Part shown: piece by piece, positions 1 through 64,000 of the stretch
Numbering within the stretch: the stretch's first letter is position 1
Layout: the number at the start of each line of letters is the position of its first letter
Assembly (NCBI GenBank): GCA_963804995.1
Contig: CAWDSK010000003.1
Location: forward strand, 384,001 to 448,000
DNA length: 64,000 nt
Origin: an uncultured Acidobacteriota bacterium
GTDB lineage: Bacteria > Acidobacteriota > Terriglobia > UBA7540
Direction: 5' to 3'
Position numbers and translations under genes: made by a program
Notes under the pieces: model-generated
What the model was told of the DNA's origin: nothing
Databases searched by the model: none
What the model saw: only the letters and a program-made list of their open reading frames with translations

Positions 1-199
1 GCGTTCCGGTGCTCGACAGCGTGGCGGAAATTTTTTGCCCCACCAGCCCGGACTTCCCCATGCCCGCCACCACCACTCGTCCCTGGCAACTCATGAGGAT
101 CTCGACGGCGTGGACAAAGCGGTCGTCCAGGCGCGCCACCAGGTCGGAGAGCGCCCTTGCCTCGATTTCCAGCACCTTGCGGGCGATATTCAAGCTCAT
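1..199 (-). CDS. kdsD: Arabinose-5-phosphate isomerase KdsD/KpsF family, 5' part (runs off window)
   Basis: Not in ORF track; manual translation MSLNIARKVLEIEARALSDLVARLDDRF...GRVVVAGMGKSGLVGQKISATLSSTGT has the SIS-domain GMGKSG motif; kdsA nearby. Confidence 0.92.
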   Translation of the reverse strand, partial: MSLNIARKVLEIEARALSDLVARLDDRFVHAVEILMSCQGRVVVAGMGKSGLVGQKISATLSSTGT

Positions 200-346
200 G
201 GGAAACTCAGTTCGTGCGCAAAATAATAGCACAGCTAGCCCCAATACGGTTCGCGTAAGGGCGCAAGAGAATTGGTCCTCAATTCGTCACAGGGTGACCC
301 CTCATCCCCAACCCCTCGGTCGCCGCGGCGACCGAATGAGGAGTTT

Positions 347-480
347 CGTAGCGCGGTCCCCCGTTTCTGGGGTCCGCGGTTCTTCGGCAGATTCACGCAT
401 CTGATTCCGCGAGCAGATCTCTGTGGTTGAGTTTTGCAGCGGGAAGTGCCGCAGACCTCAACAGCGGAGGTCTGCGCTAC
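347..480. repeat. REPIN-like element (paired GTAGCGC...GCGCTAC hairpins)
   Basis: GTAGCGCGGTCCCCC..GGGGTCCGCGG ... CCGCAGACCTC..GAGGTCTGCGCTAC; related copies near 27687, 31295, 31589, 40690. Confidence 0.75.
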
Positions 481-645
481 CCTTACTTACCGCCGCAATT
501 CATCACTATGGGAATCAGCAACAACTCACCCCTGCCACTTCAGGGCATCGCAGACCCCAAACGACAGGGGTCTCGGCCAGCCAGTGGACGCGAGCGAGGC
601 CCGGATTGATGCGTTGGTAATATTGAGAACTCTGTGCAGGATGCG

Positions 646-2436
646 CTACCCCGCCGCACTTTCCTGGATAGTGCAAATCGTGACCCGGTTGCGGCCGGAG
701 CGTTTGGACTCATAAAGAGCCTTGTCGGACGCCTGGGTGATTTCTTCCAAGGTTTGGCCATGATCGGGGAAAACCGCAATTCCTATGCTCACGGTGAGCG
801 GGGGCAGCGGCTTTTCGGTATTGGAGGGCACTACCATGGTCATGACTGCCTTGCGGATGCGCTCAGCCACCAGCACACAGGATTTCACGCTGGTATCGGG
901 CAGGATGACAACGAATTCCTCACCGCCGTAACGGGCCGCCAGGTTGGTTTCACGCATGGAGCCGGTGACAGTCTTGGCAAAATGGCGCAGGATGCGGTCA
1001 CCAATCTCATGCCCGTAAACGTCGTTGAAGCTCTTGAAATGGTCGAGGTCCATCATGATCAGCCCCACGGGCTGGTCGCGGCGGCGGGCAATGGCAAACA
1101 GTTTGCGCGCGTAGTCTTCCAGAAAGCGGCGGTTATACAGCCCCGTGAGCACATCAATGTTGGCCTGCTGCTTCATGGTATCGAGCAGGCGGAGGTTGGA
1201 AAGCGCTGAAGCCGCGCCGCTCAAGTAGCTTTCCAGCAACCGCTCGCGCTCCGGCGTCCACAGATCCTTGGCGGCCTCCACGCGCACGGACCCGATGATG
1301 ATGCCGCCGGCAATCAGGGGCCCGCAATAATAGCTTCCCTCCCGGGGCAGCACGAATTGCGAAGGGCAGACCGGCTCAACCCTGAGGTCGTTGACGCGGA
1401 ACGGCCGCCCGGTGCGCACCGCCTTGCAATTGTGCGGCTCTTCAATCACCGGCCAGGCGGCGATTTCCTTGGGAAGGGGGACCAGGGTGGCAGTCGCCTC
1501 CAGGAAATTCTCCGAGGAATTCAACTTGAAGATCACCACTTGCCGGGGTTGGAAACGCTCTTTGAGCGAATGCAGGATCAAATCGTAGACTTCCCGCTCC
1601 GAGGTGCATTGGGTGACCGCCTCGGAAAACTGGTTCAGGGCTGCGATCTCTTCACGCTCGCGCCGTAGCGCGGAGGTCATGTTCGAGAAACTGCGGGACA
1701 AGACCCCGAATTCATTGTCGACCAGGGGGGGAAGAATGGGTGCAAAATCCCCGCGGCTCACCTGCTCAGAGGCCCGGATCAATTGCAGGACCGGAATCAC
1801 AATCAAGCGCGTCACCACACCGGTCAGGAAAATCAGGACAGCCGCCAGCAGCACCGCCAGGCTGACGCCAACCACCAGCATATGGCGGATAATTCTCTCC
1901 GCCCCCTGCACCTGCTCCAGATTCCTCAACTGATTCTCCTTCAGCAGACTCAACAACTGAAGGCGGATCGAGGACATTCGCACCTGACCGTCCCGAAAAA
2001 CGGCGGCGGGATCGACGGCTTGCCCCAGGCGGACTTTTTCAATGGCGGGCAGCGCCCACTCCTTGAGCATCCGGTCGAAATCCGCGCGAATCCGCGTGAT
2101 TTCCGCCAGTTGGTCGGGGTCATCCGCTTCCAGTTCGCGCAGCGCGATCAAATCTTCCTGGGCATCCGCGGTCGATTTATCGTAGGGCTCGAGCGAGTCT
2201 TTCTGGTGGGTGAAGACATATCCCCGCACCGCCATGGAGGCTTCCGTAGCGTGGCGCAGCATGGCCTCGCCTCGGGCGATGATTTCCTTCGAGCGCGCGG
2301 CCGATCGTTCCGTGTTGATGGCACTCCAGTAGGCGTAGAAAAAAAGTCCTACAGCGCAGAGCAAAACAAAGAGGGGCGGCAGGGTTACCAACAGGATCTG
2401 GTCACGGATTTTCAGGTTCCGGATCGTGAACGCCAT
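646..2436 (-). CDS. Membrane diguanylate cyclase (CHASE3-like sensor, HAMP, GAF, GGDEF)
   Basis: Two TM helices, HAMP-like segment, DVLTGLYNRR, DLDHFKSFND, YGGEEF. Confidence 0.9.
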   Translation of the reverse strand: MAFTIRNLKIRDQILLVTLPPLFVLLCAVGLFFYAYWSAINTERSAARSKEIIARGEAMLRHATEASMAVRGYVFTHQKDSLEPYDKSTADAQEDLIALRELEADDPDQLAEITRIRADFDRMLKEWALPAIEKVRLGQAVDPAAVFRDGQVRMSSIRLQLLSLLKENQLRNLEQVQGAERIIRHMLVVGVSLAVLLAAVLIFLTGVVTRLIVIPVLQLIRASEQVSRGDFAPILPPLVDNEFGVLSRSFSNMTSALRREREEIAALNQFSEAVTQCTSEREVYDLILHSLKERFQPRQVVIFKLNSSENFLEATATLVPLPKEIAAWPVIEEPHNCKAVRTGRPFRVNDLRVEPVCPSQFVLPREGSYYCGPLIAGGIIIGSVRVEAAKDLWTPERERLLESYLSGAASALSNLRLLDTMKQQANIDVLTGLYNRRFLEDYARKLFAIARRRDQPVGLIMMDLDHFKSFNDVYGHEIGDRILRHFAKTVTGSMRETNLAARYGGEEFVVILPDTSVKSCVLVAERIRKAVMTMVVPSNTEKPLPPLTVSIGIAVFPDHGQTLEEITQASDKALYESKRSGRNRVTICTIQESAAG

Positions 2437-2554
2437 AAACAACTAAAGAGAGGCTCGTAAAATCCGGCAGTGGATCCCGACCCCCAAAACATAGCGCGAT
2501 TTCAGGGGCTCGTCAATTAAGATAGCGGGGGGCAGCGTGTCGCTGGGCGCAAAG

Positions 2555-4045
2555 CTAATTGGCGGGAACGGCTCGCTCACGGGCCCAATCACGCAGAGCG
2601 TCGATTTTCTCCTTCAGGGTGACCGACAGGGGGTAGGTAGAGTGCAATTCTTGGAGGAGCATATCCGTGGTAAGTGAAGCTTTCTGGCCAAAAGCGGAGT
2701 AGAGAGCGGACTTCACGGCTTCCTCAATCTCCGCGCCGCTGAAACCGGCGCTCGCCTCTGCAAGCTGGGGGAGATTAAACTTCGCGGGGTCCTGCAGGTG
2801 CCTAGCCAAGTGAATCGAGAAGATTGTCTCGCGGTCTTCCGCCTCCGGCAGGTCCACAAAGAACAGCTCATCGAAGCGGCCCTTGCGCAGGAACTCGGGG
2901 GGAGGGATGAAATATCGTTGGAGGTCGCCACCATAAATACCGGCGACTTCTTTTCCTGCATCCAGGTCAGGAACGCGCCAAACAAGCGCATGGAGAGCCC
3001 GCCGTCCGCGTCGGAGCTGAGCGCGGCGCGAGGGAACATCTTCTCAATCTCGTCGATCCAGAGCACCGCCGGCGCCACCGCTTCCGCCACCTGGAGCGAT
3101 TTCCGCAGATTCTTTTCCGATTCGCCGATGTACTTCTCGAAGCAGGCGGCTGGTATCAAACTTGAGTAGCGACAGGTTCCACTCCCGCGCCACCGCCTTG
3201 GCACACAGGCTTTTTCCGCACCCTTGGACGCCGAAAATCAGGATGCCCTTGGGAGGGTCAAGCCCGAAGTTCTCCGCCTCCTGCGAAAATGCGGCCCGGC
3301 GCTTTTCCAGCCACGCCTTCAGATGCGCCAGTCCTCCCACCGACGCGAGACCCGCTTCCGGCTGAAGGAATTCAATGACCCCTTGCTCCTTGACCAGATT
3401 GCTCTTCGACTCCCGCACCAGGTCGATGGTGCCGAGATTAAGAGCGGACTTTTCCAGAATGGCCTGGGTGAGGATGCGCCGCGCCTCATCGAGCGTCAGA
3501 CCGCGCAGGCTGTGCACCAGCGCCGGCATCTGTTCAGGCCGCAGGTCATTCTTCAGGTGTTGTCTGCCCATCAATTCCCGCACCGTCGTGTTACACAATA
3601 CATTCAGTTCCGCCTCGCTGGGCAAACTCAAAGAGAAACGTGCCGTATCCTTTTCCAGCTCGATGGGAATGTTAACCACGGGCGAGGTGATGATGATGGC
3701 ACGCCGCTCACGGCGAAACTGCTGCGTGAGGTCGCGGAGTTTCCGCACGATTACATCCTGGTCCAGATACTTGTGAAAGTCCTTGAGGAGGAAAAGGCCC
3801 TCGCCGGCGAGGGTGGTGACGGTGGACAGGGCCTGGGCCGGCTCCTGTGTGTTGTAGATCGGCGCGCCGCCCGCCCGGCCGAGTCCCGTGGTCACTGCCC
3901 ACGCGTAAAAAGGGACCTGGAGGTCCTCCGCCACGTTCGCCAAAATCGCGGCGGCACGGGCTTCTTCCCAGGTCTCCACGTAGATAATCGGATAGGCAGA
4001 GTTCACCAGCAGAGCGAGTTCTCGGCGGGGATCCTGATCAGCCAT
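2555..4045 (-). pseudogene. Ycf46-like AAA+ ATPase split over three frames (probably intact; indel errors)
   Basis: GVQGCGKS Walker A, LWIDEIEK Walker B, ATSN, GFSGAEIE; frameshifts near 3142 and in the G-run near 2897-2902. Confidence 0.85.
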
Positions 4046-4230
4046 AAAAGTCGTAAGGGGGACGCCACGAATCCTACCGGGTGTCCCCATGCAATTCAAG
4101 TCGAAATGAAATCCCTGGCACGGCCAGCGGGTAGCACGATCATTGTAATCGCCACCCTCTTCCGCCAGCCAGGTTGAGAGACTTCCCCACTTGCCGCGGC
4201 CCCTGGCTCAGGCCTGCGCAGTTTATGGAT

Positions 4231-5055
4231 TTAAAGTTTGCGTACGAATTTTCCCAGGTCCCGCAGCCGCCTGACCAAGGGCGGGAAGCGCCGGAGGTCA
4301 AGGGCGTTCGCCCCGTCAGAAAGCGCCTGTGCGGGGCGGTCGTGAACTTCCATAAAAATCACGTCAACACCCGCCGCCACGCCCGCGCGCGCCAGGATCT
4401 CAATGAACTGCGGCTGTCCACCGCTGCGCTTGCCCTCACCGCCAGGGAGCTGCAGCGAGTGGGTGACGTCGAGGATGACAGGAACGCCAAACTCCTTCAT
4501 CACCGCCAGCCCTCGCATATCCACAACCAGGTTGTTGTACCCAAAGCTCGCGCCGCGTTCCGTCACCAGGATGCGGTCATTCCCGGTGCTTCGGATTTTC
4601 TCAACGGCGTGGCGGATATCCCAGGGCGAAAGGAATTGACCCTTCTTGAGATTCACCACCGCGCCGGAGCGGCCGACTTCGATCAGCAGGTCGGTCTGGC
4701 GGCAAAGGAAGGCGGGAATCTGGAGGATTTCGCAGACCTCCGCCGCAGGCCCCACCTGACTCGCTTCGTGCACATCGGTCAGTACGGGAACACTGAACTC
4801 CTTCTTGATTCGCGCCAGGATCTTCAGCCCACGCACGAGGCCAGGCCCGCGGTAGGAATCGAGTGAAGTCCGATTGGCCTTGTCGAATGAAGCTTTGAAG
4901 ATGTAAGGGACGCGCAGTTTGCGCGCCGCCTCGGCCAGGCGCCCCGCCATTTTTAGCGCGTGACGTTCACTCTCGATAACGCAGGGACCGGCGATCACCG
5001 CCAGCGGCTGGCCGGCTCCGAGCGCCAGTTTGCCAATTCGCACCACACGGCTCAT
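4231..5055 (-). CDS. kdsA: KDO 8-phosphate synthase
   Basis: IAGPCVIES, FKASFDKANRTS, QIPAFLCRQTDL, KKGQFLSP, ALSDG. Confidence 0.97.
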   Translation of the reverse strand: MSRVVRIGKLALGAGQPLAVIAGPCVIESERHALKMAGRLAEAARKLRVPYIFKASFDKANRTSLDSYRGPGLVRGLKILARIKKEFSVPVLTDVHEASQVGPAAEVCEILQIPAFLCRQTDLLIEVGRSGAVVNLKKGQFLSPWDIRHAVEKIRSTGNDRILVTERGASFGYNNLVVDMRGLAVMKEFGVPVILDVTHSLQLPGGEGKRSGGQPQFIEILARAGVAAGVDVIFMEVHDRPAQALSDGANALDLRRFPPLVRRLRDLGKFVRKL

Positions 5056-5083
5056 GGGCTTATCTTCAGAGAATGGAAATTAT

Positions 5084-5133
5084 GGAGGGGGAATCGAACT
5101 ACGCTCGAAAGCCGCCGGTAGCTTCCCCCCTCC
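5084..5133. terminator. GC-rich hairpin between TonB-domain gene and kdsA
   Basis: GGAGGGGGAA...TTCCCCCCTCC inverted repeat. Confidence 0.4.
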
Positions 5134-5196
5134 GTACGCTTGCCCGGCTGTCAAGGCGCGAGCACCCCGGCGTAAATAATCTTTCCACCCGCAGGA

Positions 5197-6036
5197 TTAT
5201 CTTTTCTCCGCTTTGAAGTCAATCGACATGGCCATCCGGACTGCCACGGGCTTCCCGTCCTGGCTCGCCGGTGTGAACGTCCAACCCTTTACGGCTTCAA
5301 TAGTAGCTTCCTCCAGGCCGTACTGCAAAAGGTGGGTAAAACCGACAACTGCCCCTTTACCCTGTTCATCCACGTATACCACAAAGGTTTCCTTACCAGC
5401 TTGCCCTACCATTGCAGCTTCTTTCGGTTCCTGGGGCGTGGAATTTGAAGTCGCCTTGGGCGGCGTGCCCTTAAAGCCCTTGTCCAAGCCGGAATCGGCA
5501 TCCAGATCCGCAGGAACCTTTTGGATGAAAGCGACAATAGACTGCGGAGCTACCGCCAGCGAAGACTCTTGAGCTCCCAGGCACAGTTTCCCGAGGCGCT
5601 CAACAATCTGGGCCGCGGCCACATTTTCCTGGCTCGTCCGGAATATGATGTCCGTATTCTGGGGATAATCGGAGGAGTTCCCTTTCAGGGCGGCGGAGGC
5701 AGGAAAGAAGTGGAGTTGTCCGTCGTCTTTGATGTTAGCCCAGAGCTTGACGCACTTGAAGGTCACGTGATCCTTGCGAAATTCGATGTCCTTCACCAGG
5801 GCGTTGCCGTCCACGGACCAGAAGCCGGGCTGCGCATTGCCTTTCACCGTGCCATCTTCCTGAACGTCATATTGGCTTACCAGGCGCGCACATTTGCGAA
5901 ACGTTAGTACCTTGCCCACAAATTGGGAGTGCAATGATTGCTGGTCCGCCGCGGAAACCGCGGCCCGCACCACCGCCGCGCCGGACACCAGCAGGCAGGT
6001 GGCAAATGTCAGAAAAAACAGAATTGATTTCTTCAT
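5197..6036 (-). CDS. Secreted protein with C-terminal TonB domain
   Basis: Signal peptide MKKSILFFLTFATCLLV; C-terminal GLEEATIEAVKGWTFTPASQDGKPV. Confidence 0.75.
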   Translation of the reverse strand: MKKSILFFLTFATCLLVSGAAVVRAAVSAADQQSLHSQFVGKVLTFRKCARLVSQYDVQEDGTVKGNAQPGFWSVDGNALVKDIEFRKDHVTFKCVKLWANIKDDGQLHFFPASAALKGNSSDYPQNTDIIFRTSQENVAAAQIVERLGKLCLGAQESSLAVAPQSIVAFIQKVPADLDADSGLDKGFKGTPPKATSNSTPQEPKEAAMVGQAGKETFVVYVDEQGKGAVVGFTHLLQYGLEEATIEAVKGWTFTPASQDGKPVAVRMAMSIDFKAEKR

Positions 6037-6219
6037 TCGATTCTCCTTCAGGTTCGGTATATGAGGTCTCCGGGACTTGCAACAGTCCCGGTTGTCGTTC
6101 CCGACCGGTGGTTTGAAGCCGGGCGGCATTCCCTTCCGGCCGTTAGCGAAACCGAACAGAGGGGGTAAGTGGGGCCGGGCAGTTGGTAGGACGGCAGCAA
6201 AAAGCCCGGCGAGGATAGT

Positions 6220-7947
<1,728 letters not shown>

Positions 7948-8395
7948 TTAGTTTTTGCGGATTGGTGGTTCGGTAGCAAGGTATGCTTTGCGGCTCTCGT
8001 CATCAACAGCCCAAGGCCGCTGGTTAAAGACTTTACTTGTACCGAAAGTGTGGTTTTACGGAAGGTTCGGTACGGGCAATTATCCGTCGCCTACCCCGCC
8101 TTGTCAATGGCAAATTCCCTTCTCGATATTGTCCAAATCAAGGAGGGAATCGCCCGGAACATCTTCACGCTTCGTGGCAAGCCGAAAGCTCTTGAAATCC
8201 GTGCTCAGGCCCATCTACCGGTAGTCCATCATAGGTTTGTCATTTTTTTGCAAAAACGCATATTCCCTGCCTGCACGTCTCAACAACCGCTGGGAAATTG
8301 TGTTAGAATATTTTGAGCGATAACTATCGGCACGAAAAGTTAGGCTCGCGCACACGTATAACGCGACTCTGACCTTTATCGAGAGGGCCGCTCCC

Positions 8396-9415
8396 GTGAC
8401 TCCTGCTTCACGACGCGGGTTTTCTCACTTCGAGGTGGTGGCGATTGCCCTGACGGGCCTCGTGGCTACATTGGCGTGGTGTGCTCCGCGCGACGAGAAG
8501 AATGCCGCGCCCCCGCCGCCCGATGCTCAGTCAGGCGCCCGTGTCACGGTCCGAACGCCCCCTGTCCATGTGGCGCCCCTGCTGGTCGACGTCAACATGG
8601 TGGTGGTCAACGTCACGGTCACTGATCCCTATGACCGCATCGTGACCGGCCTTGACCAAGACAACTTCCAGGTGTACGACGAAAAGGTGGAACAGAAGAT
8701 CGAATCGTTTTCCACGGAGGATGCGCCCATCTCTGTGGGCTTGATCTTTGACAGCAGCGGCTCGATGGGGGACAAGATTCAGAAATCCAAAGAGGCAGCC
8801 CTGCAGTTCTTTAAGACATCTAACCCCCAAGATGAGTTTATGCTCATCAGCTTCGCAGACCGGCCGGACCTGATCACGGGATTCACTTCTAAGTATGAAA
8901 ACTTGCAGGATCGGCTGCTGTTCGTTAAATCAGGGGGGAAGACGGCGCTCCTGGATGCAATTTACCTGGGCTTGAGTGAAATGAAGAAGGCAACTACCAA
9001 CCGACGGGCGCTCCTGGTCATCTCCGACGGTGGCGACAACCACAGCCGCTATACGGAGGCTGATATCAAGCGTGCGGTGAAGGAATCCGATGTGCAGATT
9101 TACGCGGTCGGAATCTTCGAACCCATTTCCTCCCGGGCTCGCACACCCGAGGAAGCCGGCGGCCCCGGATTGCTCGCTGAACTCGCGGAAGTCTCGGGGG
9201 GCCGCATGTTTAGCGTCGAAGACGCTAATGAGTTACCTGATATCGCGGAAAAGATCTCCATTGAGCTGCGCAATCAGTATGTGCTGGGCTACAAACCCTC
9301 GAACCTGATTCGCGACGGCCACTGGAGGCGCATTAAGGTGAAGCTGAATCCGCCCAAGGGATTGCCCCCTCTCCAGGTTTACGCCCGAACTGGCTACTAT
9401 GCACCGACGCAATAA
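8396..9415 (+). CDS. VWA domain protein, acidobacterial VWFA type
   Basis: MIDAS DSSGSM, TALLDAI, ISDGGDN, ELRNQYVLGY, RTGYYAP. Confidence 0.88.
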   Translation: MTPASRRGFSHFEVVAIALTGLVATLAWCAPRDEKNAAPPPPDAQSGARVTVRTPPVHVAPLLVDVNMVVVNVTVTDPYDRIVTGLDQDNFQVYDEKVEQKIESFSTEDAPISVGLIFDSSGSMGDKIQKSKEAALQFFKTSNPQDEFMLISFADRPDLITGFTSKYENLQDRLLFVKSGGKTALLDAIYLGLSEMKKATTNRRALLVISDGGDNHSRYTEADIKRAVKESDVQIYAVGIFEPISSRARTPEEAGGPGLLAELAEVSGGRMFSVEDANELPDIAEKISIELRNQYVLGYKPSNLIRDGHWRRIKVKLNPPKGLPPLQVYARTGYYAPTQ

Positions 9416-10439
9416 CCCGTACGACAGAACCTCCCTCCTCTGGGGGGGATTCCTGGCTGTATTGCTTTTCTTGCCGCTCGCCGCGGGGGCTCAGACTCCC
9501 CAGCCCGCCACCCCGTCCACGCCGCAGGTTGAAAAAAAGGGCAGGGATTACATCATCAACGTGAACGTCAACGAAGTCGTCGTGCATGCGACCGTGGTCG
9601 ACAAAAAAGGGCACATTGTCAACGAGCTCAAGCAGGACGACTTTCATATCTTTGAGGACGGGATCCAGCAGCAACTTGCGGTTTTCAGCCACGCCGATAT
9701 CCCCGTCACCATGGGAATCGTCATCGACGATAGCGGCAGTATGCGCGAAAAACGCCAGTCGGTGAACGCCTCCGCCCTCACCTTTGTCAAAACCTCCAAT
9801 CCCCAGGACCAGGTCTTCGTGGTCAATTTTAACGACGTTTATTACCTCGATACACCGGGAGACTTTGCCAGTACGATTGAGGATTTAAGGTCCGCCCTGG
9901 ACAAGATCGACTCCCGCGGGGGCACTGCGCTTTATGACGCTGTCGACGCCTCCCTCGACCACCTGAAGCTCGGTAATCGGGACAAGAAGGTTCTGCTGGT
10001 CATTACCGATGGCGAGGATAACGCCAGCCGCTACACTTTCGAGGAGCTGATCACCAAGGCGCAGAAATCCAACGCCGTCATCTATACCATCGGTCTGCTG
10101 GGCTCCGAAGAACCGGGCGGCCTCTTCAAAGTCCGGGGAGGCGAGGCCCATCGCGCCGCTAAAGTGCTGGATAAGCTTGCCGACGCAACCGGCGGCCAAT
10201 CCTACTTCCCCAAATCCCTGGACGAGGTTGAGAGTACCTGCCAGCAGATCGCCCGGGACATCCGCAATCAGTACACGCTCGTCTATCGCCCCACCAACAC
10301 TCGCCTGGACGGGACGTTCCGCAATATCCGCGTGGACGCCTACATGCCCCGCAGCAAGGTTAAACTGGTGGTCCGCACCCGCCCGGGTTACTTCGCGCCC
10401 AAGACCGCCAGTCCCCCGGCTGCCGCAGCCTTTCAGTAG
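9399..10439 (+). CDS. VWA domain protein, acidobacterial VWFA type (paralog)
   Basis: DDSGSM, GTALYDAV, ITDGEDNAS, IRNQYTL, RPGYFAP; signal peptide. Confidence 0.88.
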   Translation: MHRRNNPYDRTSLLWGGFLAVLLFLPLAAGAQTPQPATPSTPQVEKKGRDYIINVNVNEVVVHATVVDKKGHIVNELKQDDFHIFEDGIQQQLAVFSHADIPVTMGIVIDDSGSMREKRQSVNASALTFVKTSNPQDQVFVVNFNDVYYLDTPGDFASTIEDLRSALDKIDSRGGTALYDAVDASLDHLKLGNRDKKVLLVITDGEDNASRYTFEELITKAQKSNAVIYTIGLLGSEEPGGLFKVRGGEAHRAAKVLDKLADATGGQSYFPKSLDEVESTCQQIARDIRNQYTLVYRPTNTRLDGTFRNIRVDAYMPRSKVKLVVRTRPGYFAPKTASPPAAAAFQ

Positions 10440-10600
10440 CCCGCCCCCAGGGGGACCGCAACCGCGAGCGGAGGCTTTTTACTTTTGCCTTTTGACTTTT
10501 GCCTTTTGCCTTTTGGTTTTCTTTTGCGGCTCGGCACGCTACCCGCTATTGACTTGCCCTGCCTACCCTGCGCCCCCGGCCGCCCGCGCGGATAACGTTC

Positions 10601-11425
10601 CTAGCCTCGCGGCGGGCTGAGGGGCCATGAGTCACTGTGGTACCCCAATCGGTAGGAAATTTTCTGACTGGTTTCACGCACCATTTGCGCAAGCTCAGGG
10701 ATTCTTGCCGGGGTTAAGCGCGTGGTGGGTCCCACCACACTGATCGCCGCCACGATTTGTCCCGCGTGATTGAGCACCGGCCCCGCCACACAGCGCAGGC
10801 CCTCGACGGCTTCCTCCTGGTCCAACGCGTATCCCTGTTCGCGGATACGTTCCAACTCCCGCCGCAACTGTGGCAACGAGGTAATGGTATGAGCCGTCAG
10901 GCGGGTCAATCCGGGCATTTGGGCAACGCGGGTCAAGAGTTCCTCGCCCTGATAGGCTAACAACGTCTTTCCCACGCCCGAACAGTGCAAGGGCATCACC
11001 CCGCCCAACCGTGCATCCAACCCCACAAGCTGGGGGCTGCTGAACCTCTCAATGGAAACCGCCCGATCCTCCTGGAGAATCGCCAGGTGCACCGTTTCCT
11101 TCGTGCGCAGGTTGAGGTCGCTCAACAGAGGCTGCGCCGCCCGGCGGAAATCCAGGCGATCGAGAACCCGCAGGCCCATGCGCAGCATGCGGTAGCTGAG
11201 CTGGTACCCTCCTGAAATGTGATCCTCTTCCACAAAGCCGTGCCGCACCAGGTTGACCAGCAGCCGGTGCACGGTGCTGACGTGCAGGTGCAGCCGCCGG
11301 CTGAGCTGCGTGAGCGTGTAGGGAGGCTCCTCCTCTGCCAACACCTCCAAAATATTGAGGGCCTTGACCAGGGACTTCACTGTGTAGGCGGGAGTGGACG
11401 CAGGGCTTGTTTTCGATGTTTTCAT
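10601..11425 (-). CDS. IclR family transcriptional regulator
   Basis: N-terminal HTH (VKSLVKALNIL, STVHRLL), PLHCSGVGK, IREQGYALDQEE. Confidence 0.93.
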   Translation of the reverse strand: MKTSKTSPASTPAYTVKSLVKALNILEVLAEEEPPYTLTQLSRRLHLHVSTVHRLLVNLVRHGFVEEDHISGGYQLSYRMLRMGLRVLDRLDFRRAAQPLLSDLNLRTKETVHLAILQEDRAVSIERFSSPQLVGLDARLGGVMPLHCSGVGKTLLAYQGEELLTRVAQMPGLTRLTAHTITSLPQLRRELERIREQGYALDQEEAVEGLRCVAGPVLNHAGQIVAAISVVGPTTRLTPARIPELAQMVRETSQKISYRLGYHSDSWPLSPPRG

Positions 11426-11687
11426 AGCGTGAGAATTATTGCGAAATTGGGAACAGTGTCAAGCCACAATTCGCTCCCGGCTTCTATTCCTGGTGAGAAT
11501 CCCGTCCCCGTGCTGATTCCACGCCGGCTGGGGGACAGAATCGCCCGACGCAACTATTTGACGAATCAGCCTCATCCACCTCAAGTTCCCTACCAATTCT
11601 GCCGAAGATGAAAGTGTTAGGCACGGGATCCTGGCTGGCCGCCTGACCGCCAGGACGGATTTGGGTGTGTAAAAAGCGAGGCATGCA

Positions 11688-12728
11688 ATGTTGAGCGGTC
11701 AAGCGGTTGAGCACGAACCCAAAGAATGGGTTACCTTGCGGCCCACGGCGAGAAGCTCCTGGCTTGAGCACGTGGCGCGGCGTTGGGTTTCGAATGTCGT
11801 AGGCCAGCCCCAGGCCACGGACACTATCCTTCGACTCCTGCAGCGGATTGAAGTTCAGGCCCGGCAACCGCGCCGGACTATGGGCTCCATGCTCCTGCTG
11901 GGGCCGCCGGGCTGTGGAAAGACCCATTCCGTGGAAGCGCTGGCGGAAGTGTTGCTCGGCAGCCCCACAGCTTTGCTCAAGATCAATTGCGCCGAGTATC
12001 AGCAGCAACACGAAACTGCCCGGTTGGTGGGCGCCCCGCCCGGATACATCGGGCACGCCGACACGGAGCCCGTGTTCACCCGCGAAAACATTGAGCGCCA
12101 CCGCACTCCGGAATTCCCTTATTCCCTGATTCTGTTCGACGAGATTGAGAAGGCCCACCACTCGCTCTATTCCCTGCTCCTGGGTGTTCTGGACCGCGCC
12201 GAACTGAACGACGGCCGCAACCGGCACGTGGATTTCTCCTCCTGTCTCTTCTTCTTCACCAGCAACATCGGCTCCCGGGAGAGCCTGCGCGCCACTGCCC
12301 CCTCCGGTTTTGTTCCTTCTCTCGAAGAGGAAGACGCCAAGGCTCGCCACTTCAGCAATGTTTCCATTCGCGCGCTCAAACGCCACTTTCCTCCGGAATT
12401 TCTGCGCCGCATCGAGGAGACCGTCGTCTATCATCCCCTCCGCCCCGCTGACCTCAAGAAAATCCTGGATCTTGAGATCTCTAAAGTCGGCAAAACTTTC
12501 AGCCACCACCCGTCCACACCCTTTCAGATCGAGCTCACCACCGGGGCGAAGTCGCTGCTGCTGAACCACGGCTGCGATACTGAGTACGGGGCCGCCCACC
12601 TCCAACGTACCCTGGCCTGTGAACTTCAAGATCCCCTCTTTCGCTTGATGGCCACGGGGCAAGTGCACGCCGGTGAGCACGTGGGCGTTTTCGCCAAAGG
12701 GTCAGAACTCGTATTCCGCAAAGGCTAG
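11688..12728 (+). CDS. Stand-alone ClpA/ClpB D2-type AAA+ ATPase
   Basis: LLGPPGCGKT, LVGAPPGYIG pore loop, ILFDEIEKAH, FFTSNIG, FPPEFLRRI; no D1 or N domain. Confidence 0.85.
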   Translation: MLSGQAVEHEPKEWVTLRPTARSSWLEHVARRWVSNVVGQPQATDTILRLLQRIEVQARQPRRTMGSMLLLGPPGCGKTHSVEALAEVLLGSPTALLKINCAEYQQQHETARLVGAPPGYIGHADTEPVFTRENIERHRTPEFPYSLILFDEIEKAHHSLYSLLLGVLDRAELNDGRNRHVDFSSCLFFFTSNIGSRESLRATAPSGFVPSLEEEDAKARHFSNVSIRALKRHFPPEFLRRIEETVVYHPLRPADLKKILDLEISKVGKTFSHHPSTPFQIELTTGAKSLLLNHGCDTEYGAAHLQRTLACELQDPLFRLMATGQVHAGEHVGVFAKGSELVFRKG

Positions 12729-12801
12729 GAAAAAACCGTCGCCATTATCAGCAAAGCCTGATAATCTCCCCCTCCACAGACTAGCTTTGGAGGGCTTGTT
12801 C

Positions 12802-13492
12802 ATGCGTATTTCACCGAGATATATCTTCCTCGCGGCTTTGTGCCTTTCCCTTGCAGCTCTCACCATCTCCCTAAACTCGACCGACGCGCGGCCCGCGTCC
12901 GGCAAAATCAGCTTTCACGACGACTTCTCTTCCGGCAAGCTCGACGCCTGGCAATTTCCCTTCCCCGAAGACTGGGTGGTGAAAGAAGAAGGCGCGCTAC
13001 ATTATTTGCATATGCTGCGAAGTCGCGAGCCTCTGGTTCCCCGCCGCCCGCAGCAGTTTGCGCTGCTCAAGAACGTCAAAGTGGGGAGCTTCACCCTTGA
13101 GGCCCGCACGCGGCGCGAAGGCAGATCCATGATGATCGTCTTCAACTACGTCGACACGCTGCATTTCTACTACACGCACCTCTCCGTGGATATGGGCGCC
13201 AAGGTAGATGTCCACAACGGGGTTTTCATGGTGGATGACGCCCCGCGCCGCCGCATTGGGGGATTGGAAGCCGCGCCCGTGTTGCCCGATACGAATTGGC
13301 ACAAGATTCGCGTGCAGCGCGATGTCAGTTCGGGTTCGATTGAAGTCTTTGTTGACGACCAAACCGAGCCGCGTTTTTCAGTGGTCGACAAGACCTTCAA
13401 GTGCGGACAGGTGGGGCTCGGTTCCTTCGATGAGACGGGTGACTGGACGGAACGTCAAGCTAACCTCAAAAGACCTTGGTTGCCGCCCCTGA
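12802..13492 (+). CDS. Secreted beta-sandwich (LamG/ConA-like) hypothetical protein; frameshift near 13451
   Basis: Signal peptide, WHKIRVQRD, GQVGLGSFDETGDW; removing one A gives C-terminus TDVKLTSKDLGCRP*. Confidence 0.55.
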
Positions 13493-13578
13493 AGGGGTAT
13501 AATGGGGCGCGGGGCCAGCACTAACCGATCACAGGGAACTAAAAACCGTGTTCGCCACATATTTGCGGAGGAGTCTCT

Positions 13579-14564
13579 ATGAGCAATGATTTCTCAGAAG
13601 AAAGTTTCTGGAGAGTATCGCCATCGGAGGTGCGGCGAGCGCGAGTCTTCCCTTGTTGAACAGTCTCGCCCTGGCGAAGGAAGTGAAAATCCCGCACCGC
13701 ACCCTGGGCCACACGGGCGCTAAAGTCTCCATTCTGGCATTTGGCTGCGGCAGCCGCTTCCTGATGTACGAGGATGACGACAAAGCCGTGCAAGTGCTCA
13801 ACCACGCCCTGGATCTGGGCATCACCTACGTGGACACCGCCTACGCTTACGGCAACGGCAAGTCTGAGACGCGCGTGGGCAAGGTCATGGCCACTCGCCG
13901 CAAGGAAGTGTGGCTGGCCACCAAGATTCCTGACCGCACGCGGGACGGTTTCATGAGTCGGCTTGAAGCCAGCTTGAAGCGCCTCCAAACAGACCACGTG
14001 GACCTGGTCCACATCCACAGCGTGGGCCACGCCGATGACTTGGAAAAGATCGAAGGCCCCAACGGCGCCCTCAAAGGCTTGCTGGAAGCGAAGGAACAGA
14101 AGATGGCGCGCTTCATCGGCATGACCAGCCACACCGAAGGCGCGGTTCTGGCCCAAGCCATTGAACGCCATCCGCTCGATTGCACGCAGATGGCGCTGAA
14201 CCCCAGCGGCACGGGCGAGTTTGAGAAGACCGCCCTCGCCGCCGCCAACAAAAAGGGCTTGGGTGTCATCGCCATGAAGGTCTATGGGCAGGAGTTCCTT
14301 ATCGGCACGGAAGGCGGCAAGACCGATGCGGACACTCTGCTGCGCTTTGCCATGAGCCTGCCGGTCACGACTGCCGTGGCGGGCATGCCCCAGGTTGAGA
14401 TGCTCGAGCACAATGTGGAGCAGGCACGCAACTTCTCGCCCTTCAGCGCTGATAAAATGGATCAGATCCGCCGCGATATGTCGGTCCTGCACGACGACAT
14501 GCAACATCACCTGGTCGGCCACATCGACGGCCCCACCGACCACCCCGAGGTGTTTTGGACGTAA
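13579..14564 (+). CDS. Tat-signal aldo/keto reductase; frameshift in signal region near 13596
   Basis: GGAGGAG RBS then ATG 13579 (MSNDFS), continuing as RRKFLESIAIGG after a 1-nt shift; YVDTAYAYG, WLATK, SLKRLQTDHVDL. Confidence 0.85.
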
Positions 14565-14613
14565 AGAGCGAAGCGGGGCATGGGCTGATCGGGTCATCGG
14601 GTGATTTGCGATT

Positions 14614-14900
14614 GGCGATTGGTGATTGGCGATTTTCGGAGTCGGCATTCGATTCATCTTTTCACCTGACACCGCCGATAACCGAGGTGGGGGAGTGTGT
14701 GCCGGCGGGGGCTAGCGATCGGGAGATCGGGTGATCCGCTGATCGGGTTATCGGCTGATTTACGAATGGCGATTGGTGATTGCCGATTTTCAAAGCCAGC
14801 ATTTGATTCATCTTCTCACCTAGCACCGCCGATAACCGAGGTGGGGGAGTGTGTGCCGGCGGGAGCTAGCGATCGGGACATCGGTTGATCCGGAGATCGG
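14614..14900. repeat. Imperfect tandem duplication, unit about 154 bp
   Basis: CACCGCCGATAACCGAGGTGGGGGAGTGTGTGCCGGCGGG at about 14670 and 14824; partial third copy near 14980. Confidence 0.85.
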
Positions 14901-15270
14901 GGGATCAAACCACTGGTGCAGCAAGCAAATGCCAGCTTCTGATCGGCCGAATTGAGCTCATGTTCCTGTGCCATCCATCCGATTACCGATTTGGGGGAGT
15001 GCGTCACGAGTGGGCGGCGTTCGGTCGGCGGCGTTGGTCGCTCGCCGCGGGGCTTCGGGCCCGTCGCGATCTTCTGTTGCCGTGGTGAAAACTGGTGGCC
15101 GTCGTAAGGGGCTGCGGCGGGTCGGTTAGGGCAGCGGGCCTCACCGCTTTTGAGCTCCCGTCCAACGCTTCTCATACCTTCCAGCTTCGCTCCGAACATC
15201 ACGTCACCCGCTTCTTTAAGCCCCCTTCTCACGGGAAGGGTTTCTCTTTTCTCTTTCCTCCGTACTTTCA

Positions 15271-15652
15271 ATAACTCCCTTTCTTTTCATAAACATCGTG
15301 GGTTAGCGACACTAACTACCTTATTTTTCATAAACATCGTGGCATTAGTCACAATGTCACTTCCTTCTTTCTTTGTTTTCAACAACATCGTGGGTTCTTC
15401 CTTCATTTTTAATCCCCCTTTTTTCCTCACCCCATTTGCAACAGAATCGATTAACTCTCCTTATTTCAATCAGATAGATTTTTGCCACGTTTCCTCTCTC
15501 CATTGCTAACCCCTTTTGCTTTCTATAACATCGTGGCTTAGGGGGTTGAGTAAATTTCCGCAGATTGAATTAGTCTTGTTGTTTCAATGAGTTACATTTT
15601 GATAGTTTTTGCTCCTCTTCGCTAACTCCTTTTGTTATCTGAAACATCGTGG
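15271..15652 (+). repeat. Five degenerate ~31-bp direct repeats ending AACATCGTGG
   Basis: AACATCGTGG at 15292, 15333, 15384, 15527, 15643, each preceded by a T-rich tract, four by (C/A)TAAC. Confidence 0.85.
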
Positions 15653-16069
15653 CATAGGGTGGCGAGCCAACTGGATGCCGACGTGACGGAATCCATCCCG
15701 ATCCTATCGGGACGCCTCCTTGGGCAAGGTAAATCCGCCGCTACCCCTCTATTTTTGCCCTCTGCTCTCCGCCCCTCTGCGGGACCTGATCGGGGGGGCG
15801 GGGGTTGCCCAATTCCGGGGCAGGCTGGCGCCCCCATAACCGCGAAGTGTTCGGGGAGGGCTCTAAAGGTCGGCGCTGATTCGCCCCGAATTTCCGTATA
15901 ACCTGTGCATTGTCGGCCAACAATCCCGTTCGATTGCCGTCGATTGTCACAAAACTCCGGAATTTTCTGCAAAAAGGTCGAATAATAGCCAGACAAATTG
16001 TCCCCTATCCTGTGTTTTCATACACATCCCCGGATCGACCTTCATTTTTAACATCTCTACGATCTGTGC

Positions 16070-18014
16070 GGTTGTGTCAAGAATTTTTGTCCCCTAAGGC
16101 GATAACCCATTGAATTGCTGGGAGAAACTGGATTTTCTGCTTTCTCCCCCCTCCGGGTGCGCTTGACTAGGACGTTGGCGTGAGGTGCGGTCGGGTTGCC
16201 GCGCTTAAGTTCCTGGACGTAACTGCGTCGTGGGGCTTGACGGCAAACAAAAAGGGCGGTGAAGTCTCTCTTTCCCAATCCACCTTGTAGGGAACCCGCC
16301 AGGTTCCCGAGAGACTCACCGCCATGGGCAAGATACCACGATTGGTGCTTTGGCTCTGTAGGAAATTTACCCGCCAGGATTTGCAGGAACTGGTCGAGCA
16401 ACTGCAAGAGATTCTCGCCGGGCGCCAGCCCGAGCCTCAACCCCGCGACGACTTTCGCCAGCAGCATCCACACTATCGCGACTTCTACGTTGACCCTCTG
16501 GCTCCCTTGACCCAGCCGCCTCCGGCACCTCGCACCTGGAACTGGCGGCAGTTGCTGGCTCAGTACCAGCGCCAGCACCGCCGACCGTTGGCTCCGATTC
16601 AGCGTTCTGGCGCCCACCCCCTGCCTCCCACTTGTCGTTGTGCCCACTGCGGCGCACCGCGCGACTTCCTCTACCTCAACGATGGCCGTCACGCCCGCCA
16701 ACTGCGCTGCAAAGTCTGTGGCCGGCTGTCGCAAATCGCTCGTCGTCATCGCCCGACGAAAACTCCTTACTGGTGCCCCTACTGCGGCAGCTCCCTCTTC
16801 CGCTGGAAGCAGCGTGCCGATTGCACCATCTACAAATGTCCTGGCGAGCGTTGTCCTCACTATCTCCAGAAGCAGCAAGCCCTGCACTGGAACGAGAAGT
16901 TGCTCCAGAAGCTGCGCCGCACGCAGTTCAAGCTGCGTTACCAGTATCGCGAATACCACTTTCAACCCGCCCAACTGGCCCCCACCGCTCCCGATCCGCC
17001 CACCGTCGACCTCACCCGTCTGCATCGTTCTTCCGATGTCTTGGGCCTGGTGTTGGCCTTCCACATCTCTTTCGCCCTCTCCGCCCGCAAGACCGCCCAG
17101 GTCCTGCGGCAAGTCTTCGGCGTGCCTCTCAGCTACCAGTCCGTTCTCAACTATGCCCAGGCCGCCGCTTACTACTGCCACGCCTTCAACCTCCGCTACA
17201 AAGCCCCGCTCAGCGCCACCGCCACCGGCGACGAGACTTATATTCGCGTCGCGGGGAAGCACCCATACACGTTCTTCTTTCTCGATCCCCAAGGGCATCG
17301 CATCACGTCCTATCACGTGGCGCCGGAGCGCGATGCCTTGGCCGCCACCGTGGCCCTGGGCGAGGCCGCGCGCACCTTGCCCGAAGATCAGGCCCTGCGT
17401 TTCATCACCGACGGCAACCCCGCTTATCAGGCCGGCGTACACTTCCTCAACGCTCACCGCACCGCTTCCCAACCTCCCCATACCTTGCGGCAGGTCATCG
17501 GCCTGGAAAACCTCGACGCGGTCTCCAAGGAATTCCGCCCCTTCAAGCAACTCATCGAACGTCTCAATCGCACCTACAAATACCACGTCCGCCCGGCTTG
17601 CGGCTTTGCCACGCGCAACGGCGCCGTGGCCCTCACCACCCTGTTCGTCACCCACTACAACTTCCTTCGCCCCCATCTGGCCCTGGGCTACCGCGTACCC
17701 ATCCCCTTGCCGGAGTTGAGTTCCCTCACCACCTTGCAAGGCCAGTGGAACAAGATCCTCGCTCTCGCCCTGGCGGCCTGAGCCCGGTGGGAGTAAACTT
17801 CGCGGTGGCCGGGGCGGAGGATAGGGCTCCGCAGGGATGCGACCTGAGCGCCGACCCCGGGGCCGAGATCGGTCGGGAGCGAGCCCCACTCGCTCCCCCA
17901 GTCCAGACCCATCTTGGCACCAAAGCGATAAATCCTGGGGGTCTGGGGGCAAATCCCCCAGCTCTACCCACCTCCCGACCCTTCATTACCTTTCATAAAA
18001 CTTTTGACAGAACC
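16070..18014 (+). mobile_element. IS6-like insertion sequence, about 1.95 kb
   Basis: Terminal IRs GGTTGTGTCAAGAATTTT and rc GGTTCTGTCAAAAGTTTT resemble IS6-family ends; flanks GATCTGTGC / GATCAGTAC. Confidence 0.75.
16324..17781 (+). CDS. DDE transposase with Cys-rich zinc-finger N-terminal region
   Basis: GDETY, TDGNPAY, IERLNRTYK, HYNFLRPH; CAHC, CKVC, CPYC motifs. Confidence 0.88.
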   Translation: MGKIPRLVLWLCRKFTRQDLQELVEQLQEILAGRQPEPQPRDDFRQQHPHYRDFYVDPLAPLTQPPPAPRTWNWRQLLAQYQRQHRRPLAPIQRSGAHPLPPTCRCAHCGAPRDFLYLNDGRHARQLRCKVCGRLSQIARRHRPTKTPYWCPYCGSSLFRWKQRADCTIYKCPGERCPHYLQKQQALHWNEKLLQKLRRTQFKLRYQYREYHFQPAQLAPTAPDPPTVDLTRLHRSSDVLGLVLAFHISFALSARKTAQVLRQVFGVPLSYQSVLNYAQAAAYYCHAFNLRYKAPLSATATGDETYIRVAGKHPYTFFFLDPQGHRITSYHVAPERDALAATVALGEAARTLPEDQALRFITDGNPAYQAGVHFLNAHRTASQPPHTLRQVIGLENLDAVSKEFRPFKQLIERLNRTYKYHVRPACGFATRNGAVALTTLFVTHYNFLRPHLALGYRVPIPLPELSSLTTLQGQWNKILALALAA

Positions 18015-18584
18015 GATCAGTACCCCTTCCTGGACGTTGGTCGGCGTGTTGGAGAGGCATGGCAGACCCCCGATTTTGGGACCCGTGGTTCTTCGAGTGC
18101 TGCCTGGACACATCATGGCGCAACGCGGCCTCACCTCTATTGTGCACTTAATTGACTGGGCTATGTCAATAGGCAATACACGCGTTTGGGCTACCGGTAG
18201 CCCAAAAATGAAATAAATCAATCAAATTGCCCGCCGGTGGCAGGTGGTAGAGTAGGCAGCGAGGAGTGCGGGCAAGTTTCACAGCTTGTCCCACATTAGT
18301 CTGAATGGCAAGCGTGGCGCGGACCTCCGCACCTGAGGTCTGTGACCTCTTCTTACGAAGAACTGCACTGCAACGCAATACCGTAAATGCTTGTTTTCCT
18401 AGCAAACAATTTGCACATCTCGTAGGGGCACCCCTCACCCCCGGCCCCCCCCAAGGAGGCGGTCTCAAAACTGGCAAATTCACGGTTTTTACGACGAATA
18501 ATCAATAACTTACGCTGTGCAAAAGTCAGAAATACCTAGTTTTGAGACGGCCTCCAAGGGGGCGAGGGGAGAGTTGAACTTACT

Positions 18585-18720
18585 CCCTCGCCCCCTTGGG
18601 GGAGAGGGTGGCCCGCCGCCGGCGTTTTCATCAGCCGGGGCGGGACGGGCCTACGCCCACCGAAGGGACACCTGGGAGCAGTAAACAACTTTAGCTTCGG
18701 CCCGCAGGCGGGTGAGGGGG
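18585..18720. repeat. Palindromic repeat element (GGAGAGGG...GGGTGAGGGG family) carrying a 59-bp nested insertion
   Basis: Uninterrupted copies at about 31463-31531 and 45126-45193. Confidence 0.75.
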
Positions 18721-19394
18721 TCGCCCTGAAACCCATTGAAACTTTGACAGCGGACTTCTGACTCAGGACACTAAGGGCGCTCCGTTGAACAAAGACGCGC
18801 AGTTTTGTAAACACAAGGGCAGCGGCAAACGTCACATCCTAATTTTTTAAAAAGTGAGCAATATTGCACAGATTATAAAACTGCCCGCGACTAAATTGAC
18901 ACTAATCAAATGGACGGACCCAACCGAGTTGTACAAATCGAACCCTTTGCAGATGGGCTGCGGATGAATGCCTCCATACCCTGCTCATGGCTGCAAGCAC
19001 TGGAGATCACTTGCCAAATATAAAAGGGCACTTCCGAAATTAATCGAAGTGCCCTCCTCCTCTTTCCAGAGCTTCAACGCGGCTGGCTAAGTACAAACGC
19101 GCGAGGTCGAAACCCCTCTCCATCAATTTCCACTTTGAACTTACCGAATGGATTTCAGATGAGATATGATAGCGGCTTGGAACGGTAGCGGGTTGTTGTC
19201 CAGCACACCCATCAAGCGGTAGAAACCCTTGCCTGTTTCCGCCCGGTATGCCTGTGATTCGCCAACTTTGCAGCAGAGGGGGGACAGCCGAGAGCTGACG
19301 CTTCCTGTGGAGCGTCGGCAAAGCCGGAAGCTGAGCGGCCCTCTCGGCGAAACACCCTCACGGGGGCTGAAAACCTGGAACTGAGTTTTCTCTC

Positions 19395-22300
19395 ATGTGG
19401 ATCGTTCGGTTAGCGTTACGACGGCCGTACACATTCGTAGTGATGTCGATTGTCATCCTGATTCTAGGGGTGCTCTCCATCCTCCGCACCCCGAAAGATA
19501 TTTTCCCCAACATCAACATCCCCGTGGTGAGTGTGAACTGGGGCTACTCCGGTCTTTCCGCCCAGCAGATGGCCTACCGGATGGCGGTTATCAATGAACG
19601 TTCCATGACTTTGACCGTGAATGACATCGAGCACATTGAATCCGAGTCTCTGAATGGGACCACGGTCATCAAGATTTTCTTTCAGCCGGGCGCCAACATC
19701 GGCACGGCGCTCAGCCAAGTCACGGCGATCTGTCAGACCCAGCTTCATCAATTCCCGCCCGGCACATCTCCGCCGTTCATCATGCAATACAGCGCCTCGA
19801 CCGTGCCCATTCTGCAATTGGGACTTTCTGGAAAAGGGCTTTCAGAGCAGCAATTGTTCGACCTGGGCGCCAACTTTATCCGTGTCCAACTGGCCGACGT
19901 GGAAGGGGCCGCCATTCCCTGGCCCTATGGGGGAAAGCAACGAACGGTGCAGGTAGATCTGGACACTACGGCCTTGCAGTCGAAAGGCCTTTCCCCGGCG
20001 GATGTTGCAAACGCCATCAACGCTCAAAATTTGATCCTCCCTTCCGGAACCTCCAAGATTGGCATGTACCAATACGACGTGGAGACCAATGGCAGCCCGC
20101 TGACCACAGAGGCACTCAACGATCTGCCGGTCAAAACCTCGGGAAACACGGTCATTTACATCCGCGATGTCGCCCACGTCCGCGACGGATTTCCCCCGCA
20201 AGCCAACATCGTGCGCGTCAACGGCCAGAGGGCGGCACTGATGACGGCCATGAAGACGGGGAAATCCTCGACGTTGGACATCATCGCCCAAATCAAAGCG
20301 GAGTTGCCGCGTATTCAGAGAGGCCTGCCGCCGCAATTGCGGATCCACTACCTGGCGGATCAGTCTCTCTTTGTCAGGGCCGCTATAAAGGGTGTGGTGA
20401 GAGAAGCGATTGTCGCCGCCCTGCTCACCGCGGCCATGATCCTGCTTTTTCTGGGGAGCTGGCGAAGCACGGTCATTGTCGTCGTCTCCATCCCGCTTTC
20501 CATTCTGACCTCCCTGATTGTGCTGAGCGCACTGGGTGAAACCATCAACATCATGACCTTGGGGGGATTCGCTCTCGCCGTGGGAATCCTGGTGGATGAC
20601 GCCACGGTGGCAGTCGAAAACATCAACCGCAACCTTGCCATGGGCAAGGAGATCCTGCAGGGCATTCTGGATGGCGCCGAACAGATTGCCGTGCCCGCCC
20701 TCGTGTCCACCCTCGCCATCTGCATTGTATTCGTGCCCATGTTCTTCCTCACGGGAGTCGCTCGTTACCTATTTGTTCCCCTGGCGGAAGCCGTGAGCTT
20801 CGCCATGCTGGCGTCCTATTTACTATCACGGACCCTGGTGCCCACCATGGCGCGCTACCTGCTTCGAGGGCACGAGCATGACGCCGAAAATCTGGAAACG
20901 GAGGCCCAACGGCATCTCCTGGCCCGCCTGCAATTGCGATTTGAGCACGCCTTTGAGCGGCTGCGCGGAAGTTACCGGGGATGGCTGAGAACCTGCCTGC
21001 AACATCCGGGCCGCCTGGCAGCCGGGGTTTTAGGCGCCGCTTTGGCGTCACTCCTGTTGATTCCTTGGATTGGCCAAGACTTCTTCCCCAAGGTCGACAG
21101 TGGGCAGTTTACCCTCCATCTGCGGGCTCCCACTGGTACCCGAATCGAGGAGACCGCGCGGCTTTGCGATTTCGTCGAGAATTCCATCCGCCGCGAGATT
21201 CCCCCCCGGGAAGTGGCCGGCATTACCGATAACATCGGCTTGCCTTACAGCATCGTCAGTCTCGCCTACAGTACCTCCGCGCCCATCGGCACTGGCGATG
21301 CCGACATTCTGGTATCGCTGACGCCCGAACATCACCCTACGGCGGATTACGTTGACAGGTTACGGCTGCGATTGGCGCGGGAGTTCCCGGGTGTCACTTT
21401 CTACGTTCTGGCATCCGATATGATCACGCAGATTCTGAATTTCGGACTTCCGGCGCCCATTAACATCCAGGTGGTAGGGCAGAACCTCATGGCTAATCGG
21501 CAGTTCGCCGACCAACTGCTTAACAAAATCAAGTACATTCCGGGTGCCGTCGATTTGCGCATTCAGGAACCCTTTAATCAGCCCAGGCTTCAGGTTGACA
21601 TTGATCGCACGCGGGCGGCGCAGGTGGGGTACACCCCGCTGAATATCGCCAGTAATTTGCTCGTTTCCCTGAGCGGTAGCTTTCAAACCGCCCCAACTTT
21701 TTGGCTCGATCCGAGGACCGGCGTAAGCTACAGCGTCACCACCCAGACGCCGGAGTACCGTATTAACTCACTCCAGGATCTGGAAAACATCCCGGTCACC
21801 AGCGCAGGTCACTCTCCGCCCCAAATCCTGGGCAATCTGGCCGCAATTAGCCGGGGGGCTTCGCTGGCAGCCGTCTCGCACTACAACGTTCAACCTGTCA
21901 TCAACATTTACGGCGCGGTCGAGGGACGGGACCTGGGAGGAGTGGCGCGTGACCTTGACCGCATAGTTGACGAAGCGCAGAAGAGTTTGCCGCGGGGCTC
22001 ATGGACCATCGTGCGCGGGCAGATTGAAACCATGCGCTCGTCCTTCGCAGGGTTATGGGCGGGCCTGGTCTTTTCGATTGTGCTTGTCTATCTTTTGATT
22101 GTGGTGAATTTTCAATCCTGGCTGGATCCTCTGATCATCATCTCCGCACTGCCCACGGCTCTGGCGGGCATTGTCTGGTGCCTGTTCACCACGCACACGA
22201 CCCTCAGTGTGCCGGCGCTCATCGGGTCGGTGATGTGCGTGGGCGTCGCCACGGCCAACAGCATTCTGGTGGTGAGTTTTGCCCGAGATCAAATGGATGA

Positions 22301-22571
22301 CGGCGTCAATCCTACCGTGGCAGCTCTGGAAGCAGGCTTCACCCGCTTCCGGCCCGTGATCATGACCGCGTTGGCCATGATCATCGGCATGGTACCCATG
22401 GCGCTGGGGATGGGTGAAGGAGGCGAAGAAAACGCCCCGCTCGGCCGCGCCGTAATCGGAGGCTTGCTATTCGCCACCGTCGCCACGCTGTTTTTCGTAC
22501 CTACCGTGTTCAGCCTGCTGCACGGTTGGCGCGCGGCGCGGGCGGAAAACTCCGGCCGGCGCGAGGCCTAA
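19395..22571 (+). CDS. RND efflux permease (AcrB/CzcA superfamily)
   Basis: 1058 aa, GILVDDATVAVENI, RFRPVIMTALAMIIGMVPMA. Confidence 0.95.
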   Translation: MWIVRLALRRPYTFVVMSIVILILGVLSILRTPKDIFPNINIPVVSVNWGYSGLSAQQMAYRMAVINERSMTLTVNDIEHIESESLNGTTVIKIFFQPGANIGTALSQVTAICQTQLHQFPPGTSPPFIMQYSASTVPILQLGLSGKGLSEQQLFDLGANFIRVQLADVEGAAIPWPYGGKQRTVQVDLDTTALQSKGLSPADVANAINAQNLILPSGTSKIGMYQYDVETNGSPLTTEALNDLPVKTSGNTVIYIRDVAHVRDGFPPQANIVRVNGQRAALMTAMKTGKSSTLDIIAQIKAELPRIQRGLPPQLRIHYLADQSLFVRAAIKGVVREAIVAALLTAAMILLFLGSWRSTVIVVVSIPLSILTSLIVLSALGETINIMTLGGFALAVGILVDDATVAVENINRNLAMGKEILQGILDGAEQIAVPALVSTLAICIVFVPMFFLTGVARYLFVPLAEAVSFAMLASYLLSRTLVPTMARYLLRGHEHDAENLETEAQRHLLARLQLRFEHAFERLRGSYRGWLRTCLQHPGRLAAGVLGAALASLLLIPWIGQDFFPKVDSGQFTLHLRAPTGTRIEETARLCDFVENSIRREIPPREVAGITDNIGLPYSIVSLAYSTSAPIGTGDADILVSLTPEHHPTADYVDRLRLRLAREFPGVTFYVLASDMITQILNFGLPAPINIQVVGQNLMANRQFADQLLNKIKYIPGAVDLRIQEPFNQPRLQVDIDRTRAAQVGYTPLNIASNLLVSLSGSFQTAPTFWLDPRTGVSYSVTTQTPEYRINSLQDLENIPVTSAGHSPPQILGNLAAISRGASLAAVSHYNVQPVINIYGAVEGRDLGGVARDLDRIVDEAQKSLPRGSWTIVRGQIETMRSSFAGLWAGLVFSIVLVYLLIVVNFQSWLDPLIIISALPTALAGIVWCLFTTHTTLSVPALIGSVMCVGVATANSILVVSFARDQMDDGVNPTVAALEAGFTRFRPVIMTALAMIIGMVPMALGMGEGGEENAPLGRAVIGGLLFATVATLFFVPTVFSLLHGWRAARAENSGRREA

Positions 22572-22599
22572 GGTTGTTTCCACGTCCTGGAGGACGTTA

Positions 22600-23829
22600 A
22601 TGAGTGTTGAAGAAAGCTACGGAGTCGTGACCCGCGACGGGTCGGGCGCTGAACCGGTTCCCCCCGGTTCGCGTCCCCCTTCCTCGGCGACCGGCAAGGT
22701 GATTGTATGGCTCCTGCTCATCCTGATTGTGGCCGGCGGAATTGTCTACCGGGGAATCGTCAGCCGTGCCCGAGCCGCAGCCAAGGTGAAGAGTGAGACG
22801 CAAGAATTAGCTGTGCCCACAGTTTTGGTGGCTCAGCCGAAGCGCCGCGCCCCCCAGGAAGAAATCGTCTTGCCTGGAAATATCCAGGCATTCATCGATG
22901 CACCCCTCTACGCCCGCACCAATGGCTACTTGAAGCATTGGTATGTAGATATCGGGGGGCGCGTCAAAGCCGGGCAGCTCCTGGCGGAAATCGATACTCC
23001 GGAAGTGGACCAACAACTCCAACAAGCGCGGGCGGACCTCGCCACGGCGAAGGCCAACTACGACCTCGCACAGACCACTGCAGCGCGCTATGAATACCTG
23101 CTGAAGACCGATTCCGTCGCCCAGCAGGATGTGGATAACGCCGTGGGAAATGCCCAGGCTAAGAAGGCCATGGTGGATTCTGCCGCCGATAACGTGAAAC
23201 GCCTTGAGCAATTGCAATCCTTTGAGAAGATTTATGCTCCCTTCGACGGCGTGCTGACGGCGCGGAACACCGACATCGGCCAGTTGATCGATTCCGGAAG
23301 CGGCACCCCCGCCAAGGAACTGTTCCACGTTGCCGCCATCCATACGCTGCGCGTTTATGTAAACGTTCCGCAAATTTACTCGCGGTCTGCGGCGCCGGGG
23401 GTTGGAGCATACTTGACCCTTCCCCAGTTTCCAGGCCGCCATTTTGAAGGCAAGCTGGTACGAACCGCTGAGGCCATTGACCAGACCTCCCGCACCCTGC
23501 TCGCGGAAATTGATGTGGCCAATTCTACGGGCGAGCTCCTGCCCGGAGCGTACGCGGAAGTTCATTTGCGCTTGCCCTCCGCCGCATCGACCGTCATCGT
23601 CCCGGTCACCTGCCTGATTTTCCGGTCTGAAGGCCTGCACGTGGGAGTGGTCCGGGAGGGGAAGGTGGTGTTGGTCCCCGTCACTCTGGGGAGAGACTTT
23701 GGGACGGAGGTTGAGGTGAATTCGGGCCTCGATGGAAACGAACCGGTCATTACTAACCCGCCGGATTCGATCGTCGCCGGGCAAGAAGTTCGCATCGCGA
23801 CCCCCGCGGGTATTTTTGGCGGGGAGTGA
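22600..23829 (+). CDS. RND periplasmic adaptor (membrane fusion protein)
   Basis: Single TM, lipoyl half-motifs (VDIGGRVKAGQLLAEID, IYAPFDGV). Confidence 0.93.
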   Translation: MSVEESYGVVTRDGSGAEPVPPGSRPPSSATGKVIVWLLLILIVAGGIVYRGIVSRARAAAKVKSETQELAVPTVLVAQPKRRAPQEEIVLPGNIQAFIDAPLYARTNGYLKHWYVDIGGRVKAGQLLAEIDTPEVDQQLQQARADLATAKANYDLAQTTAARYEYLLKTDSVAQQDVDNAVGNAQAKKAMVDSAADNVKRLEQLQSFEKIYAPFDGVLTARNTDIGQLIDSGSGTPAKELFHVAAIHTLRVYVNVPQIYSRSAAPGVGAYLTLPQFPGRHFEGKLVRTAEAIDQTSRTLLAEIDVANSTGELLPGAYAEVHLRLPSAASTVIVPVTCLIFRSEGLHVGVVREGKVVLVPVTLGRDFGTEVEVNSGLDGNEPVITNPPDSIVAGQEVRIATPAGIFGGE

Positions 23830-23877
23830 AGGCATTGGCGATTGGCGATTGGTGATTTTGGATTGAGAAGTGGACTC

Positions 23878-25575
23878 ATGCGGTGTGCAGTGAAAGTGCG
23901 AAGCTCGAGGGCCGTGGCCCAAGAGGCAACCAGCCTTCCGCCTTCTGCCCGCTACCTTCCGCCTTCTGCCTTCCGCCTTCTGCCTACTGCCTTCCGCCTA
24001 CTGCCTACTGCCTTCCGCCTACTGCCTACTGCCTTCCGCCTACTGCCTACTGCCTTCCGCCTACTGCCTACTGCCTACTGCCTTCTGCCTTCTGCCTTCT
24101 GCCTACTGCTTTCCGCCTTCTGCCTTCTGTTCTTAACAGCCGCCTGCTCGGTGGGTCCCAAGTACTCGAAGCCCGCGGTGCCAACGCCGCCCGCGTACAA
24201 AGAGCTCGCGCCCATCCCCCCCGAAGCCATGGGCGAGTGGAAGGCCGGCCAGCCCCAGGACCAAGTCATTCGCGGCAAATGGTGGGAAGTTTTCCAAGAC
24301 CCGCAATTGAATGCCTTCGAGGAGCGCGTCGAAGTTTCGAACCAGAACCTGAAGGTCGCCGAGGCACAGTTCCGCCAGGCGCGGGCGTTGGTTCGATTTT
24401 CCCGCGCCGGCCTTTATCCGACCGTCACCACGGGCCCTTCCATCACGGGCGAACAAACTTCCAAGAATGCTCCCAGCCCCTCTTCCAAGGCGGGCCAGAC
24501 CGTGGGTGATTTTGTGTGGCCCTTCGATTTTTCCTACGAGGCCGACGTGTGGGGGCGAGTCCATCACACAGTGGAGGCCGCCCGGGAGACTGCCCAGGCG
24601 AGCGCTGCCGACCTCGAAACGCTCCGGCTCAGCATTCACGCCGAGCTGGCCTTCGACTACTTCCAGCTTCGTGGCCTGGATGCTCAGCAGCAATTGCTCG
24701 ACTCGACCGTGGTCGCCTACCAGAAAGCCCTGGACCTGACCACCAACCGATTCAATGGTGGCCTGGCGGCCAAGGCGGAAGTCGCGCAAGCCGAAACTCA
24801 GCTCGAGGCGACGCAAGCGCAGGCCATCGATGTCGGAGTTGAGCGCGCCCAATTCGAGCATGCGATCGCCGCGCTCATCGGTGAGCCCGCCTCGACTTTC
24901 TCCATCGCTCCCTCGCCGCGGAACACACCCCCTCCGCAGATTCCGGTGGGAGTGCCGTCCCAGCTCCTGGAGCGCCGCCCTGACATCGCCGCCGCCGAAC
25001 GCCGCATGGCCGCCGCCAACGCCCAAATCGCTGTGGCCCAGACGGCTTTCTATCCCACGCTGCTTCTCGGCGCCAGCGGTGGGTTTGAAGGTTCCAAAAT
25101 CACCAATTGGTTGTCGTGGCCCAGCCACTTGTGGGCAGTGGGACCGTCGCTGCTCCAGACCCTCTACGATGCCGGCGCGCGCCACGCCGTTACCGACCAG
25201 GCCTGGGCTGCCTATGATGCCAACGTCGCTTCCTACCGCCAAAATGTGATCACCGCCTTCCAGGAGGTGGAGGATAACCTGGCAGCGCTGCGCGTCCTGG
25301 ACGAGGAGAGCCGGAAACAGAATCAAGCGGTCGAGGCGGCGGAGCGCTCGCTGGCACTCTCCACGAACCGGTACAAAGGGGGCCTGGTAACCTATCTTGA
25401 AGTCATCACTGCCCAGAGCGCGGCGTTGACCAACGAGCGCGTGGCCGTTGATATTTCCACACGCCGATTGAGTTCGAGTGTGCTGCTGATCAAGGCGTTG
25501 GGCGGTGGATGGGACGTCTCGAACCTGCCGCAAATTACCGGCCAGGAACCCCACGCAATTCATCCGGGGTCATAA
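23878..25575 (+). CDS. Outer membrane factor lipoprotein (NodT/OprM family); start uncertain
   Basis: Lipobox [45 protein letters not shown]. Confidence 0.9.
23935..24127 (+). repeat. Heptamer tandem array (CTGCCTA/CTGCCTT/CCGCCTA) with 21-bp higher-order period
   Basis: Reads AFRLLPT repeated in the OMF frame. Confidence 0.92.
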
Positions 25576-25618
25576 CAAGGATTGTCGGGGCAAACTTTTG
25601 GACAACGTGATTTTTTAC

Positions 25619-25647
25619 TTGCCTGTTCGCCTTTTATTCGCCTAGAA
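25619..25647 (+). promoter_or_regulatory. lexA sigma70-type promoter with LexA box in the spacer
   Basis: TTGCCT-17-TAGAAT; GTTC-GCCTTTT-ATTC (25625-25639) matches the GTTC-N7-GTTC box known for Acidobacterium/Alphaproteobacteria, one mismatch. Confidence 0.7.
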
Positions 25648-25824
25648 TAAAGGCAGCTGTCAGCGATCAGCTATCAGCTCTCAGCCGTCAGCCCTGCTGA
25701 GCATCAGGAAATTAGCGGGTGCGCGCCCAGCAATCAACATGACCCAGGGGTCAAGCTGATAGCTGAAAGCTGAGAGCTGATAGCCAAGAGTTGAAAGCTG
25801 AGAATCTTTCCCGGAGACTCAACT

Positions 25825-26544
25825 ATGGCCCTCACGCGCCGGCAAAAGCAGGTCTTTGATTTTCTGGTCGGCTTCATCAACGGCCACGGCTACTCGCCAA
25901 GTTTCGAGGAGATCGGCGCGGGGCTGCAGTTGTCGTCCCTCGCCACGGTTCACAAGCACTTGCAGACCCTGGAGAAGAAGGGCTTCATCCGGCGCGCTTA
26001 CAACCAGAGCCGGTCGGTGGAAGTTGTGGCGGTTCCGGCCTCCGTGCCCTTCCTGAAGACCGCCGTGCAACCCTTCGGGCGGCGCAAGGTGGCAACGGAT
26101 GATGTTGACGGCAGCCATCTGCCCGAACTCACTGCCGTTCCCATACCCTCACAGGTGCTCGGCAATATGGAGTATCCTCTACTCGGCCGCATCGCCGCCG
26201 GCCATCCGGTGGAGGCGATCCCCAATGCGGAGACTTTCTCCTTCGGCGACTTTACCCAGGGCCGCGGGAATCTCTTCGTCCTCCGCGTCAAGGGCGATTC
26301 CATGGTCGATGACCACATCTGTAACGGCGACTATATCCTGGTCGAGGGCGCGCAGACGGCGGATAACGGTGACATCGTGGTGGCGCTGATCCAAGGCACC
26401 GACGCCACTCTCAAGCGCTTCTTCCGCGAGTCAAACGGAAAGGTGCGGTTGCAACCCGCCAACTCGCAAATGGATCCTATTATGGTGCCCGCTCGCGATG
26501 TGAAGATTCAAGGACGAGTGGTGGGAGTCCTGCGGAAGTACTGA
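25825..26544 (+). CDS. lexA: SOS repressor LexA
   Basis: LTRRQKQVFDF, GYSPSFEEI, GRIAAG cleavage site, VKGDSM, TLKRF. Confidence 0.97.
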   Translation: MALTRRQKQVFDFLVGFINGHGYSPSFEEIGAGLQLSSLATVHKHLQTLEKKGFIRRAYNQSRSVEVVAVPASVPFLKTAVQPFGRRKVATDDVDGSHLPELTAVPIPSQVLGNMEYPLLGRIAAGHPVEAIPNAETFSFGDFTQGRGNLFVLRVKGDSMVDDHICNGDYILVEGAQTADNGDIVVALIQGTDATLKRFFRESNGKVRLQPANSQMDPIMVPARDVKIQGRVVGVLRKY

Positions 26545-26733
26545 AAGGGAGAAGTCAGGAGTCAGGAGTTAGAATCGAAAATCGAAAATCGAAATTCGAA
26601 AATCGCCAGCTTGCTAAGCAGGTAGCGAGGGAGGCATGGCGATTTTCGAGTTTCGATTTTCGAATTTCGTGTTTTGATTTTCGATTTTCGAGTTTCGTGT
26701 TTCAAGTCTCGATTCGGTCTGCTGACTGCTAGG

Positions 26734-27630
26734 ATGATGAAATCTCGACCCCTCACCACCGGCCTGTTTCTCGTCGCGGCCTTCGTGTGTCTTGCGGGAG
26801 CCGCCCGCGCGGAAGAAATCACCCTCAAAGACGGCCAGAAGATTGTTGGAACCATCGTCGGATACGAACAGGACATGTTCCGTGTCGAAACCGCCTATGG
26901 CATTGCCCTGATTCGCAAAGACAAGGTCGCCTCGATCGAGGTGTCCAAGACCGAGGAGGGCGCCGGCAAGCCGGAAGCTGGCAAAAAGAAAACCAAGAAA
27001 TCTCCCCGCACCCCAGGCGCGCCGGAGGCTACGACACCGGAGACCACCTCCCCGGCAACACCGGAGAAAACGGAAGTTCCCCCGCCTCCCGTCAGCCACG
27101 CCGTCGATGTGCCCCTTCCCGCCCATCTTCAGGAGCATGTGGACGGCACAACCTACTTCAACGACACCTTCCAGTTCTCCATGTACAAACCTCCGGACTG
27201 GAAGGTTTACGAAGGCGTGCCCAAAGAAACCGGTTCCGGCATCATGGCCATGGGCACCGAGGATGAGCAGACCTTGCTGTTTGTCGATCGCCAGGTGTGG
27301 AGTGGAACTCCTGACCTCGCGAGCGACCAGGTGGAAGCCAAACTTCGCCAGACATATCAGGAGTACCGCAAAACCTCCGAACAACCTTTCGAGTGCGATG
27401 GCCAGCCGGCCAGCCGCCGGGCCTTCACGGGAGTTCTGGACGGCGCGGAGTGGCACGGTGTGGCCGTCCACGTAACGCACGGAAACATGGTCTTCGGAAT
27501 CATCGGGCTCACTTCGGCCGAGACCTTCGAATTCCAGCAAGCCATTTTCGGCAAGATCATCAAGACGTTTCATTTCCTATCCCCGCCCGCGCCCACCGCC
27601 GGCCTGGGCACTACAAAGCCTTCCTCTTAA
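26734..27630 (+). CDS. Secreted hypothetical protein (ITLKDGQKIVG N-domain, Pro/Thr linker, PsbP-like C-domain)
   Basis: Signal peptide, low-complexity linker, FSMYKPPDW and IIKTFHF motifs. Confidence 0.6.
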   Translation: MMKSRPLTTGLFLVAAFVCLAGAARAEEITLKDGQKIVGTIVGYEQDMFRVETAYGIALIRKDKVASIEVSKTEEGAGKPEAGKKKTKKSPRTPGAPEATTPETTSPATPEKTEVPPPPVSHAVDVPLPAHLQEHVDGTTYFNDTFQFSMYKPPDWKVYEGVPKETGSGIMAMGTEDEQTLLFVDRQVWSGTPDLASDQVEAKLRQTYQEYRKTSEQPFECDGQPASRRAFTGVLDGAEWHGVAVHVTHGNMVFGIIGLTSAETFEFQQAIFGKIIKTFHFLSPPAPTAGLGTTKPSS

Positions 27631-27686
27631 GAGTCTGGGTGAATACCTTCCTCGGCACACTATTGGCGGGGCTGCCCCAGAGTGGG

Positions 27687-27825
27687 TAGCGCGGACCCCC
27701 GTGGTTGGGGTCCGCGGTTCTTCAGTAAGGCAAAACGCAAATGTCAAGAACCTGGCGCTTGACTCGGATTCGGGAGTGTGACCTTACGGAAGAACCTCAG
27801 ACCCCAAGAGCGGGGGTCTGCGTTC
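27687..27825. repeat. REPIN-like element
   Basis: GTAGCGCGGACCCC..GGGGTCCGCGG ... CAGACCCC..GGGGTCTGCG. Confidence 0.7.
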
Positions 27826-27901
27826 GCTCTCCCCCCAGAGGGCGAGGGTGGTAATACTAGGAACTTGCCTGAAGCAAAGCTTTTCCGTTATGCTGGGACG
27901 T

Positions 27902-28156
27902 ATGGAAGTGCACTTCAACCCCGATCTGCAAGCCAAGCTCGATAAGCTGGCAACCGAAACCGGGCGCCCAACAGGTAAATTGGTTGAGGATGTCGTTGCG
28001 GGCTATTTCGACGAGCTTGCACAGACGCGGGAAATGCTCAACAGCCGCTATGACGACCTGAAGAGCGGCAGGGTGAAGCCCATCGATGGCGAGGAGTTTT
28101 TTGAAAGCCTTCGCCGCCGCGAGGATGAATTGCTCAAGAAGCATTCGTCCCAATGA
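27902..28156 (+). CDS. Putative antitoxin (RHH/ParD-like)
   Basis: 84 aa, overlaps toxin start (ATGA); DLKSGRVKPIDGEEFF tail. Confidence 0.7.
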   Translation: MEVHFNPDLQAKLDKLATETGRPTGKLVEDVVAGYFDELAQTREMLNSRYDDLKSGRVKPIDGEEFFESLRRREDELLKKHSSQ

Positions 28157-28473
28157 GTGCAGAGCCGGGCTTTGCCCTTCATCCCCACGCCACACAGGAC
28201 ATTACAGAAATTTGGCAATTCATCGCCGAAGATAACCCACTTGCGGCCCGCCGGGTTCGAGAGGAAATACTCAGCACCCTTCGCGGGCTGGTACCTTTTC
28301 CAAATCAGGGCCACAGGCGACCGGACCTCACTTCGCGGCCTTTGCGGTTCACACTGGTCCGCGGTTATTTGATTGCCTATGCGCCGGATGAAAAACCCTT
28401 GTGGGTTGTCGCGGTCCTACACGCACGCCGCAACCCACGCGTGATGGCTGCAATCCTCAGAGGCAGAGAATAA
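28153..28473 (+). CDS. RelE/ParE family toxin
   Basis: ATQDITEIWQFIAEDNPLAA, FPNQGHRR, YLIAY, VVAVLHARR. Confidence 0.9.
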   Translation: MSAEPGFALHPHATQDITEIWQFIAEDNPLAARRVREEILSTLRGLVPFPNQGHRRPDLTSRPLRFTLVRGYLIAYAPDEKPLWVVAVLHARRNPRVMAAILRGRE

Positions 28474-28516
28474 TCTCACGTTCAAACAGGGTCACTTTGC
28501 CCTTGAACCCTCAGGC

Positions 28517-28612
28517 TTATTGCAAGTAAGTTGCAACTAAAGAAAACCCGACAAACCATAACCCCTTCTATTTCAATCTATAATTGACATGCCTCAAAAA
28601 TGTTCTTAGCAT
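28517..28612 (+). promoter_or_regulatory. Promoter of iron-uptake operon with upstream palindromic operator
   Basis: TTGACA(28584)-17-TAGCAT; TTGCAA-GTAAG-TTGCAA at 28520-28536. Confidence 0.55.
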
Positions 28613-28665
28613 GGAAGATGTAAGTCATTGCTAATTAACAGGGCCTAGGTTCTACTCTTTTTGAT

Positions 28666-29931
28666 ATGTTTCAATCCCTTGTCATCACGCTCCGCGAAGG
28701 TGTCGAAGCCGCCCTCATTCTCGGCATCGTGCTCGGCTACCTCCAGAAAACCGGCCGCCAGGCCTGGAGCCGCTTCGCCTGGTGGGGGCTGGCCTCGGCC
28801 GTCGCCGCCAGCCTCGCCGCTGCCTATGTTGTCTACCGCTTCGAAGTCGTAGAGGACGCTTACGAAGGCTGGCTGATGCTACTTGGCGCGGTCTTTGTTG
28901 CCTCCATGGTGTATTGGATGTGGCGAACCGGCAAGCGGTTGAAGGGGGAAATCGAGTCCAAGCTTTCGGACCTATCTCGCGCGCCGGGTCGCGGGGCAGC
29001 GTTTGGCCTCTTCCTCTTCGTTTTCCTCATGGTATTCCGCGAAGGCATCGAAACCGTGCTGTTTCTTGCCGCCATTTCCTTGCGTACCAGCGAACTGCTG
29101 AACTTCATGGGAGGCGTATCAGGCCTCCTGCTCGCCATTGCCCTGGGGGTCGCATTCTTCAAGGGCAGCTTGAAGGTTGACCTCCGCAAATTTTTTACGG
29201 TCACCACCCTGGTCCTTTTTGTGGTGGCGGCGCAGCTTTTTGTCTCGGGCGTGCACGAGCTTTCGGAAGCCCAGGTGCTTCCTTCGAGCCCCCGTGAGAT
29301 GGCCCTGATCGGCCCCATCGTCAACAACGACGCCTTCTTTTTCGTGGTCATTGTGGCGCTGGCGCTCTTCCTGATTATCGCGCAGCGGATTCAGGCCGCC
29401 AATCCCCCGGAGGGTGCCTCAAACCAGTTATCGCTGCCCGAACGCCGCAAGCTGTTGGCGGACCAGCAACGCGACCGTTTCTGGAAGCTCGCCGCGACCG
29501 CAGCCGGCCTGCTGGTAATCGTGTTGATTTCGGCGCAATTTATCTACTCGCGCACCGCGCACGCCATGACGCCGCCGGAGCGGCTCACCCTCGTGGATGG
29601 AGAGGCGCAAATCTCTACGTCCCTTCTGGCTGACCACAACCTGCACTGCTTTGTGATCGACGTGGAGGGGGTGGAAGTGCGCGTTATCGCCATCGTCGAT
29701 TCCTCCGGCACCCTGCGCGCCGGCTTGGACGCCTGCCAGATCTGCGGGCATCAGGGCTACTACCAGGACGGGATGAACGTGATTTGCCGCCATTGCGGCG
29801 CCGTGATTTACATTCCCACGATTGGTCTGGCGGGCGGGTGCAATCCCATTCACATCGACTACCGCGTCGAGGGTGACTCGGTCCGCATCGCCACCTCTGC
29901 GCTCTCGGGCGCCGCCCAGCATTTCCACTGA
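28666..29931 (+). CDS. FTR1 iron permease fused to DUF2318-like Cys-rich domain
   Basis: Two REGxE motifs (REGVE, REGIE); C-terminal DACQIC, VICRHC, GGCNPI. Confidence 0.9.
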   Translation: MFQSLVITLREGVEAALILGIVLGYLQKTGRQAWSRFAWWGLASAVAASLAAAYVVYRFEVVEDAYEGWLMLLGAVFVASMVYWMWRTGKRLKGEIESKLSDLSRAPGRGAAFGLFLFVFLMVFREGIETVLFLAAISLRTSELLNFMGGVSGLLLAIALGVAFFKGSLKVDLRKFFTVTTLVLFVVAAQLFVSGVHELSEAQVLPSSPREMALIGPIVNNDAFFFVVIVALALFLIIAQRIQAANPPEGASNQLSLPERRKLLADQQRDRFWKLAATAAGLLVIVLISAQFIYSRTAHAMTPPERLTLVDGEAQISTSLLADHNLHCFVIDVEGVEVRVIAIVDSSGTLRAGLDACQICGHQGYYQDGMNVICRHCGAVIYIPTIGLAGGCNPIHIDYRVEGDSVRIATSALSGAAQHFH

Positions 29932-29938
29932 GATCCCT

Positions 29939-31262
29939 ATGCTCATCCGCATCGCACTCGAATCTCTTGCCCGCCGGCGTCGCCGCAAGCTGCTGAGCGT
30001 TCTGGCGGTGGCGCTGGGGATTTCCGTCACCGCCGCGGTGGCGACCATGGCTCTCGACGTGGGCGACAAGGTCAGCCGTGAGCTGCGCTCTTTCGGAGCC
30101 AACCTCTCCCTGACCCCCGCGGCGGACGGCTTGGCAGTAGCCGTGGGGGGCATCGACTACCGGCCGGCGGGGGCGGGCGCGTTTCTGCCGGAGTCCGCGC
30201 TGGTGAGTTTGAAAAAAATCTTCTGGCGAAACAACATTGTTGCCTTTGCGCCGTTTCTCTATGTGCCCGCCACGGTCACAGGCGCCCGCGTGGTCGTTAT
30301 CGGGAGCTGGTTTGAGAAAACGCTGCCGGTCGACAAGTCGGAAGAGTTTGTCACCGGACTCGAGAAGCTCCATCCCACCTGGAAGGTAACGGGCGCGTGG
30401 CCCTCGGACGAAGATGCGGTGGGTGCGCTGGTGGGGAGTTGTCTCGCCGCGCGACTGAATTTGCATTCCGGACAGACCCTCACCGCCGTGATAGCTGCTA
30501 CGAAAGGCGGACCGGCGACTGCTTCCCTTCCCCGAGAACCTCGGCCCACGCCCGCACCATCCTCGGAATTTGTGGTGCGGGGAATTCTCGAAACGGGCGG
30601 TCCCGAAGACGATCAGATAATTGCACCGCTCGCGTCCGTCCAGCGCTGGGCAGGGCTCGAAGGCAAAGTGCGGCGCGTAGAAATCAGCGCCCTCACCAAG
30701 CCCGAAGATGATTTCGCCCGCTCGGAACGTCACGCACCTTTCCGGTAAAGAATTCGACCGCTGGTATTGCACGCCTTACGCCAGCGCCATCGCCTATCAG
30801 ATCCAGCAGGCGATTCCCGAGGGACAGGCGAAGCCGGTCTACCAGGTGGCGGAAACTGAAGGCCGAATTCTGGACCGGGTGGGCGTGTTGATGGCCCTGC
30901 TGGTTGTCGCCGCGCTCGTTGCCGCCGCGCTCGCCGTCGCTTCCATGATGCTGGCCTCGGTGCTCGAACGCCAGGCGGAGATTGGCCTCTTCAAATCGCT
31001 GGGGGCCACCGACGCGCGAGTGGCCGCGGTTTTCTTGTTGGAGGCCTCAGCCATCGGCATCCTGGGAGGCGTGGCGGGATATTTCCTCGGCACCCTGCTG
31101 GTGTGGCGTCTGGCCTTGGTAGTCTTTGGAACCCCGGTGGGCGTTCACTGGGTGATTCTACCGGCGTGCCTGGCGCTTGCGCTGCTCGTCACCTTGGCAG
31201 GAAGCGCCCTGCCCCTCGGCCGAGCCCTGAAAGTGTCACCCTCCGTCGCATTGAGGGATTGA
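29939..31262 (+). CDS. MacB/FtsX-type ABC permease; frameshift near 30726
   Basis: ELRSFGANL N-half; WYCTPY, VLERQAEIGLFKSLGA C-half in another frame. Confidence 0.85.
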
Positions 31263-31294
31263 GTATGGGGTTTAGGGGTTAGGGGTTGACGATC

Positions 31295-31728
31295 GTAGCG
31301 CGGACCTCCGCTGTTGAGGTCCGCGGCACTTCATACGAAAAACCTCAGGCCCTAACGAAGGGGGCTGCCCTCGGATTCGGTAGCGTGAATTCAATGAAGA
31401 ACCGCCCCGATGAATCGGGGCGCTACGGTTGCTCGAGGAGCGTGAAGCCATTTGAATTCATAGCCCTCTCCGAGGGGAGAGGGTGGCCCGCCGCCGGCCT
31501 TCTCATCAGCCGGGGCGGGACGGGTGAGGGGTCGTTTCTCTATGCCAGCACCGACTCTCAGGGTTCACGATCTAAGGCAGCAAATGAGCGTAGCGCGGAC
31601 CTCCGCTGTTGAGGTCCGCGGCACTTCATACGAAAAACCTCAGGCCCTAACGAAGGGGGCTGCCCTTGGATTCGGTAGCGTGAATTCAATGAAGAACCGC
31701 AGACCTCAACCCCGGAGGTCTGCGCTAC
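31295..31728. repeat. Mosaic of two REPIN-like copies and one GGAGAGGG palindromic element inside the iron operon
   Basis: About 110 bp near-identical duplicate at 31295 and 31589; third element at 31463-31531. Confidence 0.85.
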
Positions 31729-31851
31729 GGCTGCTTGTTCGTCTAATGGCCAGATGGCCCGATGATCCGATGAACCGATAGCTATATGAATCGATCACCC
31801 GATCACCCGATCGCCCGATCGCCCGATCACCGGATCTCCCGATCCGCCTCC

Positions 31852-33042
31852 ATGTTCTGGCGGCTCTGGTGGCGGGCGATTTCCGTCCAGCGTCCCCAGG
31901 CCGCGCTCGCGCTCGGCTCACTCGTGGTGGGCGCGGCCATCACTTCCATGCTCCTCAACCTCTATGGGGATGTGCGCCGCAAGATGACGGAAGAGTTCCG
32001 CTCCTATGGGGCCAACGTGGTTATCGCACCTGCGTCTTCGGAGGCGGCAGGCGCGGCGGCGGGCGGCGTTCTGGATGAGGTCAGGCTTCAGCCCGTTGCG
32101 GAGTTCACACGCGAGACACCCGGCACGACCGCGGTTCCACTTCTTTACGGCGTGGTCCGTGTATCACCCCACTCCACCGACCCGCGTTTGCCCGAGTTTG
32201 AGAATGCCGTGGCCGTGGGATCAGAATTTGGCGCTTTGCGCCGTGTGAATTCTGGCTGGCGCCTGGCCGGTAATGAGATTGCGGATGATCTGCCTGCCGG
32301 GGAATGCGCCGTTGGGTCACACCTTGCCACTCGGCTCAATGCACACTTGGGAGATTCAATTAAATTGCAGCCCGTGGGGGATCGAAACCCTGCAAACGCG
32401 TCTGCACCCGAGCCCTGTCGTATCGCGGCAGTACTCTCGACGGGCGCTGCGGAAGACGACCAGGTGTTTCTTCCGCTCGGCTCGCTGCAATCCCTTTTGA
32501 GCGTGAACGGCAAAATCAGTCTCGTCGAAATGGCCATTCCCGGCGAAACGCGCGAAGTCGAACGGGCCGTCGCGAGGCTCTCTGGCCTTTTACCCGGCCT
32601 TGCGGTACGCCCCATTCGCCAGATTGTTTACTCCGAAGGGAAGGTCCTGGGAACCGTTCGCTGGCTGATGCTTTCCTTAACGGTTCTGATTCTGGTTATC
32701 ATTGCTCTTTGTGTTATGGCCACCATGACGGCGATTGTGCTGGAGCGCCGCAAAGATATCGGCGTGATGAAGGCACTGGGGGCCGCCGACGCGCTGCTGA
32801 TGCGCCTCTTCATGATGGAGGGGCTGGGACTAGGTTTGGTGGGAGGCTTGGCGGGATTCTGGGTGGGCGCGCTGCTGGCGCGTGGCATGGCGCAGAGGCT
32901 GTTCGGTGTCACGCTCAGTTTAGATTGGTGGACGCTGCCGCTGGTTTGCGGATTGACCGTCGCGCTGGCCGTGCTAGCCGTGCAGTTGCCCGTGCGCATC
33001 GTGCGGTCGATTCAACCCACCGTGGTGTTGAAGGGAGAGTAA
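31852..33042 (+). CDS. MacB/FtsX-type ABC permease
   Basis: EFRSYGANV, VLERRKDIGVMKALGA, PTVVLKGE. Confidence 0.9.
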   Translation: MFWRLWWRAISVQRPQAALALGSLVVGAAITSMLLNLYGDVRRKMTEEFRSYGANVVIAPASSEAAGAAAGGVLDEVRLQPVAEFTRETPGTTAVPLLYGVVRVSPHSTDPRLPEFENAVAVGSEFGALRRVNSGWRLAGNEIADDLPAGECAVGSHLATRLNAHLGDSIKLQPVGDRNPANASAPEPCRIAAVLSTGAAEDDQVFLPLGSLQSLLSVNGKISLVEMAIPGETREVERAVARLSGLLPGLAVRPIRQIVYSEGKVLGTVRWLMLSLTVLILVIIALCVMATMTAIVLERRKDIGVMKALGAADALLMRLFMMEGLGLGLVGGLAGFWVGALLARGMAQRLFGVTLSLDWWTLPLVCGLTVALAVLAVQLPVRIVRSIQPTVVLKGE

Positions 33043-34134
33043 TTGTCATTCATCGAAGTTGAGAGCCTGACCAAGACGTATGGCACGTCGCTCGATGCGT
33101 TGCACGGCGTCACCTTCACGGTTGAAAAAGGTGAGTGGATCGCCGTGATGGGCCCGTCCGGCTCCGGCAAGAGCACTCTGCTGAACATTCTCGGCGGCTT
33201 GGACGCTTCCAGCTCTGGCCGCGTGTGGCTGGAGGGCCAGGATGTTTCCAAGCTCTCCGCCAATGAGCTCGCCCGCTTTCGGGCGGATAAAATCGGCTTC
33301 GTCTTCCAACAGTTCCACCTGGTTCCCTACCTGACCGCGCTCGAAAACGTGATGCTCGCGCAATACTTCCACAGCCTTTCGGATGAACGCGAGGCCGCTG
33401 AGGCGCTCCGCCGCGTGGGGCTCGGCGACCGCTTGGAACATCTGCCGTCCGAGCTTTCCGGGGGCGAGCAGCAGCGCGTGTGCGTGGCGCGGGCGCTCAT
33501 CAATCAGCCCAATCTGATTCTGGCGGATGAGCCCACGGGCAATCTCGATGAGGTGAATGAGGCCCTGGTGATGGGCCTGCTTTCGGAACTGCACCGCGAA
33601 GGTCACACCATCGTCATGGTCACGCACGATCCGGAAATCGGCCGCCTGGCCGAGCGCCGCATCGAATTGCACCACGGACGCCTGACGGAAGTTTCCGTCT
33701 TCCCCTCTTACGAGCAGGAGCTGATCGACAATCTGCTGAAGGCCGTCTGGCACGCACAGGAAGATACGGGCCGGAGCGTTCTGGAACCCGATGCGTTGCC
33801 TGAGTTCGCCCCCAACCGCGCCACCTTCCTGCTGATGGCGCAGGAAGGATTGATCGAGCTCGAAGGCCCGGCGCTAACGTTCAGCCCGCGCGGTGAGGCT
33901 CGGGCCCGGCATGTGCTGCGCCGGCATCGCCTTTCTGAACGACTTTTCTACGAAACCTTTGGCATCGACAAGGATGCGCTCGACGATCACGCCTGCAAAA
34001 TTGAGCACTCGCTCAGCCCGGAAGTGACGGAGAAGATCTGCACCTTCCTCCATCATCCACAGACCTGCCCCCACGGCTCGCCCATCCCCCGCGGCGAATG
34101 CTGCCTGAGAGAGGCAGTAAGCAGTAATCAGTAA
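33043..34134 (+). CDS. ABC ATPase (LolD/MacB type) fused to DtxR/MntR-type metal-binding dimerisation domain
   Basis: GPSGSGKS, LSGGEQQR, LADEPTGNLD; C-terminal RRHRLSERL, ACKIEH, HPQTCPHGSPIP. Confidence 0.9.
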   Translation: MSFIEVESLTKTYGTSLDALHGVTFTVEKGEWIAVMGPSGSGKSTLLNILGGLDASSSGRVWLEGQDVSKLSANELARFRADKIGFVFQQFHLVPYLTALENVMLAQYFHSLSDEREAAEALRRVGLGDRLEHLPSELSGGEQQRVCVARALINQPNLILADEPTGNLDEVNEALVMGLLSELHREGHTIVMVTHDPEIGRLAERRIELHHGRLTEVSVFPSYEQELIDNLLKAVWHAQEDTGRSVLEPDALPEFAPNRATFLLMAQEGLIELEGPALTFSPRGEARARHVLRRHRLSERLFYETFGIDKDALDDHACKIEHSLSPEVTEKICTFLHHPQTCPHGSPIPRGECCLREAVSSNQ

Positions 34135-34954
34135 GCAGAAGGCAGCGAGCACTTCGTGCGAGTCCCGACGAGTCGGGAAACCGGGTAGCATAGAGTCTCG
34201 CGTTTTCCGAGACTCTGCGGCTCTTCGTTCGTAGGGTGCGACTTCCTATCACCGCTTACGACCTTCTCTGTTCTCTGTTCCCTGTCCCCTACCGCCTCAC
34301 GTGTCAAAGCCATGTGTTAATAAGACAGTGCATGTTTATCATATTAAGAACCGCAGAGTCTGAAAGGCACAGACTCTGATGCGCTACCCGCTGCGACCGG
34401 GGCGCGCGGCAGTGCGGCAGTTTGATTTTGCGGGGTCTTATGCGGGCCGGGCAGGGAAAGCACCGCAAGCCTATGTATGTAGCCTATTCATCGGGAGAGG
34501 GGCGCCGGGGTTCCCGGTTCAGGCCGGGGATCGTGGTCGCCCCAGCGGCATTCTCTGCATAGCGATCGCCAGACCGTCCCTCTGCACCAGGGAATTCTCA
34601 TGGGTCACGAAGCGGTTGTTCTGGGCTTTTCGGCCCTTACCAACTGGACACATTGTCATCCTGTTTTACCATTTTTCATATCGTTACTAACCATATTTGT
34701 TTTCAATAACCTCTCAGCTTTGGCAAACAGAAAACCCGAGTTGACGCGCTTTGTTTTCAACATGTTCTCAGCTTTGGGCGTTTTGGGCATCCTGCGACAC
34801 AATGTCGGCTAAAAATGGATAGCTCGAACGGTCTGTTTTCAGTCTCACTTTTCAGTCCTCCTTGTGCCGCGACTCACGCCGGGCCCTTTGGAGCGTCGAG
34901 GCAGTCTAGATTATACGCGACATTAAAGCACAATGTAAAGCCTAATATGTTCTG

Positions 34955-35043
34955 GGTGCTATCCTAATTTCAAATGTCGCGCCGGCTTCCAGCCGGCATT
35001 GAGCCGCGATGCATCGGGGCGCTACGTTCAAATTAGGGCACTA
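34955..35043. mobile_element. MITE-like element with GTGNTRTCCTAATTT termini
   Basis: GGGTGCTATCCTAATTT...AAATTAGGGCACTA; relative at about 63326-63417. Confidence 0.55.
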
Positions 35044-35656
35044 ACTTACTTGACTCATCCACTAGGCAGGTTGGCGCAGAGCGAGCTCAGCTCTGCGATT
35101 CACGTCTCTGACCAAGCCGCCGATTCTCCTATTGTGCCGATCTAGGAAACATGCTTCCGATTCTTTCGTCTGAACGATTCATGCCCCTGACCAGGGACCG
35201 GCTGGCTTGACTATATCGCTGCGCTCGCCCTGCGCCAACCCGCCGTACTAATGTCTCTGCCGGGGCACTCGGTCATCTTACTCCCTTTAAGGGCCGCCTA
35301 CATCCCGACCGAGCGCGCCGGAACGTGTGCGCCACCCGCGGGAAAGCCAGGGGCTAGGGACTGGGGGCTTGGGATTAGGGAAAATCGACCGCCCCCGACC
35401 GCCCCGCTGTGACACACTTCCCCGCTACGGTAATCGGATGAATGGGACGCGAACCTGAACCTAACTCGATGGCTCGGAAACCGCCGATCGCTCAATCGCT
35501 AATTCACCCGATCACCCAATGATTCAATGACCCAATGAATCAATGACCCAATGAATCAATGACCCAATCCGCGCTGTGCCGCACTCCCCGGTGCTGACAG
35601 CTCACAGCTGACAGCTCACAGTTTTCCCCAGCCCCGAGCCCCTAGCCCCCAGTCCC

Positions 35657-36739
35657 GTGCCCCGTCACCTGACCTTCCTTACTATTCAAGGCTCGCGCGG
35701 GCAAGACAACCTCGCAACACACCGCCACATCCAAGGCGGGGAACGCTCTCGAAAATTCTCTGTCGGGCCAGATCATAGCGGCCCGCAAGGCGGTGCTATT
35801 GTGTGGCTGCACCCTCGAAGTGTCTCTCCAGGCAAGCAAGCTGACCCTGATTCTAAGGCACCCGCTCCCCGCGCCTTTGAACCGACATCGTTCGACGCGC
35901 CTCCCCTTTCGCTCTCACTCCTTTGGCAGGATTATCCGCAGAACCCTTTTTCGTGGGCGAATTCCCTGCTCGTTCATCTCTTGGTACTCACGGCCCTATT
36001 GCTGCCCTATGGAACTCATTGCCTAATTGCCCCCCCACAAATTACCAGGGAATTTCCCGACCACTGGAGGATTATCCCCCTTACGTTCCCTCAACTCCGC
36101 GGCCCCGATGAGAAGACCGGTGGTGGAGGAGGAGGCGGAACCCAGTCTCCTTTTCCCGCCTCGCGCGGCGCCATCCCCCGTTTCGCAAATGAGCAATACG
36201 CTCCGCCCGCGGTCAAGATTCCGAACCTGGCGCCGGTCCTGGCGGTTGAGCCGACCTTGCTCGGCCCGCCTGAATTGAAACTCCCGGCCATGAATGAGTA
36301 CTCGACCTGGGGCGATCCCCATGGCGTTCTGGGACCAGCTTCGAACGGCTCTGGGCTGGGTGGCGGAATCGGCGATGGCAAGGGCACCGGGGTGGGCCCC
36401 GGCAAGGGTCCGGGTTATGGGCCCGGTTCAGATGGAGGTTGCTGCGGAGACGCCTTTACGGTCGGCGGCCAGGTCATCGGGCCGGTCCCCATTTACAAGC
36501 CGGAACCTGCCTACTCAGAAGAAGCGCGTAAGGCCAAGTACTCCGGCACCGTGACGTTGTGGATTGTCGTCGACCCGCAGGGCAGCGTGCGCGACATCCG
36601 CCTGGTAAAGGGTGTGGGTATGGGCCTGGATGAGAAAGCCGAAGAAGCCGTGCGCACTTGGAAATTCAAGCCTGGCACTCGCCTGGGGGTGCCAGTGGCA
36701 GTGCGGGTGATGGTGGAAATCGCCTTCCGGCTATTCTGA
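35657..36739 (+). CDS. TonB family energy transducer; start uncertain
   Basis: TM SLLVHLLV, Gly/Pro-rich linker, PEPAYSEEARKAKYSGTV, AVRTWKFKP. Confidence 0.85.
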   Translation: MPRHLTFLTIQGSRGQDNLATHRHIQGGERSRKFSVGPDHSGPQGGAIVWLHPRSVSPGKQADPDSKAPAPRAFEPTSFDAPPLSLSLLWQDYPQNPFSWANSLLVHLLVLTALLLPYGTHCLIAPPQITREFPDHWRIIPLTFPQLRGPDEKTGGGGGGGTQSPFPASRGAIPRFANEQYAPPAVKIPNLAPVLAVEPTLLGPPELKLPAMNEYSTWGDPHGVLGPASNGSGLGGGIGDGKGTGVGPGKGPGYGPGSDGGCCGDAFTVGGQVIGPVPIYKPEPAYSEEARKAKYSGTVTLWIVVDPQGSVRDIRLVKGVGMGLDEKAEEAVRTWKFKPGTRLGVPVAVRVMVEIAFRLF

Positions 36740-36784
36740 TTGCTCACACGATGCTGCAGGCCGCCGGAGTTTGCTTGCGCCTCG

Positions 36785-37108
36785 CTAAGGTGGAGCAATG
36801 GCTGTGTACTCGAGCTTCAGTAGAGCCTTGCAGGCTATGCAAACGCAATCCAGGGGGGAAGCTGAGTCGCCTATGGCGAACACTTTGGTTTCGCCGCATC
36901 GCGCGCAGGCTGTCGTGGGCGCGCTGGGGTCAGAATCGGGAGGGATTTCAAAGTCCTCTTTGACTTCGCCCACCCGCGTCGTTTCCAACTCGAACGTCGT
37001 GTAACAATCATTGCACACGTGGTTAAAGCAGCACTCGGGTTTGCAGGAATAGACGACTTCTGTGGACCCGCAATGCGGACAAAGGGTGGCGAGGGGCTTA
37101 AGCGTCAT
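36785..37108 (-). CDS. Small Cys-rich (zinc-ribbon-like) hypothetical protein
   Basis: CPHC, CKPECCFNHVCNDC, CARC, CIAC in 107 aa. Confidence 0.7.
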   Translation of the reverse strand: MTLKPLATLCPHCGSTEVVYSCKPECCFNHVCNDCYTTFELETTRVGEVKEDFEIPPDSDPSAPTTACARCGETKVFAIGDSASPLDCVCIACKALLKLEYTAIAPP

Positions 37109-37303
37109 CGTAATTTCAGAATGACGCAGTCCCAGATGTGCTGTCAAGCGCTGTCCCACTTGCTGCTCAAAGTGCGCCTTAGCGCGCCATAGCGCGCGAC
37201 GTCCCACCAACTTCCCCTCGACATTACCAAAAGATCACGACAATTTCAGCCCCCGCGCTTTTCCACTTGTCAGCCAGACGAGGAAGAATGACAATACGCG
37301 CGG

Positions 37304-38205
37304 ATGAGTTCACCGCGCACCTATTGGACGTTTGCACGCCCCTTCACCTTGGTTCCTCCCATGACCGGGATTTTTTCCGGAACCCTTCTGGGCTATGGAG
37401 CGACGCACGCCTCTGTTCATCCTGTGCGAATCACGCTGGCCGTACTCGCCGCAGGAGTGCTCAACGCCGCCTCGAACGGGCTGAACCAAATCTGCGACCT
37501 TACCAACGATCGCATCAACAAGCCGCACCGACCGCTGCCCTCCGGCCAACTGAACATGCGCCAGGCCTGGGCTTTTACCATCGCGACATACGCGTTGGCG
37601 CTCGCGATGGTGGCAGTGGTGAATCTCGAGACCTTTGCCATTTACGCGATTGCCGCGCTCGGCACGGTGGCATATTCCGCGCCTCCGGTGCGGCTGAAGC
37701 GCCATCCTGTGGGCTCCAATCTGATCATCGCGCTCATTCGCGGAGGGCTGCTCAAAGTGGCGGGATGGGCCGCGGTCGCAACCGTGCTCCATTCGGTTGA
37801 GCCCTGGTACATCGGGAGCATCTATTTCATTTTCCTCCTGGGAGCAACCACCACGAAGGATTTCGCGGATATCGCGGGCGACCGCGCCGCGGGCTGCATC
37901 ACCCTGCCGGTCAAGTACGGCCCCGTCTGGAGCGCGCGCGCCATCAGCCCGGCTTTTCTTGTCCCTGGTTGTTGTTGCCTCTTGGCCTCGCATTCCATAT
38001 ACTGAGTGGCGATCCCACGGCCATCCTGGTGTTGAGCGTCATCATGCTGACTTGGGGTGCGTACGTCGCCTATTTAATTAACAAGGATCCGCGCCGACTG
38101 GTCACCGAAGGTGAAAACCATCCTTCCTGGCATCACATGTACTGGATGATGATGGTGGGCCATTTAGGCCTGGCTGGGGCATATTTGATTCGATTGGCTC
38201 GTTAA
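37304..38205 (+). CDS. UbiA superfamily prenyltransferase; frameshift near 37963
   Basis: NQICDLTNDRINKPHRPLPSG and KDFADIAGD motifs; C-terminus continues in ORF 37969..38205. Confidence 0.88.
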
Positions 38206-38234
38206 GTTGCCTGGTTCGATTACCCAATAACTTC

Positions 38235-39227
38235 ATGATACTCCTGACTGGTGCTACCGGATATCTCGGCTCTCAAATCGCGCGTGAGCTCAGAGCGCGA
38301 CGCACGCCTTTCCGCGTTTTGGTACGCGATGCCGCCCGCCTGGACTTTGACCCGGCACAACACCAATGCGAAGTGGCCGTGGGCGATCTCGGTGACCGCG
38401 AAGCCCTGCGCACCGCGCTGCGCAAGGTGGATGCAGTTATCCACACGGCTGGCCTTGTCAAGATGTGGGTGCGCGACACGCGTGAGTTCCGGCGCATCAA
38501 CCTTGAGTGCTTGCAGACGTTGCTCGAAGAGGCTGTACGGGCGGGCGTGCCTAGGGTCGTCTATACGTCTTCGTTCATTGCCCTGGGGCCATCGGCGGAC
38601 GTGATTGCGGCGGAGGGGCTGCGCAACGCCGGGCCGTTTGCGAATGAGTATGAGGAAAGCAAGGCCGCGGCGCTCGAGTGGCTGCGCAGTGAAGGCCTGC
38701 GCAAGTTCCCGGTCATCGTGCTGCTCCCCGGCGTCATTTACGGCCCCGGACCAAGCACGGAGGGCAACCTGGTGGGCGGCATGATCACCCAGTACATCGA
38801 GGGAATCCTCCCCGGGGTGCTCGGTTCCGGCGAGCAGCGCTGGAGTTTTGCCTTTAACTCCGACGTGGCAAACGCGCACTTGGCCGCTCTCGACAAGGGA
38901 AGGCTGAGTGAAGAGTATGTGCTGGGAGGAGATAACCGCTCGCTCAATGATTTCTTCCGCGTGTTGGCGGGATTCACTCACATCCGGCGGAGGATTCGCC
39001 ATATTCCTTTTGCTCTGGGGAGGCTCCTGGGCGCCGCCGAAGTTGCGCGCGCGCGAGTTTTTGGTCACGCTCCACTGCTTACTCCCGGAGTCGTAGAGAT
39101 CTTCAAGCATGACTGGGTTTATTCGAGCGCCAAGGCGATTCGCGAACTTGATTATTGGGTGGCGCCGCTCGAAGAGGGGTTGCTGAAGACGCTGGACATC
39201 ACGAAGCCTCACGACGCCCCAAAATAA
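38235..39227 (+). CDS. Extended SDR, farnesol dehydrogenase/HpnA-like
   Basis: TGATGYLG, YTSSFIALG, YEESK, PGVIYGPG. Confidence 0.85.
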   Translation: MILLTGATGYLGSQIARELRARRTPFRVLVRDAARLDFDPAQHQCEVAVGDLGDREALRTALRKVDAVIHTAGLVKMWVRDTREFRRINLECLQTLLEEAVRAGVPRVVYTSSFIALGPSADVIAAEGLRNAGPFANEYEESKAAALEWLRSEGLRKFPVIVLLPGVIYGPGPSTEGNLVGGMITQYIEGILPGVLGSGEQRWSFAFNSDVANAHLAALDKGRLSEEYVLGGDNRSLNDFFRVLAGFTHIRRRIRHIPFALGRLLGAAEVARARVFGHAPLLTPGVVEIFKHDWVYSSAKAIRELDYWVAPLEEGLLKTLDITKPHDAPK

Positions 39228-39282
39228 AGCCGCTGCTAATTTGGGGTCACGCACCCTGGCGCGAGGAAGTGGTCTGCTACTG

Positions 39283-40656
39283 ATGAACCTATCGGAACTT
39301 CCCCATTCCGGCACGATCGCGCGGTCACCCCTCCTTTCCACGCGCAAGATCGTCCACATGTCAATGTTGAGCTTCGCGTTCTTGCTGCCGTATCTCACCT
39401 GGACACAGGCAGCGGGATGCGCACTCCTGGCGCTGTTATTCAACTTGGTCATACTGCCACGGCTCGCTGTCGACTTGCGTAAGGCTCCGGTGGGCGCCCC
39501 GGACGCCAACCTGTGGACCGGCATCGTCATCTACCCCATTTCCGTCCTCGCCCTGATTCTGCTTTACCGCCATGACCTGCAGATTGTAGGGGCCGTGTGG
39601 GCCATCCTGGCGTTGGGCGATGGCATGGCAGGTGTGGCAGGCAGCACCCTGGGTGGACCGGCGCTTCCCTGGAATCGGGAAAAAACCTGGTCGGGATTTG
39701 TGGGATTCCTCGTAGCCGGCACGGCGGGGGCGTACGTCCTGACGCGTTGGATAGCGCCCTCGGTTGCACCTGACTTCGCGCTGAGGATTTGCGCGGCCAC
39801 GGCGCTGGTGGGCGCGCTTGTAGAGTCCGCGCCCATTCGCCTGGACGACAACGCCTCGGTTCCCTTGGTGGCGGGCGCCTTCATGTTCTGCGCGTATTTC
39901 ATCGAGCGGAGCGCGCTGGACAGTAACCTGCCATACCTCGGGCGCCGCATCCTCCTGGCCGCGGCAATCAATCTCAGTTTGGCGATCCTGGCCTTAGCGC
40001 TCAAGATGGTCAATCGCTCGGGCGCGATCTGCGGATTCCTGCTGGGCATAGCGGTCTATCTTGGCTACGGCTACAAAAGCTTCTTGCTGATGTTTGCTTT
40101 CTTCCTGGTGGGTTCCCTCGCCACCCGGCTCGGATATGCGCGCAAGGCGGCTCGGGGAGTAGCGGAGAAGCGCGGAGGAGCCAGAAGTTGGCGGGAGGCG
40201 ATGGCCAACTCGCTGGCGGGCGCCTTCTTCGCCATACTCGTCATCACCACCCACCACGAGGGCGCCTTCCTGATAGCCTTGATTGCCGCGTTCGCAGAAG
40301 CTACGGGCGACACCACCTCAAGCGAGATTGGGCAGTGGCTTTCCAGTCGCGCCTACTTGATCACGACTTTCAAATCGGTTCCTGCCGGTGAAGATGGCGG
40401 CGTCTCCGTGGGAGGCAGTGTGGCGGGCGCACTCGCCTCCGCCCTCATCGTGGGACTGGGCTTCGGCTTGGGCCTATGTGGGAAAGGCGGAGCGGCCATG
40501 GCGCTGGCGGGGGCTGTGGCCGGAAACCTGCTCGATAGCATTCTGGGCGCCACGCTGGAGCGGCGCGGACTGGTTACCAACGGCATCGTAAACTTCGCGG
40601 GCACCAGCTTTGCCGGCGCACTGGCCTTGTGCATCGCGCTGCACTTGGGTTTCTAA
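39283..40656 (+). CDS. Phytol/dolichol kinase-like domain fused to DUF92 domain
   Basis: RKIVH, GDGMA, KTWSG, DDNASVP; then GARSWREAMAN, GDTTSSEIG, GEDGGVS, DSILGATLE. Confidence 0.82.
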   Translation: MNLSELPHSGTIARSPLLSTRKIVHMSMLSFAFLLPYLTWTQAAGCALLALLFNLVILPRLAVDLRKAPVGAPDANLWTGIVIYPISVLALILLYRHDLQIVGAVWAILALGDGMAGVAGSTLGGPALPWNREKTWSGFVGFLVAGTAGAYVLTRWIAPSVAPDFALRICAATALVGALVESAPIRLDDNASVPLVAGAFMFCAYFIERSALDSNLPYLGRRILLAAAINLSLAILALALKMVNRSGAICGFLLGIAVYLGYGYKSFLLMFAFFLVGSLATRLGYARKAARGVAEKRGGARSWREAMANSLAGAFFAILVITTHHEGAFLIALIAAFAEATGDTTSSEIGQWLSSRAYLITTFKSVPAGEDGGVSVGGSVAGALASALIVGLGFGLGLCGKGGAAMALAGAVAGNLLDSILGATLERRGLVTNGIVNFAGTSFAGALALCIALHLGF

Positions 40657-40689
40657 CCCGGATATCTCCCTACACCGTAGGCAGTGAAC

Positions 40690-40828
40690 GTAGCGCGGAC
40701 CTCCGCTGTTGAGGTCCGCGGCCCTTCATGCGAAAAACTCCAGATCTCAAAGAAGCGAGCTGCCTTCAGATTCAGTAGCGTGATTCTAATGAAGAACCGC
40801 AGACCTCAACCCCGGAGGTCTGCGCTAC
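40690..40828. repeat. REPIN-like element
   Basis: Same family as 31589-31728. Confidence 0.8.
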
Positions 40829-40958
40829 ACTCACGGGTCGCCGCGGCGACGCGGTGGCAACCGCTGCGCCTAGAATCTCGTTTACAACTTTCTTGCTCAG
40901 ACGCTAGAATGAAAGGGAAGTTAAGCACAAGTTCGGGCACCGTCTTTTTTTACAACTC

Positions 40959-41453
40959 ATGGCTGAGATCCTTGCAATCTATCCCGGATCTTTCGATCCG
41001 ATGACGAATGGCCACCTCGATTTGATTGAGCGGGGCAGCCATCTCTTCGATCGGCTGATCGTTTCGGTCCTGACCAACCTCGACAAGGACCCGCTTTTCA
41101 CGGTGGCCGAACGCGTCGAAATGCTCCAGGAAGCAGCGTGCCACATTCCGAACGTCTCGGTGGATACCTTCAGCGGCCTGCTGGTCGATTACGCGCGGCA
41201 GAAGCAGGCGCAAGTGATTTTGCGGGGGATTCGCGCTTTCACGGACTATGAATATGAGCTACAGATGGCGCTGATGAATCGCAAATTGGAGCCCGAACTG
41301 GAAACCGTTTTCTTGATGCCCGCTCTCTCCTACACCTACGTCAGCTCGCGCCTGGTGCGGGAGATCTTTCAACTCGGGGGTTCCGTCAAAGACCTGGTTC
41401 CCGCCCTGGTCGAAGAGCGGCTTCGTCAGAAAGTCTTTCAAGGCAAGACGTAG
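40959..41453 (+). CDS. coaD: Phosphopantetheine adenylyltransferase
   Basis: YPGSFDPMTNGH, RGIRAFTDYEYE, SSRLVRE. Confidence 0.97.
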   Translation: MAEILAIYPGSFDPMTNGHLDLIERGSHLFDRLIVSVLTNLDKDPLFTVAERVEMLQEAACHIPNVSVDTFSGLLVDYARQKQAQVILRGIRAFTDYEYELQMALMNRKLEPELETVFLMPALSYTYVSSRLVREIFQLGGSVKDLVPALVEERLRQKVFQGKT

Positions 41454-41471
41454 GAAGCGGATGAAGAAGGA

Positions 41472-41545
41472 CGTAGCGGCGGGTTTACCCCGCCATCAGG
41501 CCCGCGATCACGTGGCATAAAATGGCGGGGTAAACCCGCCGCTAC
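41472..41545. repeat. REP-like inverted pair
   Basis: GTAGCGGCGGGTTTACCCCGCCAT ... ATGGCGGGGTAAACCCGCCGCTAC. Confidence 0.75.
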
Positions 41546-41579
41546 TTCCCGCCGGCCTAACTTCCCAGATTGGATTAGG

Positions 41580-42749
41580 ATGCAATTCTCCGAGCGGATT
41601 TCACGGATTACTGTCTCTTCCACGGCTGCGGTTTTGCAGAAGGCCGATAAGCTGCGCGCCATGGGCGTGAAGTTGGTCGACTTTGGCGCCGGCGAGCCCG
41701 ACTTCCCTACCCCCGACCACATTAAGCAAGCCGCAGTCCAAGCGCTCGAGGAGAACTTCACCAAATACACTCCCACGGGCGGCATCCGCGACTTGAAAGC
41801 TGCTCTCGTCGACCGCCACGCCAAAGATTTTGGTTCGAACTACTCGGTGGAGGAATGTCTGGTCACCGTGGGCGGCAAACACGCCATTTTTGAAGCGATG
41901 GTGGCCACCCTTAATGACGGCGACGAGGTTATTCTCCCTGTCCCTTATTGGGTTTCCTTCCTGGACATCATCCAATACGCCGGCGGCAAGGCGGTCATGC
42001 TCGAAACCCAGGAGGCGGAGAACTTCGCCGTGCGCGCCGAGGCAGTAGAAAAGCTGATCACGCCGCGAACCAAGGCGATCATTATAAATTCTCCCAACAA
42101 TCCCACCGGCGCGGTGGTGCCTCCTCAGGAGATGCAGAAACTGCTGGACGTAGCCGTCCGGCACAATCTCCTATTGTTATCCGACGAATGCTATTGCCAA
42201 TTCTTATATGATGACCAGCCGTTTTCGTTGGGGAGTTTGAAGGATCGCGAAAACCTCTTAATAGTGGGCTCGCTTTCGAAAACCTACGCCATGACTGGCT
42301 GGCGCGTCGGGTTTGCTCTGGGGGCTACCAAGCTGCTTGCCAACATGCTGAAGCTGCAAAGCCACTCCACTTCCAATCCCACGTCGATCGCGCAAAAGGC
42401 AGCCGTGGAGGCATTACGCGCCTCCCAGGATTCCGTGCGCGCCATGCTGGCGGAGTATCGCCGGCGCCGCGACCATGTAGTGGAAGGCCTGAGGGCCATC
42501 CCCGGAATCAAGTGCACGCTTCCCGAAGGCGCGTTTTATGCTTACCCCAATATCTCGGCTTATCTGAATCGGGACGGCCTGGCAGACACTACCGTACTTG
42601 CGGAAAAGCTCCTGGATGAAGCCCATGTCGCCGTGGTGCCCGGGCAGGCATTTGGAACGCACCAACACGTGCGAATTTCCTACGCGACTTCCCTGGGGCA
42701 AATCGAGGAAGGGTTAAGGCGGATGGCAGCTTTCTTCGCCCGGTTCTAA
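41580..42749 (+). CDS. Class I PLP aminotransferase (aspartate aminotransferase-like)
   Basis: GEPDFPTP, NSPNNPTG, SDECY, SKTYAMTGWRVG. Confidence 0.93.
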   Translation: MQFSERISRITVSSTAAVLQKADKLRAMGVKLVDFGAGEPDFPTPDHIKQAAVQALEENFTKYTPTGGIRDLKAALVDRHAKDFGSNYSVEECLVTVGGKHAIFEAMVATLNDGDEVILPVPYWVSFLDIIQYAGGKAVMLETQEAENFAVRAEAVEKLITPRTKAIIINSPNNPTGAVVPPQEMQKLLDVAVRHNLLLLSDECYCQFLYDDQPFSLGSLKDRENLLIVGSLSKTYAMTGWRVGFALGATKLLANMLKLQSHSTSNPTSIAQKAAVEALRASQDSVRAMLAEYRRRRDHVVEGLRAIPGIKCTLPEGAFYAYPNISAYLNRDGLADTTVLAEKLLDEAHVAVVPGQAFGTHQHVRISYATSLGQIEEGLRRMAAFFARF

Positions 42750-42756
42750 CCAGGTC

Positions 42757-43830
42757 ATGCCTACTTTTAACGGTCCACTCCAACTCTCCAACGTCTTTAA
42801 GCCAAAAATCTGGGGGAAGCGGGATTTGACGCCGCTCTTCACGGCGCCCCAGCACCAAGGCCCGGCGAGTGACACCGACTCTGACCAACTCATCGGCGAG
42901 GTTTGGATCACCGACGACCTCTCGCGTTTTCAGAATGGTCCCGCCGCGGGAATGACCCTCGCCGAAGCGTCCGAAAAATATGGTCCGGAGCTGTACGGAA
43001 AATCCTGGGAGGGCCGCCGCTTTCCCCTTCTGGCAAAGTACATCTTCACCAGTGATTGGCTTTCCGTACAGGTTCACCCCGACGACGCCTACGCCGCGGT
43101 GCACGATCCGGGAAACCTGGGCAAGTGTGAGGCTTGGTATTTTCTGAGTTCGGAGCCGGAGGCGGCCATTTTACTGGGGTTGAAACCCAAGAGGACCCTG
43201 GAGCAATTAGAGCAGTCATTCGCCAGGGGAACGTCTCGCGATCATCTGCAGTCTTTCCGGCCACAACCCGACGAGGCGATGTTTCTGCCCTCGGGAATTG
43301 TGCATGCGTTAGGACCGGGGCTGGTGCTCTTCGAGGTGGAGGAAAACTCCGACCTCACCTATCGGCTCGATGATTTCGGCCGGATGGGCCTGGACGGCAA
43401 GCCGCGTCCGCTACATCTTGAAAAGGGGTTCGCTGTCATTCGCCCGGAACTGCGGCCCCTTCGGGACCTCCCTCGTTTCGAATTCAAAGAAAAATACGGC
43501 TCACGCCGGTTCGTCCTGGCCAGCCGGTTCTTCGCCCTGGAAGTACTGACCGTCCGCGCCACCGCCTCCCTCCGTAGCGCTCCCGAGCGCGTCGAGGTAC
43601 TATCCATTATCGAAGGCGAGGGGCGCATCGAAAATGAAGCCGGTTGGTTGTCTTATCGAACTGGCGACACATGGCTGATTCCGCCCGCCGCGAACCTGTA
43701 TCGCCTTGTACCGTTGCTGGACACCCGAGTTTTGAAAGTTTATGTCCCGGACCTGCAAAAGGATTTTCGGGAGCCCTTGAAGCGGCATGGAATCACGCCC
43801 GCGCAGATGCAGCAGATCATATTCGATTGA
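42757..43830 (+). CDS. manA: Mannose-6-phosphate isomerase type I
   Basis: KIWG, LSVQVHPDD, KCEAW, VHALG, ENSDLTYR. Confidence 0.9.
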   Translation: MPTFNGPLQLSNVFKPKIWGKRDLTPLFTAPQHQGPASDTDSDQLIGEVWITDDLSRFQNGPAAGMTLAEASEKYGPELYGKSWEGRRFPLLAKYIFTSDWLSVQVHPDDAYAAVHDPGNLGKCEAWYFLSSEPEAAILLGLKPKRTLEQLEQSFARGTSRDHLQSFRPQPDEAMFLPSGIVHALGPGLVLFEVEENSDLTYRLDDFGRMGLDGKPRPLHLEKGFAVIRPELRPLRDLPRFEFKEKYGSRRFVLASRFFALEVLTVRATASLRSAPERVEVLSIIEGEGRIENEAGWLSYRTGDTWLIPPAANLYRLVPLLDTRVLKVYVPDLQKDFREPLKRHGITPAQMQQIIFD

Positions 43831-43837
43831 GACGCTC

Positions 43838-44932
43838 ATGGCCCGCACATCGGTTTTCGCTCACGCCTACGCAGTAGTGATGGCCGGGGGCAGTGGCACA
43901 CGCTTCTGGCCACTCAGCCGCCGCCAGCATCCCAAACAACTGTTGGATCTCTTTGGCGGCGGCACGCTTCTTGCCCAAACCGTAGCTCGGCTCCTTCCCC
44001 TCGTCCCCCCAGAGCGGATTTACATTTTCACCAACGAGCTCATCTGGCGCGAGGTTTGCCGTAGCCTGCCGCAGATTCCGCGAGCCCAGATTGTGGCGGA
44101 GCCAGCCTCGCGCAATACTGCGCCAACCCTGGGTGTGGCGGCGCATGAGATCCTTCGCCGCGACCCGGACGGCCTGATGGTCGTTCTACCGGCAGACCAC
44201 GTCATCACTAAACTAACCGAGTACCACCGCGTCTTGCGTGCCGGGTGTGAGATGGCGTCCACCGAGGGGCGTTCCGTTGTCATTGGCCTGAAGCCCACCC
44301 GGCCTGAGACGGGGTACGGTTACGTTCGCCTCGGGGCACGCGAAACACGGATTGCCGGACAAGAGATTTTTGCTGTCGGAAAATTCACGGAGAAGCCCCC
44401 CCTGGCCGTGGCTCGCCGCTATGTGGCTTCCCACCGTTACCTATGGAACGGAGGGATGTTCATCTGGAAGGCCTCCACCCTGCTCAGAAACTTTGAGCGA
44501 GTCCAACCCCAAATGGCGAAGCAATTTGCCGAGATTGCTCTGGTGGGGGGCGTTCGGTCGTCAAAACCCTTTCGCCGACTCTTTCCAAAACTGGAGAAGA
44601 TTTCCATCGATTATGCCATCATGGAAAAGATCACGGACATCCACGCCGTGGCGGCGGATATTGGGTGGAATGACGTGGGGAGTTGGGCGGTGGCCTACGA
44701 CCTTTCTCCGAAAGATGGCGAGATGAACGTCCGGCCCGCACGCAGCCTTTGCCTGGATTCACGCGGCAACATGATTGTTGCCCAACGAGCTTTCGTGGTG
44801 ACCGTCGGGGTCCAAGACCTGGTCATTGTGGAAACGGAAGACGCCCTGCTGGTCTGTGCGCGCCAGCAGTCCCAGGAAGTAGGCAAAGCAGTTCAGGCGC
44901 TGGAAGAAGCGGGACTGCAAAAGCTGCTGTAA
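43838..44932 (+). CDS. manC: Mannose-1-phosphate guanylyltransferase
   Basis: MAGGSGTRFWPLSR, EPASRNTAP, FTEKP, SIDYAIMEK, WNDVGSW. Confidence 0.93.
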   Translation: MARTSVFAHAYAVVMAGGSGTRFWPLSRRQHPKQLLDLFGGGTLLAQTVARLLPLVPPERIYIFTNELIWREVCRSLPQIPRAQIVAEPASRNTAPTLGVAAHEILRRDPDGLMVVLPADHVITKLTEYHRVLRAGCEMASTEGRSVVIGLKPTRPETGYGYVRLGARETRIAGQEIFAVGKFTEKPPLAVARRYVASHRYLWNGGMFIWKASTLLRNFERVQPQMAKQFAEIALVGGVRSSKPFRRLFPKLEKISIDYAIMEKITDIHAVAADIGWNDVGSWAVAYDLSPKDGEMNVRPARSLCLDSRGNMIVAQRAFVVTVGVQDLVIVETEDALLVCARQQSQEVGKAVQALEEAGLQKLL

Positions 44933-45274
44933 GTTTGAGGTATCAGGTGTCAGGTGCCAGGAAAGGACGGAACTGTGTTCGGAAAGGACGAAACTCGAAA
45001 ATCGAAATTCGAAACTCGCGACCAAATGTTGCGTTGGGAAAATGCGTTTCCCAGTAGCGCTGACTGCCCGAATTGCAGCTTGTTTCTCCACATAGGCCGA
45101 TGCGGCACCACACATTGAATGACCGCCCTCTCCGAGGGGAGAGGGTGGACCGCAACCGGCGTTTTCATCAGCCGGGGCGGGACGGGTGAGGGGTCACGTG
45201 CGAGTTTGTGGCGTTTGAGCGAGGTAGCGAGTTTCGATTTTCGTTTTTCGATTTTCGAGTTTCGACTCTAAGGC

Positions 45275-46687
45275 ATGGATAAAATCAAGTTCGGTACAGA
45301 CGGCTGGCGCGGGGTAATTGCCGACAACTTCACTTTCGCCAATGTGCGTCGGGTCGCTCAAGCCATCGCCCAGTATGTTCGCGAGGAAAGCGATCCGGAG
45401 CGCGACCTGATTGTCGGCTACGATACCAGATTCCTTTCGGCGGAATTTGCTATGGCTACTGCAGAGGTGTTGGCCGCGGCAGGAATCCAAGTCTGGCTGG
45501 CCGGCACTGCTACTCCCACGCCCGCCGTAAGTTACGCCGTCGTGGCAGGTAAGACGGCTGGCGCCGTGATGATCACCGCCAGCCACAATCCCTACCGCTG
45601 GAATGGTGTGAAGTTTAAGGCTCCCTATGGTGGGTCGGCCGCCCCGGCCATTATTCATCGCATCGAGGTCCATCTGCGTCGACTCGATCGAAGCCGCCCA
45701 CCCCGGCGCAGGTCCAAGCCCGCTCCCATTCAAACGGTTGATCTGATTACGCCCTATCTCGAGCGGCTTAAGTGCCTGGTGCACCTGGATCATATCCGCT
45801 CGGCCGGTCAGAAATTTGTGATCGATCCTATGTATGGCGCGGGGCGCGGCTGCATCGCCCGCTTGTTTGACGAATGTGCTATTCCCTACCAGGAGATTCA
45901 CTCTGAGCTCAATCCCCTGTTTCCTGAGTTGAATCCCGAGCCCATCGAACCTCACGTGGCCGACCTGCGGCTGGCAGTAATCAAGGGCAATTACGATGCG
46001 GGTTTTGCTACTGATGGCGATGCGGACCGCATTGGCGCCATCGATCGCACCGGCGGGTTCGTCGATTCGCACAAGATCTTCTCCATCCTCCTCCAACACC
46101 TGGCCGGGGACCTGGGACTGCGCGGCGAAGTGGTGAAGACGTTCTCCACCACGCAGATGATCGACAAACTCGCGCGCAAGTACAACTTACCCCTGCACAT
46201 CACGCCCATCGGGTTCAAGTACATCTGCGAACTGATGCTTACTCACGACATTCTTATTGGCGGTGAGGAGAGCGGCGGCATCGGCATCAAGGGACACCTT
46301 CCCGAGCGCGACGGAATCCTGAACACGCTGCTGCTGGCGGAAGTGATGGCGGAGAAGGGGAAGACGCTGGGCGAACTCGTGCAGGAGTTGAACCGCGAGT
46401 TTGGCCCCCACTTCTATGGCCGCGTCGACCTGGAAGTGGAACTCTCCGCCGCCCAGCGACTGGTGAAGCAAGTGGCGAAGGGGAAATTCAGAAAGGTCGC
46501 AGGGCTCAAAGTGACGGCGGTCGAAGATTTGGACGGCGCCAAGCTGTATTTTGGGGATTCCGCATGGCTCCTGGTGCGCGCTTCCGGCACGGAGAATCTG
46601 CTGCGCCTTTATGCGGAAGCCCCCTCGCCCGAACAGGTGAAAGCGCTGCTCAGTGAGATGACAGCAGTCGCCAACGACCTGACATGA
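45275..46687 (+). CDS. Phosphoglucomutase/phosphomannomutase
   Basis: FGTDGWRG, TASHNP, DGDADR, GEESGG, RASGTE. Confidence 0.95.
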   Translation: MDKIKFGTDGWRGVIADNFTFANVRRVAQAIAQYVREESDPERDLIVGYDTRFLSAEFAMATAEVLAAAGIQVWLAGTATPTPAVSYAVVAGKTAGAVMITASHNPYRWNGVKFKAPYGGSAAPAIIHRIEVHLRRLDRSRPPRRRSKPAPIQTVDLITPYLERLKCLVHLDHIRSAGQKFVIDPMYGAGRGCIARLFDECAIPYQEIHSELNPLFPELNPEPIEPHVADLRLAVIKGNYDAGFATDGDADRIGAIDRTGGFVDSHKIFSILLQHLAGDLGLRGEVVKTFSTTQMIDKLARKYNLPLHITPIGFKYICELMLTHDILIGGEESGGIGIKGHLPERDGILNTLLLAEVMAEKGKTLGELVQELNREFGPHFYGRVDLEVELSAAQRLVKQVAKGKFRKVAGLKVTAVEDLDGAKLYFGDSAWLLVRASGTENLLRLYAEAPSPEQVKALLSEMTAVANDLT

Positions 46688-46884
46688 GTCTGTGGTGGGA
46701 TCGAGCAGGACTGCAATCGACATTATGTCGGCGAACGGGCACTGGGAAGACCCCACGAGCGCCACCCATTGCAACCAAACAGGGCAAACCCTGAGAATGT
46801 CGGACTTAGTTAACGAATCTGCCGAACCTTGAACACTTAGCTTGACATGGTTATTCTACCCCGGCTAACATCTAGTTAAGGACT

Positions 46885-48345
46885 ATGACTGATAATAAGG
46901 CTTTGTCAAGGGTAAGTTCCCGCGATATCCCCATCACTGTCTTGGGTTTAGGTCACATTGGACTTCCCACTGCCCTGGGCTTAGCAGAGTTAGGCCGCAC
47001 CGTTATCGGGGCCGACGACGATACCGGAAAGGTCGGCCTCATTAAGTCGGGGCAACCGCCATTTTACGAACCGGGGCTCCATGACCTGCTAGCCAAGCAC
47101 CTGAAAAGCGGAAAGTTCCAGCCCGTTGAGGATGTGGAAGCGGCTATCCGGGCCGGGACCATCATCTTCATTTGCGTTGGTACGCCCCAGCGAGAAAGCG
47201 GCCAGGCTGACCTGAGCCAGGTGGAAGCCGTAGCCCGGGCGGTGGCGCGCAACTTGAACGGATACAAACTCCTCGTCGAAAAGAGCACGGTTCCGGCTAT
47301 TACCGCCCAGTGGCTGAAGCGAACCATCTTACGCTACGGCAACACAAAACCGGAGGCGGGTAAATCGACCCCGACCGCAGCTTCCTGGGCACAACCAGAT
47401 GCCGCCGCGGCCCCGGCGGATTTTGACGTAGCCTCCAATCCCGAATTCCTTCGAGAGGGCAAAGCCCTCGAGGACTTCTTCCGTCCTGACCGCATTGTCT
47501 GTGGCGTAGATTCAGACCGGGCACGGGAGTTGCTGACTGATCTTTACAGCTCGTTTCCCTCCCCCCTCGTGGTTACAAACATAGCCACCGCCGAACTGAT
47601 CAAACATGCTGCCAACGCATTTCTCTCCAACAAGATTTCCTTCATCAATATGGTGGCAGATCTCTGTGAAAAGGTAGGGGCGGACGTCACTGCCGTGGCT
47701 CGCGGCATCGGGCTGGATTCCCGCATCGGACGTCAGTTCCTGGATGCCGGGATAGGATATGGGGGGTACTGCTTCCCCAAGGACGTCCGCGCCTTTATCC
47801 ACCTCGCCGAGGAGCATGGAGTGGACTTCTCACTCCTGAAGGAGGTGGAGCGGGTTAACCAGCGCCGCATGGAGAGTTTTGTTCGCAAGGTCCGGCAAGC
47901 CCTCTGGAACCTGGAGGGGAAGACGCTCGGCATTTTGGGACTGGCATTCAAGGCCGGCACGGATGACATCCGGGAAGCGGTCAGTCTGAAGATCATCAAG
48001 GCGTTGCTTGATGAGGAAAGCATTCTTCGCCTGTATGATCCCCAAGCCATGCCGAATACGCAGCAGGTATTTCCCGCCACGCCAGGGCAAATCACCTACT
48101 GTGATTCCGCCTACGATGTGGCACGCGGTGCGCAGGCGTTGCTACTCCTCACGGAGTGGGAGGAATTCCGCCAGTTGGACCTGACCCGGTTGCGGGACCT
48201 GATGGAAGTTCCTGTCCTGGTAGATGGCAGAAACATCTATGACCCCGCCGCCGCTCACCAAGCGGGCTTTGAATACATCTCCGTCGGCCGCGGCGGAGCG
48301 GGCCCGGGCACGCGGCACCCTTTCCCAAAGGCAGTGTCCAAATAA
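46885..48345 (+). CDS. ugd: UDP-glucose 6-dehydrogenase
   Basis: [30 protein letters not shown]. Confidence 0.92.
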
Positions 48346-48383
48346 GTCGGCCATTGCACGGAATCGAAGCGAGGCAACCTCTC

Positions 48384-49400
48384 ATGTCAAACTCCCCTGC
48401 AAGCGAGAATCGACCCTTGACCTTGGTCACAGGCGGCGCGGGGTTTCTGGGTTCCCACCTTTGCGATCGGCTCTTGGCGGAAGGCCACGATGTAATTTGT
48501 TTGGACAATCTGATTACCGGCCGCAAGGAGAACATCGCGCACCTTCAGACCGACCCGCATTTCCATTTTGTACTTCATGATGTCACGCACCCTATTCATC
48601 TACCTGCCCTGCTCGGTCAACCGCCTGCAAAACCCTTGGGCTTTAACCTGCGCCCATTGAGTTACCTCCTGCACTTTGCTTCCCCCGCCAGTCCGAAAGA
48701 CTACGCGCGCCATCCGATTCACACCCTGAAGGTGGGGGCGCTCGGGACTTACCATGCCTTGGGGCTGGCCAAGGCCCAGGGAAGTGTTTTCCTGCTGGCC
48801 TCGACATCGGAGGTCTACGGGGACCCAGAAATCAACCCCCAAACCGAGAAATATTGGGGACATGTCAACCCCATCGGCCCCCGCAGCGTTTACGACGAAG
48901 CCAAGAGGTTCGCGGAGGCCATCAGCATGGCTTACCACCGTGAGCACGGCGTGCAGGTGCGCATTGTTCGCATTTTCAACACCTATGGCGAGCGCATGCG
49001 GATGGACGACGGGCGAGCCTTGCCGAATTTCATGGTCCAGGCTCTCAAGGGCAAACCGCTGACCGTGTACGGAAAGGGAGACCAAACCCGCAGCTTGTGT
49101 TATGTGAGTGATCTGGTGGAGGGAATCTATCGAGTTCTGATTTCAAATGAAACCGGGCCCACCAATCTGGGAAACCCCGAGGAGGTTTCTATCCTGCAAC
49201 TCGCCGAAGCGGTGATACGGGTCACACAGAGCAAGAGCCCGATTGCCTTTGAACCACTTCCGACCGATGACCCGCGGCGCCGCCAGCCGGACATCACGGT
49301 GGCTCGGGAAAGACTCGGATGGGAGCCGCGAGTCAGTTTGGGAAATGGCTTAGTCAAGACGTTTCCCTACTTCCAGTCCTCGTTGCAAAATGAAACCTGA
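48384..49400 (+). CDS. UDP-glucuronate decarboxylase family SDR
   Basis: [39 protein letters not shown]. Confidence 0.93.
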
Positions 49401-49538
49401 GCAAGCGATTCACCACCCTCCAGTCCGGTAGGTCAAGCCCAGCCCGCAATTCTCGCCCGTCAGGCGCCGCACGCTTGTGGCGTATTGACTCTTCCACTTG
49501 GGAGCGAAGTCGCGCCCGGAATGCGCAGCCGCCCCGGA

Positions 49539-50090
49539 TCAGGAGTTCTTCCCGGCAGACTGGGTGGCCAAGCGCTTGATGATCATTTCGAAGCGAGCCG
49601 ATGCCAGGGCAATATTCTCCAGGACATCCGCGGGCAGTTCGTCGAGGTCTTCCTCGATTTCCCCTCCCCCGCCTTTCTGGCCGGCGCTCAAGCGGGCAGT
49701 AGCCACGCGAAGACGGTCCGCCAGGAAAGTCGCGAGTGACAGGTAGAACCGCGAAGCAAATCCCAGATCCTTCTGAAGCTTGGCACGGAGCGCAGCCTTG
49801 GGGACGGCCAGGACCTGAGAATCGACCGCGGCTTTGACGCTAGCCGAAGGAGGCCGCGAGTCGACAAACGAAATCTCGCCTACGATTTCGCCCGCCAACA
49901 ATTTGGCAATCTCCACGCCTCCGGAGTAGACCTGGAGTTGCCCATCAATCAGGATAAACACTGAATCGATGGGAACGCCTTGCTGGATGATCACTGCGCC
50001 CGCGCGGATCGCCCGGGCTTTACCCGCATTGGCCAGCCAACTGGCGTCACTATCGTCGAGAATGCCTAAAAAATAGAGCGCTTTTCGCAT
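49539..50090 (-). CDS. Cyclic-nucleotide-binding domain protein associated with NHLP transport cluster
   Basis: GEIVGEISFVDSRPPSASV phosphate-binding cassette; no HTH. Confidence 0.85.
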   Translation of the reverse strand: MRKALYFLGILDDSDASWLANAGKARAIRAGAVIIQQGVPIDSVFILIDGQLQVYSGGVEIAKLLAGEIVGEISFVDSRPPSASVKAAVDSQVLAVPKAALRAKLQKDLGFASRFYLSLATFLADRLRVATARLSAGQKGGGGEIEEDLDELPADVLENIALASARFEMIIKRLATQSAGKNS

Positions 50091-50213
50091 GATTCCTCCT
50101 CAAGAACAGTGGCTAGCGGCTAGTGGTTAGTGGCCAGTAAAACAGTCGCCAAGCCGAAAACTGACAACCGGTTTTCTAACCACTAACCACTGACCACTAT
50201 CCACTGCTCTTCT

Positions 50214-53126
50214 TCAACTGAGCTGCCGTTTCGCTAATTGCGTAAAGAGCCCTCCCTGCGCCATCAGCTCGTCGTAGGAACCCGTCTCCACAAGGGAACC
50301 CCTGTCGAGGACACAGATCCGGTCAGCGCGTATGACCGTGGAAAGGCGATGGGCGATCACGACGCGTGTAGCATTAAGAGTTTTCAGGCTCCGGCTGACG
50401 ACCGCCTGCATGAGATTATCCAGAGCGCTGGTCGCCTCGTCGAACAGGATGATCCGTGGCTTGCGGGCGATGGCGCGGGCAATCAGCAAGCGCTGGCGCT
50501 GCCCACCGGAAAGTCCACTTCCGCCCTCGCTCACCACCGTATGCATTCCCATGGGCATGGCCTTGAGGTCGTCCTCCAGCCCCGCCAGGCGCGCGGCCTC
50601 CCAAGCATCATCGATGGTCAGGGTTCCGTCGCCCACGATATTCCGGAAGATGCTGCCCGTCATGAGCCGCGCATTCTGGAGGACCACCCCAATTTGCCTT
50701 CGTACCGCATGAACATCCAGATCAGCCAGATCCTGTCCGTCGTAATAAATGGCGCCGGAGCCGGGCGTCTCAAAACCCAGGAGCAAACGGAAAAAGGTTG
50801 ATTTCCCACTCCCCGAGGGCCCGACCAGAGCCACAAACTGACCCGAGGAGATACCCAGGGAAAAGTCACGCAAGACCCATGGCCCATCGTTTCGATAACG
50901 AAAATTCACGTGGTGAATATCCAGGGTCCCGGTTAACTCGGGGGGGGCGGTCTGGGTGGTCACGACTTCGGGCAGTGAGGTTAGAATTGGCTTGGCGCGC
51001 TCATAGAGCGGGATGACGTTGAGCACAGAAATCAGGGCGGAACTCAAGTCCATCGCCCCGGTACTGAATTGCACGAAGGCGGCCATGAAGGCCAGGAATT
51101 CGCCAGTCGTCAGCATCGGGGTGTTGGGGTTTTTCATCAGCGCGGTGGCGTAATAAAAGATGACGGCCCAGGCCAGCACGGGGAACGCCGAGTTGAAAAT
51201 CGAAACGAGGTTCGAGATTTTTCGGGCGCGCAAGGCGAGGACTCGCTGTTTCGCGAACTCGCGCGCCCAAACCGCAAAGGCGCGGGCTTCGGTTCCCGCC
51301 ACCCGGAATTTCGCGATACCGTTGATGAATTGCAGCGTGGTGCCGGCAATGCGCCCGCCCAACGCCGACACCTCGCGCAAGATTCTTACTTGCAGCCAGC
51401 CGCAGAAGGTAAAGACCAGGAAGGAACCAAACACCAAGGCGACGGCGATCAAGGCCAGGCTCCAACTGTAGTAGAACATCAGCGCACAGGACGCAATTGA
51501 GAAGATGCCGGTCAGGATGGAAGAGAGCGCGGACCCCGTAAGCGCCTCGCGAATCTGGCTGATTCCCAAACTCCGCCGGGCCAGGTCGCCGGAAGTGAAA
51601 TTGCGGAAGAAGGGTACGGGCAAGGCCAGCAGGCGGTCCCACACGGCCGCCTGAATCGCGGCCTCCATTTTGCTCTGCAGGCGCAGGGTCGCCAGGCTAC
51701 GGGTGAGCGTAAACAATGCCGTTGCCACCGCGCTGATCACCAGGAAAATGCTGAACTCCGCCAGCGCGGAGTGCTGGGCGCCTGGAATAATCGTGTCAAA
51801 AATAATGCCCGTAAAGACCGGCGTGGCAATAGCCAACAGGCCGGCGGCAATCCCCATGAAAAGGACCGTGGCAGCGTCACCTCCACAATCCCTAAGCCCG
51901 AAAGCCAGAACGTCTCGCAGAGTCAGCGCCTTGGGGGGGAAAGGGCGATAGAAGACATAAGCGAAGCCGTTGAGCTTGTCGGCTAGTTCTCCGTCCACGA
52001 GGGTTTTCACGCGGGTGATGGGATCATAGACTTGATAATTTCCCCGGCCCGGCAACAGCGCCACCGGCCGCTTGTCTTGCTCAAGAAAACCAACCATGGG
52101 CGCGCTTTCCTGGTTCCACCACTTGCCCTTCAGCATCACCTGACGCGTTCTCACCCGGGCCGCCTGGGCGATGGCGCTCACCGGATCTCGCTGTTTGATG
52201 AGCTCCAAGGCGCGAGGCACGAGGGGGATTTGAATGCCGCTGGCGCTGCCCACCAGACGGCAGACTTGAAGCAGAGGATCCAATCCTCCGGTCTCCACCT
52301 CCCAAGGGCTCTTCTCCCCGCCCCGCAACGGCTCGGCGAGTTTGTACAGAGCGGCCTCGAACACATTCGCGTCGGCTTCCGCCACTGCCCGCAAACGCGC
52401 CCGGGATTTCAGCTCATCTCTGCGCAACTGGATCACGAGATAGGCGAAGACCTGTTCCTGGAAATTTCGCAAGCCCGACCACCGCGGGTCAGCCTCCAGC
52501 CACTCTCGCGTATCGAGGCATCCCACTTGTGACTGTGGGGCGCACTTGAGCCAAGCCGTACGGCTTACCGGGAAAAACCTTCCCGCCTCGATCGGCGGCA
52601 TCTGGTCATCACCCAACAGGCTGGAACTTCCTTCCAGGTGACGAATCCATACCACGCCCAGGAGTGGGAGGACAGCCGTGGGCTTACTCTCCACCACGAT
52701 CTCCGCGCCCGGAGCCAATTCCTGGAATTCCTTGGGGGCAGGCTTGTCTGCCACCGCCGAGCCCAGATTCTCCACCCACTTGTCGATGAAGGGCAGGACA
52801 GATTCCGGCGAACCAGCGGCGGCCTGCTGGAGTTGTTTAAGTTGCAGGCAGAGCACCTTCGATCTCACCGCCGCGTTGGCGATCACTCCGAAAGCGCCAT
52901 CGGGCCGCTCGACAAATCCCATCACCGGATTGCCGGCTTCCACACGGATGAAATGATGCCGGGCGCCGGACGGCTCCCCCTCACGCATCTCCACCAAAAA
53001 GAGGTTGAGTTTCCCCTCCAACACCAGCCACATCTTCTCCGGGTCCTGGAGGGAGAGCGGGACCCCGGGGTGCAAATCCAGAACGACCCCTTGCTCCTCC
53101 AGCCGGGTTATTTGCGTGATGTCCAT
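50214..53126 (-). CDS. NHLP-type export ABC transporter permease/ATPase
   Basis: 970 aa; degenerate cNMP-like and peptidase-like N-region, TM domain, [25 protein letters not shown]. Confidence 0.92.
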   Translation of the reverse strand: MDITQITRLEEQGVVLDLHPGVPLSLQDPEKMWLVLEGKLNLFLVEMREGEPSGARHHFIRVEAGNPVMGFVERPDGAFGVIANAAVRSKVLCLQLKQLQQAAAGSPESVLPFIDKWVENLGSAVADKPAPKEFQELAPGAEIVVESKPTAVLPLLGVVWIRHLEGSSSLLGDDQMPPIEAGRFFPVSRTAWLKCAPQSQVGCLDTREWLEADPRWSGLRNFQEQVFAYLVIQLRRDELKSRARLRAVAEADANVFEAALYKLAEPLRGGEKSPWEVETGGLDPLLQVCRLVGSASGIQIPLVPRALELIKQRDPVSAIAQAARVRTRQVMLKGKWWNQESAPMVGFLEQDKRPVALLPGRGNYQVYDPITRVKTLVDGELADKLNGFAYVFYRPFPPKALTLRDVLAFGLRDCGGDAATVLFMGIAAGLLAIATPVFTGIIFDTIIPGAQHSALAEFSIFLVISAVATALFTLTRSLATLRLQSKMEAAIQAAVWDRLLALPVPFFRNFTSGDLARRSLGISQIREALTGSALSSILTGIFSIASCALMFYYSWSLALIAVALVFGSFLVFTFCGWLQVRILREVSALGGRIAGTTLQFINGIAKFRVAGTEARAFAVWAREFAKQRVLALRARKISNLVSIFNSAFPVLAWAVIFYYATALMKNPNTPMLTTGEFLAFMAAFVQFSTGAMDLSSALISVLNVIPLYERAKPILTSLPEVVTTQTAPPELTGTLDIHHVNFRYRNDGPWVLRDFSLGISSGQFVALVGPSGSGKSTFFRLLLGFETPGSGAIYYDGQDLADLDVHAVRRQIGVVLQNARLMTGSIFRNIVGDGTLTIDDAWEAARLAGLEDDLKAMPMGMHTVVSEGGSGLSGGQRQRLLIARAIARKPRIILFDEATSALDNLMQAVVSRSLKTLNATRVVIAHRLSTVIRADRICVLDRGSLVETGSYDELMAQGGLFTQLAKRQLS

Positions 53127-53132
53127 GCGTGC

Positions 53133-55349
53133 CTACACCGCTTCAATCAGCCTCCGGTAGGGGCCGTCCATCCGGATCATTTCCTCATGGGTGCCGCGCT
53201 GCACCACTTCCCCGCGTTCCAGAACGATAATCTCATCGGCGTCGCGAATGGTGCTGAGACGATGGGCCACAATCAGGCACGTGGCCCCCCGCCGGCGCAG
53301 ACTGTCATCCACGTATTTTTCGCTGTAGGCGTCAAGCGAACTGGTGGCCTCGTTGAGAATAAGAATGCGCGGATCGTTGACGAGCGCGCGGGTGATCTCC
53401 AGGCGTTGCCTCTGCCCACCGCTCAGGTTGCGCCCACCCTCTTCCACCCAGAATTCGTAGCCATTGGGAAGGCTGGTAATCTCATCGTGAATCCCCGCAT
53501 CCTGGGCGGCCTGGACCAGGGACGCATGTTCGACGGTGGCGTCCCACATGGTCAGGTTGTCGCGCAGGGTTCCATCGAACAGAAATATCTCCTGGTCCAC
53601 CATGGCAATGGAATTATTCAGCACGCCACGAGGAATGGTGCGGCGCGGCCGGCCGTCGAATAACACTTCACCCGACCACGGCTGATAAAGCCCGGAAACA
53701 ATTTTCGACACGGTCGACTTGCCGCTTCCCGAGGCGCCCACCAGGGCCACGCGCTGCCCCGGCTTCAGGGTCAAACTGAAATTGGTAATCAGGGGCGGTT
53801 CCAAGCGGCTATAGCCAAACGTCACGTCCCGCAGTTCCAGGTGCCCGGCGAGGCGCTCCTCGACGGCAGGGCTTTGTCCCGCGAGAGTGGCAGGCCCAAC
53901 TTGAGGGTCGGGTTGGTATTGGAGCGTATCGTCCAAGCGGCTGAGGTCGCCCTCAATCTCCTGAGTCTTGCTGCCCAGATTCACCAATTTGTTGACGGGA
54001 TCGATGAAGCTGGTCATCAAACTCTGGAAGGCGATGAGCATGCCCATGGTCAGGAAGCCGTTCATCACGCGCAACCCGCCCAAACCGAGCACGGCGGCGG
54101 TATTGAGACCCGTCAGAAAGGAGGGAATGGCCGAGAGGAACACCGAGGACATTCCAAAGCTTTGTCCGGCATTGACGACTTTGGCCTGGTAACCCCCCCA
54201 GCGGGCAAAGAATTCGGACTCTGACGCAGAGGACTTGAGGGTCTCGATGGTCTGCAAGCCATTCACTGACACGCCCAGCAGGCACCCCTGCTCTTGCAGC
54301 AGGTGGCGGTTCTGGTCCACGCGCCGGCGCTGAACAAATCGCAAGGCCGCGATATTAAGCACCGCTATGAGAATGCCGATGACCGTCAGCAGAGCGTCAT
54401 ACTGAAACAGCAAGGCCCCATAAATCCCGATAAGAAGAATGTTGGCCAGATTCGTGGCCACATCCCCGGAGAGCAGGGTTGCTACCTGGTCGTTGAGTTG
54501 CAGCCGCGAGGCGACTTCGCCGGCGTAACGTTGGGCGAAAAACTCAGTGGGCAATCGCAGCACGTGCCAGAAAAACTTGGCGGAGGATGTCAGTGCCAGC
54601 TTCATCTCCACGTGCATCAAAGAGTCCTGCTGGAGAAGCGTCAGCAGGGCCTTCACGATCGCCGTGACCGTCATGGCCACCAACAACGGGGTCAGCCAAC
54701 TGGTCAGGCCTCCTACCAGAAGGTTATCGACATAGATTTTGAAAAATACGGGAATCACCAGGTTAGGAATGGCCAGGCCCAACGTGGCGAGCACGAGATA
54801 CAGGAGGGCCAAACGGCTTCCCGGAAGGCGCGAGGCCAGCATCTGGAAGACGCTGGGCTTTTCCCCACCCTTCTTAAAAGTGGGTTCCTTCTCGAAAACC
54901 AGGACGACGCCGGTGAAGGACTCATCAAACTCCTCATCGTCCACCCACCGGCGGCCCTCGGCCGGATCGTTGAGATAAACCTTTTTGTCTCCGAAGCCCT
55001 CCACCACCAGAAAGTGGTTGAAGTTCCAGAAGACGATCAGGGGCAGCGGCAACTCGCGCAGTTGCGCGGGTTCCTTCTTGTAGCCTTTGGCTTTCAGGCC
55101 GTAGGTGCGCGCGGCCTTCAGCATGTTGCTGGCTTTGCTGCCGTCGCGCGAGACGCCGCAAGCCACCCGCAATTCCTCCAGGGGAACGATTCGCCCGTGG
55201 TAGGCAAGGATGATCCCCAGCGCGGCGGCCCCGCACTCCACCCCTTCCATCTGCAATACCGTGGGAGTCGTTACCCTGCCACGGCGCAGCAAATGAGCGA
55301 GCGACTTGTGAGCCGGGACCGGTTTGGGATCGATGGCAGTTGTACCCAT
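53133..55349 (-). CDS. NHLP-type C39 peptidase-containing ABC transporter
   Basis: [17 protein letters not shown] (Cys), FNHFLVV (His), [20 protein letters not shown]. Confidence 0.95.
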
Positions 55350-55401
55350 GGGTTACTCTGGATTTCTTACTGGGCTTTCGCGTTTTTACACGGTTGCTCA
55401 A

Positions 55402-55508
55402 CACCACCCCGGCGCCCGGCGCGCCACCCCTCCTCATCTGAGGAGGGGAGTCCCGTAAGAACTCCCCTCCTGATTCAGGAGGGGTGGCGATCAGAGCGCC
55501 GGGGTGGT
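55402..55508. repeat. Long palindromic element between adaptor and peptidase-ABC genes
   Basis: ACCACCCCGGCGC..CCCCTCCTC..GAGGAGGGGAG / CTCCCCTCCTG..GGAGGGGTGG..GCGCCGGGGTGGT. Confidence 0.7.
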
Positions 55509-55627
55509 TATTCTCTTTACCACCTCCGCCAGGGTGGTTACACGCGGCGGAGTATTCTTCCGCAGCCTCTGAAGCTCAGCAATATGCAGCCAACAACTGC
55601 TTTCCGCCTACTGCCTTCTGCCCTAAG

Positions 55628-56881
55628 TTAACTCAGCCCAAGTTTGCCTTTGAAGAAGGGGAGCAGCAGGCTCACCGGCGGTTGCCGGCGTGTGATCACC
55701 TGCACGGTTGAGAGCGTGCCGCTGCTGATGGTAATCGCCGGGCCCCGGGACGACGACCACTTGAATCCGCTCAAGCTACTGGCATCGCGCTCCAATGTGA
55801 CTCTTACTTCCGTCACGGGGCCGCCCGCCATAATCGAGCGCACTAACGTTTCGTTTTGAAAATTGCGCATCAAGGCGTCGGAGCTGGCGGGAAACTCACC
55901 GACGTAAACCACTTTGCCGCGGATAAAACCAAACTCCTCGCGCTTAACCGTGGAAGGAGATATTTCCGCCTCCATCCCCGGCTGCACGGCCTTGGCTTGA
56001 AGGGAGGGCAGATAAACCAGCACCTCCAGGGTATTCCCCTGAGGCTGGATGCTAAGGATGGGACTGCCCGCAGTAACCAGAGTGCCCGGCACAGCCTTCA
56101 TCTCGATAACCTGGCCCTCGTAGGGACTTACGACGCTGGATTGTATGGCCATCAGGTTTTCCAGGCTCGCCAGGTTCCGCCCCAACTCCGAGATGTGCTC
56201 TTCCGCGTCCTCTTTGAAGTGTTCCGGATCGGTCCGCGCTGCGAATTGATCCGCGTCAATGCGTTTGAGTTTTGCCCGGTCAGTTTCGATTTGACCCTTG
56301 AGCTCAACCAGGTGCTGCTCATCCTGAAGCACCTGCTGCTTCGTAACCAGCCCTTTGGCAAGAAGTTGATTGTCGACCGTGATTTGCTCAGTCGCGATCT
56401 TTACCTGATCTCCGACCTCCTGGATTTCCCGCTCCGTGTTCACCCTGTCACGCGCCAGCGCGTCCACTTGGAGTTGGGCGCCTTTCTGGCGCGACCCGAT
56501 ATTGCGCTGTAGGTCTTCTTTCGCGTCGTCGAGGGCGGCGCGCGCCGTGCGGATTCTTTCCAACATCTGGGGATCCGAAACCCTGGCGACCAACTGATCG
56601 GCTTTTATCCGGTCCCCCAGATTAGCCTTGATGTCTGTCACCAGCCCCGGACCCGAGGTGACGACGTTCAAGACGGTTCCGGCCCGCACGATGACTCCGG
56701 AGCCGCTCACCTTCGTAGCGATGGTCCCCGCATAGCCCCAAACCATGGCGACACCCAGAATGAGAAACATTCCGGCCAGCGCCAGCCATCGCTTCGCCCC
56801 GGTTACCCGCATGATGGTGTCAAGCTGTTCCGGGGAAGACAGCCGCTCAAGGGAAGCTTTTCGGAAGATACTGGTGTCCAT
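55628..56881 (-). CDS. NHLP system secretion adaptor (HlyD family)
   Basis: IFRKASLERLSSPEQLD, STVKREEFG, GFKWSSSRGP, PVSLLLP. Confidence 0.93.
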   Translation of the reverse strand: MDTSIFRKASLERLSSPEQLDTIMRVTGAKRWLALAGMFLILGVAMVWGYAGTIATKVSGSGVIVRAGTVLNVVTSGPGLVTDIKANLGDRIKADQLVARVSDPQMLERIRTARAALDDAKEDLQRNIGSRQKGAQLQVDALARDRVNTEREIQEVGDQVKIATEQITVDNQLLAKGLVTKQQVLQDEQHLVELKGQIETDRAKLKRIDADQFAARTDPEHFKEDAEEHISELGRNLASLENLMAIQSSVVSPYEGQVIEMKAVPGTLVTAGSPILSIQPQGNTLEVLVYLPSLQAKAVQPGMEAEISPSTVKREEFGFIRGKVVYVGEFPASSDALMRNFQNETLVRSIMAGGPVTEVRVTLERDASSLSGFKWSSSRGPAITISSGTLSTVQVITRRQPPVSLLLPFFKGKLGLS

Positions 56882-56887
56882 GTTATT

Positions 56888-58498
56888 TCATTCCTTCCCG
56901 GCCGGCGGTTTGGGAGCAGCCGGAACGGGAACGGTGTAGAAAACCTCGCAATCGACCGATTGCACGGTCTTATCCGGTTCGACGATCGAGCCGGTGGCGA
57001 AGCGCAACTGGGTCAGTGCCAGCGCATAGCCGAGTTCAGCGTTCACCTGGTCTTGCTCCGCTTCCGTCAGCCGGTCCTCCAGCGTCAACACATCCACAAG
57101 CTTCCCCTGACCCAATCGATACCTATCGCGCTCGCCTTCCAGCGCCTTCTGGGAAGCGACCGCAGCCTCCCGCACTCTCTGCAACTGGAGCGCGGCGTTC
57201 CGTACGCCCCCCACGGCTGTCACCACGGAAGCCATGATGGATTCGGACGTTTGGAGGGTGTGAAGTTCCGCCTGGCGAAGGCCGGATTGTGCCAGCATCA
57301 ACGCTCCGGAAGCGGCATTGTTGCGGGGCGGAAAGCGGTAGGTGACGCCTACACCGGCGTCCGGTCCATGCATGGAGCGTCCGGGAGCGCTGAGATAGTC
57401 ACCGAAGCTGCTGCCCAAGTCGATGCTCGAGTACCCCGTGTTCAGGTTCAGATTGAGCTGGGGCAAGAGGCCATTCCTGGCCGGCACGAGCAGGGCTTTT
57501 TGTTCTGTTTCGCGCTTCTTGGCTGCCAGGTAATCCGCGCGGCCCTGGAGCGCCAAGCTGAAGAACTGTTGCAGCGAATGGGCATTCAGAACGGCCAGGG
57601 CATGGCCATCATCGATCGGGAATTCCTCCATTGGCATTCCCACGTCTGCCATCTGGTCGACGGTTAAACCCATGGCCAGGGCAAGTTGCTGGAGTGCCGC
57701 GAGGAGGTTCTGCTCCGCCGCGATGCGCGCCGCTGACCGGGTGGCCAGATTGGCGTTGACCTGATGGATTTCAGCCTGCGCCACACGCCCCGCGTCAATC
57801 AGCGTCTGGACGTTTTCCACGTAAACCTCGCCGCGCGCTTCGGATTCCTGAGCCACCTTCAGGCTTTTCGCTGCGCCCACGGCATTCCAATAGCTGGAAG
57901 CAGTAGTCGACAAGAGGCTGCTGATGTTCTGGTTGAGGTCCAGCAAACTGGCCTCAACCTCGATTCCCGCCGCGGTCTCCGAAGCCGCCACTACGCTGCG
58001 CCCGCGCCCCCGGAGCAGCGGTACGGTCACTTGAAATGCCAGTGTGGAGAGATTGGTGCCCCCCAGGTTGTAGAAGTTGTCCGTGGTCCGGGTGGTCAGG
58101 AGGCTCGGGCTGATCGTCACACCATTGCGGTATTCCTTGCTGGCACCGATGTCCAGAGTCGTCAAGTTGCTGACATCGTTGCTGATCATGAGCCCCACGA
58201 TGCTAGCCTGCCCCCGGTCGTAGAAATTAAGAGGAGTGTTGATGCGATTCTGAGAAAGGGTGGTTTCAAAGACCGTGTCGAATAACCCGGTCGCCTGCCG
58301 GACCGCTGCCCGGCTGGCAACAACTTGCTGTTCCTGAATATGCAGGGCGGGCTGGTTCGCGAGGGTCGATTGCAAAGCCTCCACCAGGCCCAGCGGCTGG
58401 GAAGGAGGTCCGCTGGACTGGCCGAAGGAGCGCAGGCAACAAACTAGTAGAAGGGATCCGACAGCGAGTGCCGACCGCCGGCACTGCAAGCTGTTCAT
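56888..58498 (-). CDS. TolC family outer membrane channel
   Basis: Signal peptide, VPLLRGRG, LLPQLNL, ERDRYRLG; 6 bp from adaptor gene. Confidence 0.88.
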   Translation of the reverse strand: MNSLQCRRSALAVGSLLLVCCLRSFGQSSGPPSQPLGLVEALQSTLANQPALHIQEQQVVASRAAVRQATGLFDTVFETTLSQNRINTPLNFYDRGQASIVGLMISNDVSNLTTLDIGASKEYRNGVTISPSLLTTRTTDNFYNLGGTNLSTLAFQVTVPLLRGRGRSVVAASETAAGIEVEASLLDLNQNISSLLSTTASSYWNAVGAAKSLKVAQESEARGEVYVENVQTLIDAGRVAQAEIHQVNANLATRSAARIAAEQNLLAALQQLALAMGLTVDQMADVGMPMEEFPIDDGHALAVLNAHSLQQFFSLALQGRADYLAAKKRETEQKALLVPARNGLLPQLNLNLNTGYSSIDLGSSFGDYLSAPGRSMHGPDAGVGVTYRFPPRNNAASGALMLAQSGLRQAELHTLQTSESIMASVVTAVGGVRNAALQLQRVREAAVASQKALEGERDRYRLGQGKLVDVLTLEDRLTEAEQDQVNAELGYALALTQLRFATGSIVEPDKTVQSVDCEVFYTVPVPAAPKPPAGKE

Positions 58499-58828
58499 CG
58501 GGGTAATTTTCTCCTGCTGATCTTGGTGGTTATACAGCGACCGCTTATAAGTCCGCTCGGTTTCCTGGGGTGGGGCCGGCTCGCAGCCAACCTCTTTCAG
58601 GCCCACTCATGACGTGGGCTATCATTCCTGCTTCTGTTTTCCTGAGGCCTGAACTACTTTCTACGTTACGCCGCCACAGGCCCAGCTAACGCAAGGTTGT
58701 AGGGGTACGACTTGCCGTACCCTTTAAAATTTAATGGCGCGACAGGACCATTAGGGGACAACCAGCCTGTGGCCCTACCATAAGGCAGCACCTCGTGACA
58801 ATTGTCAAAAATTGGGTGCTACAGCGAG

Positions 58829-58946
58829 CTAGGAGCCTGTCGGAGATAGATTTCGTTGTACGTAGAATTAATAACTTAGCGAGATTCGAGTGTCTGTAAG
58901 TTGTTGATTCTTCGTTGACGAATTATTATTTCCGACACACTCCTAG
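58829..58946. mobile_element. 118-bp palindromic MITE-like element with CTAG ends
   Basis: CTAGGAGCCTGTCGGA...TCCGACACACTCCTAG; inner arms AGAATTAATAACTTA / TAAGTTGTTGATTCT. Confidence 0.65.
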
Positions 58947-58955
58947 CCTCTGTCC

Positions 58956-59084
58956 CTAAAAGAACTTGATCCCGCCGGACGCCTTCTCCAAGTCCTTGTC
59001 CGTGAGCTCGTCCTGCTTGTCCCAGACAGGCTTTGTGGCTTCCTGGTTCGTCTGGATCATCTTTTTTTCTTTCTCTTCTGCCAT
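58956..59084 (-). CDS. Double-glycine leader precursor peptide, 42 aa, predicted core IKFF
   Basis: Not in ORF track; MAEEKEKKMIQTNQEATKPVWDKQDELTDKDLEKASGGIKFF*; AAGAGGAG RBS upstream; heads the C39 export cluster. Confidence 0.85.
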   Translation of the reverse strand: MAEEKEKKMIQTNQEATKPVWDKQDELTDKDLEKASGGIKFF

Positions 59085-59784
59085 CGGGGCTCCTCTTTTT
59101 AGATAGGCTGAAACGATGATGCCACTCAAACTGTAAATGCAAGTATTGTCAGTCTACTTAGCTAACCACCGCTGGAAATACGAACAGCCCCCCCACAATA
59201 TGTCCGAAGTTTAGCACCAGTGGGAGAGGAGTCAAGTCCAAAATTCACATGGAACCGGCAAGTAGTCACGATCCTGCCGATGGCTCGGAATACCCATTCG
59301 TATGGCGAGGCGGCGCAAAGCCTTCGATCTCAAGAATGCCTCTGGAAATCAGTCCCGCGATCATGCAGGCAAACTCGGCGGGGCCCTGAGCAAAAGGTCC
59401 AGAAATTTGTCACAGGGACTTTGCGGTAGAAGGTCAAGAAATTCGTGGGTGAGAGGGTGTATCGCCGGAAAGACATAGTCTTTCGATTTTGGTGAGCCGT
59501 CGGGACTCTTCCACCGAGCAGACAAATCGTCCGTACTCCCAATCTGACCCGATGATGGGAAACTAGCCCCCTGTGTTAGTCATTCCTGTGTTAGTCATTA
59601 GGGTATTGTCAAGGACTGGTTACCTTAAGCTGCTGCTTCGGACGTCAATGTGCCATTGTCCAAAATTAGAACACCTTTCGCTGCGACTTATTTTGCAGGA
59701 TCAATCCAATTTTGCGACAATTATTGGGTTCGCACCCTTTTGCGTGCGGACAAACCGGCTGTACACTAGACACCACGGAGCTTT

Positions 59785-61272
59785 ATGAGCAGGAGGCCAA
59801 CTGTGCGCAACTTATTGAGAACTGTGGTATGGCATGGATTCTGCCCTCGCCTCACCCTCGGCCTTATTTTTGCCGCGTGTCTCGCGCTACCTGAAATGGT
59901 CGTGGCTCAAGCCCCCCCAGCCGCCACCACTCCTGACTTCATAGGTCAGTTAAGCCGCTCGTCGGAGGCGCTGGTCAAGAAGGTGGCGCCGAGCGTCGTC
60001 CAGATCATGGCCATTGGATACGGACCTCTGCAGGAGAGCAGCCAGACTGAGACCGGCCTGGTCATCGGCCGCCAGCGCGCCATCGGTTCGGGAGTAATCG
60101 TTGACCCGGACGGATACATCATGACCAATGCCCACGTGGTTAGTGGCGCCCGGCGCATCCAGGTAGTCATCAACGCGGCTGACGCCGGAGGATCTCCCGC
60201 CCGCGCCTTAGCTTCGCACGGGACCACCCTGGAGGGCCAAATCGTGGGAATCGCCCGCCAGATTGACCTCGCTTTGATCAAGGTCGAGGCGCATGGGCTT
60301 ACGGCGCTGCCCATTGGCGATTATCGGAAGCTCCTGCAAGGCCAAATCGTTTTTGCTTTCGGAAGCCCGGAAGGCTTGCGCAACTCCGTGACCATGGGTT
60401 TGGTGAGCGCCGTGGCTCGCCAGCCCGATCCCGACAACCCGATGATCTACATCCAAACCGATGCGGCGATTAATCCTGGAAACAGCGGCGGACCGTTGGT
60501 GAGTGTTGAAGGTGAATTGGTCGGAATCAATACGTTCATTCTGACGCAGTCCGGCGGCAACCAAGGATTGGGATTCGCGATTCCCAGCGGCCTCGTGGCC
60601 CTTGCCTACCCTCAACTCCGCAAATACGGCCACACCCATCGCAGTCAAATTGGAGTGTCGGTGCAGACCATCACTCCGGCTATGGCCGCTGGCCTGGGTC
60701 TTTCCCGAGACCAAGGTGTCATCGTTTCGGATGTCCTCCCGGGGGGACCCGCGGACGGCGCTGGACTGAAGATCCAGGACATCATCGTGAGCGTGGACGG
60801 TCGCCCCATCGACAGTCTGCCGATGTTTGGCTATTGCTTCTATTTGCATCATCTGAGTGAACCGATGAAGCTTGATGTGCTGCGCGGCTCCACTCCCATG
60901 CATTTTGAAGTGCCGGTCATCGAGCAACCCCACAAGGTCGACCGGCTGATTGATCTGGCCAACCCCGAAAAGAACCTCATCGCGAAGCTGGGCATCCTGG
61001 GCATTGAGGTCAACAAGAGCCTTGCCGATTTGTTGCCGGACCTCCGGCAGTCTTCCGGAGTCATCGTCATCGCGAGGGCCGCGGAGTCAGGCTTTTCCGC
61101 GACTTCCCTCGCTACCGGGGATGTCATCCACGCCATCAATGGCCTGCCCGTGATCAGCCTGGCGTTCTTGCGATCCCAATTGGAAAGCATCAAACCCGAC
61201 GAGCCGGTGGTCCTTCAGATCGAACGCGAGGGCGCCTTCACGTACCTCAGTTTCCAGATGGAAGCACCGTAG
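59785..61272 (+). CDS. HtrA/DegP-like serine protease with two PDZ domains
   Basis: TNAHVV, DLALIKV, QTDAAINPGNSGGPL. Confidence 0.93.
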   Translation: MSRRPTVRNLLRTVVWHGFCPRLTLGLIFAACLALPEMVVAQAPPAATTPDFIGQLSRSSEALVKKVAPSVVQIMAIGYGPLQESSQTETGLVIGRQRAIGSGVIVDPDGYIMTNAHVVSGARRIQVVINAADAGGSPARALASHGTTLEGQIVGIARQIDLALIKVEAHGLTALPIGDYRKLLQGQIVFAFGSPEGLRNSVTMGLVSAVARQPDPDNPMIYIQTDAAINPGNSGGPLVSVEGELVGINTFILTQSGGNQGLGFAIPSGLVALAYPQLRKYGHTHRSQIGVSVQTITPAMAAGLGLSRDQGVIVSDVLPGGPADGAGLKIQDIIVSVDGRPIDSLPMFGYCFYLHHLSEPMKLDVLRGSTPMHFEVPVIEQPHKVDRLIDLANPEKNLIAKLGILGIEVNKSLADLLPDLRQSSGVIVIARAAESGFSATSLATGDVIHAINGLPVISLAFLRSQLESIKPDEPVVLQIEREGAFTYLSFQMEAP

Positions 61273-61351
61273 TATGGGGTGGCTTGCGCCGCTGAAACCA
61301 AATCGGGTAAAGATTCATCTCCATTGCAGGGCGCAAAGTAATGCTGCACAA

Positions 61352-61544
61352 GGTGGTGTCATTTGCTGTGCCACGGGCGTCCGAAGCTGTGAACAAATCC
61401 CATCAAACCTTTCACCGCGGAGACGCGGAGGCGCAGAGGTTTGAAAACAAAGGGTCATTTCTCTGCGTCTCAGCGACTCAGCGGTGAAAATGGTATTTTT
61501 TCACACCTTCTCCCGCCCGTGGCACTTCCTAATGACCCACTACC
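61352..61544. mobile_element. MITE-like GTGGTGTCATTT element with a 128-bp second element nested in its hairpin loop
   Basis: Insert 61383-61510 with IRs GAAGCTGTGAA/TTCACACCTTC flanked by TCC duplication; uninterrupted relative at 63229-63318. Confidence 0.75.
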
Positions 61545-61728
61545 CAGCTTTCCATTGACTTCCTTCGTTGGGCAGTACAGAATCTTCCTGGCAACCCAAA
61601 GTTCATCCTAACCGTATCACCTCCCCACTCGGCCCGTATGGCGCTGGGTGGGCCATGCAGAATCTGTATTGCGCCCGCATCCTTCCGGCGGAGGTCGGGC
61701 AACTTACCTTGAAAAGGAGATTCGAAAT

Positions 61729-62166
61729 ATGGCGACTAAAATCACCGGAACATTTACTGGAAAAATCAGGACCCAGACCGTATCGGCGCTCTTCCACGAG
61801 AACAACCACGCCCTTACCCTGGTCGAAGTGGTAGGGACGCACGCATCCACCGACCCGCTGTGGAACGGGGCGCGGATTACTTACTGGGGCACGGGCGATC
61901 TGGTGAATGGAAGCGGTTCGCAGCACGGCTATTGGTGCAACGAGCATGCCGAGGGCGACCGGGACTGGGGTACCTTCGAGGGCACCCTCAACCTTTCCGG
62001 ACAGCAGGCGAGTATGGAAGGCACGTATAAGATTACGGGCGGAATCGGGAAATTTAAGGGCATTTCCGGCGGAGGCACCTACAAGGGCCACTTCCCCTCC
62101 CCCGCCGACGTTGTCAACAACTGGGATGGTGATTACACCTTCGCTTCAGCCCAGGCCGCACATTAG
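61729..62166 (+). CDS. Hypothetical beta-barrel-like protein
   Basis: AAGGAG RBS; Gly/Thr-rich, YKITGGIGKFKGISGGG motif. Confidence 0.65.
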   Translation: MATKITGTFTGKIRTQTVSALFHENNHALTLVEVVGTHASTDPLWNGARITYWGTGDLVNGSGSQHGYWCNEHAEGDRDWGTFEGTLNLSGQQASMEGTYKITGGIGKFKGISGGGTYKGHFPSPADVVNNWDGDYTFASAQAAH

Positions 62167-62259
62167 ACCAACTCTCGCCTTGCCGGGGCGCCCTTGGGGG
62201 TGCCCTGGGCAGGGCAAGCAAGCCCAGCCCCAACAAAACGTGATTGTCTTCTGCCCAAG

Positions 62260-63219
62260 CTATTCCAGCGGCGAGTCGTGGGCGTTCGCGCTCCGGTCTT
62301 CTTTTATCGAGCGGATCACCTCGGATTGGTCCGTAAAAAAGTTCCGGCAGCCGGACCGCCCAAATTCGACCGGACGCGCCGTCAGAGCGTAGGTGCTGAT
62401 CGTCCCGCCGGCGTCCGGTGGACCTGGATGGTAGCTAAATTCGTATCCTAACTTATGCCCGCGCGCCAACCATTCATCGATTAGATCCGCTGCATTCTCG
62501 GTCGGCGCAGTATTTGCGTGTGGCGGGCCGAGCGCCTCAAGGCTGGCGCTGAATCCCTTGGTGTAAGTGGAAGCGTAAGTGATCTCGGCCGTATTGATCG
62601 AGCGCAAGGATCCGACGGGGGACGCCTCAGCGGCATTCCTTCGCGGATTGGTCAAATTGGGTAAGAAAAACGTGGCGAGAATGACTGCGGTGCCTGCATA
62701 AGCACCGAATCGCAAGATACCCATGAGCAGAGTGCGGGGGTCACCCGCTTCATGAGGTAACGCGTAATACGTCCTGATGGCCAGTGTCACCATCGCGACC
62801 TGAACCAAAACGAAAACCACCGACCAGACGAGAAAAGGTCGGGAAAGGTCCGGCATCGCAATAAAGATTGCCAGCAGCGTCAGCATAAACGCAGCGCACC
62901 CCACGGCCAGAGCAATCGCCAGTCCCTTCTTGATTCTCGCCACTCGCAACTCCCCAAGAATTGCCAAAAACGGTAACGCCAACGGGAGGAATGGCCAGTA
63001 ATCATCCGGCGGACGAATCGAACTTTCTTCACAAAGGTTTCGGGGACCAAAGGCTAAAGACACCAGGAGGGGTGCGGCAATCGCCAGCACGGACAGTATC
63101 GCGGCCGCTCGCACGCCCCATACGCGTGATTGATTCGGATCGACAGGCACTGGGTTAACCTCTTGCGGAGTGATCGAACCGGAATTCTCATCAACGGCGT
63201 CGACCCTGTCAAGAGACAC
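62260..63219 (-). CDS. Multi-TM protein with C-terminal type IV pilin-like domain; start uncertain
   Basis: AEASPVGSLRSINTAEITY, GYEFSY, RNFFTDQSEVIR after several TM helices. Confidence 0.65.
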   Translation of the reverse strand: MSLDRVDAVDENSGSITPQEVNPVPVDPNQSRVWGVRAAAILSVLAIAAPLLVSLAFGPRNLCEESSIRPPDDYWPFLPLALPFLAILGELRVARIKKGLAIALAVGCAAFMLTLLAIFIAMPDLSRPFLVWSVVFVLVQVAMVTLAIRTYYALPHEAGDPRTLLMGILRFGAYAGTAVILATFFLPNLTNPRRNAAEASPVGSLRSINTAEITYASTYTKGFSASLEALGPPHANTAPTENAADLIDEWLARGHKLGYEFSYHPGPPDAGGTISTYALTARPVEFGRSGCRNFFTDQSEVIRSIKEDRSANAHDSPLE

Positions 63220-63228
63220 CGAGTCCGA

Positions 63229-63417
63229 GTAGTGGTGTCATTTGGAAGTGCCACGGGCGTCCCGCCCGTGAAGGGTCACGGCCAAGATGGCCGTGCCACA
63301 CCAAATGACACCACTACCCGAGTCCGGGTGCTGTCCTAATTTCAGTTGGTGCGCCGGTTTCCAGCCCGCCTTCAGCCACCAAGAGGGCGGCTTTATGTTC
63401 AAATCAGGACACCACCC
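63229..63417. mobile_element. Two adjacent MITE-like palindromic elements
   Basis: GTAGTGGTGTCATTTGG...CCAAATGACACCACTAC and GGGTGCTGTCCTAATTT...AAATCAGGACACCACCC. Confidence 0.65.
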
Positions 63418-63606
63418 GTCTATCGCTAAGGTGGGCATTTGAGATGAAGTGTGCGGCGATCAGAGTGTGGAACCCTCCCGTTGCACACACCTTCCAGATT
63501 GTGACCGCATCAGTAGGCCTCTCGCAATTCCCTGCCCCATATGCTATGTTTACCGCTTCGCACTCGCGGTTCAGGACCCTATACACACCAACAATGGAGA
63601 GGCCGG

Positions 63607-64000
63607 ATGAAGCAGATACGTTTGCTCTCAATAATCCTTCTAATCGCCCCGGGTGTCTTTGCACAGGACTGGGCGCGGGAGCGCGTGGACAAGTCTCCAC
63701 GCCATGGCGAATGGGCTACAGTGAAGCACGGTGATCGGGCGGTTGAAACTTTCGTGGTCTACCCGGAGTCGAAAACGAAGACTCCGGTAGTATTGGTTAT
63801 CCACGAGATTTTCGGCTTGACCGATTGGGTCCAGGACCTGGCCGACCAAGTCGCCGAAGCCGGCTACATCGCCGTGGCCCCGGACCTGCTCTCCGGCATG
63901 GGCCCGAACGGAGGCCGCACCTCGGATTTCCCCCCGGGCAAGGCCACCGAAGGAGTGAGTCATCTCAATCCCGATCAGGTCACGGCTGATCTGAATGCTG
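63607..64000 (+). CDS. Dienelactone hydrolase family protein, 5' part (runs off window)
   Basis: Manual translation MKQIRLLSIILLIAPGVFAQDWA...VLVIHEIFGLTDWV...AGYIAVAPDLLSG. Confidence 0.88.
   Translation, partial: MKQIRLLSIILLIAPGVFAQDWARERVDKSPRHGEWATVKHGDRAVETFVVYPESKTKTPVVLVIHEIFGLTDWVQDLADQVAEAGYIAVAPDLLSGMGPNGGRTSDFPPGKATEGVSHLNPDQVTADLNA

Follow-up and report, generated by a model that had tools for sequence, protein, structure and literature searches.

The window analysed in this study, a stretch of 64,000 nucleotides from an uncultured Acidobacteriota bacterium, raises the question of what a large peptide exporter is doing beside a gene whose product seems to end only four residues, IKFF, after a double glycine. 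The open reading frame lies at 58956..59084 on the minus strand, and its translation gave 42 aa, a 38-aa leader and the core, with a C-terminus reading ELTDKDLEKASGG-IKFF; translation and ribosome-binding site (AGAGGAG) both agreed with the sequence-only reading, which had described a 42-aa frame with a strong ribosome-binding site. In a six-frame scan of the 7.55-Mb genome it was the sole match to the strict leader pattern, and it scored 48 on the family leader matrix, against a maximum of 21 for reversed-ORF nulls. The leader carried L(-12), D(-8), L(-7) and G(-2)G(-1), as in 195 family leaders, with D(-8) present in 82% of them, and it fitted the consensus L(-12)xxxE(-8)L(-7)xxxxG(-2)G(-1) outlined for PCAT substrates in PMC6959990, with Asp at -8. 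None of the curated families matched the precursor above cut-off, TIGR03793 and TIGR03798 did not match at E<=0.5, and an Rfam scan of 58400-59900 returned no match. Upstream, a sigma-70-type promoter-like site (TTGACT-16-TAAACT with an extended -10; 59208..59235, minus strand) is weak when taken alone, with one such site found and 1.0 expected by chance; a similar TTGAC...GCTA site was present in 9 of 47 upstream regions of the precursor family, including those of the IKFF precursor and the C5 paralogue. The frame is almost certainly a real gene.

The precursor is co-oriented with five exporter genes, all on the minus strand. These encode a TolC-family outer membrane channel (56888..58501; 537 aa from ATG; PF02321, E 9e-33, and below the TIGR01844 cut-off), an HlyD-like NHLP secretion adaptor (55628..56881; TIGR03794, 315.8 bits, cut-off 156.2), a C39 peptidase/permease/ATPase subunit (53133..55349; TIGR03796, 1083.7 bits, cut-off 853.3), a second NHLP ABC subunit with canonical Walker motifs and no peptidase (50214..53126; TIGR03797, 944.1 bits, cut-off 709.4) and, at the cassette's 3' end, a single-domain cNMP-binding protein (49539..50090; PF00027, E 1.9e-17). 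The arrangement noticed earlier was borne out for all five, and with TIGR03794, TIGR03796 and TIGR03797 above their cut-offs the cassette is, by profile match, a known NHLP exporter. The cNMP-binding protein, which relatives keep at the same end of the cassette, scored 126.4 bits against TIGR03896, below the cut-off of 161.05 and over the C-terminal half of the model only (139-317). The genome search turned up no C39 other than that of the peptidase subunit, whose Cys and His were intact, as had been proposed, together with the Asp (Cys39/His112/Asp128).

By its leader, the IKFF precursor belongs to a large, uncatalogued family whose members are short double-glycine precursors standing before an NHLP-type exporter. 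The family was assembled from 44 precursors in fetched loci and from database matches (296 and 444, with 120 and 150 of them read), and it comprised 209 distinct cores with a median length of 11 aa and a range of 3-50 aa. The genes form tandem arrays with interchangeable cores, which are hypervariable inside one genome; 166 of the 209 lacked Cys, and 14 of 43 members gave weak TIGR03798 matches (best E 0.018). Long cores are not universal among the homologues, since 13 of the 209 were of 5 aa or fewer and five of 4 aa or fewer. Among 28 genomes of the genus, precursor and exporter occurred together in ten, the exporter alone in two and the precursor alone in one. This co-occurrence and the other short cores uphold the frame as a genuine short-core substrate gene. 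The enzymes adjoining the arrays vary widely and include a methyltransferase, GT41, SET, radical SAM, JmjC, LanM and YcaO-TfuA; in some relatives LanM accompanies Cys-containing cores.

The end of the IKFF core is very probably real. Cleavage of the leader after Gly-Gly, as predicted, would release IKFF, and a second assembly, a Logan contig of 2,498 nt that possibly derives from the same sample, carried a shorter form of 34 aa with an identical IKFF end and stop. Contigs of three sequencing runs gave no piece spanning the stop among the matches listed, and no RNA sequencing run holding the locus was among the matches listed. The stop is preceded by a T4 run, and a one-base slip there, in the lineage or in the assembly, could have shortened a once longer core: one T run of the adjacent pseudogene is a T longer than in loci L139 and L144, and loss of one base would yield an 8-residue core, of a length typical for the family, ending at the target site of a miniature element (MITE). 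Such a slip is nevertheless quite unlikely, given the same end in the second assembly, the unbroken long genes next door and the cores of 3-5 aa in other genomes, which mostly lack homopolymer ends. The longer alternative frame to which the earlier note had drawn attention is not a hidden core, as it reads into this 118-bp MITE (58829..58946, strand not assigned), whose start 9 nt past the stop also removes it as the cause of a truncation.

The unexpected feature of the family was found in its cores. A profile of Hcp, which forms the tube in type VI secretion, matched 37 of the 209 and its reversed form none; the matching cores together covered 147 of 163 Hcp positions, and nine of them began exactly at Hcp residue 2. 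A test of 118 core clusters against 200 shuffles and 200 decoy protein sets gave 19 that matched Hcp (P=0.005); a second, non-overlapping set gave 11 of 91, and its counts leave out 11 proteins that the motif pattern did not catch, as well as 12 multi-leader polyproteins. Furthermore, when 184 cores were searched without bias against the 7,891 predicted proteins of the genome, Hcp supplied the two best matches (E ~1e-5) and was alone in standing clearly above noise. We have hardly any doubt that the family match to Hcp is real. Other motif likenesses among the cores were to Flp pilin (E 0.00025) and to H-X9-DG (E 0.047). In sequence the Hcp-like cores lie closer to foreign Hcp types than to the Hcp of their own producer: for 11 cores, the own Hcp ranked 7th to 72nd among 75 and the synonymous codons were largely scrambled, a result from 14 cores tried, with three set aside (one mis-parsed, two without an own Hcp) and part of the Hcp genes of each producer covered. 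The foreign-type likeness and the scrambled synonymous sites suggest retention at the protein level, and the same ranks and codon comparison do not support recent capture of DNA from the producer's own hcp. Our literature search, mostly of open-access text without supplements, found no published account of a RiPP with Hcp-like cores.

For IKFF itself an origin in Hcp is doubtful. Its comparison with Hcp gave P=0.86, four residues having no power in such a test; its score on the Hcp profile was 5.7, against 9.6 on the reversed profile, again for four residues only, and IKF occurs in 2 of 75 Hcp genes. These values gave no support to IKFF as an Hcp fragment. As a class, cores of 8 aa or fewer were borderline, with 34 of 60 scoring better in the forward direction (P=0.056). 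Genomic links between the family and type VI secretion systems (T6SS) were also seen: a full hcp gene lies inside the cassette of L002, a precursor lies directly 5' of vgrG in L022, and methyltransferase paralogues were present in all six T6SS-adjacent loci examined. Co-occurrence with T6SS is uninformative because nearly every genome of the genus has one (Hcp and VipB each in 25 of 29 genomes).

The locus in the window differs from those of its relatives in several lesions. The export system had been called complete, and in one respect it is not, for the Walker B Asp of the peptidase ABC is replaced by Asn (D666N, codon AAC; 53352..53354, minus strand). This change is private to the genome, the Asp being kept in 12 of 12 genome orthologues and in 22 of 22 metagenome orthologues that extend over the motif, two sets that may share some organisms. 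Given the role of the Asp at Mg2+, an Asp-to-Asn change at this position would be expected to be damaging; our literature search found no passage on the change. The Walker B Asp coordinates Mg2+ (PMC8277102), and a heterodimeric ABC may work with one good site (PMC7756269). Upstream of the precursor, 59269..59522 (minus strand) holds the pseudogene remnant of an array-associated class I SAM methyltransferase (PF05175-like), with tblastn identities of 78% and 56% to a 514-aa protein of L001 and a DNA-level match to L139 and L144. Residues 122-166 are joined to 479-514 with the loss of about 310 codons, and a search of the genome with the 514-aa L001 query found no full copy. The earlier statement that the window holds no modifying enzyme is not borne out as written, given this deleted one. 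Searches for GT41 and YcaO in the genome (92% complete) were negative, and a LanC search gave no match, with a control that gave no signal either. Relatives keep the methyltransferase, often with a TPR-GT41 glycosyltransferase, and because it has been deleted here while they retain it, the idea that IKFF is unmodified by design is weakened.

Mobile DNA has also reached the locus. The MITE is CTAG-bounded, has ends in common with a 1,645-bp DDE insertion sequence and occurs in 11 copies beside three full elements in the genome; its region folds as a single long hairpin (z -5.2), and from the DUF772 and DDE_Tnp_1_6 domains (Pfam) of the full element we take the insertion sequence to be IS1182-like. 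None of the five exporter frames is broken, and amino-acid change is in modest excess (branch ratio 0.37-0.54 against 0.10-0.35; pairwise 0.40-0.47 against 0.28-0.44). The four-fold-site branch leading to this genome was 0.20-0.32 for the cassette and 1.22 for two housekeeping genes, a third (UGD) being outside the fetched loci and TolC absent from one of the two cassette trees. Judged from these branch lengths, the cassette was probably acquired horizontally. From the methyltransferase deletion, the MITE, D666N, an IS-split paralogue elsewhere in the genome and the negative GT41 and YcaO searches, decay of the locus is somewhat better than an even bet.

We favour, at a probability of about 0.5, the reading that the IKFF gene is a family member at a partly decayed, likely horizontally acquired locus, and that its relatives likely export libraries of Hcp-mimicking peptides. 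The main competitor, to which we assign clearly lower odds, is that leader genes acquire fragments of genes that are close by or common, such as hcp and pilins, as material for a diversity-generating RiPP with an activity unrelated to T6SS. It would accommodate the 172 of 209 cores that fail the Hcp test, the highly varied enzymes beside the arrays and the 20 of 208 cores with W-I/V-E/D/T (1.6 expected), which form a gradient from Hcp-like to unrecognisable; moreover, with methyltransferase paralogues in T6SS loci, a shared neighbourhood could explain the donor. Such scavenging fits poorly with cores that follow foreign Hcp types rather than the producer's and have scrambled synonymous sites, with the nine exact starts at residue 2 and with the lone prominence of Hcp in the whole-proteome search.

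The sequence-only reading had preferred a dedicated, unmodified signalling tetrapeptide, which we consider improbable. The strong ribosome-binding site and the conserved promoter-like site would suit it, as would the enzyme-free cassettes of relatives L137, L157 and L159 and the signalling role proposed for HetC, a Gram-negative PCAT with a cNMP domain (PMC10986499); an aliphatic-basic-aromatic triplet also occurred in 11 of 208 other cores (4.6 expected, P=0.005), a pattern chosen post hoc. Signalling is unsupported because no recurrent receptor or regulator family was found among 258 ORFs of 31 cassette loci (30 of 93 cluster representatives Pfam-scanned), the largest cluster outside exporter and enzymes being four FHA proteins. 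In addition, cores are hypervariable within one genome, an exact metagenome scan and a protein search found no second core starting IKF, and the locus formerly had a modifying enzyme. The same reading had offered, as an alternative, a leader-only regulator or competitor with its true cargo encoded elsewhere; the core does lie at the extreme short end of the family, and the genome contains two further members of the family at other sites. Both of those have short cores too, of 6 and 11 aa, and one of them has been split by an IS. No long-core GG substrate in the genome scored above null on the leader matrix, and a single normal precursor occupies the corresponding place in the syntenic L139, so that we regard this alternative as very improbable.

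Under the favoured reading of exported Hcp-mimicking libraries, and from what is known of PCAT biology, the leader would dock on the C39 domain, Cys39 would cleave after GG and the core would leave through the ABC-adaptor-TolC route. Intact clusters would decorate their cores with whichever enzyme adjoins, and IKFF would be a minimal, now unmodified library remnant, poorly or not exported. Putatively, Hcp-like cores target the T6SS of neighbouring cells, where they might act as decoys that copy subunit interfaces or raise a false alarm in cells that sense Hcp. A T6SS-directed function is tentative, at rather less than even odds; Hcp assembles in the cytoplasm, which counts against it, and we know of no uptake route for the cores. 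It is still less likely, though worth stating, that peat acidobacteria secrete 3-50-residue libraries tiling a conserved surface of foreign Hcp, together with pilin motifs, as a mimic defence against their neighbours' T6SS or a false alarm about it, and that IKFF is one of the smallest cargoes carried by an ABC exporter with a peptidase domain. A cargo of 3-5 residues would probe how small a substrate such exporters can take, and nature seems to have assembled in this family a set of Hcp fragments that already carry a tag for processing and export. If the cores act on T6SS, they would be counter-weapons of a new type between bacteria and could provide ready leads for inhibitors of T6SS; otherwise, RiPP pathways would be shown to recruit fragments of structural proteins as cores. 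Because of its lesions the IKFF locus is a poor model, and the intact arrays L001, L140 and L144 are better.

In GG peptide pheromone systems of the ComC/BlpC type, a cognate sensor kinase or regulator is conserved beside the precursor, whereas none was found in the 31 loci here. With PCAT1/CtA and the class II bacteriocin and pheromone GG systems described in PMC6959990, the locus shares the leader consensus (with Asp at -8) and the Cys/His/Asp triad; it differs in its heterodimeric ABC with adaptor and TolC, its four-residue cargo and the lost Walker B Asp of the peptidase subunit, and a receptor or immunity gene was not found. The NHLP/N11P cassette, as described in PMC2887384, resembles it in the three transport genes above curated cut-offs and the GG-ending leader; here, however, the precursor falls below TIGR03793 and TIGR03798, family cores span 3-50 aa and many copy Hcp, and in place of a Cys/Ser/Gly-rich core with clustered YcaO or LanM there is IKFF in a genome without a detected YcaO. 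A designed biomimetic cyclic peptide blocks T6SS baseplate assembly in culture (PMC8406304), so that a short copy of a T6SS interface can inhibit the system; that peptide is synthetic, is aimed at TssK-TssG rather than Hcp and is no evidence for natural Hcp-like cores. A further parallel is RaxX/RaxB of Xanthomonas (10.1101/442517), where a GG precursor is processed and secreted by a Gram-negative PCAT, is modified by an enzyme and mimics a plant hormone, that is, a peptide of another organism. The dedicated modifying enzyme of RaxX has its counterpart here only in the deleted methyltransferase, which relatives possess, and RaxX is one peptide, whereas the present family comprises arrays of many cores whose apparent model is a bacterial structural protein.

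The ORF at positions 58956-59084 of the window (minus strand) encodes, as the sequence-only reading had stated, a precursor of 42 residues with the C-terminus ELTDKDLEKASGG-IKFF, and is preceded by the ribosome-binding site AGAGGAG. The leader conformed to the consensus for peptidase-containing ABC transporters (PCAT), L(-12)xxxE(-8)L(-7)xxxxGG (an excerpt of PMC6959990), with Asp in place of Glu at -8. Close relatives carry the label Terriglobia. The promoter-like site 5' of the gene (59208-59235) was similar to sites before family members, and such sites were found in 9 of the 47 upstream regions examined. Moreover, the identical C-terminus was encoded on a separate Logan contig, which may come from the same sample as the window. 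The IKFF locus is real, but it is probably not the best example of its family, and it is the family as a whole that holds most of the interest.

The peptidase ABC was matched in 17 of 61 genomes searched, and one to four short precursors preceded TolC in 5 of 15 fetched loci, several of the loci without visible precursors ending at a contig edge. Across 28 other genomes of the genus, whose kinship makes the counts non-independent, exporter and precursor occurred together in 10, the exporter alone in 2 and the precursor alone in 1. The fetched loci yielded 44 precursors, and profile searches gave 296 and 444 matches, of which 120 and 150 were read. In the clustered set of 209 cores, the median length was 11 aa; 13 cores had five residues or fewer, five had four or fewer (LRI, LRF, IVRY, FNHL and IKFF), and 50 lacked Cys, Ser and Thr. 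Homologues with uniformly long cores would have spoken against the IKFF reading; instead, a short core is normal for the family. None of the 43 members scanned passed the curated precursor models, and the family is uncatalogued. Five precursors (P0126, P0133, P0186, P0189 and P0234) were polyproteins of 3-10 repeated leader-core units, with an NHNET motif recurring in several. SET-domain proteins also lay within precursor arrays (L023:1714-2439 and L032:177-860), and their starts resembled, by eye, the N-terminal part of a leader subtype of about 50 aa.

A six-frame scan of the 7.55-Mb genome with the strict leader pattern returned only the IKFF ORF, but two further family genes were recovered by score (30 and 25 vs a null maximum of 21). 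On contig C5 (G000:C5:564989-566032, L171), an IS5-like element of 909 bp, which carries perfect inverted repeats of 18 bp and is accompanied by a TAA duplication, interrupts the leader in frame with the core VQPIDY, and the upstream DNA was similar to that of the IKFF gene. The orphan 42-aa precursor on contig C2 (G000:C2:232866-232994, L172) had the core FNPQPDPPGRS, related to LNPQPLPP of precursor P0027; neither motif was found in the papers searched.

Many cores of the family copy Hcp, the T6SS tube protein. In a comparison with 34 Hcp proteins from Acidobacteriota, the scores of 19 out of 118 core clusters exceeded those of every one of 200 shuffles and 200 decoy sets, as did 11 of 91 in a second core set. 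An Hcp profile was passed by 37 of 209 cores and failed by 172, vs 0 of 209 for the reversed profile under the same rule. These matches spanned 147 of 163 columns, and nine cores started at Hcp residue 2. The alignment used as query contained a few Hcp-like cores, which may have biased retrieval slightly. When 184 cores were compared with the 7,891 predicted proteins of the window's genome, Hcp ranked first and second, with the remaining matches near shuffle level. Furthermore, a whole hcp gene lay within one cassette (L002), vgrG adjoined one precursor (L022), and paralogues of the array methyltransferase occurred, without precursors, in 6 of 6 T6SS-adjacent loci examined. IKFF itself, too short for such a comparison to have power, gave no signal against Hcp (P=0.86), the reversed profile scoring better. 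No account of Hcp-copying cores was found in a literature search at the level of titles and abstract openings.

T6SS loci of the genus (L109-L114) carried PF05175-like methyltransferases, several directly 3' of a VipA-VipB fusion gene, and L109 also had a PF10119/PKMT-like one. In the window's genome, such a fusion had as its neighbour a TPR protein that matched GT9 weakly (G000:C6:328600-332200, L173). These neighbours suggest modification of T6SS parts.

The IKFF locus is reduced relative to those of its relatives, whose arrays were flanked by a PF05175-type methyltransferase and TPR-GT41, or alternatively by SET, JmjC, radical SAM, LanM or YcaO-TfuA proteins, some having no enzyme in view. 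The locus had been said to lack a modifying enzyme; no intact one was noted, but a remnant of the methyltransferase was present at 59269-59522, with residues 122-166 abutting 479-514, and locus L139 preserved the intact order of methyltransferase, single precursor and TolC. Immediately 5' of the remnant was a perfect 15-nt tandem duplication (59570-59599). The suggested genome-wide check for RiPP enzymes found neither GT41 nor YcaO in this 92%-complete genome. Downstream of the ORF, in the same orientation, are genes for TolC, an adaptor, a C39-peptidase ABC (the only C39 peptidase found in the genome), a second ABC and a cNMP protein. In 4 of 31 loci (L156, L158, L160 and L167), the cassette had FHA-domain proteins next to it, one with an adenylate/guanylate cyclase domain, and these proteins may supply the ligand of the cNMP protein. 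The description of a complete export system holds for the five co-oriented genes, all still open, but less so for the peptidase ABC, whose Walker B Asp, kept in 12/12 and 22/22 orthologues, is replaced by Asn. This residue coordinates Mg2+ (a passage of PMC8277102), and damage to the transporter is likely.

A 118-bp, CTAG-bounded MITE (58829-58946) lies 9 nt past the IKFF stop and forms a strong hairpin between the precursor gene and tolC. The genome held 10 further copies, 10 of the 11 being intergenic, and three parent elements of 1,645 bp each. In one contig, the end of the MITE runs into its start across a two-letter gap, which may reflect a circular or tandem form. Between the MITE and tolC (58695-58740) lies a REP-like palindrome that has several copies in the genome.

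In trees, two housekeeping genes set the window's genome well apart from the rest (four-fold branch 1.22) and the cassette placed it close to them (0.20-0.32), which suggests that the cassette was acquired by transfer. The amino-acid to four-fold ratio was raised on the cassette branch (0.37-0.54 vs 0.10-0.35), although pairwise values overlapped. Since all five ORFs remain open, decay of the locus is likely rather than proven.

The gene, the family, its arrays, the Hcp resemblance and the lesions being established here, a mechanism may be proposed. By analogy with PCAT biology, C39 would cleave the precursor after Gly-Gly and the core would leave via ABC, adaptor and TolC. The hypothesis is that the peptides exported by intact clusters are modified pieces of foreign Hcp, which would disturb the T6SS activity of neighbouring cells or signal it falsely; IKFF would be a minimal leftover of such a library. 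The main rival is that gene fragments were recruited as raw material for cores. Against this rival, the producer's own Hcp ranked 7th to 72nd among 75 for 11 cores, in a ranking covering part of the producers' own Hcp genes, and synonymous codons were mostly scrambled. Some cores resembled the Flp pilin N-terminus (Pfam E 0.00025) or an H-X9-DG motif (E 0.047), and LLPAV and VQKVRES may resemble the DUF1559 prepilin motif. Pilin-like cores were seen at L035 and in P0111, P0146, P0241 and P0087. The earlier preference for IKFF as a signalling peptide lost ground here, no conserved receptor being found among 258 ORFs of 31 loci, although exporters of this kind may signal, as HetC shows (in part of PMC10986499).

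The exporter itself is of a known type. The adaptor, C39-peptidase ABC and second ABC each exceeded the curated cut-off of its model (TIGR03794, TIGR03796 and TIGR03797, respectively), and this trio has been described together with NHLP precursors (in a section of PMC2887384). For the export of Hcp mimics, RaxX, a mimic exported by a PCAT (10.1101/442517, in part), and a designed peptide that inhibited T6SS assembly in culture (PMC8406304, in part) are partial precedents only.
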